Sequence record: SRR22947727_2929
DNA: 44,087 bases
Reading direction: 5' to 3' (one strand)
Shown: positions 1 to 44,087 of the stretch, piece by piece
Layout: each line of letters starts with the position of its first letter
How positions within the stretch are numbered: position 1 is the stretch's first letter
Translations under genes and position numbers: made by a program
The notes under the pieces: model-generated
Database searches by the model: none
What the model saw: only the letters and a program-made list of their open reading frames with translations
Told to the model about the DNA's origin: nothing

Positions 1-12
1 GTGGTGCCAACC

Positions 13-28
13 CTTCTCGGCCGCACCA
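13..28 (+). other. tRNA-Leu-like 3'-end remnant (CTTCTCGGCCGCACCA), possible att site
   Basis: Resembles the T-arm 3' side, acceptor stem and CCA end of alphaproteobacterial tRNA-Leu(GAG) as recalled. The bases upstream are not GTTCGAGT, so it is not an intact tRNA. A T-rich tract follows. Confidence 0.5.
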
Positions 29-171
29 TTTCTCTTTCTTTTTGATATTTTTGATCAATGCCAGCGCATCACCATGGGCGGTGCGCGTGGCGGTGCGACA
101 ATTCATCTTTTTGGATTTGGCCAAGCCAATCACCACGCAAAGCCAGCCGCCCAAAAAAAATCGTCAAATCC

Positions 172-657
172 CTAGTCGCGGAAATTTTCATATTGCAGCG
201 GCAGATCAATATCCAACGCTTTGATCATCGCCATTGTTGCCTGTAGATCATCACGTTTTTTGCCGGAAACACGAATTTCCTCGCCTTGAATCGCGGCTTG
301 TGTTTTCAGCTTGGCACCTTTGATGGCTTTGACAATTTTCTGCGCAACCTCGCGATGCACGCCTTGCCGCACTTGCACCGTCTGCCGAATGCTGTTACCG
401 CCAGCCTGTTCGGGCTTTTCAAATTCCAAGGCCTTGGTGTCCACCCCTTTGCGGGTAAGGTGGGTGACGATCAATTCCTCAACCTGACGGCGCTTTAGCT
501 CATCATCGGCCTTGATCAGAATGGCGTCTTCGGTTCGTGAGACTTCGCATTGGCTGCCCTTGAAATCATAGCGCACATCCATTTCCTTGGTGACGCCCGC
601 AAGCGCGTTATCAACTGCGGTTGTGTCAATCTTACTGACAATGTCAAAACTTGGCAT
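172..657 (-). CDS. yajQ: YajQ family nucleotide/c-di-GMP-binding protein
   Basis: N-terminus MPSFDIVS, RYDFKG, QGEEIRVSGKKRDDLQ and C-terminal NFRD. Start trimmed to ATG at 657. Confidence 0.95.
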   Translation of the reverse strand: MPSFDIVSKIDTTAVDNALAGVTKEMDVRYDFKGSQCEVSRTEDAILIKADDELKRRQVEELIVTHLTRKGVDTKALEFEKPEQAGGNSIRQTVQVRQGVHREVAQKIVKAIKGAKLKTQAAIQGEEIRVSGKKRDDLQATMAMIKALDIDLPLQYENFRD

Positions 658-722
658 TTTGCAAACCCTTTTTTGAGACAAATATTGCCCCAATCATATC
701 AAAAGTGGAAAAAAGGGCAATC

Positions 723-770
723 AAATGCCCCGTTGATCGAATGTGCCGTTGATCAAATGCCCCGTTGATC
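723..770. repeat. 3 x 16-bp tandem repeat (AAATGCCCCGTTGATC / GAATGTGCCGTTGATC / AAATGCCCCGTTGATC)
   Basis: Read directly from the sequence; intergenic between the aldo/keto reductase stop and yajQ. Confidence 0.9.
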
Positions 771-786
771 AAAATGCTATCTTTGC

Positions 787-1791
787 CTAGCAGTAACGCT
801 CGGGGCCAACCCATTGTGCATCGGCATAACGGTCGCCATGCGCCCAGCCAATTGGCAAAGCCGCCTCAATGCGATCCATATCATCAGGTGACAATGTTTT
901 CGCCGCGCCGTCACAATGTTCGCGAAGATGATCAACCGATCTTGTTCCTGGAATCGGCAAGATATGCGGCGCTTTATGCAGCAGCCATGCAATCGCAAGC
1001 GCCGCCGCGCTCATCCCCATTTCGGCGGCCAATGCGCGGAAACGCGCCCCAGCTTGGATATTGGCTGTCAGATTTGGTTCGACAAATCGCGGGTTTGATG
1101 TCAACCAGCCACTTGCCACCGCCGTGGCGCGCGAATGCGGCTTGTCGGTCAGCAATGACCGGCCCAATGGCGAAAAGGCCACTAATGAGACACCAAGTGC
1201 AGCCGTTGCCTGTACCAGCCCCATTTCGGGACTGCGAACCGATAGTGAATATTCGGATTGGACGGCGGCGATTTCGTGAATGGCGGCGGCCCGATACAGC
1301 GATGTTGGGGCAATTTCGGAAAACCCAAAACAGCCAATCTTGCCGGCCTTGACCATCGCCGCCAGCGTTTCGGTCACCTCTTCAATCGGTGTTTCACTAT
1401 CGCGGCGGTGAATATAGTAAAGATCGACATAATCTAGCCCCAGCCGCGCAAGTGAGGCGTCAAGTTCGGCCTGAAGATAGTTAGGACTATTGTCGAAATA
1501 ACGGCGTCCTGTTTCCTTATCAACGGCGATGCCAGCCTTGGTGGCAATGTGAAAAAGCTTGGTTTTTTGCGCGCCCTGTTTGGCCAGAAAGCGGCCAATT
1601 ACACTTTCGCTCAACCCGCCACCATAAACATTGGCGGTGTCGATGTGATTGACCCCGAGATCAAGCGCATTGGTCAAAACCGCATGTGATGCCGCTTCGG
1701 ATGTTGCGCCGTAAAAATCGGTAAAAGACATGGCACCAATGCCGATAGCGGATAATTTGGGGCCTGATTTGCCGAGCTGTCTTTGATGCAT
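787..1791 (-). CDS. Aldo/keto reductase
   Basis: IDTANVYG, ATK, DLYYIHR, GFSE, QSEYSL and PIPGT motifs. GGAG SD before ATG 1791. Confidence 0.93.
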   Translation of the reverse strand: MHQRQLGKSGPKLSAIGIGAMSFTDFYGATSEAASHAVLTNALDLGVNHIDTANVYGGGLSESVIGRFLAKQGAQKTKLFHIATKAGIAVDKETGRRYFDNSPNYLQAELDASLARLGLDYVDLYYIHRRDSETPIEEVTETLAAMVKAGKIGCFGFSEIAPTSLYRAAAIHEIAAVQSEYSLSVRSPEMGLVQATAALGVSLVAFSPLGRSLLTDKPHSRATAVASGWLTSNPRFVEPNLTANIQAGARFRALAAEMGMSAAALAIAWLLHKAPHILPIPGTRSVDHLREHCDGAAKTLSPDDMDRIEAALPIGWAHGDRYADAQWVGPERYC

Positions 1792-2082
1792 GAAATCTCC
1801 TGAAATAAGCTTGGGTGGCGGCGTGATCATGATCTGATTTGACGGCGGTATAGGTCGCCAATGGCGCTATCGTCTGCCGTTCCATGATAGAGGTTTCAGT
1901 ATTTCATGCCAGCAAACCCGCTTCAAGTGATAACTGCCATTAGATGATAACGGGGAAAGATTGATAGGCAAGTGTTGGTGAGGTGAACAGCCATTGTCAT
2001 GGCGGGCTTGTTGACTCACAGTGACAAGATGATTTTTTCGAAGTGGGAAATCACCAAATCGTCACGATAGAATGAGGTTGTT

Positions 2083-2751
2083 ATGAAAGACAGCATTACC
2101 CTTACAGCATCGGATGGACATTCGTTCGAGGCTTATCTTGCCACGCCCGCCGCAACGCCAAAGGCTGCGGTGGTTGTCATTCAGGAAATTTTTGGGGTGA
2201 ACACCCATATAAAAGAGGTTACTGACCGGATGGCGGCGGCTGGATATCTTGTCATTGCGCCCGCGCTGTTCGACCGGATTGCGCCCGATATCACGCTTGC
2301 CTATGACGGTGATGGTGTTGCCGAAGGGCGCGGCCTAAAAGACCAGGCAGATACAAATAGCGAATTTGACGTCAAGGCGGCGATTGACCATGTGGCATCT
2401 GCTGGGGCGGTTGGTGCTGTTGGCTTTTGCTGGGGTGGGTCACTTGCATGGCGCATGGCCTGTGACAAAACAAGCGGCCTTGCTGCGGCGATTAGCTATT
2501 ATGGCGGTGAATTGCCATCGCTTGCAGGGCGTGATGCGGCCTGTCCGGTCATGGCGCATTTTGGCATTCATGACGCGTCAATTCCCGAAGCGGGCGCGCG
2601 CAGCTTTGCCGCGGCGCAGCCTTTGGTTGAAACGCATTTTTATGATGCTGGACACGGTTTTAACTGCGATCATCGTGGCCAGTATGATGCAGATGCAGCA
2701 GCTCTGGCTTGGGGGCGGAGCATGGCGTTTTTAGAAACGTATTTGGCCTGA
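2083..2751 (+). CDS. Dienelactone hydrolase family protein
   Basis: QEIFGVN, nucleophile motif GFCWGG, AGHGFNCD. GAGG SD. Confidence 0.93.
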   Translation: MKDSITLTASDGHSFEAYLATPAATPKAAVVVIQEIFGVNTHIKEVTDRMAAAGYLVIAPALFDRIAPDITLAYDGDGVAEGRGLKDQADTNSEFDVKAAIDHVASAGAVGAVGFCWGGSLAWRMACDKTSGLAAAISYYGGELPSLAGRDAACPVMAHFGIHDASIPEAGARSFAAAQPLVETHFYDAGHGFNCDHRGQYDADAAALAWGRSMAFLETYLA

Positions 2752-2861
2752 TAATGGCAAGGGATGAAACGCCGGCTATCAAGGACTAGCAATTTGATCA
2801 GCCCCTTGCAAAAGCGGTGATTACTTGTCAGGTTTGAATGGTGAATTTAACGGAGATGGTG

Positions 2862-3305
2862 ATGACGATTTTAAAAAGAATCTCAATGATGATCGGCCTG
2901 TTGCTATTGACGGCAACGATGGCATTTGCCGATGCCAAAACGCATAGAATTGCGTTTCATGTTGATGAGAGTGATCCAAAAGTCATGAATATGGCACTGA
3001 ACAATGTGCAGAATGTCTCAAATTACTATGCTGGCAAGGGTGAAAAAGTCATCATTGAGCTTGTTGCCTATGGGCCCGGGCTGAATATGTTTGTCAAAGG
3101 CAAAAGCCCGGTTGAAGACCGGATTTCGGTCATGTCGATGTCGATTGATGATCTGAAATTTTCAGCATGCGGCAATACGCATCGTAAGATGAGCGAAAAG
3201 GCGGGCAAGGATGTTGCGCTGATTGACGGAGTTGGCATGGCGCCATCGGGAGTTGTGCGGTTGGTCGAATTGCAGGAACAGGGCTATGCCTATGTCCGGC
3301 CATAA
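2862..3305 (+). CDS. Exported DsrE/DsrF-like protein
   Basis: Signal peptide ending TMAFA; IELVAYGPGL, FSACGNT, PSGVVRLVELQEQGYAYVRP. Start chosen 6 nt after GGAG. Confidence 0.8.
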   Translation: MTILKRISMMIGLLLLTATMAFADAKTHRIAFHVDESDPKVMNMALNNVQNVSNYYAGKGEKVIIELVAYGPGLNMFVKGKSPVEDRISVMSMSIDDLKFSACGNTHRKMSEKAGKDVALIDGVGMAPSGVVRLVELQEQGYAYVRP

Positions 3306-3324
3306 TCTGTAGGGCTGATCTTAA

Positions 3325-3780
3325 ATGACTGAACAAAATACAAGGCCTCGCCCCAAAGGGCGCGAGGCCTATCGCCATTTCACCGCCTTTGCCACGCGCT
3401 GGCGTGACAATGATCAATATGGGCATATGAATAATGCTGTCTATTACGAATTATTTGACTCGGCGGTCAATAAATTCCTGATTGATTCAGGTATCTTGGC
3501 GCTTGCCGGAGATAAAACCCAGTTTCTGGTGGCGTCATCGGGCTGCGATTATTTTACCGATGTGGCCTATCCAAGTGATGTTGATGTCGGGCTTGCGGTG
3601 CGCCGCATTGGCAAAAGCTCGGTTACTTATGATGTTGGCCTGTTTCTGGCCGATTCTGATATCACCGCGGCAACGGGTGTTTTTGTGCATGTGAATGTCG
3701 CCACTGATGACCAGCGTCCGCTGGCGATTGACGCGGCCACCCGCGCAAAATGTGCCGCCTTGATGATTGACGGTGAATAG
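3325..3780 (+). CDS. Acyl-CoA thioesterase (4HBT/hot-dog fold)
   Basis: RWRDNDQYGHMNNAVYY and IGKSSVTY motifs. Confidence 0.9.
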   Translation: MTEQNTRPRPKGREAYRHFTAFATRWRDNDQYGHMNNAVYYELFDSAVNKFLIDSGILALAGDKTQFLVASSGCDYFTDVAYPSDVDVGLAVRRIGKSSVTYDVGLFLADSDITAATGVFVHVNVATDDQRPLAIDAATRAKCAALMIDGE

Positions 3781-3835
3781 GGCAAGCCGCGCAAACGGTT
3801 GGCTCAAAGGCGGTTGTTTACGGTCAGATCAATGG

Positions 3836-4129
3836 CTATTCCAAACCTTCGATAATCCGGATTTCGCGAACAGCCCCCTCACCAAGCGCCTCGAGTGCTG
3901 CGCCATAACCTTGGCTATCATGCGCTTTAATGGCGGCGTCAAGACTTGGAAAAACGCTTAGAACGGTGCGTTCGGCAATGCCTGCCTCATAAACCGCTTG
4001 GGCAACGCCGCGCGCCAGATATTGCCCGCCGCAGGCTTCAACCGCTGGTCCTGCCAGCTTGGCATAGGCTTCGACTTTGCTGATGTCCGAGATGCTGTGA
4101 TAGGTTGTGATCCAATAGGCCTTTGGCAT
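3836..4129 (-). CDS. DUF1330 domain protein (copy 2)
   Basis: KAYW, GGxYLARG, RTVLxxFPSLDAA, REIRIIEG. GGAG SD. Confidence 0.88.
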   Translation of the reverse strand: MPKAYWITTYHSISDISKVEAYAKLAGPAVEACGGQYLARGVAQAVYEAGIAERTVLSVFPSLDAAIKAHDSQGYGAALEALGEGAVREIRIIEGLE

Positions 4130-4163
4130 TTGACGCTCCTGTTAACGCTAAAATTCTAATCAA

Positions 4164-5036
4164 TTAGGCGGGGACCTCTCCAATGACCGTGCAACGTTCC
4201 ATATAGCGTGGTTCATCATCGGGATAATCCATGACGGCAAAATGCATCAAGGAACGATTATCCCAAATCAGCAGATCACCCTCATTCCACCGGTGCCGGT
4301 ATAGAAATTGTGGCTGGACTGAATGTTGATATAGAAAATCAAGAATGGCCTGACTTTCAGCCGCATCAAGCCCGTCAATATGCGAGGTAAAACCCGGATT
4401 CACAAACAGGCTTTTGCTGTTATTTTCAGGCTTGTTGCGAACCAAAGGGTGGCGTGCGCGATTGGCACCATCCATATCATTTTCGACAATGACCGGCTTG
4501 GCATATTGGGTGCGGGCTGCCACTTCAAAATCATGCCATGCGTAAAGCGGATCAAGGATTGCCTTCATGCCGTCACTCAAAGCGTCATAGGCAGCAGCCT
4601 GATCGGCAAAGATTGTGTCACCCCCCACTGGCGGGATGGTTTTGGCATGAAGTAAAGATGCCTGAGCCGGGCGGTCACGAAATGACACATCCGAATGCCA
4701 ATAGGTGCCAGCCCCTTTTCGTCCTTTGGGTTTGCCATCTGTACTCACCTGATTTGATACACGGTAAATTTCCGGATGATCGGGATGGATATAGCGGCTA
4801 ACCGTGTCTTGCAGCGGGCTTTCATTTGGATCGCCGAATAAGGGGCCGAAATGCCGCGACAAGGCAATATGCTGCTCGCTTGATAGGGTTTGATCATGGA
4901 TCACCATCAGGCCGCCAGCGTCAACCCACGCCGCAACCAGATCTTGTGCCAGATTGTCACTAAAGCCCGAAGCCAGATCAAGGCCAAATATCTCGGCACC
5001 AAAGCCTTGCGTTAACGGCCTGATTTCATAATCCAT
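4164..5036 (-). CDS. TauD/TfdA family Fe(II)/2-oxoglutarate dioxygenase
   Basis: WHSD (HxD), GGDTIFAD, HPLVR, WDNRSLMH and C-terminal R. Substrate unknown. Confidence 0.92.
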   Translation of the reverse strand: MDYEIRPLTQGFGAEIFGLDLASGFSDNLAQDLVAAWVDAGGLMVIHDQTLSSEQHIALSRHFGPLFGDPNESPLQDTVSRYIHPDHPEIYRVSNQVSTDGKPKGRKGAGTYWHSDVSFRDRPAQASLLHAKTIPPVGGDTIFADQAAAYDALSDGMKAILDPLYAWHDFEVAARTQYAKPVIVENDMDGANRARHPLVRNKPENNSKSLFVNPGFTSHIDGLDAAESQAILDFLYQHSVQPQFLYRHRWNEGDLLIWDNRSLMHFAVMDYPDDEPRYMERCTVIGEVPA

Positions 5037-5090
5037 AATAGATACCCCATTTACAAAAAGGCCGCTGATACGGCGGTTTAATTGACGGTT

Positions 5091-5384
5091 TTATTCGGCA
5101 GCTTCGACAATGCGAATTTCGCGGATTGCACCGCCATCAAGCGCATCAAGTGCCGCGCCATAGGCAGCGCCATCATGCGTGCTGATTGCCGCGTCAAGCG
5201 AGTCAAATTCGATCAAGACCGTGCGTTCAAGAATGCCAGCCTCATAGACTTTTGCCGGTGTGCCACGAGCCAGAAACCGGCCACCACCAGCCGAAATAGC
5301 AGGCCCAGCCAAGGCCGCATAGGCGGCTAGTTTTGTGTCATCAATGACTTTTTGATAAGTGCTAATCCAATAAGCTTTGCGCAT
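5091..5384 (-). CDS. DUF1330 domain protein (copy 1)
   Basis: 61/97 identical (hand alignment, no gaps) to the 3836-4129 protein. Confidence 0.88.
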   Translation of the reverse strand: MRKAYWISTYQKVIDDTKLAAYAALAGPAISAGGGRFLARGTPAKVYEAGILERTVLIEFDSLDAAISTHDGAAYGAALDALDGGAIREIRIVEAAE

Positions 5385-5690
5385 TTTACATTCCGTTTTG
5401 CCCGCAGTTATTTAAAAGCCAAACTCTTGGTTTTGCGGGATCGAAACCAGATCTGGATTAAGAAAGAACATCCCTGTTACGAAGATGTTCGGTGAAGATG
5501 TGAAAAGTCTGGCAGGCGATTTGGCGAATTACAACTGGAAAATATTTGCCTGTTCTGTCGTTTTTGATAACATATTTACCAACGGCCGGTGTGATTGGGC
5601 GCGTCTTTTGCGCGCGCCGGTCGTGCCAAGCTACAGGCTAGTGCCACGATTGTTGATTTCATTTCGATTTGAGGAAAGCAAAACTAAAAA

Positions 5691-6596
5691 ATGCCATCCG
5701 ATCCCCAATCAGACCAGATTGTTCCTCATGTTGAAGGTTTTTTTCACGCGGCAAGCAACACCATCAGCTATGTGGTAAGAGACCCGCAAAGCAATGCCTG
5801 TGCGATCATTGACAGTGTTCTTGACCTTGATTACGCCGCTGGCAAGATTGCCTATACGCATGCTGATATGATCATTGATTATGTTGAAAAACATCAACTA
5901 TCGGTTGAATGGCTTATCGAAACGCATGTTCATGCTGACCATTTGTCGGCTGCCCCCTATATCCAGCAGGAACGCGGCGGTAAAATCGGCATTGCCCAAC
6001 AGATCGTCGAGGTGCAGGAAGTCTTTGGCAAAATGTTCAATGCTGGTACCGAATTTCAGCGTGATGGCAGCCAGTTTGATGTTTTGTTCCAAGATAGAAG
6101 TCGCTATTTGATTGGCGGAATGCCAGCCTATGTGATGCATACCCCCGGCCACACCCCTGCTTGTATGACGCATGTAATTGGCGATGCCATTTTCGTTGGT
6201 GATACGCTGTTCATGCCTGATGGCGGCACTGCACGCGCCGATTTCCCGGGTGGTGATGCCGCCCAGCTATATCAATCTATCCAGAAGATTCTGACACTTG
6301 ATGACGCAATGCGAATCTTTGTCTGCCATGATTATGGCCCTGACGGGCGGTCTATTGCGTGGCAAACAACGGTTGCTGAAGAACGCGCCAAAAATATTCA
6401 TATTGGCAAAGGCGCAAGCGAGGCCGATTTCGTGGCGATGCGGTTGAAACGTGATGCCACGCTTGCCATGCCAGCCTTGATCATGCCGTCAATTCAGGTG
6501 AATATGCGGGCAGGCCATATGCCCGCTGCCGAGCCGGATGGCGATGTCTATCTAAAGGTTCCTATTTCGGGATTAAAATCCAAAAAATCTTCCTAA
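5691..6596 (+). CDS. Persulfide (sulfur) dioxygenase, MBL fold, Blh/ETHE1 type
   Basis: ETHVHADHLSAAP, TPGHTPAC, GDTLFMPDGGTARADFPGG, CHDY, PSIQVNMRAG. Confidence 0.9.
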   Translation: MPSDPQSDQIVPHVEGFFHAASNTISYVVRDPQSNACAIIDSVLDLDYAAGKIAYTHADMIIDYVEKHQLSVEWLIETHVHADHLSAAPYIQQERGGKIGIAQQIVEVQEVFGKMFNAGTEFQRDGSQFDVLFQDRSRYLIGGMPAYVMHTPGHTPACMTHVIGDAIFVGDTLFMPDGGTARADFPGGDAAQLYQSIQKILTLDDAMRIFVCHDYGPDGRSIAWQTTVAEERAKNIHIGKGASEADFVAMRLKRDATLAMPALIMPSIQVNMRAGHMPAAEPDGDVYLKVPISGLKSKKSS

Positions 6597-6680
6597 TTTT
6601 ACTGGCTTTGGCGCGATTGGCTGGCTAAGTTCGCCCGACCGTGATTCATTCAAAAGATTATTGTTACCAAAGGAAAACCG

Positions 6681-7112
6681 ATGACGATTGCATGGGCAAG
6701 CTTTACTCCGATGAGTGCCTTTCTTGGCGGCTGTTTAATCGGGCTGGCAGCATTGCTGCTGATGATGTTTCAAGGCCGCATTATGGGCGTTAGTGGCATT
6801 ATTGGTGGATTGTTCGGAACCGCATCATCGGCCGAGCGCGGCTGGCGGCTGGCATTTTTGCTAGGGGCGGTGGCTGGCCCGATTATCTGGCAGGTTATTA
6901 CCAAGGCACCCATCATCTGGCAGGCTGTTGCCAGCGGGCCACAATTCTATATCGCGGCCTTTTCGGTTGGGCTTGGCACGGCGATCGGGTCGGGCTGTAC
7001 ATCGGGTCACGGCATTTGCGGCCTTGCCCGATTTTCGCCACGGTCATTGATTGCGGTGATGGTCTTTATGACAAGCGCGGTGGCGACTGTTGCCATCGTC
7101 AATCATTTTTAG
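6681..7112 (+). CDS. YeeE/YedE family (PmpA-like) sulfur-compound transport protein
   Basis: GGCLIG, GRIMGVSG, GSGCTSGHGICG, RFSPRS; hydrophobic. Confidence 0.9.
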   Translation: MTIAWASFTPMSAFLGGCLIGLAALLLMMFQGRIMGVSGIIGGLFGTASSAERGWRLAFLLGAVAGPIIWQVITKAPIIWQAVASGPQFYIAAFSVGLGTAIGSGCTSGHGICGLARFSPRSLIAVMVFMTSAVATVAIVNHF

Positions 7113-7136
7113 CGGCGGGGACAGATCATAACACGT

Positions 7137-7547
7137 TTGATAACAGCTTTGATTATCGGTTCGATTTTTGGTGCCGGCCTTGCCATTGCTGGCATGTTGA
7201 ACCCCAGTAAAGTCGTTGGGTTTCTTGATGTTTTTGGGGATTGGGATCCATCATTGGCGTTTGTAATGGGCGGCGGTGTTCTGGTGAATGCCATTGGCCA
7301 CCGCTTTGTGATGAAACGCAAAGCGCCAATCCAATGCGCCACATTTTCAATGCCGACCTCAACCAATATTGACAAGCCACTGGTGATTGGCAGTGTGATT
7401 TTTGGGGTTGGTTGGGGGCTTGCCGGTCTGTGTCCGGGGCCGGTGGTGGCAAGCCTGTTTCTGAATGGCCAAGCGATGCTGCCGTTTTTTGGTCTTTTGA
7501 TTGCCGGTCTTCTGGTTGGCCGAATTGTGATGCGCCGTCTGGTCTAG
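7137..7547 (+). CDS. YeeE/YedE family (PmpB-like) protein
   Basis: FGAGLAIAGMLNPSKVVGFLD, WDPSL, FGVGWGLAGLCPGP. Start uncertain (TTG 7137 or ATA 7128). Confidence 0.88.
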   Translation: MITALIIGSIFGAGLAIAGMLNPSKVVGFLDVFGDWDPSLAFVMGGGVLVNAIGHRFVMKRKAPIQCATFSMPTSTNIDKPLVIGSVIFGVGWGLAGLCPGPVVASLFLNGQAMLPFFGLLIAGLLVGRIVMRRLV

Positions 7548-7591
7548 TCTGATAGCCATATAAGGGCGCTAACCTTGTTGAAGGACGGATA

Positions 7592-8494
7592 ATGGATATC
7601 GATTTTGACGCCCCGCTTGATTATTTACCGCGGATCAAAAGCTATTATGTCGGCCTTGGCTATGGCAAACCCTATGAATGGGCCAAGCTTGATAATGTAC
7701 CGTTTGCCAATTTGCAAAAACCACTTTCGGCGGCGCGCATTGGCATTGTCACAACAGCGTCGCTTTTCAACCCGGACAATGGTGATCAGGGGCCGGGTGC
7801 GCCCTATAATGGCAAGGCCAAATTTTTCACCAGCTATGCCGAACCAATTGCCCCCTTTCCCGATGTAAGAGTGGCGCATATTGCCATTGATCGGGCGCAT
7901 ACAACGGCAAGCGATATGGCAAGCTATTTCCCGCTTGCTGCATTATTGCGGCTTGCCGATGCTGGATATATCGGGTCGGTATCACCTAATTTCTATGGGT
8001 TGCCAACCAATCGTTCGCAGCGTGTCACCACACAAACCGATTGCCCAAAACTGTTATCCTTATGTCAGGCTAATGCGGTCGATGCGGTTATTATGGTGCC
8101 AAATTGCCCTGTATGCCATCAATCAATGGCTTTGGCGGCGGCACATCTTGAAGCGGCTGGTATTGCAACGGTGATCATGGGCTGTGCGCGCGACATCATT
8201 GCCTATGTTGGGGCACCGCGCCTTTTGTTTAATGATTTACCGCTGGGCAATGGTGCGGGTCTACCGCATGACCAGCCTTCGCAGGATCTTGCCGCGAAAT
8301 TGGCGGTTGATTTGCTGGTTGATGCAACCGCGCCGCGAACGATCAAGCAATCACCGCTACAATGGGCGGGGGCGGCCGACTGGAAAAAGGATTATTCCAA
8401 TATTGCGCTTTTATCAGAGGCTGAAATTGCCCGTTTGCGTGCCGAATTTGACGCTGTCAAACAAGATGGTGCAAAATTGAAACAGGCGCTTTAA
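7592..8494 (+). CDS. Glycine/betaine/proline reductase selenoprotein B (GrdB/PrdB)-like protein, Cys form
   Basis: LSAARIGIVTTA, YFPL, VDAVIMVPNCPVCHQS, LEAAGIATV, PRLLFNDLPLG. AAGGA SD. Confidence 0.8.
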   Translation: MDIDFDAPLDYLPRIKSYYVGLGYGKPYEWAKLDNVPFANLQKPLSAARIGIVTTASLFNPDNGDQGPGAPYNGKAKFFTSYAEPIAPFPDVRVAHIAIDRAHTTASDMASYFPLAALLRLADAGYIGSVSPNFYGLPTNRSQRVTTQTDCPKLLSLCQANAVDAVIMVPNCPVCHQSMALAAAHLEAAGIATVIMGCARDIIAYVGAPRLLFNDLPLGNGAGLPHDQPSQDLAAKLAVDLLVDATAPRTIKQSPLQWAGAADWKKDYSNIALLSEAEIARLRAEFDAVKQDGAKLKQAL

Positions 8495-8510
8495 TCCAAA
8501 GAGGTGGTGG

Positions 8511-9941
8511 CTAATTTAGCTTGTTGATTTCGGCTTCAAGCGCCTTGGCCGGCCCTGAATCTGGCGTCATCAGTTTCAGCAATGCCGTCCATGCAATCCG
8601 CGCGGTTGCATTATCGCCGGCAAGGCGGGCAAGATGCCCCTCAAAAAACAACGTTTGCGGATTGTTTGGCGCAAGCTTCTTGGCGGCGGCAAGCGCTGCT
8701 GTGGCCCGTGTGATATCGGCAGATGTGGTTCCAGACGCAAGGATCAATTCAAGAAAGCTCAGCTGGACGTCAAGATCATCAGGCGCTGATCGGGCTGCAT
8801 TGGCAAGCGCTTCAAGTGCCTTTTCATTCTGGCCAAGAACATCATAGGCGCGGGCAAGCCGAACCCAGCCATCGGTATCATCAGGCGTTTCAACAAGCCG
8901 GTCTTCAAGCCGTTTTACCATGCTGGCAACCATCTCATCGCGCTCAGCTTCGGTCATATTGGCAGCATCGGCCATCGCTTGGGCATCGGGTCCGGCCGGT
9001 GCGGCGGCGGTGGCTTGTTCTGGCGGTAATGTGATATTGCCAGCCTCGGCGGCACGTTGCATATTTTCACGAACAAGCGTCACCCATGGTGCATCAGGGT
9101 TTGAGACGGCTAGCAATGCCTGCCACTGGCCAATGGCAATGGCATAATCACCATCTTGGAATGCCGCTAAACCGGCAAGGAACAGCGCCCGCGGTTCGGC
9201 TGGATCAGCCTTAAGAACGGTTTTGATCAAAGCGCGGGCAGGGATTGTAACCTGTCCATCGGCGGCGCGGCTAAATGCTTCGGCAAGCATCGAGGTGATG
9301 GCAATATCACCTTTGGTGATGTCGATGGCGGTTCGAAGTGCGCGGATTTCGGTTTCATTATCATTTACATTCGCCGCTGCTTGAGCCAATAAAAGCCATG
9401 CCTCAACATCATTTGGTGATGCTTCGGTTGCCTTGATTGCATCACGAAGCGCGGTTGCTGCGGCGTTCTGGTTTTGACTTGCACCTGCCTTGGCAGCGGT
9501 GATTTCCGCGCTACGGCTGGCAAAAGGGCGGTCGGGGCTTTGTGGGTTGCCAATGCCAAGATAAATCACCAATGACAATGCCGGAACCAGCAGGCTAATC
9601 GAAATATTGCGCGGCGTTAAAATTGACGTTCCAGTTTGCCCAAGCCGGTCCATCTCGGTGCTGAGCCCAAGCAGCCGCCGGTCAATGTCATGGCAGGCGT
9701 TTGCATATTCGTCGGCGCTGATGCTGCCATTGGCGTGATCGGCATCGCAACGTTGGCGTTCAGCCTGCAAAAGATCAATTTTGCTGAACAACGCGGCGGT
9801 TTGTATGTCGGTCGATTGATGTGGGCGGCCACGGCTGATAATCCACAGCAACAGCCCGGTTAAACCAAGCCCGATGACAATCGCACCGATAATCACCGGC
9901 AGGCTGGCAAGTGACAGATTATTCAAAATTTGCGTGGTCAT
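8511..9941 (-). CDS. ccmI: Cytochrome c biogenesis TPR protein CcmI/CycH
   Basis: N-terminal TM helices, YLGIGNP, TPR-like repeats, MVKRLEDRL..PDD.DGW.RLARAY. Downstream of ccmH. Confidence 0.88.
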   Translation of the reverse strand: MTTQILNNLSLASLPVIIGAIVIGLGLTGLLLWIISRGRPHQSTDIQTAALFSKIDLLQAERQRCDADHANGSISADEYANACHDIDRRLLGLSTEMDRLGQTGTSILTPRNISISLLVPALSLVIYLGIGNPQSPDRPFASRSAEITAAKAGASQNQNAAATALRDAIKATEASPNDVEAWLLLAQAAANVNDNETEIRALRTAIDITKGDIAITSMLAEAFSRAADGQVTIPARALIKTVLKADPAEPRALFLAGLAAFQDGDYAIAIGQWQALLAVSNPDAPWVTLVRENMQRAAEAGNITLPPEQATAAAPAGPDAQAMADAANMTEAERDEMVASMVKRLEDRLVETPDDTDGWVRLARAYDVLGQNEKALEALANAARSAPDDLDVQLSFLELILASGTTSADITRATAALAAAKKLAPNNPQTLFFEGHLARLAGDNATARIAWTALLKLMTPDSGPAKALEAEINKLN

Positions 9942-10468
9942 GTTTTTGGCCTGTTTTCACTGTCGCGGCTTGCCAGCATTTTTTCGATACGCGCGCGTTC
10001 GCCAGCGTCCAATTCATTGGCAATGGCGGCACTGCGCTGACGACGTGCCATCATCACAATCAGCCCACCAAGAATGATAAATCCAAGCGGGGAAAGCCAT
10101 AAAAACAATGTCGCCCGATCAAGCGGCGGGTTAAGCAGCACATAATCCCCATATTTTGCGCGAAGCTGGTCAATGATTGCGTCATCGCTGGTACCGGCGG
10201 CAATCTGGCTTCGAACTTCACGGCGAAGATCGCGGGCAAGATCGGCATCGCTGTCATCAATTGATTGATTTTGACAAACAAGACAGCGCAATTGTTTTGA
10301 TAGATTGCGCGCGCGTTCTTCAAGAACCGGATTGGCCAGCATTTCTTCGGCGGTAATGGCGCGAGCTGGTGTGATTGTGGCGCTGATAAACACAAGGCCA
10401 ATGGCCATATTCAAAAGGACAATCCCGATGAGGATACGCGTTCGCCATAATCCCGTTGCCATCATCAT
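9938..10468 (-). CDS. ccmH: Cytochrome c biogenesis protein CcmH/CycL
   Basis: LRCLVCQNQSIDDSDA, YGDYVLLNPP. Confidence 0.95.
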   Translation of the reverse strand: MMMATGLWRTRILIGIVLLNMAIGLVFISATITPARAITAEEMLANPVLEERARNLSKQLRCLVCQNQSIDDSDADLARDLRREVRSQIAAGTSDDAIIDQLRAKYGDYVLLNPPLDRATLFLWLSPLGFIILGGLIVMMARRQRSAAIANELDAGERARIEKMLASRDSENRPKT

Positions 10469-11025
10469 GATCCAAGCGCCTCTAATGCCGGAAAAATCGT
10501 GGTTTCAAGAACACCGCGGGTCAGTGGCCCTGCATGACGCAGCTTTACCACGCCATTCGCATCAAGAAGATAGGTTTCCGGCACGCCATAAACGCCCCAT
10601 TTAATGCCGGTTCGGCCATCAGCATCCATGCCAATCGCCTGAAATGGATTACCATATTGCCGTAGAAAGGCGTTTGTGTCTTCACCGCGATCTTTATAGG
10701 CAATGCCAAGGATGGCAACGCGTTTTGACAGCATTTCCAGCGCGGGTGCTTCGGCGCGGCAAGGCGCACACCATGATGCAAAGAAATTCACCAAAACTGG
10801 TTTGCCCTGAAACATGGTCACTGACACGTTATTGCCGGTTGCTGATCCGGTTTGCACAAGCCGCGGTAAACTGGTTTGCGGTGCCGGTTTATCAACAAAC
10901 ACTGATGGCAATTGGGTTGGGTCACGACTGCCCGATAAAGTGCCGTAAAGCGCCATCCCGCCAACCAAGGCCAGAATGCCAAATGCCACAAGCGGCAACA
11001 GGAATGACAGGCGCAGCTGGCTCAT
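10465..11025 (-). CDS. ccmG: Thiol:disulfide interchange protein CcmG/DsbE
   Basis: NFFASWCAPCRAE, WGVYGVPETY. Confidence 0.95.
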   Translation of the reverse strand: MSQLRLSFLLPLVAFGILALVGGMALYGTLSGSRDPTQLPSVFVDKPAPQTSLPRLVQTGSATGNNVSVTMFQGKPVLVNFFASWCAPCRAEAPALEMLSKRVAILGIAYKDRGEDTNAFLRQYGNPFQAIGMDADGRTGIKWGVYGVPETYLLDANGVVKLRHAGPLTRGVLETTIFPALEALGS

Positions 11026-13019
11026 CAGGCACCACCTTCGGGCGTGGATAGGGCGCTTGCTGCATTTTGCTGCGGGCTTGCCTGTTTGGTTGCGGCGCGT
11101 TGACGTCCGAATGCGGCAATCAACCCACCAAGTGCCATGATCACCGCCCCGCCCCAGATCCAGCTGACAAGTGGCTTGTAATAGAGGCGCAATGTATAGC
11201 CGATTTTACTGTCACCATCGCCAAGAACGGTATAATCATCACCGCGCAAGGTTGGCCGGATAGCCGCCTCGGTTGTGGTCTGGCGTTCAGCGTTATAGAC
11301 GCGTTTTTCAGGGGTCAGAAGGGCGAAAAATCGGCCATCTTCATCGCGATATTCGAGCTGCGCGGCAAGCGCTTGGTAATTTGGCCCTTCGACCTGCTTT
11401 ACCCCGGTAAAGGTTACATTGCGGTCGGCAATCTGGATAACATCACCCGGTTTTGCCCGCACCACCTGTTCGCTGTTGAAAAGATTATCGCCAACGGCAC
11501 CAAGCATGAAAATCACAACGCCGAAATGCGCCACCCACATGCCAATCACATCATTCGGGATGCGCTTTGCGCGTGCGCCGATGCCGGCTGTGCCAATTGG
11601 TTTTAGCTGCTGCCAGATATCGGCGCCAATGCCCGTGCCAAGCCATCCGATTAGCCCCAACGCTGCCAAAGGCCCAATGCCAAACCCAAAGGCAAAGCTT
11701 GACCCCGCCAACGCAACAATGCCTGCACCAACCGCAGTGCAGATCAGCACTGGCCGCAACCGCGCTGTTTGACCCCGCCGCCATGCCATGACCGGCCCGA
11801 TTGCCATAAAGACCATCAAAAGCGCCATGACCGGATTGAAAGTAGCATCAAAATAGGGCGGGCCAACGGTAATGCGCGCACCAGTCACCATTTCAAGCCC
11901 AAGCGGATAGAAGGTACCAAGAAGCACAATCGCCGTTGCCACAACAAGAAGCATATTATTGGCAATCAACCCGCCTTCGCGGCTTGTCAGGGTGAAATCG
12001 GCAGTCGTGACCAATTGCGGGCCACGCCATGCGTAGAGTGCTAAAGGAATGCCAACGGCAAAAAGCAAAATGGCGAGCACGAAAACGCCGCGCGCCGGAT
12101 CAGAAGCAAAGCTGTGAACCGAGGTCAATAAGCCTGATCGCACAATGAAGGTGCCGACAAGCGATAGCGAAAAGGCCATGATGGCAAGGAGCACGGTCCA
12201 GCTTTTTAACTGGCCACGTTTTTCAACAACAATTGCCGAATGCAGCAAGGCAGTCGCAGCAAGCCACGGCATCAATGATGCGTTTTCAACCGGATCCCAA
12301 AACCACCAGCCGCCCCAGCCAAGTTCATAATAGGCCCACCAGCTGCCAAGCGCGATGCCGCAGGTCAGCGCACACCATGCCGCCATAATCCACGGGCGCA
12401 TCCATTTTGCCCATAGACGATCAACCTCGCCGGTAATCAACGCCGCAACGGCAAAGGCAAACGCCATCGACAGGCCAACATAGCCAAGATATAGCATTGG
12501 CGGGTGAATGGCCAAACCCGGATCTTGCAAAATCGGGTTCAGCCCTTTGCCATCAAGCGGTATATTGGCAAGCCGCAGAAACGGATTTGAGGTGAATAGG
12601 CTAAAGGCCAAAAAGCCGGTCGTGACCATGCCTTGAACCGCCAGAATTCTTGCTTTTAATGCCATTGGCATGGCGCTGCCGCCAAGCGCCAGCACCCCGC
12701 CATAAATGGCAAGGATCAAAATCCATAGTAGCAAAGAGCCTTCATGATTGCCCCATGTACCGGAAATCTTATAGATCATCGGTTTGGTCGAATGTGAATG
12801 ATTGGCAACAAGTGCAAGCGAGAAATCCGACGTGATAAAGCCCCAGACGAGCGCGCCAAACGAAAAGGCCACGGCAAGCGCAACGCTGATCGCTGCTGCC
12901 GGCGCAATCAGCATCATGGCGCTATTGCCACGTGCAGCCCCAAAAAGCGGCAAAACACCTTGTACAAGGCTCAGAATAAACGCGGTGATAAGGGCAAAAT
13001 GTCCAAGTTCGGCAATCAT
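11025..13019 (-). CDS. ccmF: Heme lyase CcmF
   Basis: MIAELGH, WGNHEGS, HPPMLYLGY, WAYYELGWGGWWFWDPVEN, SVHSF. Confidence 0.97.
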   Translation of the reverse strand: MIAELGHFALITAFILSLVQGVLPLFGAARGNSAMMLIAPAAAISVALAVAFSFGALVWGFITSDFSLALVANHSHSTKPMIYKISGTWGNHEGSLLLWILILAIYGGVLALGGSAMPMALKARILAVQGMVTTGFLAFSLFTSNPFLRLANIPLDGKGLNPILQDPGLAIHPPMLYLGYVGLSMAFAFAVAALITGEVDRLWAKWMRPWIMAAWCALTCGIALGSWWAYYELGWGGWWFWDPVENASLMPWLAATALLHSAIVVEKRGQLKSWTVLLAIMAFSLSLVGTFIVRSGLLTSVHSFASDPARGVFVLAILLFAVGIPLALYAWRGPQLVTTADFTLTSREGGLIANNMLLVVATAIVLLGTFYPLGLEMVTGARITVGPPYFDATFNPVMALLMVFMAIGPVMAWRRGQTARLRPVLICTAVGAGIVALAGSSFAFGFGIGPLAALGLIGWLGTGIGADIWQQLKPIGTAGIGARAKRIPNDVIGMWVAHFGVVIFMLGAVGDNLFNSEQVVRAKPGDVIQIADRNVTFTGVKQVEGPNYQALAAQLEYRDEDGRFFALLTPEKRVYNAERQTTTEAAIRPTLRGDDYTVLGDGDSKIGYTLRLYYKPLVSWIWGGAVIMALGGLIAAFGRQRAATKQASPQQNAASALSTPEGGA

Positions 13020-13200
13020 GACATCAAACAGCTTTCGGTTAAAAGATAACGCGCATCCGAACGATTAAATCTAACGGCGGACTCTATCATAAGATTGCGT
13101 TGGGTAAAATGCTGGCAGCCATGAAGCCGACCGGCAAGACGATATGTCGCACACCGGCTGCATGGCGGCTGCATGGCGGCGAGGGCTTTTGTTTGGCAGG

Positions 13201-14136
13201 TTAGCCTTGCCCATAAAACAACCAATATAAAAAGACTGGCACGGTGGTGCTGGCAAAAACCGTGCTGACCAGAATGGCCGATGCGGTGCGCCCAGTATAG
13301 GCACCATAATGATTGGCAAGCATGAAAACATTCGCGGCAACCGGCAGGCAGCTTGATAAAATTGCAACCTTGATCCAAAGCGGGTCCTGACCCGGTATCG
13401 CCAAAAAGAAAAAGGCGACCAGAAGTGGGTGAACAATCAGCTTTAACAGGGAAATGGCGGTCACTTCGCCCGCCGCCGCCCGCACCGGCTGGCCAAATAG
13501 CGTGGCACCAAGCGCAAAAAGGGCAACAGGTGCTGCGGCACCGGCTAAAAGACTGCCAAATTGCTGGGGAATCTTTGGCAAGGCCAGACCCGATGCGGAA
13601 AATAACAGCCCCGCCATAACCGCCAGCACCAGCGGGTTGCTGACCATTGTAACGGCAATCCGTTTCACCGACTCGGTAACGCCACCATCATTGCCAGCCA
13701 CAAAACAAGAGGTAAGCGCCAAAAGCACGATGGTATCGGCAAATAAGATCAATGCCATTGGCAAGGCGGCGGCATCACCAAAGGCAAGAATGGCAAGCGG
13801 AATGCCCATATAGCCATAATTCGGATAGGCCACATTCAACCCGAAAATACCGCTTTCCAGACGTTTAAGACGAAATAGCCAATAGCCGATCGCAGCGGCG
13901 GTCAGATACATGATGATCGTGCCGCTTTCATAGCGCCAGACAAACCCCCAGTTCAGAATGCTTGACGGCTCGCTTGCTGACACTTTCAAAAACATATAGG
14001 GCGGTAGCGTGACATAAAATGCGAATCTGGACATTGTGCGCGCGCCAGCCACGTCGATAAACCCGATTGCATGCGCGCCAAACCCAAGAAAGATCAGCGC
14101 AAAGAACGGAATCGAAATATTTAGGACGTCAATCAT
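13201..14136 (-). CDS. AEC (auxin efflux carrier) family transporter
   Basis: About 10 TM segments; FYVTLP, NYGYMGIP, KLIVHP, LPVAANVF. Confidence 0.88.
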   Translation of the reverse strand: MIDVLNISIPFFALIFLGFGAHAIGFIDVAGARTMSRFAFYVTLPPYMFLKVSASEPSSILNWGFVWRYESGTIIMYLTAAAIGYWLFRLKRLESGIFGLNVAYPNYGYMGIPLAILAFGDAAALPMALILFADTIVLLALTSCFVAGNDGGVTESVKRIAVTMVSNPLVLAVMAGLLFSASGLALPKIPQQFGSLLAGAAAPVALFALGATLFGQPVRAAAGEVTAISLLKLIVHPLLVAFFFLAIPGQDPLWIKVAILSSCLPVAANVFMLANHYGAYTGRTASAILVSTVFASTTVPVFLYWLFYGQG

Positions 14137-14265
14137 GGGATCAATTTTCGTTATGGCGGTTTTGGTGTCTATAGCATGGCGGGTGCGGTTGCGGCTATGG
14201 GTTAGCAGCTTTACCGTCGATATTATTTGGGTGATATTAAATGCCGGTGCCGTGATCGGTAGTGA

Positions 14266-15264
14266 TCAGCGCAGCTGATGATAGGCTTGCAGGCCGCTAT
14301 CAAAGGCCTGTTCAACCCGCGGGCCGCCAAGCCAATCGCCGGCAATCGCCAATTTCCCGTCATGGCTAAGGCGCGGCGCAGCACTTGGCGCGGCTGTTGT
14401 GACTTTGGCATAAAGCCAACGATGCGCTGCCGAAGTGATAATTTTGCCAAGCGGCTTGCCGCTTAGATTTTGCCAGATTTGACACAGGCTTTTGATTACC
14501 ATTTGCGGGTCATCTTGCAGATGCTGCTGGCTCCATGCGCCAGTTGCCTGAATGGTAAGGGCGGGCGCGTCAAGGCTGGATTGTTGGTTTGATCGGGTGA
14601 ATTCGGGCACGCCAAGCGCGATGCCAGCCGCCTCGTCACGCAATGGTAAGGTGCCAAGACCATGATCACCCTCAAGCCCAAGCATGATTGTCCAGCAAGG
14701 ATCATATCTGGCAAGGCCAGCGGTGGCAGCAAGTTCTGGATAGATATCGGCCAAAAGCTTGGCGGTTTGTGCTGCTGGCGCGGTAATGATCGCCTGACGG
14801 CCAGTGGCCACCAGACCATCCTTGTCAAAAAAACCAATATGGCCGCCATGATGGGCAATTTGGGTAATTTCGGTTTGTTGGCGGATCATCAATCCGGTTG
14901 CCATGAATTGCGGCAAATCACGCATTGACGGGGTGCCGATCTGAACGATCTTATCATCACTGATTTGCCAGTCTTTGATGTTTCCAGCTGCTTTTGCCTT
15001 GGCCAAAAGGCTGGCAAATTCGGTGCCCTTTGCTGTTACAAATTGGGCACCATGATTGAAAGCAAAGCCATCTTGCCGCCGTGTGGATACCCGCCCGCCA
15101 AGCCGTCGTCCCTTGTCGATTAGCAAAACCCTTTTGCCGTCATCTTCGGCCAATCGAGCCGCAGCAAGTCCGGCAATGCCGCTACCAAGAACAAGAAGGT
15201 CAAACAAGGCCGGATCGGCTGCGGCTTTGGTTGGAGAAGATGCTGGATTTTGCGATGAGGTCAC
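14266..15264 (-). CDS. Renalase-like NAD(P)/FAD-dependent oxidoreductase
   Basis: GSGIAG, DKGRRLGGRVSTRR, HGAQF, HRWLYA, GDWLGGPRVEQAFDSG. Start uncertain (GTG 15264; ORF extends to 15300). Confidence 0.85.
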   Translation of the reverse strand: MTSSQNPASSPTKAAADPALFDLLVLGSGIAGLAAARLAEDDGKRVLLIDKGRRLGGRVSTRRQDGFAFNHGAQFVTAKGTEFASLLAKAKAAGNIKDWQISDDKIVQIGTPSMRDLPQFMATGLMIRQQTEITQIAHHGGHIGFFDKDGLVATGRQAIITAPAAQTAKLLADIYPELAATAGLARYDPCWTIMLGLEGDHGLGTLPLRDEAAGIALGVPEFTRSNQQSSLDAPALTIQATGAWSQQHLQDDPQMVIKSLCQIWQNLSGKPLGKIITSAAHRWLYAKVTTAAPSAAPRLSHDGKLAIAGDWLGGPRVEQAFDSGLQAYHQLR

Positions 15265-15401
15265 GGCAGATATACCTAAAATCAAATAACTTAACAGCAC
15301 CCGCCAACTGGGCTAGCTTTGCCCATAGACAAAGTAATTTAGATGGCAGTTGCAAAAGGACTTTTAATGCTCGGTGATACCATAGATTTTTGCGGTCTCA
15401 T

Positions 15402-16358
15402 ATGAAAAGCCGAATTGCGGACTCATCAGGCTTTTCCGCCTTTCTGGGGATCGATTGGTCAGGCGCCAAAGCAAAAACCCATGCCGGATTGCAGCTTGCG
15501 CATGCCATGCCTGGAACGGGGGTGCCATTGCGGGTGTCGCCACCCTTGTCAAAATATTGGTCACGCCAGCAGGTTTTTGATTATCTTGTTGAAATAGCTG
15601 AAAATGCCAAAGGAGAAGAGCCAGTTTTGGTGGGAATTGATTTCGCCTTTTCCCATCCGTTTGCCGATAAGCACAGCTATTTTCCGGAAACTGATTTGTC
15701 ACCTGCCGATGTTGTTTCGCTGTGGGCCATGGTTGATCAGGTGAATGATGGCCAGCCCGATCTTTATGGTGGGGCAGTGTTTCGGCATGCGATATGGGGC
15801 GAGTACTATTTAGCGCCGCCACATTATCAGGCGCGGCATTATGCCAGCCGCCGCCGGGTTACTGAAATTGTGGCGCGGGTGGCGGGACGAAGCCCATCAC
15901 CAACCTTCAAGGCGGTTGGGGCTGATAATGTATCAACAGGTTCACTTGCCGGAATGCGGTTGCTTCACCAATTAAAACAGCAATTGGGGGCGCGGCTTTC
16001 AGTTTGGCCTTTTGACGCCATTATTGCGGGGCAGACCAATCTGGTTTTGGTGGAAATTTTCCCCAGCTTTTATTTTTACCGGCTTGGCATGGTGCCAGCA
16101 AAAAAGGCTGCTGCCGATCCGGCCTTTCTAAATCAGGCGCTTGCCGGTTATGGCAGTGATGGCGTACCAGCCGATTTTCGGGCGATGGGGCATGATGCTG
16201 ATGAAGCCGATGCCATCATCGCAGCGGCGGCTTTGCGGCATTTTAGCACGGCATCAAGCTTTCGCCTTTCGGCTGATATCAAATGCGCGGCGCAGCAAGA
16301 GGGCTGGATATATGGCGTTCCCTTCACATTGCCGGATGATTTTTTGGACATGCTGTAA
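15402..16358 (+). CDS. Hypothetical protein, DUF429-like predicted RNase H-fold nuclease
   Basis: GIDWSG, VLVGIDFAFSHP, LVEIFP and DEADA acidic motifs. Confidence 0.6.
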   Translation: MKSRIADSSGFSAFLGIDWSGAKAKTHAGLQLAHAMPGTGVPLRVSPPLSKYWSRQQVFDYLVEIAENAKGEEPVLVGIDFAFSHPFADKHSYFPETDLSPADVVSLWAMVDQVNDGQPDLYGGAVFRHAIWGEYYLAPPHYQARHYASRRRVTEIVARVAGRSPSPTFKAVGADNVSTGSLAGMRLLHQLKQQLGARLSVWPFDAIIAGQTNLVLVEIFPSFYFYRLGMVPAKKAAADPAFLNQALAGYGSDGVPADFRAMGHDADEADAIIAAAALRHFSTASSFRLSADIKCAAQQEGWIYGVPFTLPDDFLDML

Positions 16359-16398
16359 ATTGGCAAAGCCGTTTTTGCCTAAGATGGTTTTTGCTTAA

Positions 16399-16427
16399 TT
16401 GCAATCAACCGATCCGGGGTCTATATT
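16399..16427 (+). promoter_or_regulatory. Sigma70-type promoter TTGCAA-N17-TATATT
   Basis: Good -35/-10 hexamers with 17-nt spacing, ~50 nt upstream of ATG 16476. Confidence 0.55.
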
Positions 16428-16475
16428 CAGGCTATAAATCGGCCGGTTTGACGCTGTGCCTATCAGGAGAATATC

Positions 16476-17618
16476 ATGTCATCATTGCTTCCCCACATTG
16501 ATCCGGATGGATTGCTTGAATATTCGGTGGTGTTTACTGACCGGTCGCTTAATTCAATGTCAAAGTCGTTTCAGGGCGTGATGAATGACATTTCGGCCGC
16601 GCTGAAGACGGCCTATAATGCTGATGCGGTGGTGGTGATTCCGGGTGGCGGTACCTATGGAATGGAATCGATTGCCCGCCAATTTGCCGGTGATCAACAT
16701 GTGATGGTTATCCGCAATGGCTGGTTTAGCTTTCGGTGGTCGGAGATCCTTGAAAAGGGCAAAATTGCTGCCAGTACAAAAGTGCTAAGCGCGCGTCGTC
16801 AGGCAGGTGCTTCGGGCAGTAATCAGCAAGAGCCTTTCGCGCCAGTGCCAATTGATGAAGTTACGTCCCGCATTGCGGCCGACAAGCCTGCGGTTGTGTT
16901 TGCGCCGCATGTCGAAACGTCAGCAGGGATGATTCTTCCCGATGATTATATCAAACAGGTGGCGGCAGCGGTTCATGTCGTTGGCGGTTTGTTCGTTCTT
17001 GATTGCGTTGCATCAGGCACGCTTTGGGTTGATATGAAGGCGCTTGGAGTCGATGTATTGCTGAGCGCGCCGCAAAAGGGCTGGAGCGCATCACCTTGCA
17101 GCGGGCTTGTGATGCTGTCGGCAGCGGCGGTGGCACGCGTTGGCGAAACCGAATCCAATAGTTATGTTTGCGATGTGAAAAAATGGCATGGCATCATGCA
17201 GGCTTATGAAAATGGCGGCCATGCCTATCATGCGACCATGCCAACCGATGCGTTGGCTGTTTTCCGTGATACGCTGATTGAAACACAGGAATATGGCTTT
17301 GAAAAAGTGCGTGACGAGCAAATCGCGCTTGGCGCGGCCATCCGAAAATTGCTGGAAAGCCGCGGTTTCCGGTCAGTTGCGGCCGAAGGCTTTCAAGCAC
17401 CAAGTGTGGTGGTTAGCTTTACCGATGATGATCTAATCAAGAATGGCAGTAAATTTGCTGCCGCCGGTGTTCAAATTGCCGCTGGTGTTCCGCTGGAATG
17501 CGGTGAGGGGCCAGATTATAAAAGCTTTCGTATTGGCCTGTTTGGGCTTGATAAGCTTCATCACATTGATCGTACTGTGCGCAATTTCGAAGCGGCGCTT
17601 GATCAGGTTATGGCTTAA
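16476..17618 (+). CDS. Class V PLP aminotransferase (alanine/serine-glyoxylate aminotransferase-like)
   Basis: LLEYSVVFTDRS, PHVETSAG, LDCVASG, SAPQKGW (PLP Lys), FRIGLFG. AGGAG SD. Confidence 0.9.
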   Translation: MSSLLPHIDPDGLLEYSVVFTDRSLNSMSKSFQGVMNDISAALKTAYNADAVVVIPGGGTYGMESIARQFAGDQHVMVIRNGWFSFRWSEILEKGKIAASTKVLSARRQAGASGSNQQEPFAPVPIDEVTSRIAADKPAVVFAPHVETSAGMILPDDYIKQVAAAVHVVGGLFVLDCVASGTLWVDMKALGVDVLLSAPQKGWSASPCSGLVMLSAAAVARVGETESNSYVCDVKKWHGIMQAYENGGHAYHATMPTDALAVFRDTLIETQEYGFEKVRDEQIALGAAIRKLLESRGFRSVAAEGFQAPSVVVSFTDDDLIKNGSKFAAAGVQIAAGVPLECGEGPDYKSFRIGLFGLDKLHHIDRTVRNFEAALDQVMA

Positions 17619-17853
17619 GACAAAGCGCCTGTTTGGCCTTTCGGGTCAGCCTTTTGATGGTAATTTCACGTTTGCTGGCGGCTGATCGGCTGGCGGCATC
17701 TTCGCGGTAGACCAGCCGTACCGGTCGCCGCGCCGCCGTATATTTGGCGCCAGTTCCAGCATTATGTGATTCAATTCGTTTTTGCAGATCATTAGTGATG
17801 CCGGTATAAAGACTGCCGTCACGGCATTCGACAATGTAAACAAGCCAGTCCAT
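17608..17853 (-). CDS. GIY-YIG nuclease family protein (YhbQ-like)
   Basis: VYIVECRDGSLYTGITNDL, GAKYT, A.KRE..IK. Overlaps the aminotransferase 3' end by 11 nt. Confidence 0.9.
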   Translation of the reverse strand: MDWLVYIVECRDGSLYTGITNDLQKRIESHNAGTGAKYTAARRPVRLVYREDAASRSAASKREITIKRLTRKAKQALCLKP

Positions 17854-18005
17854 AAACGTATTACCCATCACATGGTTTTGCGATAGCATAGCGGACAGGG
17901 CGATATTTACCAGCATGCTAGCGTGGCTGGCGCGATAAGCGGTACAACGGATGCACCGAACAGGGTTTTGGGGATTTTGGGTTTGAGAATGGTTCGGGCA
18001 AAGCG

Positions 18006-19190
18006 ATGATGGCAACCGATATTGATGTTGTGGTCATCGGGGCAGGTGCGGCCGGTTTGATGTGTGCCAGCACCGCTGGCAAGCGTGGCCGGCGTGTCCT
18101 GCTGGTTGATCATGCAACAAAACTCGCCGAAAAGATTCGCATTTCAGGCGGTGGGCGGTGTAATTTCACTAATCTTTATACAGCACCAGAGGCGTTTTTG
18201 TCAGCCAACCCGCATTTCTGCAAATCGGCGCTTCGGCAATATGACCAGCATGATTTCATCGCGCTTGTTGACCGTCACAAAATTGCCTATCACGAAAAAA
18301 AGCTTGGACAGCTGTTCTGTGATGATTCGGCGCAAAAAATCATTGATATGCTGGTTCTTGAATGCCAACAGGCGGGTGTTGATCTACAAATGGGGCGCAA
18401 GATCGACAATGTTGACAAACGTGAAGACGGTTTTCAAATCACCCTTGATACAGGGGTTGTTCGGGCACAATCACTGGTGGTGGCAACCGGCGGCCTGTCG
18501 ATCCCGAAAATTGGCGCAACGGGTTTTGGCTATCAGCTTGCCAAACAATTCGGACTGCAGACTCTTGCGCAACGACCCGGCCTTGTGCCGCTGACATTTG
18601 ATCAAGATGTGCTGACAAGATGCAAATCCCTGTCCGGCCTGTCGGTTGAGGCTGAGGTTGGTTATCGGTCAACGGCTTTTGCCGAAGGGCTGTTATTCAC
18701 GCATCGCGGCCTAAGCGGCCCGTCAATTCTGCAAATTTCATCCTATTGGCAGGAGGCAATGCCGGTTTCGGTAAATTTGGCACCGCAGCATGACGCGGCG
18801 GCGCATCTTCTTGGTGGCAAGGCCAGACAGCCAAAGGCGGATGTGGCAAATTGCCTTGCTGATTTACTGCCAAAACGGCTGGCCGCGGAAATATGCGATC
18901 TTTTTGGCGTGGTTGGGCGGCTTGCCGACCGCAGCGACAAGCATCTTCGTCATTTGGGCAAGATGGTGAATGATTGGCAATTGATCCCGAACGGCACCGA
19001 AGGCTATCGCACCGCCGAAGTGACAATTGGCGGGGTTGATACAAATGGCCTGTCATCCAAGACGATGGAGGCCAAAACCGTGTCTGGCCTGTATTTCATT
19101 GGCGAGGTGGTTGATGTAACTGGCCATTTGGGTGGCTATAATTTCCAATGGGCGTGGTCATCGGGCTTTGTTGCCGGACAAAATGCCTAG
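18006..19190 (+). CDS. HI0933/YhiN family flavoprotein
   Basis: GAGAAG, KIRISGGGRCNFTN, LFTHRGLSGP, GGYNFQWAWSSG. Confidence 0.93.
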   Translation: MMATDIDVVVIGAGAAGLMCASTAGKRGRRVLLVDHATKLAEKIRISGGGRCNFTNLYTAPEAFLSANPHFCKSALRQYDQHDFIALVDRHKIAYHEKKLGQLFCDDSAQKIIDMLVLECQQAGVDLQMGRKIDNVDKREDGFQITLDTGVVRAQSLVVATGGLSIPKIGATGFGYQLAKQFGLQTLAQRPGLVPLTFDQDVLTRCKSLSGLSVEAEVGYRSTAFAEGLLFTHRGLSGPSILQISSYWQEAMPVSVNLAPQHDAAAHLLGGKARQPKADVANCLADLLPKRLAAEICDLFGVVGRLADRSDKHLRHLGKMVNDWQLIPNGTEGYRTAEVTIGGVDTNGLSSKTMEAKTVSGLYFIGEVVDVTGHLGGYNFQWAWSSGFVAGQNA

Positions 19191-19285
19191 CCCCAGAATG
19201 GCCATATAACAGGCGGCTTTGTGACAGGAACCGTTTAATCGCCACCGTTCATAATGGCCATGCCATAATGACGATTCACTAATCG

Positions 19286-19936
19286 CTATTCGACCGGCCG
19301 CCAATCGGCATACTCGGGGTCAAAATAGAGCAGGCTGCCATCGCCAATATCGTTCCAAAGTCCGTGAATTGACATGGTTTCGCCCTCGACGGCTTCGCGG
19401 ACAAAAGGAAAGCTCATCAGATTTTCCAACGACACCAGCACCCCTTCACGTTCAAGGGCGACAAGCTGTTCTTCGCGTGAGCCGAGATTCTTGACGCGTT
19501 CATAGCCGGGGCGAAGGATATCCATCCAGCGGCCAACGAAGCTAGAGGATTGTTCAAGTTCAGGCGCTGCACCCGAGCACATTTCATAACAGCCATTCAC
19601 CCCGCCGCAATTGGAATGGCCAAGAACGACAATATGCGCGACTTTAAGCGTTGTAACCGCATATTCAACCGCGGCTGAGGTGCCGTGATGGTCACCATCG
19701 GGCTGATAGGGTGGCACTAGATTGGCAATATTACGGTGGATGAAAAATTCACCTGTATCCGAGCCAAAAATTGCAGTGACATGAACGCGGCTATCACAAC
19801 AGGAAATCACCATGGCACGCGGATGCTGGCCCATATCGGCAAGATGCCGGAACCAGGCTTTATTTTCCTGAAATTTTGTCGCTTTCCAGCCAAGATAACG
19901 TTGTGCCAGATATGTGGGAAGTTGCGTTGCCGCCAT
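19286..19936 (-). CDS. Beta-class carbonic anhydrase
   Basis: SCCDSRV, HRNIANLVPP, GHSNCGG zinc ligands. Confidence 0.95.
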   Translation of the reverse strand: MAATQLPTYLAQRYLGWKATKFQENKAWFRHLADMGQHPRAMVISCCDSRVHVTAIFGSDTGEFFIHRNIANLVPPYQPDGDHHGTSAAVEYAVTTLKVAHIVVLGHSNCGGVNGCYEMCSGAAPELEQSSSFVGRWMDILRPGYERVKNLGSREEQLVALEREGVLVSLENLMSFPFVREAVEGETMSIHGLWNDIGDGSLLYFDPEYADWRPVE

Positions 19937-20051
19937 GTCAGTCTGCTCCGATCAGGTTTTGCCATTTGTCTGACAAAGATTGTCAAGCCTAGGCGGGAGA
20001 ATAACGGATCTGATCGCTGAAATCTAGTTTATTGCGGCATAACAGATTGTT

Positions 20052-20996
20052 TTACTGATCGATATCATCGCCATAGCGTGCGCCAAGTTCGGTGATGATA
20101 TTGTCCAGAAATTTGGCCGCTGCAACAGGTAGAACGCGTCCTTTTAGCTGGCCAATATGCAAAATACCGGCTGGCACGTCGGCAAGATCAACCGGTCTTG
20201 CCACTATCGCGCTGGTTTTTAAGGGGGCGGTGATCAGGTCGCTTGGCATGGCGATTGGAATTTGAAAGGAAATGACCATTTCATGGGTCAGATAATTTTG
20301 CAGAAATTCCTGACTGTTTGATTCGATTACCGTTCCAAGTTCGACACTGCGCCGGATCAGGCCAACATTGAGCAATTGCCGTAATCCGGCATCGGCACGC
20401 GGTAGAATGGCGGGTTGCCCAACGCAATCGCGAAGCCGAATCATCGGTTTTTTGGCCAAAGGGTGATTGGCTGACATCATACAGTAAAGCTGTTGACGGG
20501 CGGTGGCCATTGTCTGGAAATCAGCGCTTTTGATCGGTTCAAAAATCAAAGCCAGATCAGCCTCTAACGTGCGAAGCGCCTGTTCGGCTGCATCACCCGA
20601 TTGGCGAACCAGATCAAAAGTAACCGCCGGATGTTCGCCGCGATAGCGGGCAACGGTTTCAGGCAGAAAATAGCGCATCGTATCAGCGCCGCTGGCAATG
20701 CGGACATGGCCACGCCGGATTCCTGATAAATCGGCAATTTGCGATTGCACCCGCGCCAATTCGGCGGTTTGGGTGCGGATATGCTGGACAAATAATTCAC
20801 CCGCGGTGTTCAGCCTGACCCCCGATGCCAAACGTTCGAACAGGGGTTGGCCGATCTCATCTTCAATTTGCAAAATTCGCCGATTAAGCGCGGTTGAGGT
20901 GATGGCTAGCTTTTCGGCGGCTTTGCGAATTGATTTTTCGCGGGCAACCGCGTCGATAAAGCGTAATGACGTCATAAAGCGCATATCAAAAAACAT
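20052..20996 (-). CDS. LysR family transcriptional regulator
   Basis: SIRKAAEKLAITSTALNRRI HTH, LFER...GVRLNTAGE; ~310 aa. Confidence 0.95.
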   Translation of the reverse strand: MFFDMRFMTSLRFIDAVAREKSIRKAAEKLAITSTALNRRILQIEDEIGQPLFERLASGVRLNTAGELFVQHIRTQTAELARVQSQIADLSGIRRGHVRIASGADTMRYFLPETVARYRGEHPAVTFDLVRQSGDAAEQALRTLEADLALIFEPIKSADFQTMATARQQLYCMMSANHPLAKKPMIRLRDCVGQPAILPRADAGLRQLLNVGLIRRSVELGTVIESNSQEFLQNYLTHEMVISFQIPIAMPSDLITAPLKTSAIVARPVDLADVPAGILHIGQLKGRVLPVAAAKFLDNIITELGARYGDDIDQ

Positions 20997-21042
20997 CCCA
21001 AAAACTGGCTAAAACACAAGATTTATGAGGCCAGCTTAGCTA

Positions 21043-21082
21043 TGTGATGCAAAAAACGCATCACAATTATGCAAAACTAGCA
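21043..21082. promoter_or_regulatory. LysR operator pair: TGTGATGC-N7-GCATCACA plus a weaker ATGC-N7-GCA site
   Basis: Perfect 8-bp inverted repeat containing T-N11-A (21048-21060), and a second T-N11-A at 21070-21082, between divergent lysR and glnK. Confidence 0.75.
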
Positions 21083-21132
21083 GAATTTTTTTCATCAAAC
21101 AGCTGTTACCACTACGCCATCGGCTCATAACC

Positions 21133-21266
21133 GCGGGACTGACGGCGCCCTATTCCTCCAAAAGACCGTCACGAATTACCGCCCTAATATCGGCGACCCA
21201 GAACGGGGTTGACATCGGGCTTACTCAGGACGGCATCAAATATGCCGGACCGACGTCAAGGAAGGA
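21133..21266 (+). promoter_or_regulatory. Candidate structured 5' leader RNA of glnK-amt
   Basis: Four consecutive short stems and a TTCCTCC loop complementary to AGGA/AGGAA downstream. Confidence 0.45.
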
Positions 21267-21272
21267 CGAGAC

Positions 21273-21611
21273 ATGAAATATATAATCGCAATCATCCAGC
21301 CGGGAAAATTGACAGCGGTGCATGATGCGCTGCTGGAAATTGGCATCACCGGCATGACTGTAACCGAAGTGCAGGGCTATGGACGGCAAAAGGGCAAAAG
21401 CGAGATTTATCGCGGTGCCGAATACACAGTTCATTTCTTGCCAAAAGTCAAGATTGAGCTCGCCTTGCCGGCAAAAATGGCGGCAAAGGCGATTGATGTC
21501 ATCAAAACCGCCAGCTCAAGCGGCAAAATTGGCGATGGCAAGATTTTTACTTTCGATCTTCAGGAAGCGGTTCGGATTCGTACCAACGAAACTGGCGATA
21601 GCGCCCTTTAA
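21273..21611 (+). CDS. glnK: P-II family nitrogen regulator (divergent GlnK)
   Basis: GYGRQKG, YRGAEY (Y51), LPKVKIE, GKIGDGKIF, RIRT; 112 aa, adjacent to amt. Confidence 0.92.
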   Translation: MKYIIAIIQPGKLTAVHDALLEIGITGMTVTEVQGYGRQKGKSEIYRGAEYTVHFLPKVKIELALPAKMAAKAIDVIKTASSSGKIGDGKIFTFDLQEAVRIRTNETGDSAL

Positions 21612-21633
21612 AGGCATCACGTAGGAGTTACCA

Positions 21634-22953
21634 ATGATTAAAACAATTTTAAAATATTCGTGTCTTGCTGGCGCGGCTAGTTTGATGGCTAGTCCGGCTT
21701 TTGCGCAAGAGGCACCGGCGCATAGCGTTTTCATCCTGAACTCATTGCTGTTTTTGATGTCAGGGTTTTTGGTGATGTTCATGGCATGTGGCTTTTGCAT
21801 GCTTGAGGCCGGTCTTGTGCGGGCGAAAAACACAACAATGCAATTGACCAAAAATGTGGCGTTGTTCTCGCTGGCGGCAATTGGCTATTATCTTGTCGGT
21901 TATAATTTGATGTATCCGCTTGGGACATGGTCGGTTGAAGGCGTTTTGTCGGGTCTATTGCCAGTCGCTGCCGTTCTTGAGGCGGTTGGCGTGGCACCTG
22001 ATAAGGTCGATGATATCTCTTATGCGTCAACCGGATCAGATTTCTTCTTTCAGTTGATGTTCTGTGCGGCAACAGCTTCGATTGTATCGGGCGTGCTTGC
22101 CGAGCGTATAAAGCTATGGCCGTTTCTGCTTTTCACCTTTATCCTAACTGCGGTGATTTACCCGTTGCAGGCAAGCTGGAAATGGGGCGGTGGATTTCTT
22201 GACAGCATGGGCTTTCTTGATTTTGCCGGTTCAACGGTTGTCCATTCAGTCGGTGGTTGGGCGGCGCTTGCTGGCGTGTTGATCCTTGGCCCTAGAATTG
22301 GAAAATATAAAGACGGCCGTGTTGTGCCGATGCCTGGTGCGAATTTGCCGCTGGCAACACTTGGAACCTTCATTTTATGGATGGGCTGGTTTGGTTTTAA
22401 CGGCGGATCGCAATTGGCGATGGGAAGCATTGGCGATGTTGCTGATATCTCGCGTATCTTTGCCAATACGAATGCCGCTGCGGCTGGTGGTGCGCTTGTC
22501 GCGCTGGCACTGACCCAGATTTTCTATGGCAAGGTCGATTTGACAATGGTGTTGAACGGCGCGCTTGCAGGGCTTGTGTCGATTACAGCAGAACCGCTGA
22601 CCCCGACTTTGGGCGCAGCGACCTTAATTGGCGGCGTTGGCGGCGCGATCGTGGTCTTTGCGGTGCCGTTCCTCGACAAGATCAAAATTGACGATGTTGT
22701 CGGTGCCATTCCGGTTCACCTGATGGCCGGTATCTGGGGAACGCTTGCCGTGCCTTTGACCAATGGTGATGCCAGCTTTGTGACGCAGATAACTTCAATT
22801 CTCATTGTCGGAGTGTTCACCTTTGTGGTCTCATTAATTGTCTGGTTTGCCATTGATAAAATCATGGGTATTCGGGTCAGTGAGGAAGACGAGATTGCAG
22901 GTTTGGACAGTGCTGAACTTGGTATGGATGCCTATCCCGAGTTCTCACGCTAG
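21634..22953 (+). CDS. amt: Ammonium/methylammonium transporter (Amt family)
   Basis: Signal peptide; FFFQLMF, IVSGVLAER, DFAGSTVVH, WFGFNGGS, DDVVGAIPVH (twin His). Confidence 0.96.
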   Translation: MIKTILKYSCLAGAASLMASPAFAQEAPAHSVFILNSLLFLMSGFLVMFMACGFCMLEAGLVRAKNTTMQLTKNVALFSLAAIGYYLVGYNLMYPLGTWSVEGVLSGLLPVAAVLEAVGVAPDKVDDISYASTGSDFFFQLMFCAATASIVSGVLAERIKLWPFLLFTFILTAVIYPLQASWKWGGGFLDSMGFLDFAGSTVVHSVGGWAALAGVLILGPRIGKYKDGRVVPMPGANLPLATLGTFILWMGWFGFNGGSQLAMGSIGDVADISRIFANTNAAAAGGALVALALTQIFYGKVDLTMVLNGALAGLVSITAEPLTPTLGAATLIGGVGGAIVVFAVPFLDKIKIDDVVGAIPVHLMAGIWGTLAVPLTNGDASFVTQITSILIVGVFTFVVSLIVWFAIDKIMGIRVSEEDEIAGLDSAELGMDAYPEFSR

Positions 22954-22989
22954 ATAATTCGCAACGTCAAAGTTGCAGCAAAACAAATT

Positions 22990-23020
22990 TAGCCAGCGCC
23001 GGTTTTATCGGGGCTGGCTA
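22990..23020 (+). terminator. Hairpin after amt
   Basis: TAGCCAGC...GCTGGCTA stem; U-tract weak. Confidence 0.55.
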
Positions 23021-23179
23021 TTCATTAGGAAAAACAAGAACAATAAAATCTGAAAGAGCATTGTTTTTACTGAATTTTAGAAGCTTTACAGCAGCGGTTT
23101 TTTTCTCCTATTCTAGCATCTTATTATCCCCGATGATTTTTGTCGAAAAATAGCGGTGTGCAATAGAGCTGAGAGAGTA

Positions 23180-24757
23180 ATGTCGCAAACATTAAACGAA
23201 GGCCGTTCGAGCACCAAACCACTTTTTGAAGCTGTTGGCGTGACTAAGAGCTTTGGCGATTTCATCGCTAATGACGATGTGTCTTTTCGAATTCATGCTG
23301 GCGAAATTCACGCGCTTTTAGGTGAAAATGGCGCTGGCAAATCGACCTTTGTAAAAATTGCTTATGGGCTATTACAGCCTGATGCTGGCCAGCTATTTTG
23401 GAATGGCGAGCCAATTTCCATTCCCGGCCCCCAACAGGCACGCCAGCGCGGCATTGGCATGGTGTTTCAGCATTTTTCGCTGTTTGACGCATTGACCGTT
23501 GCCGAAAATATTCAATTGGCAATGCCTCCCGGTGAAACGATTGCGTCCCTATCGGATCGCATTGCCAGCATTTCAAAAGAATATGGTATCGAGGTTGATC
23601 CGGCGGCGCGTATTCACAATCTGTCCGTTGGTCAGCAGCAGCGTGTTGAGATTGTTCGCTGTTTGTTGCAAGACCCGAAATTGTTGATCATGGATGAGCC
23701 AACATCGGTTTTAACCCCGCAGGAAACCGAACAGCTTTTTGAAGTTCTTCGCCGGTTTGCTAAAAATGGGCTGGCGGTGTTGTTTATTTCGCACAAGCTG
23801 GATGAAATTCGGGCTTTGACAAGCCGTGCAACCGTATTACGGCGCGGACAGAATGTTGGCTCGGTAAATACCAAAGGCCAATCAAACCGCCAGCTTGCCG
23901 AATTGATGATTGGCACCAAAGTCAAGGATGTGGCGCGCCAAAAAGCACCAGCCAAAAGCAAAATATTATTTGCCGTGACCAAGTTAAACCGGCCAAAGCA
24001 AAATGCGTTTTCGGTGACGCTTCGCGATATTACGATTGAGGCGCGCGCCGGCGAAATTTTCGGGATCGCCGGGATCGCTGGTAACGGCCAAGATGAATTA
24101 ATGGCGGCGCTAACGGGTGAATGGCTTGGCAATCAATCGGGGGTCATCACGCTTGATGGCGGTGATATTTCATCGCAAGGGCCAGCCGAACGCCGCCTTG
24201 CGGGCATGGGATTTATTCCAGAAGAGCGCAATGGTCATGCGGCAGTGCCGTCAATGAGCCTCGCCGACAATGCGTTGCTAACCAATCATTCGCTTGCCGG
24301 TGTGGTGCGCGGTGGGGTGATTGATCTTGTCGGCATGCGCACCAAAGCTGCAGCGATTGCAGCGGATTTTGATGTTCGCCTTCCCGAGCCTAACCCGTTG
24401 GCATCATCCTTATCGGGTGGTAATTTGCAGAAATTTGTCGTTGGGCGCGAAATTATCAAAGTGCCGCGCGTGCTTATCGTATCGCAACCAACATGGGGTG
24501 TTGATATCGGGGCGGCGGTGTTTATCCGTGCGGCAATGCTTGATCTTGTGGCCAAAGGATCGGCAGTGGTAATGATATCGCAGGATCTCGAAGAAATTTT
24601 TGCGATTTCGCATCGCATTGCCGTATTGCATGATGGTGTTTTATCGACGGCTGAATCGGCCACAAAATTGACGGCTGAAAAGGTTGGGCTTCTAATGGGC
24701 GGCAGTGATGCCCCAAAAGATGCGGCACAAGGTGCAGTTCAAGGAGCAAGCGCATGA
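23180..24757 (+). CDS. ABC transporter ATP-binding protein (nucleoside/purine CUT2 type, two ABC domains)
   Basis: GENGAGKST, LSVGQQQR, DEPT, GIAGNGQ, LSGGNLQK, QPTWGVD. Confidence 0.95.
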   Translation: MSQTLNEGRSSTKPLFEAVGVTKSFGDFIANDDVSFRIHAGEIHALLGENGAGKSTFVKIAYGLLQPDAGQLFWNGEPISIPGPQQARQRGIGMVFQHFSLFDALTVAENIQLAMPPGETIASLSDRIASISKEYGIEVDPAARIHNLSVGQQQRVEIVRCLLQDPKLLIMDEPTSVLTPQETEQLFEVLRRFAKNGLAVLFISHKLDEIRALTSRATVLRRGQNVGSVNTKGQSNRQLAELMIGTKVKDVARQKAPAKSKILFAVTKLNRPKQNAFSVTLRDITIEARAGEIFGIAGIAGNGQDELMAALTGEWLGNQSGVITLDGGDISSQGPAERRLAGMGFIPEERNGHAAVPSMSLADNALLTNHSLAGVVRGGVIDLVGMRTKAAAIAADFDVRLPEPNPLASSLSGGNLQKFVVGREIIKVPRVLIVSQPTWGVDIGAAVFIRAAMLDLVAKGSAVVMISQDLEEIFAISHRIAVLHDGVLSTAESATKLTAEKVGLLMGGSDAPKDAAQGAVQGASA

Positions 24758-25854
24758 TCAGCATGACTCCGCGCAAACATATTCCGCTGTCGCTGACGCT
24801 ACTGACGCCAGCGGTTGCCATTGTCCTGACCTTGGCTGTTGGTGCCGGTATTTTTGGTCTTCTTGGCTTTAGCCCGCTTGGGTCACTTTATACTTTTTTT
24901 GTCGCGCCAATTTCGCGCCCTGATCAAATTGGTGACCTTTTTGTAAAGGCCTGTCCGCTGATCATTACTGCCACTGGGCTGGTATTTTGTTTTCGGGCGA
25001 ATGTGTGGAATATCGGCGCTGAAGGCCAGTTGGTTTTTGGCGCCATCTTTTCGGGTTGGGTGGCGCTGAGTTTTCCCGATTGGCCAGCAATAACCCTGAT
25101 GCCGGCAATGGTCTTGGCAAGCATTATTGGCGGCATATGCTGGGCGATGATACCGGCGTTATTAAAAGTCAGGTTTAACACTAATGAAATTTTGGTGTCG
25201 TTGATGCTGACTTATGTTGCGGCGCTGTTTATCGACTGGCTGGTGCGCGGCCCGTGGCGTGATCCGATGTCATTCGGGTTTCCGCTGACGAAAATGTATA
25301 GCGATGCTGGTCTGATCCACCGGATTGATGTGCCGTTTGTTGGCAGTTTGGGGCAATTGCACTGGGGGGTTGTTGGCGCGTTGCTATTGGCGATTGCTGG
25401 CAGTTTCGTGCTGTCGCGCACGATTTTAGGATTTCAGATCAAGGTCATGGGCGATGCGCCGCGAGCAGGCCGGTTTTCTGGCTTTAAGCCGCATCTGGTG
25501 ACGATTGGCGTTATGGCAATTGCTGGGGGTGCAGCCGGGCTTGCCGGAATGGTTGAAGTGTCTGCCAGCATGGGTCAGCTGCAGCCGAATGTGTCTTTTG
25601 GTTATGGGTTTACCGCCATCATTGTTGCATTTCTGGCGCGGTTAAACCCGATTGGGGTGATTTTTGCCGGCCTGATTGTCGCCCTTGCCGAACTTGGGGG
25701 TGATTATGCGCAGATCGCGCTTGGCATGCCAAAGGTGGTGACAGGTGTTTTCAAGGGGATCTTGCTGTTCATGCTGTTGGCAGGTGAGACATTTAACCGT
25801 TATCACATCACCTGGCGGCGTCCGGCCGTATTGCCGGTTTCAAAGGAGCGATAG
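24754..25854 (+). CDS. ABC transporter permease (nucleoside/purine type)
   Basis: WNIGAEGQ, NEILVSLML, YGFTAIIVAFLARLNP. Confidence 0.93.
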   Translation: MISMTPRKHIPLSLTLLTPAVAIVLTLAVGAGIFGLLGFSPLGSLYTFFVAPISRPDQIGDLFVKACPLIITATGLVFCFRANVWNIGAEGQLVFGAIFSGWVALSFPDWPAITLMPAMVLASIIGGICWAMIPALLKVRFNTNEILVSLMLTYVAALFIDWLVRGPWRDPMSFGFPLTKMYSDAGLIHRIDVPFVGSLGQLHWGVVGALLLAIAGSFVLSRTILGFQIKVMGDAPRAGRFSGFKPHLVTIGVMAIAGGAAGLAGMVEVSASMGQLQPNVSFGYGFTAIIVAFLARLNPIGVIFAGLIVALAELGGDYAQIALGMPKVVTGVFKGILLFMLLAGETFNRYHITWRRPAVLPVSKER

Positions 25855-25855
25855 A

Positions 25856-26767
25856 ATGGAAGCTTTGATCCTAACCGTTCTATTGACGTCGGTACCGTTG
25901 ATTTTTGCGGCAACGGGTGAATTGGTTGCTGAACGAAGCGGGGTGTTGAATTTGGGTGTTGAAGGCATGATGCTAATGGGGGCTGTGTCGGCCTTTGCGG
26001 CAACATCAATCCTTGGAAATCCTTATATGGGCATTCTGGCTGGTGCGGTTGCTGGGGCGATGACCGCGGCGGTGTTTTCGCTTTTTGCCTTGGGTCTTGC
26101 CACCAATCAGGTCGCAACAGGTCTTGCCCTAACCATTTTTGGATCAGGCTTGTCAGGACTTGTTGGCGCACCCTTTGTCGGCGGCACGGTTGATGGTTTG
26201 CCCAATCTTGCCATTCCGCTTCTTGCTGATATTCCGGTTATTGGCGATTTGCTGTTTAACCACGATATCATGGTCTATTTATCGATTGGCTTTCTTGTGT
26301 TTGTGGCGTGGTTTTTGAACCGGACGCGGGCCGGTTTGGTATTGCGGGCGGTTGGCAATAGCCACGATTCGGCGCATGCGCTTGGTTATCGGGTGCTTTT
26401 GGTGCGGTTTGGTGCGGTGTCATTTGGCGGTATGATGGCTGGACTTGGCGGGGCATATTTGCCGCTTGTGCTAACGCCACATTGGTCTGAGGGCATGACC
26501 GCGGGGCGCGGCTGGATTGCACTTGCGCTTGTGGTCTTTGCATCTTGGATTCCTTCGCGTATTCTTGTTGGCGCGTTATTATTCGGCGGAATTACAATTA
26601 TGCAGCTGGCCGGACAGGCGCGGGGATGGACCGTGCCGTCACAGATGCTGTCGATGCTGCCCTATATTGCGACAATCATTGTTTTGGTGGTGATTGCGCG
26701 TAATCGTGATTTCGCTTTGGCAAATTCCCCAGCCTGTTTGGGGCGTTTGTTTATCGGTAACAAATAG
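25856..26767 (+). CDS. ABC transporter permease (nucleoside/purine type)
   Basis: ERSGVLNLGVEG, NQVATG, AGRGWIALALV, MLPY. AAGGAG SD. Confidence 0.93.
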   Translation: MEALILTVLLTSVPLIFAATGELVAERSGVLNLGVEGMMLMGAVSAFAATSILGNPYMGILAGAVAGAMTAAVFSLFALGLATNQVATGLALTIFGSGLSGLVGAPFVGGTVDGLPNLAIPLLADIPVIGDLLFNHDIMVYLSIGFLVFVAWFLNRTRAGLVLRAVGNSHDSAHALGYRVLLVRFGAVSFGGMMAGLGGAYLPLVLTPHWSEGMTAGRGWIALALVVFASWIPSRILVGALLFGGITIMQLAGQARGWTVPSQMLSMLPYIATIIVLVVIARNRDFALANSPACLGRLFIGNK

Positions 26768-26826
26768 ATGTCATCAGGCATCAAATCTTTTATGGCATTA
26801 GGCATTTAATGTTTCAGGAGGAAACA

Positions 26827-27957
26827 ATGAAAACAAAAAATACCCTTTCATTTGGTGCAGTTGTTGCTGTTGCCAGCTTGGCCTTGTCGGCTTTGGTTGG
26901 TTTGACAACGGTGACTACGGCGAATGCAGCTGATAAAGTCAAGGTTGGCTTTGTCTATCTGACAACACCGGGTGACCATGGCTGGACTTATGCGCATGAA
27001 GTTGCTCGTCAGGATGTTGAAAAGCATTTTGGCGATAAGGTTGTAACAACCTTTGTTGAAAATGTTCCAGAGGGCCCTGACTCAGCACGCGTCATCCGCG
27101 AATTGGCAAAACAAGGAAATGAAATCATTTTCACCACCTCTTTTGGCTACATGGATCATACGATCAAGGTCGCTAAAGAATTTCCAAACGTGAAATTTGA
27201 GCATATAACTGGCTATAAGCGTTCTCCAAATGTGGCTACCGGTAATATCCGGTTTTACGAAGGCCGTTATGTCCAAGGTGTTGTTGCTGGTCTGATGACC
27301 AAATCAAACAAAATTGGTTATTTGGCATCTTTCCCAATCCCCGAGGTAATTCAGGGTATAAATGCATTTGGCATTGGTCTTCGCTCGGTGAACCCAAAGG
27401 CCGAAGTTTCAGTTATCTGGGTGAACTCTTGGTATGATCCGGTTAAAGAAGCTGATGCAGCTAAAGTTCATATTGCCGAAGGTGCGGACATTCTTGCTCA
27501 GCACACAGACAGCCCTGCTATGCTGCAGACTGCACAAAAAGCTGGTGTTCATGGCTTTGGCCAGTCAAGTGATATGAAAGCTTTTGCGCCAAAGGCACAA
27601 TTGTTTAGCTCTGTGAATAACTGGGGACCCTATTATATTTCAAAAATTCAACAGATGATGGATGGAAAATGGTCAACTGGCGAGGGCCCTGATCACTGGG
27701 CTGGTAACACGTGGGTTGGTATGGCAGATGATTATCTGGTGTTGTCACCGTTTGAGAACATGCCTTCGGATGTTGCCGCCGCTGCGGCCAAGGCTGCTGC
27801 CGATATCAAATCAGGCAAAAACAAGATCTTCACTGGTCCAATCAAAGACAATTCTGGCAAGATTCGTGTTCCTGCTGGCAAGACCTTGAATGACGGTGAG
27901 CTGTTCCAAACGCTTGATTATTACGTCGATGGTATTTCGGGCAAAATCCCGGGCTAA
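26827..27957 (+). CDS. BMP family ABC substrate-binding protein (purine/nucleoside-binding)
   Basis: Signal peptide; KVGFVY, DHGWTYAH, FTTSFGY, QHTDSPA. AGGAGG SD. Confidence 0.93.
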   Translation: MKTKNTLSFGAVVAVASLALSALVGLTTVTTANAADKVKVGFVYLTTPGDHGWTYAHEVARQDVEKHFGDKVVTTFVENVPEGPDSARVIRELAKQGNEIIFTTSFGYMDHTIKVAKEFPNVKFEHITGYKRSPNVATGNIRFYEGRYVQGVVAGLMTKSNKIGYLASFPIPEVIQGINAFGIGLRSVNPKAEVSVIWVNSWYDPVKEADAAKVHIAEGADILAQHTDSPAMLQTAQKAGVHGFGQSSDMKAFAPKAQLFSSVNNWGPYYISKIQQMMDGKWSTGEGPDHWAGNTWVGMADDYLVLSPFENMPSDVAAAAAKAAADIKSGKNKIFTGPIKDNSGKIRVPAGKTLNDGELFQTLDYYVDGISGKIPG

Positions 27958-27985
27958 TGCGCTAGCCTGACGATTGAAAAACAGG

Positions 27986-28019
27986 AAAAGGGATGTCTCA
28001 AACTGGATGTCCCTTTTTT
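27986..28019 (+). terminator. Rho-independent terminator
   Basis: AAAAGGGATGTC...GATGTCCCTTTTTT hairpin with U-tract after the BMP gene. Confidence 0.8.
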
Positions 28020-28111
28020 GATGCTGTTTTCTACCGCTATATTAAAAATCCTTTAAACAGTATATGCGCTGTCAAAAAAGGCTGTATTTTCCGGCTGTTT
28101 CTGCGCAGACT

Positions 28112-29107
28112 ATGGCCATGACAAATACAGATCAATCCAGTGCTGGCAAGCCCAGTATTTTCGTGACGCGCCGCTGGCCAGCCGATGCTGAAGCTGCGCT
28201 TTCTCAATATTTTATTCCAACCTTTAATTTGGATGATCGGCCGCTTTCTGCCGCTGAAATGGCCGTTGGTTTTGCCAGCCATGATGCCATTGCGCCAACC
28301 GTATCTGACAAGATTGGCGCTGATATCATTACGGCCGGTGCCAATGGAAAGGGGCGGCTGATTGCCAATTTTGGCGTTGGTATAAATCATATTGACCTCG
28401 GTGCCGCTGCTGCGGCTGGTATCGCGGTTAGCAACACGCCCGGTGTGTTAACCGATGCCACGGCTGACCTGGCCTTGACGCTGATTTTGATGCTGTCGCG
28501 CCGTGCTGGCGAAGGTGAGCGGGAATTGCGCGCCGGTGAATGGCAAGGCTGGCGGCCAACCCATTTGATGGGGCGTGCCTTGCAGGGCAAAACGCTTGGC
28601 ATTATCGGAATGGGGCGTATTGGCAAAGCGGTGGCGCAGCGGGCGGCATTGGGCTTTGGCATGAAGATTGTGTTTTATAACCGGTCAAGGATTGACGAAA
28701 TATCGGCCTATCCGGCACGCCAGCTTGATGATGTTGAGAGCGTTTGCCAAATCGCTGACTGTCTGTCGCTTCATTGCGCGGCAAGTGCCGATACATTCCA
28801 TATTTTGAATGCTGAGCGGTTGGCGATGATGAAACCCGATGCCTATATTATCAATACGGCGCGCGGTGATGTTATTGATGAAACCGCATTGGCGGCGGCG
28901 CTTTCGGCCAAAAAGGTTGGCGGGGCGGGGCTTGATGTGTTTCAGGGTGAGCCGGTGATTGATCTGGCATTGCTGGCGGCGCCAAATACCGTTTTATTGC
29001 CGCATCTGGGATCGGCAACAATCGAAACGCGAACCGCGATGGGGCTAAAGGTCGTTGAAAATGCGTGCGCCTTTTTTGCTGGCCAGCCTTTGATTGATCC
29101 GGTTTGA
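28112..29107 (+). CDS. D-isomer 2-hydroxyacid dehydrogenase (glyoxylate/hydroxypyruvate reductase-like)
   Basis: ANFGVG, NTPGVLTDATAD, GMGRIG, INTARG, LDVF..EP, LPHLGSAT. Start 28112 or 28118. Confidence 0.92.
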   Translation: MAMTNTDQSSAGKPSIFVTRRWPADAEAALSQYFIPTFNLDDRPLSAAEMAVGFASHDAIAPTVSDKIGADIITAGANGKGRLIANFGVGINHIDLGAAAAAGIAVSNTPGVLTDATADLALTLILMLSRRAGEGERELRAGEWQGWRPTHLMGRALQGKTLGIIGMGRIGKAVAQRAALGFGMKIVFYNRSRIDEISAYPARQLDDVESVCQIADCLSLHCAASADTFHILNAERLAMMKPDAYIINTARGDVIDETALAAALSAKKVGGAGLDVFQGEPVIDLALLAAPNTVLLPHLGSATIETRTAMGLKVVENACAFFAGQPLIDPV

Positions 29108-29117
29108 GGTAGATCGC

Positions 29118-30398
29118 ATGCATTTTGATGCTTCATTCGAAGCGTTGGTTCGCAACAGTTTTGCCGCGGCGCTTGCCGCCGGCCAGCCAGATCACATTAC
29201 CCGATTAGCCTATGCGGCGCTTGACCAGCAACCAACAGCGGTGATTGCGCTTGGCAAGGCGGCTGGGGCGATGGCAGCGGCGGTTTGCGATGGCGGCTAT
29301 GATGGTTCTGGTCTTGTGATTACCACCGATGAAAACCATCGCCAGATTGATGGTTTTGATTGCTTTGCCAGTGCGCATCCGGTTCCCGATGAACGCGGTC
29401 TTGCTGCGGCAATTGCGGTGGAAAATCTGGTCAAATCCCTTGGTCAGGCGGATCATTTGCTGTTGCTGATCAGCGGTGGCGGCTCGGCCTTGTTGCCAGC
29501 ACCCTCAAATGGCATCAGCCTCGCCCAGAAAATTGCGCTGAATGATGCGTTGCTGGCAAGTGGTCTTGATATTCACGCGATGAATGTGGTTCGGCGGTTA
29601 TTTTCGCGGCTGAAAGGCGGACGATTGGCGCGGTTGGCAGCACCCGCCGCGGTGACGCAATTTCTGTTATCTGATGTGCCGGGTGATTTGCCTGAATCAA
29701 TCGCCAGCGGCCCTGCTGTTGCCGACCCGGTGCCGTTTGATGATGCGCTTCAGCTCATTCAAAAACACGGTCTTGATCGGCTGGATTTTGTCATGCCGCA
29801 TTTGCAGGCAATCCAGAACGGAACCGCCGATGGGCCAGTGCGATCGGGTGATCCGGTTCTTGATAAGGTGCAAAGCAAAATCTTGGCAAGCAATGCACAA
29901 TGCCGTGATGCGGCCACAGCCTATATCCGCCAAGCGATGCCCGAAATGCAGTTTCTTGATGCGCCACCCCTTGATGGCGAGGCTAGTCAGATGGCAGCGC
30001 ATTTGGCGGCGCAGATCTTCGAACAGCGCCATGCTGGCAAGCCTTATGCGTTGGTGGCTGGTGGCGAAACAACCGTAACCCTTGATATGGCTAATCCCGG
30101 CAAGGGTGGGCGGTCGCAGGAACTGGCGCTTGCCTTTGCAGCGGCAATGACAGCAGCCGGATCAAGCGCCCCCAAAAACTGGGTGATTTTGGCTGGCGGC
30201 ACCGATGGCCGTGATGGGCCAACTGATGCGGCTGGTGGCATGATCGCCGCGTCACAAAATTTTGATCAAACGGCGGCGCGTGCCGCGCTGTTATCGCATA
30301 ACAGCTATGGTTATCTAAAAGCGCATGATCAGCTTTTGATGGTCGGGGCAACAGGTACCAACCTTGCCGATCTGGTTTTGATCATTGCGCAAGATTGA
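29118..30398 (+). CDS. Glycerate kinase, MOFRL/TtuD type
   Basis: GKAA, HPVPD, ISGGGSAL, KGGRL, SDVPGD, GGETTV, GGRSQE, TDGRDG, TGTNLAD. Confidence 0.92.
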   Translation: MHFDASFEALVRNSFAAALAAGQPDHITRLAYAALDQQPTAVIALGKAAGAMAAAVCDGGYDGSGLVITTDENHRQIDGFDCFASAHPVPDERGLAAAIAVENLVKSLGQADHLLLLISGGGSALLPAPSNGISLAQKIALNDALLASGLDIHAMNVVRRLFSRLKGGRLARLAAPAAVTQFLLSDVPGDLPESIASGPAVADPVPFDDALQLIQKHGLDRLDFVMPHLQAIQNGTADGPVRSGDPVLDKVQSKILASNAQCRDAATAYIRQAMPEMQFLDAPPLDGEASQMAAHLAAQIFEQRHAGKPYALVAGGETTVTLDMANPGKGGRSQELALAFAAAMTAAGSSAPKNWVILAGGTDGRDGPTDAAGGMIAASQNFDQTAARAALLSHNSYGYLKAHDQLLMVGATGTNLADLVLIIAQD

Positions 30399-30471
30399 TG
30401 TTTTTGCCAAGGGCGAAATGCCGTCCAGAATGATTTTCCCCAGTTATGAGCTGGATAAGAAATAAGCCGCA

Positions 30472-30587
30472 TAAGAAAAGGGTCGGACAAGACATAAAGT
30501 CCTGACCGACCCTGATTTGCGGATAGGGTTGGCAAACCAAACAAACTCCCCCAAGCTGGCTTCATCTGCCGCAACCTATATCGCAAA
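30472..30587 (-). ncRNA. Candidate small RNA: long hairpin plus intrinsic terminator
   Basis: Two hairpins whose non-Watson-Crick pairs are G-U only on the minus strand. The terminator stem AGGGTCGG/CCGACCCT is followed by UUUCUU on minus. Confidence 0.5.
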
Positions 30588-30719
30588 GCTCTATAATTGC
30601 CGTCTAAAATCGCCGGCTAAATTCGTGCAGATCATCTGCGATTGATACGTTTGATCTACCCTTTCCTTGTGCCTTTTTTGCGGGGTTGCAGGCAAGGAAA
30701 AAAAAGCAAATTTGAAAAT

Positions 30720-30756
30720 TGTAAAAGATTTACATTTTCCATTTACAGGCTATGCT
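30720..30756 (+). promoter_or_regulatory. TGTAAA-AGA-TTTACA palindrome overlapping a putative promoter (TTTACA-N16-TATGCT)
   Basis: Palindrome at 30720-30734 and an extra TTTACA at 30742-30747, ~50-85 nt upstream of the regulator. Confidence 0.55.
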
Positions 30757-30805
30757 GAATTTGTAAGCAAAGCGAAACAGCAGCCACGATCAGGGAGAGG
30801 GCGCG

Positions 30806-32257
30806 ATGCAGGAGAAAATTCTTGTTGGACATAAATTGCGGCGTTTTCGCAAATCCATTGGCCTGTCACAAACAGCGATGGCGGAAGCGCTGGAAATCAG
30901 CCCATCGTATCTGAATCTTCTAGAACATAATCAGCGTCCTTTGACCGTTGGGTTGCTTCTTCGCCTTGGCAATAGCTTTGATATTGATCTCAAGGACTTT
31001 GCCGAAGATGACGCGGCAAGCCTGTCAACGGGCATGTCTGAAATTTTTGCCGATCCATTACTTGCCGATGAGCAGGTGCCACGCCGTGAAATTCAGGACA
31101 TGATTACCGCCGCGCCGGGAGCGGCACGCGGCTTGGTGACGCTGTTTCAGGCCTATCGCAAAGTGCGTGACGAATTAGAAGCAACCGCTGGGGATGGCGG
31201 CGTCCGGCAGATGAGTAATCCTGTTGAAAAAGTGCGCGCCACATTGCAGCATTCGAATAATTACTTTCCGACCCTTGAAGACGCGGCAGATGAATTGCGC
31301 CGCGCGGCCAAAATTGAAGCGATCAGTGATTTCGGTCTGACGGGCGATAATATGCTTGCCAGCCTTGCCGCCCATGTGAGAGACACGCTTGGCCTTCGGG
31401 TCAGAATCATGCCGGTAGAGGTGATGCAGAACCAGCTTCGCCGTTATGATCTGCATCGCCGCGAAATTTTGCTAAGTGAGGCATTACGCCGCCCACAACG
31501 GCAGTTTCATCTTTTGATTCAAATCGCGCTTCTTAGCCAGCAGGCGGCCTTGGACAAAATCTGCCAAGATCAGGCGGTTCAGGATACGCAGGCGCAATCG
31601 CTGTTGAAAATCACGCTTGCCGGTTACTTTGCCGGTGCGGTGATGATGCCCTATTCGGCCTTTCTGGATTCGGCGAAAAGCCTTCGGTATGATCTCGATC
31701 TTTTGGGGCGCCGGTTTGGGTGCAGCTTTGAACAGGTCTGTCACCGCCTGACAACATTAAATGCACCAAATGCGCGTGGGATTCCGTTTTTCTTCATTCG
31801 GGTCGATGATGCTGGCAATATTTCCAAGCGGCTTGCCGCCGCCGGTATGCAATTTGCCACGCATGGTGGCACCTGTCCAAAATGGACGATGCATAAGGCC
31901 TTTCGGACACCGGAAAAGATTTTGGCACAGGCAGCCGAATTGCCGAATGGACAGAAATATTTCATGCTTGCCCGCACTGCACCGCCATTATGGTCGCCAA
32001 CCTTGGCGCAATCAACGGAATTTGCTGTTACGCTTGGGTGTGAATTGCATCATGCCCGCGATATGATCTATGCCGATCAAATTGATATTTCAAAATCGGC
32101 GCGGCTTGACCAGATTGGCGTTGGCTGTTCAGTTTGCGAGCGCATGGATTGCACCCAAAGAGCGCACCCGCCGATTGGCCATGAATTGCGCTTTGACGGG
32201 CCGATGCGCCGGATTGGTCTTTATGACCTTGGCACCAAAGGCACTAACAGCAAATAA
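30806..32257 (+). CDS. Short-chain fatty acyl-CoA regulator (RamB/PccR/ScfR family, XRE HTH)
   Basis: SPSYLNLLEHNQRPLT, NNYFP.LE, FEQVCHRLTTL, FFIRVDDAGNISKR, GGTCP, C-terminal C..CER.DC.QRA.PP. Confidence 0.92.
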   Translation: MQEKILVGHKLRRFRKSIGLSQTAMAEALEISPSYLNLLEHNQRPLTVGLLLRLGNSFDIDLKDFAEDDAASLSTGMSEIFADPLLADEQVPRREIQDMITAAPGAARGLVTLFQAYRKVRDELEATAGDGGVRQMSNPVEKVRATLQHSNNYFPTLEDAADELRRAAKIEAISDFGLTGDNMLASLAAHVRDTLGLRVRIMPVEVMQNQLRRYDLHRREILLSEALRRPQRQFHLLIQIALLSQQAALDKICQDQAVQDTQAQSLLKITLAGYFAGAVMMPYSAFLDSAKSLRYDLDLLGRRFGCSFEQVCHRLTTLNAPNARGIPFFFIRVDDAGNISKRLAAAGMQFATHGGTCPKWTMHKAFRTPEKILAQAAELPNGQKYFMLARTAPPLWSPTLAQSTEFAVTLGCELHHARDMIYADQIDISKSARLDQIGVGCSVCERMDCTQRAHPPIGHELRFDGPMRRIGLYDLGTKGTNSK

Positions 32258-32339
32258 CCTGCAACAATTTTTTTGGCAAAACACTATTGGTTTGGCGTGT
32301 CGGTGCGGCGGTTTTTGCCAGTGGCAAGCTTGTGCCAAA

Positions 32340-32395
32340 TTTTGAAATATTATTACAAAAATGGTGATTCCAGCTTTTTGAAATAAAATTACAAA
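32340..32395. repeat. Two 20-bp direct repeats, each a near-palindrome TTTGAAAT-N3-ATTACAAA
   Basis: TTTTGAAATATTATTACAAA (32340-32359) and TTTTGAAATAAAATTACAAA (32376-32395), 36-bp period. Confidence 0.8.
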
Positions 32396-32540
32396 GCTAA
32401 ATTTGCCTTGGTTTATTGCCATGCGTTGTTTTAAAACCAGCCGTGATCTGCTAACCTGTGACACGAGATTTAAAGCAGGCTAGCGCGGGCATCGATGCGA
32501 TAAAATCTGATCTAACGGTCTCCAAAATGGCGTATAGGCA

Positions 32541-33941
32541 ATGATGCAAGATAATGAACAGATTGAACGCAAGGATGATGGCAGTGACCGGCTTGCGGCG
32601 CTTTACGGCCTGACGCCAAAGGTTGAGACTGCAATCATCGAGGCTGTTCAGGCGGGTGCCGTTCGCCGTCTTCGCACGCTTGTTGCACCGCTTCACCCGG
32701 CCGATCAAGCCGATCTTTTAGAGCGTATGCCAGCACGGACAGCAGCGTCACTTGTGCGGTTTCTTGGCGACCATCTTGACGCTGAAACGCTGACTTATCT
32801 TGATGAAAACACGCGTGAAGCCATTGTCGAAGTGATGGGCGCAAAGGCTTTGGCGCGCCAGCTTCATGATCTGTCAACCGATGATGCCATTGATATTATT
32901 GAAGAGCTTGAAGATGATGCGCTTGCCGATGTGTTGGCGGCGCTTTCGGCCGAAGATCGGGTTCTTGTCGAAGAGGGCTTGTCTTTCCCGGAAGATTCGG
33001 CGGGCCGTCTTATGCAGCGCGAGATTGTCACGGTGCCGTCTTTCTGGACGGTTGGCCAGACAATTGACTATTTGCGGGGCGGCAAATCGGCAACAGATGA
33101 TTTCTATCTGATTTTTGTTGTCGATCCGGCGCACAAGCCGCTTGGCGAAGTGCCGCTGAGTAAACTTTTATGCGCGCAGCGTCCCCGCCGAATTTCCGAA
33201 ATCATGGAATCTGACTTCCGTTCGATTCCGGTTGATATGGATCAAGAAGAAGTGGCGGTTCTGTTTCGGCGCTATGGCATGGTCAGTGCTGGTGTTGTTG
33301 ATCTTGGCGAGCGGCTTGTCGGCATGATCACCATTGATGATGTAATTGATGTGATTGATGAAGAAGCCGAAGAAGATTTGATGGCGCTTGCCGGTGTTGG
33401 CGAGGCCAGTTTGCGATCGAGTATCCGCGAGACTTTGCAGGGGCGGACAACCTGGCTTTTGGTCAATTTGCTGACCGCGATTTTGGCATCGGTTGTGATC
33501 GGGGTGTTTGATGCGACCATCGAACAATTGGTTGCCTTGGCGGTGCTGATGCCGATTGTTGCGTCAATGGGCGGCAATGCTGGCACCCAAACAGTGACCG
33601 TTGCGGTGCGGGCGATTGCCTTGCGTCAATTGGATGCGGTTTCGACGCGCAATTTCGTTATTCGCGAAGGTTTGGTGGCATTGCTGAATGGATTACTTTT
33701 TGCGGTTTTGGCCGCCGCTGTGTCTTTTGTGTGGTTTGGTGATCCGGAAATTGCCACGGTGATGGCGGTTGCTATGTTTGCGAATTTGTTGATTGCCGGT
33801 CTTAGCGGAACCTTGGTGCCGATTGGGCTGCTTCGTGCGGGGGTCGATCCGGCGGTGGCATCAAGCGTTTTTGTGACAACGATAACGGATGTTGTTGGGT
33901 TTTTTGTATTCCTTGGGCTTGCCTCACTCTATTTGATGTAG
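32541..33941 (+). CDS. mgtE: Magnesium transporter MgtE
   Basis: LHPAD, EDSAGRLM, CBS pair, MPIVASMGGNAGTQ, DPAVAS..VTTITDVVG. Confidence 0.96.
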   Translation: MMQDNEQIERKDDGSDRLAALYGLTPKVETAIIEAVQAGAVRRLRTLVAPLHPADQADLLERMPARTAASLVRFLGDHLDAETLTYLDENTREAIVEVMGAKALARQLHDLSTDDAIDIIEELEDDALADVLAALSAEDRVLVEEGLSFPEDSAGRLMQREIVTVPSFWTVGQTIDYLRGGKSATDDFYLIFVVDPAHKPLGEVPLSKLLCAQRPRRISEIMESDFRSIPVDMDQEEVAVLFRRYGMVSAGVVDLGERLVGMITIDDVIDVIDEEAEEDLMALAGVGEASLRSSIRETLQGRTTWLLVNLLTAILASVVIGVFDATIEQLVALAVLMPIVASMGGNAGTQTVTVAVRAIALRQLDAVSTRNFVIREGLVALLNGLLFAVLAAAVSFVWFGDPEIATVMAVAMFANLLIAGLSGTLVPIGLLRAGVDPAVASSVFVTTITDVVGFFVFLGLASLYLM

Positions 33942-33991
33942 GTGGTGTCAAAAGACCGAGGTAATCGGTACGGGTTGAATTTGGTATTTTC

Positions 33992-34405
33992 ATGACGGTT
34001 CATTTAAAAAAATTATCAGTTGGCTCGCAATCGCTTGATAATCTTCGGGATTGGCAGGCGCTTCGTCTGGCGCAAGGCGGCAGATTGGTTCATGTCACGC
34101 GCAATCGGCCGCGCCGTGCCGACGAATTGCTTGATGGGGGGTCGATCTATTGGATCATCAAGGGGGTGGTCACGGCGCGTCAGGCTATTATTGACCTTGC
34201 CGAGGCGCAACGCGCCGATGGAACACCGGCCTGCGGCATTGTGCTGTCACCTGAAATCATTCAAGTTGCGCCAACCAAAATGCGTATTTTTCAGGGCTGG
34301 CGTTATCTTGAAGTAAAAGATGCGCCGCCTGATATTGGCGCGGATGATACGGGTGATATGCCTGCTGAACTGGCTGCCGAATTGCGCGATCTTGGTATTT
34401 TCTAA
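33992..34405 (+). CDS. DUF1489 family protein
   Basis: HLKKLSVG, TRNRPRR, GGSIYWIIKG, FQGWRYL. Confidence 0.88.
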   Translation: MTVHLKKLSVGSQSLDNLRDWQALRLAQGGRLVHVTRNRPRRADELLDGGSIYWIIKGVVTARQAIIDLAEAQRADGTPACGIVLSPEIIQVAPTKMRIFQGWRYLEVKDAPPDIGADDTGDMPAELAAELRDLGIF

Positions 34406-34425
34406 TCCCTAATCCTTGCTATTGA

Positions 34426-34473
34426 CAATGCGTGCCAGCCTCAATTTGTGCCAACCCCAATTTGTGCCATGTG
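34426..34473. repeat. 3 x 16-bp degenerate tandem repeat (CAATnnGTGCCA core)
   Basis: CAATGCGTGCCAGCCT / CAATTTGTGCCAACCC / CAATTTGTGCCATGTG. Confidence 0.75.
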
Positions 34474-34579
34474 GTTTGGTTGATTTTTTGGCAATCATGG
34501 CGGGTGAGGGCGATTATGCGATTGGTTCCCAAACCTTTTGGAATCTTAGGCTTTTGGGTGGCCTCAAGCTTTTTAGGGG

Positions 34580-35113
34580 CTATCGTGAACGGCGCCATGC
34601 CCATGGCGCGGTAAAGGCGCCTGCCCACATGCCCAATTTGGCGGTTTTGGCACTCTCTTCATCGGCGCTGTAGATGGATGAATATTGCCGATAAGCCAGC
34701 GCCAGCCCAGCCTGAACAAGCGCCGCGCCTAAATCGGTTTTTCCGGCAAAGCACCGCATCACAACGCGGCCATAACGATCAACATCAATCAAATCACATT
34801 GCAATTGAGGCGCGCTTGCCACCAATGCAGTAAGCGCCTTTTGAGCTGCCATGCCACAATCCCATTTCGTACCATCGGCATCGGTGCATTGCTGTTTCTT
34901 TTCAGGGGCATCAATGCCAAAAAGCCGGATTCGTAATTTGCCACTTCGAAGCGAGTCACCATCGCTAATGCGGGTGATGGTAACACTTCCCGAAATGGCA
35001 AAATTTTCGGGCAACTGGCTGTCATTTGCGGTGGCTTTTGGGGCGTGGATGCTGCCAAATCCAAGGATAGACAGGAAAATTGCGTAATGGAAAAACCTCA
35101 GAAAAATTTTCAT
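34580..35113 (-). CDS. Thermonuclease (SNase) family protein with N-terminal signal/anchor
   Basis: SDGDSL, IRLFGIDAPE, DRYGR, GLALAYRQYS, GMWAG..PW.WR. Confidence 0.92.
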   Translation of the reverse strand: MKIFLRFFHYAIFLSILGFGSIHAPKATANDSQLPENFAISGSVTITRISDGDSLRSGKLRIRLFGIDAPEKKQQCTDADGTKWDCGMAAQKALTALVASAPQLQCDLIDVDRYGRVVMRCFAGKTDLGAALVQAGLALAYRQYSSIYSADEESAKTAKLGMWAGAFTAPWAWRRSR

Positions 35114-35323
35114 TAGATATAATAATATTATTCATCTTTAAAACAAAGAAGAACCGTCATTGACCCGTTTGGCGTGCAAAGGCTGTAGAACGCGGCAGGC
35201 GAAGCCCGTCGAGCGAGGCTGGCAAAACCGCAGCTGATGAAAACACGGTTCAAAAAACCAAAATCAAATCATTTTCTATGCCAGATGTTTCAAATTGGTC
35301 AGGGGTAATAAAAAGGGTTAGAC

Positions 35324-36616
35324 CTAATTGACATAAGGGTTGTTTTTGAACGGATCATTTTCGTCGTCATCTTCGTCCTGATCCATCACCCATTCCACCT
35401 CAGGGCTCAAATTCACCGCAACGCCGGATGATGCATCAGGAATGGCAACAAACGCACCTTGCGCCTCGGCGGGAACCGCGCTGCGCATTCTCATCCGGTA
35501 CAGGACAAACCCCGCCAGTAAGAATAGAATACCGGCAATTGTTGGCATGAATCCGCGAGTGCCAACAATTTCGATAACCGATGCGGCAAGTGGCGACCCC
35601 ATCACCGCGCCAGCGCCATTGACCATTAACAGACCTGACGACATGGCCACCATCTGGCTTGGCGCCAGATAGTCATTGGCATGCGCGATGAACAGTGAAT
35701 AAAGGGAAAAGACAAGCCCGCCAAAAATCAGCATCATGATCAAAAGCAAACCAAATTGATCGGCACCAAAAAGGCTGGCGATGCCAATTGCAATGCTGGC
35801 AATCACCGTCACGCCAAAAATAACAACCCGTCGGTCAAATTTATCGGAAAGGCGACCAACCGGATATTGAAGCGCCAAGGTGCCAAGCGTGATTGAAGTC
35901 ATGAAATAGCCGACTTGGGTATTGTCCAATCCGATATTGCGCCCATAAACAGCGCCCATACCAAACACCATCGAGATCACGATCCCAACAAATACCATGC
36001 CGATAACGGCCAAGGGCGAAACCTGAACCAGCCTGCGAAAACTAATACGCTCGGGGGCCTCAAAGCTAGGAGCCGCGCTGGCGGTAATCAAAATCGGCAC
36101 AACCGCAATCGACACCATAACCGATGCCAGCAGAAACAATCCCGCGCTGCCATCCTCGCCAAGTGAAATCATCAATTGTCCGGCGGCCATGCCAGCCATA
36201 TTGGTAATCATATAAAGCGATAAAAGCTGGCCGCGGGTTTCATTTGTGGCTTTGTCATTCAGCCAGCTTTCGCAAACGATATACATGCCAGCAAAACTAA
36301 AGCCACTGGCAAAGCGCATGCCGGTCCAGACGAACGGATCAAGAAACACCACATGTAGCAACACCGCTGCCGATGCAATAGCAGACATGGCACCAAAAAC
36401 CCGAACATGGCCAACGCGCGCTAAAATATGCGGAACAATGATTGAACCGGCAAAGATACCGGCAAAATAGCCCGACATGACAATACCGGTCGCAATATTG
36501 CTAAAACCGGCCTCGGGCGCGCGCGTGCCTAGCAAAACCACCTGCAAGCCATTGCCCGCAGAAATGAGCAAAAGTCCAAAAAACAGAGTCCATGTTGATA
36601 TGATGGCCTTTAGCAT
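35324..36616 (-). CDS. MFS transporter (YcaD-like)
   Basis: RVGHVRVF, ESWLN, RGQLLSLY, QYPVGRLSDKFDRR, AHAND; ~12 TM. Confidence 0.9.
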   Translation of the reverse strand: MLKAIISTWTLFFGLLLISAGNGLQVVLLGTRAPEAGFSNIATGIVMSGYFAGIFAGSIIVPHILARVGHVRVFGAMSAIASAAVLLHVVFLDPFVWTGMRFASGFSFAGMYIVCESWLNDKATNETRGQLLSLYMITNMAGMAAGQLMISLGEDGSAGLFLLASVMVSIAVVPILITASAAPSFEAPERISFRRLVQVSPLAVIGMVFVGIVISMVFGMGAVYGRNIGLDNTQVGYFMTSITLGTLALQYPVGRLSDKFDRRVVIFGVTVIASIAIGIASLFGADQFGLLLIMMLIFGGLVFSLYSLFIAHANDYLAPSQMVAMSSGLLMVNGAGAVMGSPLAASVIEIVGTRGFMPTIAGILFLLAGFVLYRMRMRSAVPAEAQGAFVAIPDASSGVAVNLSPEVEWVMDQDEDDDENDPFKNNPYVN

Positions 36617-36672
36617 AAGGCACGCCTTTCAAACGTAATATGACGTTGCTTCACTTGAATAGAGCATATGGC

Positions 36673-36696
36673 AAAACCCTGCTCGCAGTCGCAGGG
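36673..36696 (-). terminator. Terminator-like hairpin downstream of glnE
   Basis: CCCTGC/GCAGGG stem followed by UUUU on minus. Confidence 0.45.
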
Positions 36697-36806
36697 CACG
36701 GCGTCACATAACGCGCTACTGCATGGGGTTTGATAAGTCTTACAAGCATATGAAGTCTGTTCCAAAAGCGTTGTTTGACAGTCGTTTTAACAACATTGTT
36801 GACGCG

Positions 36807-39722
36807 TTATGCCGAAATGGCTGGGTCATTTGCCAGATATTGAGTCAAAATCGCAAAGACCGTTTCTAATGTTGTTTCCAATTGCATGGTGAGTTGCTGT
36901 TCGTCTGCAAGATCCATACGGGCAAGCATGAATTGTTGCAATGGCAATGGCAGCTGATCAGGAACCAAAGCGGCATTACCAAAGGTCAGGCGCAGACATT
37001 GGTGGATTTCGCTCAACAGCCGGTCAGCATCTTGCAGCGCTTCGGCATGGTTGGCATTGATCTTACCGCTGATTTCCAATTGTGCCAGAATGGCCGCAAT
37101 TGATTGTCCGGTCTGGTCAAACAGGTCGCCATGTTGAAGCCGCATGCCTTGGATCAAAAGATCAAGCTCGACAAGGCCACCATCGCGCGCACGTAAATGC
37201 CATTTTGATTTGCCTTTGCGGACTTTGCGGATGCGCACCAACATGTTGTCAATGGCTGGCCCGATCAGGCTATGATCATGCGGCTGATTGACAATCGCGT
37301 GAATCGCCAGATGCAGTTTTTCGGTTAAATCAGCATTACCGGCAATTGGCCGCGCTTTGGCAAGTGCCAGCTTTTCCCAAATCCATGCATCAGCCGCAAA
37401 ATAGGTTTTTAGCCGATCAAGCGATGTGGCGATGGCACCAGCTTCGCCTTCGGGACGCAACCGTAAATCAACCGGATAAAGCACGCCTTCGGCGGTTGCA
37501 GTGCTAAGCCAGCTGACCATTGTTTGCGCAAGGCGGGCAAAATAGGTTGGCGCATTGATAGGGCGTTTGCCGTCAGATAGCGCATCCTCAGGCGCGTCAT
37601 AAACAAACAAAAGATCAAGGTCGGAACTGACCGTCATTTGCCTAGTGCCAAGCCTGCCAAGCGCAAGGATCGTCACGCTGCCATCAATTTGGCCATGGCG
37701 GCGGGTCATATCGGCGCGCGCCAGATCAAGGATCAGCCTAACTGTCGCTGTGGCAATCGCGCTAAGGCCGGTGGCAAGGGTCGGGCTGTCAATGGTTTGG
37801 CTCAGGGCTTGGATTTCAACCTGAAATTTCCATTCGCGGGCCTTTATCTTGATCTGGTCAAGCGCGTCCTCGATATTGCGTCCATCACAAATTTGATGCA
37901 ATTGCGCGGTCATTATATTTGCATCGGGTAATGGTCTGAAAAAGCTTTGATAAAGCAATAGATCAAACAAAGTTGGATATTGGCGTAAATGATTGCCAAG
38001 CTGCGGCGATAGCAACAGAATATCGCATAAAAGGCGGGTCAGATGCCGGTTATAATCAAGAAGTGAGAAAATCTGCACGCTTGCTGGCAGACCTTCGATG
38101 AACTGCGCAAGCGCGGCAAATTTGTCATCAGGCGCATCTGCGGCGGTAAAAGACACCAAAATTTCAGGCATTAACCGGTTTAACAGGGCGCGCGCCCGTT
38201 CACTTCGCGTTGCCGAAATGCGCCCTGCCATCCAGCCGGACAGCGTATCAGCAATGATTTTCGGCCGTTCAAAACCATGATTGCCAAGCCATCCAACAAG
38301 CGCATCATAATCATCAAGCAGGATATCTTTCATACCATCTGCTGTCGATATGGTACCGTCGGCGGGGTTCAGCAAATCATGCTTGGCGTTCGCGCCAACC
38401 TGATCGAGCAAATTGTCCAATTCATTGCAGAAATCAGCGGCGGTTCGATGCCCCATGAAATGCGCGAATTTTTCCAAATCTTCTTCGCCGCGCGGCAGGC
38501 TGTGGGTCTGATTATCGGCAATCATTTGCAGCCTATGTTCGATCCGGCGTAGCTGGTGATAGGCGGTGCCAAGCGCGGCCGCCTGTTCATTGGAAATCCA
38601 TGTGGCGGCGGCAAGCGCATCAAGCGCAGCAAGGCTGTTGCGGTGCCGCAGCTTTTTATCGCGTCCACCCGCCACAAGCTGTAATACATGCGTGAAAAAC
38701 TCGATTTGCCGAATGCCATTTTTACCGGTCTTCAGGTTATAGCCACGCCAGCCATTACCTTGTGGTGGACGGCGAAGCATGGTTTTCATATCTTCCATCA
38801 CCGTATAATCAAGCGTTTTACGCCAAATAAAAGGCTGAATTTGCTCAAGAAAGCTGTTGCCAAGCGCAAGATCGCCTGCCACGGGTCGTGCGCGAATAAA
38901 GGCGGCGCGTTCCCATGTGCGGGCAATTGATTCATAATAGCTGATCGCTGCTGTCAGATCGATGCTTACCGCGGTTGCCCCCGGGTCGGGTCGAAGCCGC
39001 AAATCAACACGCCAGCCAATGCCATCACTTGTGGCGCTGCCAAGAAGGCGGATCAGATCACGCGTCATGGCGACAAAAAAGGGCTGAACGGCATCGCGGT
39101 TGTCAAAAGGGGCGTGATGCGTGTCATGAAGCATTATCAAATCAATATCGGATGAGAAATTAAGTTCACCAGCGCCCAATTTGCCAAGCGCCAGAACGGT
39201 CCAGCCACATCTCGCTAAATCGGCATCAAAATTCTTGATCTTGCCGCGTTGCGCGGCTTGGCGGAACAGATATTGGATTGCTGCTGACAAGACCGTTTGT
39301 GCCGCCTCGCTTAGCCATTGCATTTGCTGTGGCATGTCTTCGCGTCCAGCAAGATCGGATAGCGCCACCATCAGCGCGGTTCTTTCCCGCCAGATGCGGA
39401 TTGCCCGTAAAGCGGTTTTTTCGTCGCCAGCCGATCGCATTGACGCGATAAAATGGGTTTTTGCAATATTGATCTGGCTTGCCGCTTGGCCGTTAAGGCA
39501 GGGGCCGACATCTTCGCCATGACGCAAAGCAAGCCTCTGGAGATATTGACTTGTCACCAGCATTGCCGCCAGATCATCTGCGCCATAGCCGCTTTGCAAA
39601 AGCGTATTTTCTGGCCATTTCTGCGTGAATGTCGCGGCAAAATCGTCGCGAACCGCCTTATTGGCTGGATCAGCGATTGGCAAATTCGGGCAGATTTGGT
39701 CAAAATAGATCAGGTTTGTCAT
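36807..39722 (-). CDS. glnE: Bifunctional glutamine synthetase adenylyltransferase/deadenylase
   Basis: Two NTase domains: LGKLGAGELNFSSDIDL...VDLRLRPDP...WER and SSDLDL...VDLRLRPEG...WE. Confidence 0.93.
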   Translation of the reverse strand: MTNLIYFDQICPNLPIADPANKAVRDDFAATFTQKWPENTLLQSGYGADDLAAMLVTSQYLQRLALRHGEDVGPCLNGQAASQINIAKTHFIASMRSAGDEKTALRAIRIWRERTALMVALSDLAGREDMPQQMQWLSEAAQTVLSAAIQYLFRQAAQRGKIKNFDADLARCGWTVLALGKLGAGELNFSSDIDLIMLHDTHHAPFDNRDAVQPFFVAMTRDLIRLLGSATSDGIGWRVDLRLRPDPGATAVSIDLTAAISYYESIARTWERAAFIRARPVAGDLALGNSFLEQIQPFIWRKTLDYTVMEDMKTMLRRPPQGNGWRGYNLKTGKNGIRQIEFFTHVLQLVAGGRDKKLRHRNSLAALDALAAATWISNEQAAALGTAYHQLRRIEHRLQMIADNQTHSLPRGEEDLEKFAHFMGHRTAADFCNELDNLLDQVGANAKHDLLNPADGTISTADGMKDILLDDYDALVGWLGNHGFERPKIIADTLSGWMAGRISATRSERARALLNRLMPEILVSFTAADAPDDKFAALAQFIEGLPASVQIFSLLDYNRHLTRLLCDILLLSPQLGNHLRQYPTLFDLLLYQSFFRPLPDANIMTAQLHQICDGRNIEDALDQIKIKAREWKFQVEIQALSQTIDSPTLATGLSAIATATVRLILDLARADMTRRHGQIDGSVTILALGRLGTRQMTVSSDLDLLFVYDAPEDALSDGKRPINAPTYFARLAQTMVSWLSTATAEGVLYPVDLRLRPEGEAGAIATSLDRLKTYFAADAWIWEKLALAKARPIAGNADLTEKLHLAIHAIVNQPHDHSLIGPAIDNMLVRIRKVRKGKSKWHLRARDGGLVELDLLIQGMRLQHGDLFDQTGQSIAAILAQLEISGKINANHAEALQDADRLLSEIHQCLRLTFGNAALVPDQLPLPLQQFMLARMDLADEQQLTMQLETTLETVFAILTQYLANDPAISA

Positions 39723-39892
39723 AAGCGTTAGTCTATCCGAAATGGTTAGTACGGCTAGCCCAAATCATCACGATAAAAAAGCCCTTTTTGCAATGCCAGA
39801 TTGGTGCGGTTTTGACCATTTTCGCAAGTGACAGAAACCCGGCTTTGTGAATTGGCGGTTGTAAAATCCGGCAAGTTTGGCGATAAGCAGAC

Positions 39893-40690
39893 ATGGCAGA
39901 TCAATCAGGTAACGGTAAAGCGGGCAAAAAAGGCCCATCGGGGCGCAGCTATCGTAATGCGACAGGCTTGACGCGCCAGCCCAAAAAGATGCGCGGACGC
40001 AAAGTCTCGTCGCAGCGTTGGTTGACGCGCCAGCTGAATGATCCCTTTGTGGCCGAGGCCAAATCGCGCGGCTTTCGCTCGCGCGCAGCGTTAAAGCTGG
40101 AACAGATGGATGATCGCTATCATCTTTTACAGCCGGGCATGGCCATTGTTGATCTTGGCTGTGCGCCAGGTGGCTGGTTGCAAGTGTCATCAATCCGCAC
40201 CAAGCTTGGTCATGGCAAGGCACGGCTTGTTGGAATTGACCTGCTGGAAACCGAAGGCGTTGTTGGCGCTGATATTTTTACCGGCGATATGACCGATCCC
40301 GAAATGCTGGAAAAAGTGCGGCTTGCCACTGGCGGGGCGGCAGATGGCGTTTTGAGTGATATGGCGGCAGATACAACCGGTCACCGTGCAACCGATCATT
40401 TGCGAACAACGGCTTTGCTTGAGGCAGCGTTGGATTTTGCCATTGATGTTTTGAATAAAGATGGGTTTTTTCTGGCGAAATGTTTTCGTGGTGGTGCCGA
40501 AAGAAGCTTGCTTGATGTGATGCAGCGTAATTTCAAGACGGTTCGGCATGTCAAACCAGCCGCTAGCCGCGCTGAATCGGTTGAAAGCTATGTTCTTGCC
40601 ACGGGCTTTCATGGCAGCGGGCACGCCGAGGATATTGCCGCCGATATTGCAGCCGGAAGACGTGATGCTGATGGTGCATTAATCATGTAA
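39893..40690 (+). CDS. rlmE: 23S rRNA Um2552 methyltransferase RlmE/FtsJ
   Basis: WLTRQLNDP, RSRAALKL, DLGCAPGGW, SDMA, KPAASR.ES.E.Y. Confidence 0.95.
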   Translation: MADQSGNGKAGKKGPSGRSYRNATGLTRQPKKMRGRKVSSQRWLTRQLNDPFVAEAKSRGFRSRAALKLEQMDDRYHLLQPGMAIVDLGCAPGGWLQVSSIRTKLGHGKARLVGIDLLETEGVVGADIFTGDMTDPEMLEKVRLATGGAADGVLSDMAADTTGHRATDHLRTTALLEAALDFAIDVLNKDGFFLAKCFRGGAERSLLDVMQRNFKTVRHVKPAASRAESVESYVLATGFHGSGHAEDIAADIAAGRRDADGALIM

Positions 40691-42226
<1,536 letters not shown>

Positions 42227-42316
42227 GCGTAGGATGGCCTTGCCTTATCGGGGCGGTTGTTTTGTTTTGTTATCTTGTTTGCGGCCTGCAACGGGCCAGA
42301 TGTGGAAAAATTCATC

Positions 42317-43657
42317 ATGACGCCAGCCGCTAGAATTGCTGCCGTGATTGAAATCCTTGCCGAAATGCAGGCGGCCAACGCGGCCGGAACCTTGCTTGGC
42401 AGGCAGGCCGGACAATGGCTTCGGGCTGGATTGCAGCGCCGTCGTTACGCCGGATCAGGCGACCGCGCGGCGGTTGGTGATCTGTTCTGGAAAATTCAAC
42501 GTGGACGGGCGCGGCTTGGGTGGCATTTAGCATCGATTGATGCGCCAGAAAATCCGCGCAATATCACGCTTGCAGCTTTGGTGTTAATGGAACAGAAATC
42601 GGCTGTTCTGCCCCAATTATTTTCTGCCGAAATAGCGCATGCACCAGCACCGCTTGATGAACGCGAAGCGGCGCTTGTTGCCATGCTTGAAACGCGCGAT
42701 TTTACCGATCCTGCTATGCCCAAGCATATTGCGCTTGAATGGCCTGAATGGTTGATGGCTGATGCCAAGGCTGGTCTTGGTAATGGGATGGCGCGTGAAT
42801 TGGCGGCATTGATGAGCGAGGCACCAACCGATGTGCGAATTAACCCGCTGAAACAGCCCGATCGCCGCCGCCTTCGTGACCAGCTTGCCGGTCGTGGTAT
42901 TAAAGGGCATCCAACGCGCCTGTCGCCACTTGGTGTTCGGCTGGAAAAGCGGACAAGGCTTGAAGATCTGCAAGAATGGAAAGCCGGTCTTTTTGACGTT
43001 CAGGATGAAGGCTCACAGCTTGCGGCGCTGCTTTGCGATGCGCGGCCGGGGATGCAGGTTGCCGATATCTGCGCTGGTGCTGGTGGTAAATCACTTGTGA
43101 TGGCCGCAAAAATGGAAAATAGGGGCCGAATTCTGGCGCTTGACCCAGATGCCGAACGGTTGGAAAAAAGTGGAGAGAGACTGCGCCGCGCTGCCATTCA
43201 TAATGTCGAGCGCAAGCTGGTTGCCGAAAAATGGTCAAACCGCTCATGGCGCGGTAAATTTGACCGTGTTGTGATCGATGCGCCCTGTTCGGGGTCGGGC
43301 ACATGGCGCCGTCAGGTTGATGCCCGATGGCAGCTTACGCCGGAAAAGCTGGACAAGATCAAAGACACACAGGCAATTTTACTGGAAAAAGCGCGGGCGA
43401 TGGTGGTTCCAGGTGGGCGCATCATCTATATCACCTGTTCGGTTCTTGCCAGTGAAGGCGCTGACCTGATCAAACAATTTTTGGCCAACGCACCCGAAAT
43501 TGAACTTGCCGATATCACCGATATCTGGGGTGATACGATTGGCAAAATTGGGGGTGGGGCTTGCCCGCCAACAAATAATGGGCTGTTGCAGCTTTTGCCC
43601 GGACGTGATGGCACCGACGGATTTTTCATTGCGGTTCTTCAGGCAAGATTGCGTTAA
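42317..43657 (+). CDS. RsmB/NOP (Fmu/Sun) family RNA m5C methyltransferase
   Basis: MTPAAR, VQDEGSQ, DICAGAGGK, DAPCSGSG, YITCS, TDGFF. Confidence 0.93.
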   Translation: MTPAARIAAVIEILAEMQAANAAGTLLGRQAGQWLRAGLQRRRYAGSGDRAAVGDLFWKIQRGRARLGWHLASIDAPENPRNITLAALVLMEQKSAVLPQLFSAEIAHAPAPLDEREAALVAMLETRDFTDPAMPKHIALEWPEWLMADAKAGLGNGMARELAALMSEAPTDVRINPLKQPDRRRLRDQLAGRGIKGHPTRLSPLGVRLEKRTRLEDLQEWKAGLFDVQDEGSQLAALLCDARPGMQVADICAGAGGKSLVMAAKMENRGRILALDPDAERLEKSGERLRRAAIHNVERKLVAEKWSNRSWRGKFDRVVIDAPCSGSGTWRRQVDARWQLTPEKLDKIKDTQAILLEKARAMVVPGGRIIYITCSVLASEGADLIKQFLANAPEIELADITDIWGDTIGKIGGGACPPTNNGLLQLLPGRDGTDGFFIAVLQARLR

Positions 43658-43720
43658 CAGCAATCTATTATAATGATCGAATAGGGTCGCATCATGCGGC
43701 TGGTGGTAAAGGAATAAACA

Positions 43721-44087
43721 ATGTCTGACTCAATTCTAATTATTGATTTTGGCTCGCAGGTTACGCAATTGATTGCGCGCCGCCTTCGTGAAGCTGGTGT
43801 CTATACCGAAATTCTGCCTTGCACCACCGATGTTGAAAAAATCAGCGCCGCCGCGCCAAATGGCATCATTTTATCGGGTGGGCCAAATTCGGTTGCGCTT
43901 GCCGATACACCGCGCGCGCCGCAAATTGTTTTTGATCTTGGCGTTCCGGTTCTTGGCATTTGCTATGGCCAGCAAACCATGTGTGCCCAGCTTGGCGGGC
44001 GGGTTGAACCGGGAACAAGCCGTGAATTTGGGCGGGCGGCACTTGATATCGCCGCGCCCTGTTCGCTGTTTGGAGGCTTTTGGCAGG
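43721..44087 (+). CDS. guaA: GMP synthase, N-terminal part (runs off the window)
   Basis: [49 protein letters not shown]. Confidence 0.95.

Follow-up and report, generated by a model that had tools for sequence, protein, structure and literature searches.

A conserved, covarying RNA structure in the glnK-amt leader of SAR116 bacteria, a candidate riboswitch-like element

The glnK-amt operon of SAR116 bacteria, which encodes a P-II protein and an ammonium transporter, carries in its leader a compact RNA motif of ~40 nt, with helix P1 as its core and near-invariant GG (21136–21137), CC (21148–21149, within CGCC) and A-run (21160–21163) nucleotides. Coordinates throughout are those of the window, the whole stretch of 44,087 nucleotides (sequence record SRR22947727_2929) that was analysed. 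Covarying helices and a conserved unpaired core together make a conserved aptamer-like fold, and we consider it highly probable that selection maintains this RNA structure for a function in cis. That it might act as an orphan riboswitch-like aptamer is our leading but tentative suggestion from comparison of related leaders. More doubtful still is the fullest form of that suggestion, in which P1, a short helix S1 and a hairpin P2 would make up the aptamer of an undescribed riboswitch class confined to SAR116 (Puniceispirillaceae), an H-type pseudoknot that reads a nitrogen-status metabolite and tunes the marine-type ammonium transporter and P-II, with sister genera having replaced it by other structured leaders at the same promoter.

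Genomic context and host

SAR116 is an abundant heterotrophic clade of the surface ocean, where nitrogen is often growth-limiting. The window belongs to a SAR116 (Ca. Puniceispirillum) genome. The interval under study (21133–21266) is very probably most of the ~150-nt 5′ leader of the glnK-amt operon, which is divergent from a gene for a LysR-type regulator:

20052–20996, minus strand: LysR-type transcriptional regulator, 314 aa, divergent from glnK (Pfam HTH_1 E 2.9e-15, LysR_substrate E 1.1e-27)
21273–21611, plus strand: P-II (GlnK-type) gene, 112 aa (Pfam P-II E 1.3e-25)
21634–22953, plus strand: ammonium transporter, marine subtype (Pfam Ammonium_transp E 5.7e-102)

The LysR-PII-Amt synteny is kept in relatives. 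The transporter scores 633 bits against TIGR03644 (cut-off 514), hence ‘marine subtype’; the P-II gene reaches up to 140 bits with NCBIfam P-II models, under their equivalog cut-offs, and no specific NCBIfam model reaches its cut-off for the LysR gene. The operon contains P-II and Amt only, with no RNA-binding protein encoded.

A sequence-only reading of the window had proposed a riboswitch-like leader here, tiled by four short stems and switching translation through an anti-Shine-Dalgarno (anti-SD) loop. Its description holds: an AT-rich operator region (GC content 0.385 at 20997–21118) gives way to a GC-richer spacer (0.571 at 21119–21272), and stem 1 (TGACGG 21140–21145 with CCGTCA 21166–21171), stem 2 (CGCC 21180–21183 with GGCG 21192–21195), stem 3 (ACCC 21196–21199 with GGGT 21206–21209), stem 4 (CGGCAT 21231–21236 with ATGCCG 21242–21247), TTCCTCC (21153–21159), AGGA (21227–21230) and AGGAA (21259–21263) are all present. 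As set out below, the conserved, covarying RNA structure upstream of glnK-amt stands, and the proposed masking of the Shine-Dalgarno (SD) sequence does not.

Promoter and regulator box

Upstream of the leader lie two elements:

21044–21087, plus strand: conserved regulator box, a palindrome GTGATGC-N7-GCATCAC (21044–21064) followed by ATGCAAAACTAGCAGAATT (21069–21087)
21104–21112, plus strand: extended -10-like element TGT-TACCAC; in nearly all relatives CTGnTA keeps the same spacing from the box

The box, a single copy in the 44-kb window, is the part of the intergenic region most widely conserved across families, and its architecture is also found 5′ of orthologous LysR genes in Rhizobium, Sneathiella and other genera. 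The palindrome contains TGCA-N6-GCAT (21048–21061), a box of the T-N11-A type that has also been reported for LsrB, where it occupies -72 to -60 of the NfeR1 promoter (PMC10746234). These elements point to a LysR-type activated promoter with an LsrB-like box beside the divergent LysR gene, in which the activator box and the extended -10 promoter would drive the glnK-amt operon; a consensus promoter scan did not list 21104–21112. Because the spacing of box and -10 is conserved, and because a box at -72, as in PnfeR1, leads to 21120, we infer a transcription start at ~21119 (±3), which would place the whole motif domain within the transcript. Thirteen runs recorded as RNA contain the stretch. 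The RNA-library contigs (4 runs, 4 studies) are all assembled and yield no start, strand or level, and two of them span promoter and leader together (20999–21415 and 20896–21413) and are hence not diagnostic of the start.

LsrB-dependent sRNA promoters (NfeR1/ar14, AbcR1) resemble this one in having TGCA-N6-GCAT ~72 nt 5′ of the inferred start and a sigma-70-type core (PMC10746234), and the anti-SD loops of their sRNAs resemble the CCUCC-type loop of the window's subclade. Unlike those sRNAs, the transcript here would be an mRNA leader, and the glnK-amt leader has no match to ar14 or ar15. At eight loci with LysR genes 52–57% identical, the divergent neighbour is a Bmp-type binding protein or isochorismatase, and no AbcR-type RNA occurs within 1.5 kb. 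Nucleoside-type ABC transporters in other Proteobacteria share this LysR-type promoter, and elsewhere the same regulator box serves Bmp-type transporters. The window's LysR is not established as an LsrB/VtlR orthologue.

A conserved leader motif built on helix P1

The relatives compared belong to SAR116/Ca. Puniceispirillum, and alignment A3 holds eight close relatives. The 5′ part of the leader contains:

21121–21133, plus strand: P0 hairpin CGG-CUCAUAA-CCG at the 5′ end of the leader (RNAalifold consensus, 8 relatives)
21131–21180, plus strand: match to covariance model R1 of the leader motif (54.1 bits, E 3.8e-12, filters off, whole window)
21141–21146, plus strand: 5′ strand of P1 (S2), GACGG plus C21146, pairing in 42 distinct sequences
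21164–21170, plus strand: 3′ strand of P1 (S2), with G21164 (partner C21146), a bulged A21165 and CCGUC, identified by covariation

The second-best R1 match in the 44-kb window reaches only 16.3 bits (E 0.03). P1, which corresponds to stem 1 (21141–21145 with 21166–21170), is paired in 209 of 210 cells across 42 distinct sequences, and four of its five pairs show compensatory changes; shifting the register by 1–3 columns lowers pairing to 30–49%. This result recurs at each sampling: the 5-bp core is paired in 74/75 cells of the hand-made seed (15 sequences, picked by eye), with three pairs compensatory, in 94/95 cells of 19 distinct sequences, and in 155/155 cells of 31 distinct metagenome sequences, 24 of them new. 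Members that the model found outside the seed (L126, L130, L131 and metagenome loci) form P1 as well. Stem 1 is 91.7% paired in A3, the C16:G40 pair is formed in 8/8 sequences of alignment A8, and the window's own sequence adds a U21140–A21171 pair. G-U pairs occur on the mRNA strand only, where the opposite strand would have C-A mismatches.

Around this helix, about 12 unpaired or loop nucleotides (GG, CGCC, AAAG) are kept nearly invariant across six genera while the stem sequences change. The spacing from GG to P1 is fixed at 3 nt, and the P1 arms lie 14 to about 45 nt apart, depending on the lineage. The three pairs of P0 are invariant, and so are neutral on whether that helix exists. Between the window and L004–L007 the P0–P1 block is 69–88% identical, compared with 49–63% at glnK 4-fold sites and 31–46% in the central spacer; since spacer and 4-fold sites are far more diverged, the P0–P1 block appears to be under purifying selection.

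Taken as a single sequence, the leader is unremarkable. The minimum free energy of 21120–21290 is -40.8 kcal/mol against -44.5 ± 4.0 for dinucleotide shuffles (z = +0.91), and 163 of 200 such shuffles fold at least as well. Perfect stems of at least 4 bp with loops of 3–25 nt number eight, against 7.9 ± 2.8 in mononucleotide shuffles, 54% of which reach eight. The tiling by stems is thus at chance level as a whole, except that two 6-bp stems stand out (0.47 expected; two are reached in 8% of shuffles). These are exactly the stems that comparison supports: covariation among homologous leaders backs stem 1 and stem 4, and stems 2 and 3 are not conserved.

A possible pseudoknot

Three further segments would complete the domain:

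21135–21137, plus strand: 5′ strand of S1, GGG, including the near-invariant G21136 and G21137
21148–21150, plus strand: 3′ strand of S1, CCC, within the conserved CGCC at the 5′ side of the loop; its pair 5:20 varies
21151–21163, plus strand: loop L3, of which UAUUCCUCC is variable and AAAA (21160–21163) is the conserved A-run

With P1, pairing of the GG with the CC would give an H-type pseudoknot, which is possible because the pair flanking GG/CC covaries. In alignment columns, position 6 is G in 42/42 and position 7 in 41/42 distinct sequences; columns 6:19 are GC in 41 and GU in one of the 42, and columns 7:18 are GC in 41/42. The sole S1 pair that varies is 5:20, with UA in 11, GU in 10, GC in 5, AU in 3 and CG in 3 of the 42 sequences and no pair in 10, which always have A at column 20. 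S1 as a whole (columns 5–7 with 18–20) is 91.3% paired against 79.9 ± 2.3 in shuffles, and its covariation score is 0.279 against 0.093; 0/500 shuffles reach either value, a contrast that overstates significance since the sequences are related. S1 is absent from the R1 model, so these counts are not fitted to the model, although the pseudoknot idea was formed on the same sequences used for counting, with no held-out set.

A one-base joint, G21147, would lie between the two helices. The string GGCGCC is palindromic. Many lineages have, in place of the UAUUCCUCC part of L3, the hairpin P2: in one subclade P2 is paired in 32/32 cells, with two pairs changed on both sides, and S1, P1 (6 bp) and P2 (4 bp) are together paired in 104/104 cells. 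The window's own subclade is without P2 and has a 13-nt loop that is pyrimidine- and A-rich and holds no G.

The rest of the leader

Downstream of the motif, the leader comprises:

21181–21226, plus strand: variable central spacer that holds stems 2 and 3, poorly conserved
21231–21247, plus strand: pre-SD hairpin CGGCAU-CAAAU-AUGCCG (stem 4), covarying in A3
21259–21275, plus strand: Shine-Dalgarno sequence AGGAAGGA (21259–21266) and glnK start ATG (21273–21275), from A3

Against L004–L007 the central spacer has 22/51, 24/52, 16/52 and 16/52 identical positions, no better than glnK 4-fold sites; stems 2 and 3 are 59.4% and 62.5% paired in A3, and their region is unalignable beyond the closest relatives. 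Stem 4 is 83.3% paired in A3, with pairs 123:140 and 126:137 changed on both sides (CG to UA, 2/8) and G-U wobbles. AAGGAAGGAC does not vary within A3, and the consensus fold leaves it unpaired. A leader peptide was rejected, as 21119–21240 has no start codon with an SD sequence, and the ATG at 21242, which L006 and L007 lack, is not in the glnK frame. Some relatives carry a run of 5–6 U, 4–6 nt past P1, where the window has only UU.

Distribution and specificity

Matches to R1 at E ≤ 0.01 occur in 21 of 96 genomes of the family, 18 of them directly upstream of a P-II gene and the three weakest elsewhere. Weak matches at L127–L129 and L133 lie away from P-II and were counted as false; L128 and L129 read as coding sequence from their flanks, and L133 sits inside a response-regulator gene. 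There are no matches in 90 genomes of three sister families and no true ones in 150 other genomes of the class, where the sole match falls inside a coding region. The motif is single-copy per genome, always in the glnK-amt leader, and is known from one family only (Puniceispirillaceae). A protein or sRNA partner would account just as well for so narrow a distribution and for the single gene context.

The motif is absent from 36/56 related LysR-PII/Amt loci and from 33/80 metagenome loci (80 of the 471 relatives of the LysR gene), which have other leaders; the motif is therefore dispensable for the operon. Sister genera carry quite different leader hairpins in the same place, and these covary too: 85.6% and 95.6% of cells are paired, and two-sided changes are seen at 4 and 2 pairs. 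A resemblance of GGCGCCAU...ACUC...AAAG to the Rhizobium-type region by the same box was set aside: that stretch lies between the box and a -10-like GGTTAC and is therefore promoter spacer, not RNA, and R1 scores the region at 10.3 bits (E 4). A literature search on SAR116 or Puniceispirillum riboswitches, noncoding RNA and ammonium-transporter structured RNA found no such motif described. The main texts of PMC11109978 and PMC8632094 mention none of glnK, amtB, ammonium, Puniceispirillum, SAR116 or P-II.

Comparison with known RNAs

The leader has no match in Rfam: Rfam 15 searched at E ≤ 10 over 20000–23000 is empty in the leader, and eight related loci give nothing at E ≤ 1. The closest known parallels in gene context and proposed role are glnA RNA, the glutamine riboswitch (RF01739), and the related Downstream-peptide RNA (RF01704), which are cis-regulatory and found in nitrogen-gene 5′ leaders of marine bacteria. 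They differ in that neither is matched in the searches just given, and their hosts are cyanobacteria rather than SAR116 alphaproteobacteria. The architecture differs as well, glnA RNA being a three-stem junction with an E-loop; the comparison made here was by covariance-model scan.

In its proposed layout the domain resembles the small H-type pseudoknot aptamers (preQ1-II, SAM-II, SAM-V, preQ1-I and guanidine-III), with a short S1, a first loop of 2–3 nt, a joint of ~1 nt and an A-rich third loop with room for an optional hairpin; in preQ1-II a hairpin is embedded in that third loop. It shares with them a compact conserved core, a variable periphery and a probable 5′ leader position. Unlike them, it shows no sequence or model similarity: the models for SAM-II and SAM-V (which we take to be RF00521 and RF01826), preQ1-I/II and guanidine-III are absent from the Rfam matches (window E ≤ 10; 8 loci E ≤ 1). 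Moreover, S1 has 3 bp with one variable pair, and the SD sequence lies 51–105 nt downstream, outside the pseudoknot. Protein-binding leader pseudoknots and hairpins, of which ribosomal-protein autoregulatory leaders are an example, are alike in being small conserved structures of a single operon with a narrow distribution; in contrast to them, the operon here has no gene for an RNA-binding protein, and no candidate partner was identified.

Interpretation and alternative explanations

In the riboswitch-like reading, a compact domain of ~40 nt near the 5′ end of the leader would be organized by P1 (21141–21146 with 21164 and 21166–21170), and the GG at 21136–21137, three bases 5′ of P1, would pair with the CC at 21148–21149 as an H-type pseudoknot. 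The pseudoknot would be stabilised by a ligand, for which a small nitrogen-status metabolite is the most plausible choice, and binding would change the synthesis, survival or translation of the glnK-amt message. Since no conserved expression platform was found, the output may act via Rho, an RNase or lineage-specific pairings. Riboswitch expression platforms vary between representatives, so the absence of one weakens the riboswitch claim without excluding it.

The platform that had been proposed, with UUCCUCC in the stem-1 loop pairing either AGGA (21227–21230) or the SD sequence as a translational switch, is now quite improbable. The named strings exist, the loop–SD pairs appear in the centroid structure of the single sequence, loop and AGGA are 84.4% paired in eight close relatives, with one compensatory cell at each of two pairs, and the tract resembles anti-SD loops of alphaproteobacterial sRNAs. 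Yet on A3 the loop and the SD are 77.5% paired and show no compensatory change, and the loop:SD duplex is no better than that of shuffled loops in 18/18 lineages (lowest shuffle fraction 0.06); for the window the energy is -8.5 against -7.0 ± 2.2 kcal/mol, a fraction of 0.24. The tract is confined to the window's subclade, the motif having the small hairpin P2 in its place elsewhere, and the invariant CC and GG columns cannot separate rival partners. Alternative pairings of either stem-1 strand with downstream sequence are likewise at chance level (2/38 tests ≤ 0.05), the SD sequence is open, and there is no intrinsic terminator on the plus strand in 20900–21700.

The domain could instead be a docking platform for a trans-acting macromolecule, either a dedicated RNA-binding protein or Hfq on the A-rich tract (AAAAGA, A-R-N-like); in one variant Hfq may act with a CCUCC-loop sRNA that has complementarity to the glnK SD and is itself driven by the regulator box. 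We regard such docking as somewhat unlikely. Hfq is present in 3/3 relatives, the conserved single-stranded run is A-rich, AAGAC occurs five times in the leader of lineage L130, and AAAAG and CAAAA occur in 11/34 thinned leaders against about three expected (an exploratory count, as the mononucleotide shuffles behind it take no account of relatedness); besides, simple hairpin-like motifs tied to a single gene context often serve as protein sites. Two relatives, G009 and G012, have the box twice, and behind its second copy comes a non-coding stretch that folds strongly (z = -3.86) and bears UUUCCUCC and CUUCCUCCCCC loops; within this stretch, CCUUCCUC shows complementarity to GAGGAAGG at that genome's glnK SD. 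However, BLAST against 41 genomes finds this sRNA-like stretch in G009 and G012 only, three further matches covering the box alone, and it was not detected in G001, the nearest genome, nor in most of the genus. With 30.1 and 24.1 bits it stays below the ar14 (RF02344) gathering score, 58.8, and unrelated control genomes have sub-threshold matches too; the window's leader has no ar14 match at E ≤ 10, and homology of the leader to either element finds no support. SD complementarity is generic, an A-tract of 4–5 nt is short for Hfq, and the invariant GG/CC with its covarying flanking pair speaks for a folded core, not a linear site. CsrA, the other GGA-binding candidate and a conceivable reader of the leader's several GGA motifs, was dropped, its gene being missing in 3/3 genomes. 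Unlikely, too, is a structural leader that senses nothing, in which P0, P1 with the pseudoknot and the pre-SD hairpin guard against 5′-end-dependent decay or fix a processing site and are kept for mRNA half-life or an open SD. Helices that begin a few bases from the inferred 5′ end, an SD unpaired in the consensus fold, the lack of an expression platform and the different covarying hairpins of sister genera in the same place, suggestive of a generic need for structure, all accord with it; a stabilising hairpin, though, needs neither the ~12 near-invariant unpaired or loop nucleotides nor the fixed 3-nt spacing between GG and P1.

That the motif has no function, and reflects shared descent plus chance hairpins in a GC-rich spacer, is improbable. 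Such an origin would sit well with the chance-level single-sequence statistics, the restriction of every member to one family, the many relatives without the motif and shuffle controls that ignore relatedness, but the adjacent spacer and glnK synonymous sites are near saturation where the motif block keeps its identity, and P1 is maintained by compensatory change in a single register. An element acting at the level of DNA, as an operator for another transcription factor or, in the case of stem 4, as a sigma-54 promoter (GG-N10-GC, 21232–21245), is highly improbable. In the window, CGGCAT-N5-ATGCC is spaced as GG-N10-GC requires, 3/3 relatives have rpoN and several sigma-54 activators, and a palindromic GGCGCC would suit an operator. 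The sigma-54 candidate was nevertheless rejected, the would-be -12 GC being AU in 2/8 relatives with pairing kept (125:138, 126:137), and the stricter pattern GGCAY-N6-TGCW has no match at stem 4. The P1 arms, moreover, change in sequence and stay complementary at a varying distance, and their G-U pairs are strand-specific.

Significance

Should the leader bind a ligand, it would represent a new nitrogen-sensing RNA, with just one other kind known upstream of P-II and amt genes, and a compact, testable RNA (about 40–70 nt) for the signal that SAR116 reads. It would then be a second, unrelated RNA answer to nitrogen sensing, beside the glutamine riboswitches of cyanobacteria. If the domain does no more than dock a protein or sRNA, control of ammonium uptake in this clade would still act after transcription starts, on top of the LysR-type promoter.

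Locus and promoter

The leader lies between a LysR-type regulator gene and the divergent glnK-amt pair, in the following setting.

18006-19190, + strand: HI0933-like flavoprotein, upstream neighbour
19286-19936, - strand: beta-class carbonic anhydrase, upstream neighbour
20052-20996, minus strand: LysR-type regulator
21048-21061: palindrome containing TGCA-N6-GCAT, first piece of the regulator box
to 21087: second half-site continuing into TAGCAGAATT, second piece of the box
21104-21112: CTGnTA element, in the window TGT-TACCAC; -10-like, about 17-20 nt past the half-site
21273-21611: P-II gene, divergent from the LysR gene
21634-22953: ammonium transporter, divergent from the LysR gene
about 22992-23020: terminator-like hairpin 3' of amt
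within 23156-27957: Bmp-type ABC transporter operon beyond this hairpin (ATPase with two ABC domains, two BPD_transp_2 permeases, Bmp binding protein)
26809-27957: Bmp binding protein of that operon

The ammonium transporter passes the NCBIfam 'marine subtype' model (633 bits vs a cut-off of 514). Judged by related public contigs, the locus is placed in SAR116 / Candidatus Puniceispirillum, and the closest genome has 79% of the window's sampled words in common with it and is identical across the intergenic region. One related assembly, G004, carries the LysR-glnK locus twice, on contigs C34 and C77 (L003, L027; 90-92% identity to the window), probably reflecting strain heterogeneity within the MAG.

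Across families, the most conserved intergenic part comprises three pieces: the palindrome, the second half-site and CTGnTA. The same box precedes related LysR genes in Rhizobium, Sneathiella, Burkholderiaceae MAGs and others. Box (21044-21087; TGCA-N6-GCA[T/G] plus an AAAAnTTAGCA[C/G]AAGACAG-like half-site) and LysR gene are kept together from SAR116 to Rhizobium, Sneathiella, Thalassobaculaceae and Burkholderiaceae MAGs, and in L064-L110 some 30-90 nt separate the box from the downstream LysR start (locus position 1501). Outside SAR116, where the target is glnK-amt, the divergent partner in three loci examined is a Bmp-type binding protein (Bmp/PnrA-type; L086 and L099) or an isochorismatase (L064). 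As a Bmp-type operon follows amt in the window, this arrangement suggests that an insertion of glnK-amt separated the LysR gene from its ancestral transporter operon.

For the Sinorhizobium sRNA NfeR1, PMC10746234 gives an LsrB site, TGCA-N6-GCAT, at -72 to -60 ahead of sigma-70 hexamers. From this spacing and the -10-like element, we infer that transcription starts near 21119, which would place the entire reported interval (21133-21266) inside the 5' leader. Contigs from four metatranscriptome assemblies span leader and promoter alike and are uninformative on the start. LsrB/VtlR orthology of the window's LysR was sought with NCBIfam models and related loci and was not established.

A conserved leader motif

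All strings listed by the sequence-only reading lie at the coordinates it gave, and the spacer is GC-richer than the upstream region, as described (0.571 vs 0.385). The proposed tiling by stems held in part: the stems exist, but fold and stem count of the single sequence are at chance level, with z = +0.91 against dinucleotide shuffles for 21120-21290 and 8 perfect short stems in the 134-nt interval vs 7.9 +/- 2.8 in shuffles. Only the 6-bp stems are somewhat unusual (2 seen vs 0.47 expected; 2 reached by 8% of shuffles).

Comparison drew on 54 distinct LysR-P-II/Amt intergenic regions from genomes and 80 further metagenome loci. Among eight close relatives (alignment A3), pairing is retained in stem 1 (91.7%) and stem 4 (83.3%, both bases being replaced at two pairs, plus several G-U wobbles), and the other two proposed stems, 2 and 3, found no such backing (59% and 62%). 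These lie within a poorly conserved spacer, 31-46% identical between the window and L004-L007 and so no better than glnK 4-fold degenerate sites (49-63%), unlike the block of hairpin P0 (21121-21133) and stem-1 helix P1 (21141-21146 with 21164 and 21166-21170), at 69-88%.

A covariance model, R1, was built on 15 stem-1 regions, a seed assembled by hand from five or six lineages, whose 5-bp core is paired in 74/75 cells and shows compensatory changes at three pairs. In the 44-kb window R1 has a single strong site (21131-21180, 54 bits). It matches 20/56 related loci, every time in the P-II leader, and 47/80 metagenome loci, in each of which its position relative to LysR is unchanged (31 distinct sequences, 24 new); the other 36 and 33 loci have other leaders. 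Across the 42 distinct sequences, 209/210 cells of P1 are paired, with compensatory changes at 4/5 pairs, in alignments fitted to R1's P1 and hence biased towards its pairing, and registers shifted by 1-3 columns drop to 30-49%. New pair types keep P1 in members outside the seed (L126, L130, L131 and metagenome sequences). G-U pairs in P1, P0 and stem 4 assign the structure to the mRNA strand.

Beyond the helix, conservation extends to a GG that precedes P1 by three bases, to C-GCC in the 5' part of its loop, and to three or four A then G in the 3' part, this G pairing with C of CGCC, usually over a one-base bulge. Many lineages carry a small hairpin, P2, in the loop; in one subclade 32/32 of its cells are paired, and both bases have changed at two pairs. 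P2 is missing from the window's own subclade, where the pyrimidine tract UAUUCCUCC takes its place. In the leader of genus g10 (L130:1501-1650), the motif is followed by five AAGAC copies in an A-rich stretch reaching the Shine-Dalgarno (SD) sequence, which may be a repeated recognition element.

Possible pseudoknot

GG 21136-21137 is complementary to CC of CGCC (21148-21149), both near-invariant (41-42/42), and the flanking pair (column 5:20; window G21135:C21150) varies: UA 11, GU 10, GC 5, AU 3, CG 3, unpaired 10/42. The three pairs, termed S1, are 91.3% paired vs 79.9 +/- 2.3 in shuffles, with a covariation score of 0.279 vs 0.093, each value reached in 0/500 shuffles; these statistics come from the related sequences on which the idea was formed, with one varying pair only, and the shuffles ignore relatedness. 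The alignment is unfitted to S1, because S1 is absent from R1. If S1 is real, the domain would be a classical H-type pseudoknot made up of S1 (3 bp), a first loop of 2-3 nt, S2 (P1; 6 bp), a one-base joint and an A-rich third loop with room for an inserted hairpin, from 0 to about 35 nt long.

Distribution

At E<=0.01, 21/96 family genomes have an R1 match, 18 of them just upstream of P-II and one per genome, except for the two-contig locus of G004; the three weakest of the 21 sit away from P-II. Three sister families gave 0/90 genomes with a match, and 150 other genomes of the class a single one, inside a coding region. The sequence-only reading had matched the leader to none of glnA/glutamine, guanidine I-III or ZTP, and Rfam 15 gives no match in the window leader (E<=10) or eight related loci (E<=1). 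Literature searches covering listings and main texts found no description of the motif.

Among the leaders that lack the motif, one type belongs to sister genera (L025, L046, L049-L053, L055-L060; alignment A5), which share the promoter but have another structured glnK leader. Its two hairpins both covary: one is 85.6% paired, with 4 pairs changed on both sides, the other 95.6%, with 2 such pairs. A crossing helix, CACCAC/GUGGUG (79.5% paired), is possible and would form a pseudoknot, and an (A)AGAC tract lies 5' of the second hairpin.

Possible regulatory output and interpretation

In G009 (L030:1500-1712) and G012 (L028/L135), a second box copy is followed by non-coding sequence that folds strongly (MFE -54.6 kcal/mol, z = -3.86), with UUUCCUCC and CUUCCUCCCCC as the loops of two hairpins and a terminator-like end. 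This element resembles an sRNA of the anti-SD type and would share the regulator; against Rfam ar14 it stays below threshold (30.1 and 24.1 bits vs 58.8), and a search of the genome nearest the window did not find it.

The leader domain itself has a compact, conserved, probably pseudoknotted core and a variable peripheral hairpin, and is restricted to a single gene context, with one copy in each genome. On this basis the explanations are ranked, and an orphan riboswitch-like aptamer is our tentative first choice. At lower probability, a protein might dock here, or Hfq together with an sRNA; Hfq is present and CsrA absent in 3/3 relatives examined. A leader that stabilises the mRNA and senses nothing is somewhat less probable again. 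A complete lack of function seems improbable. The switch first proposed, in which the loop pairs with either AGGA (21227-21230) or the SD, is not supported and fares marginally worse: loop:SD duplexes are at chance in 18/18 lineages, the pyrimidine tract is limited to one subclade, and the consensus fold leaves the SD unpaired. Alternative pairings of the P1 strands do not rise above chance (2/38 tests <=0.05). No terminator was found on the + strand; several relatives carry a U5-6 run 4-6 nt past P1. Least probable is a DNA-level site; stem 4 as a sigma-54 promoter was rejected, as its would-be -12 GC turns AU while pairing persists.

The closest known analogue in role to the putative aptamer is the cyanobacterial and marine glnA RNA, which, according to PMC2864571, likewise precedes P-II and ammonium-transporter genes; the window motif, lacking any Rfam match, is not a member. 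Genomes G001, G009 and G012 encode rpoN and two adjacent sigma-54 activators, with hfq about 2 kb away by coordinates. The clade therefore has NtrC-type machinery, yet its window-type glnK-amt copy is behind a LysR-type sigma-70 promoter.
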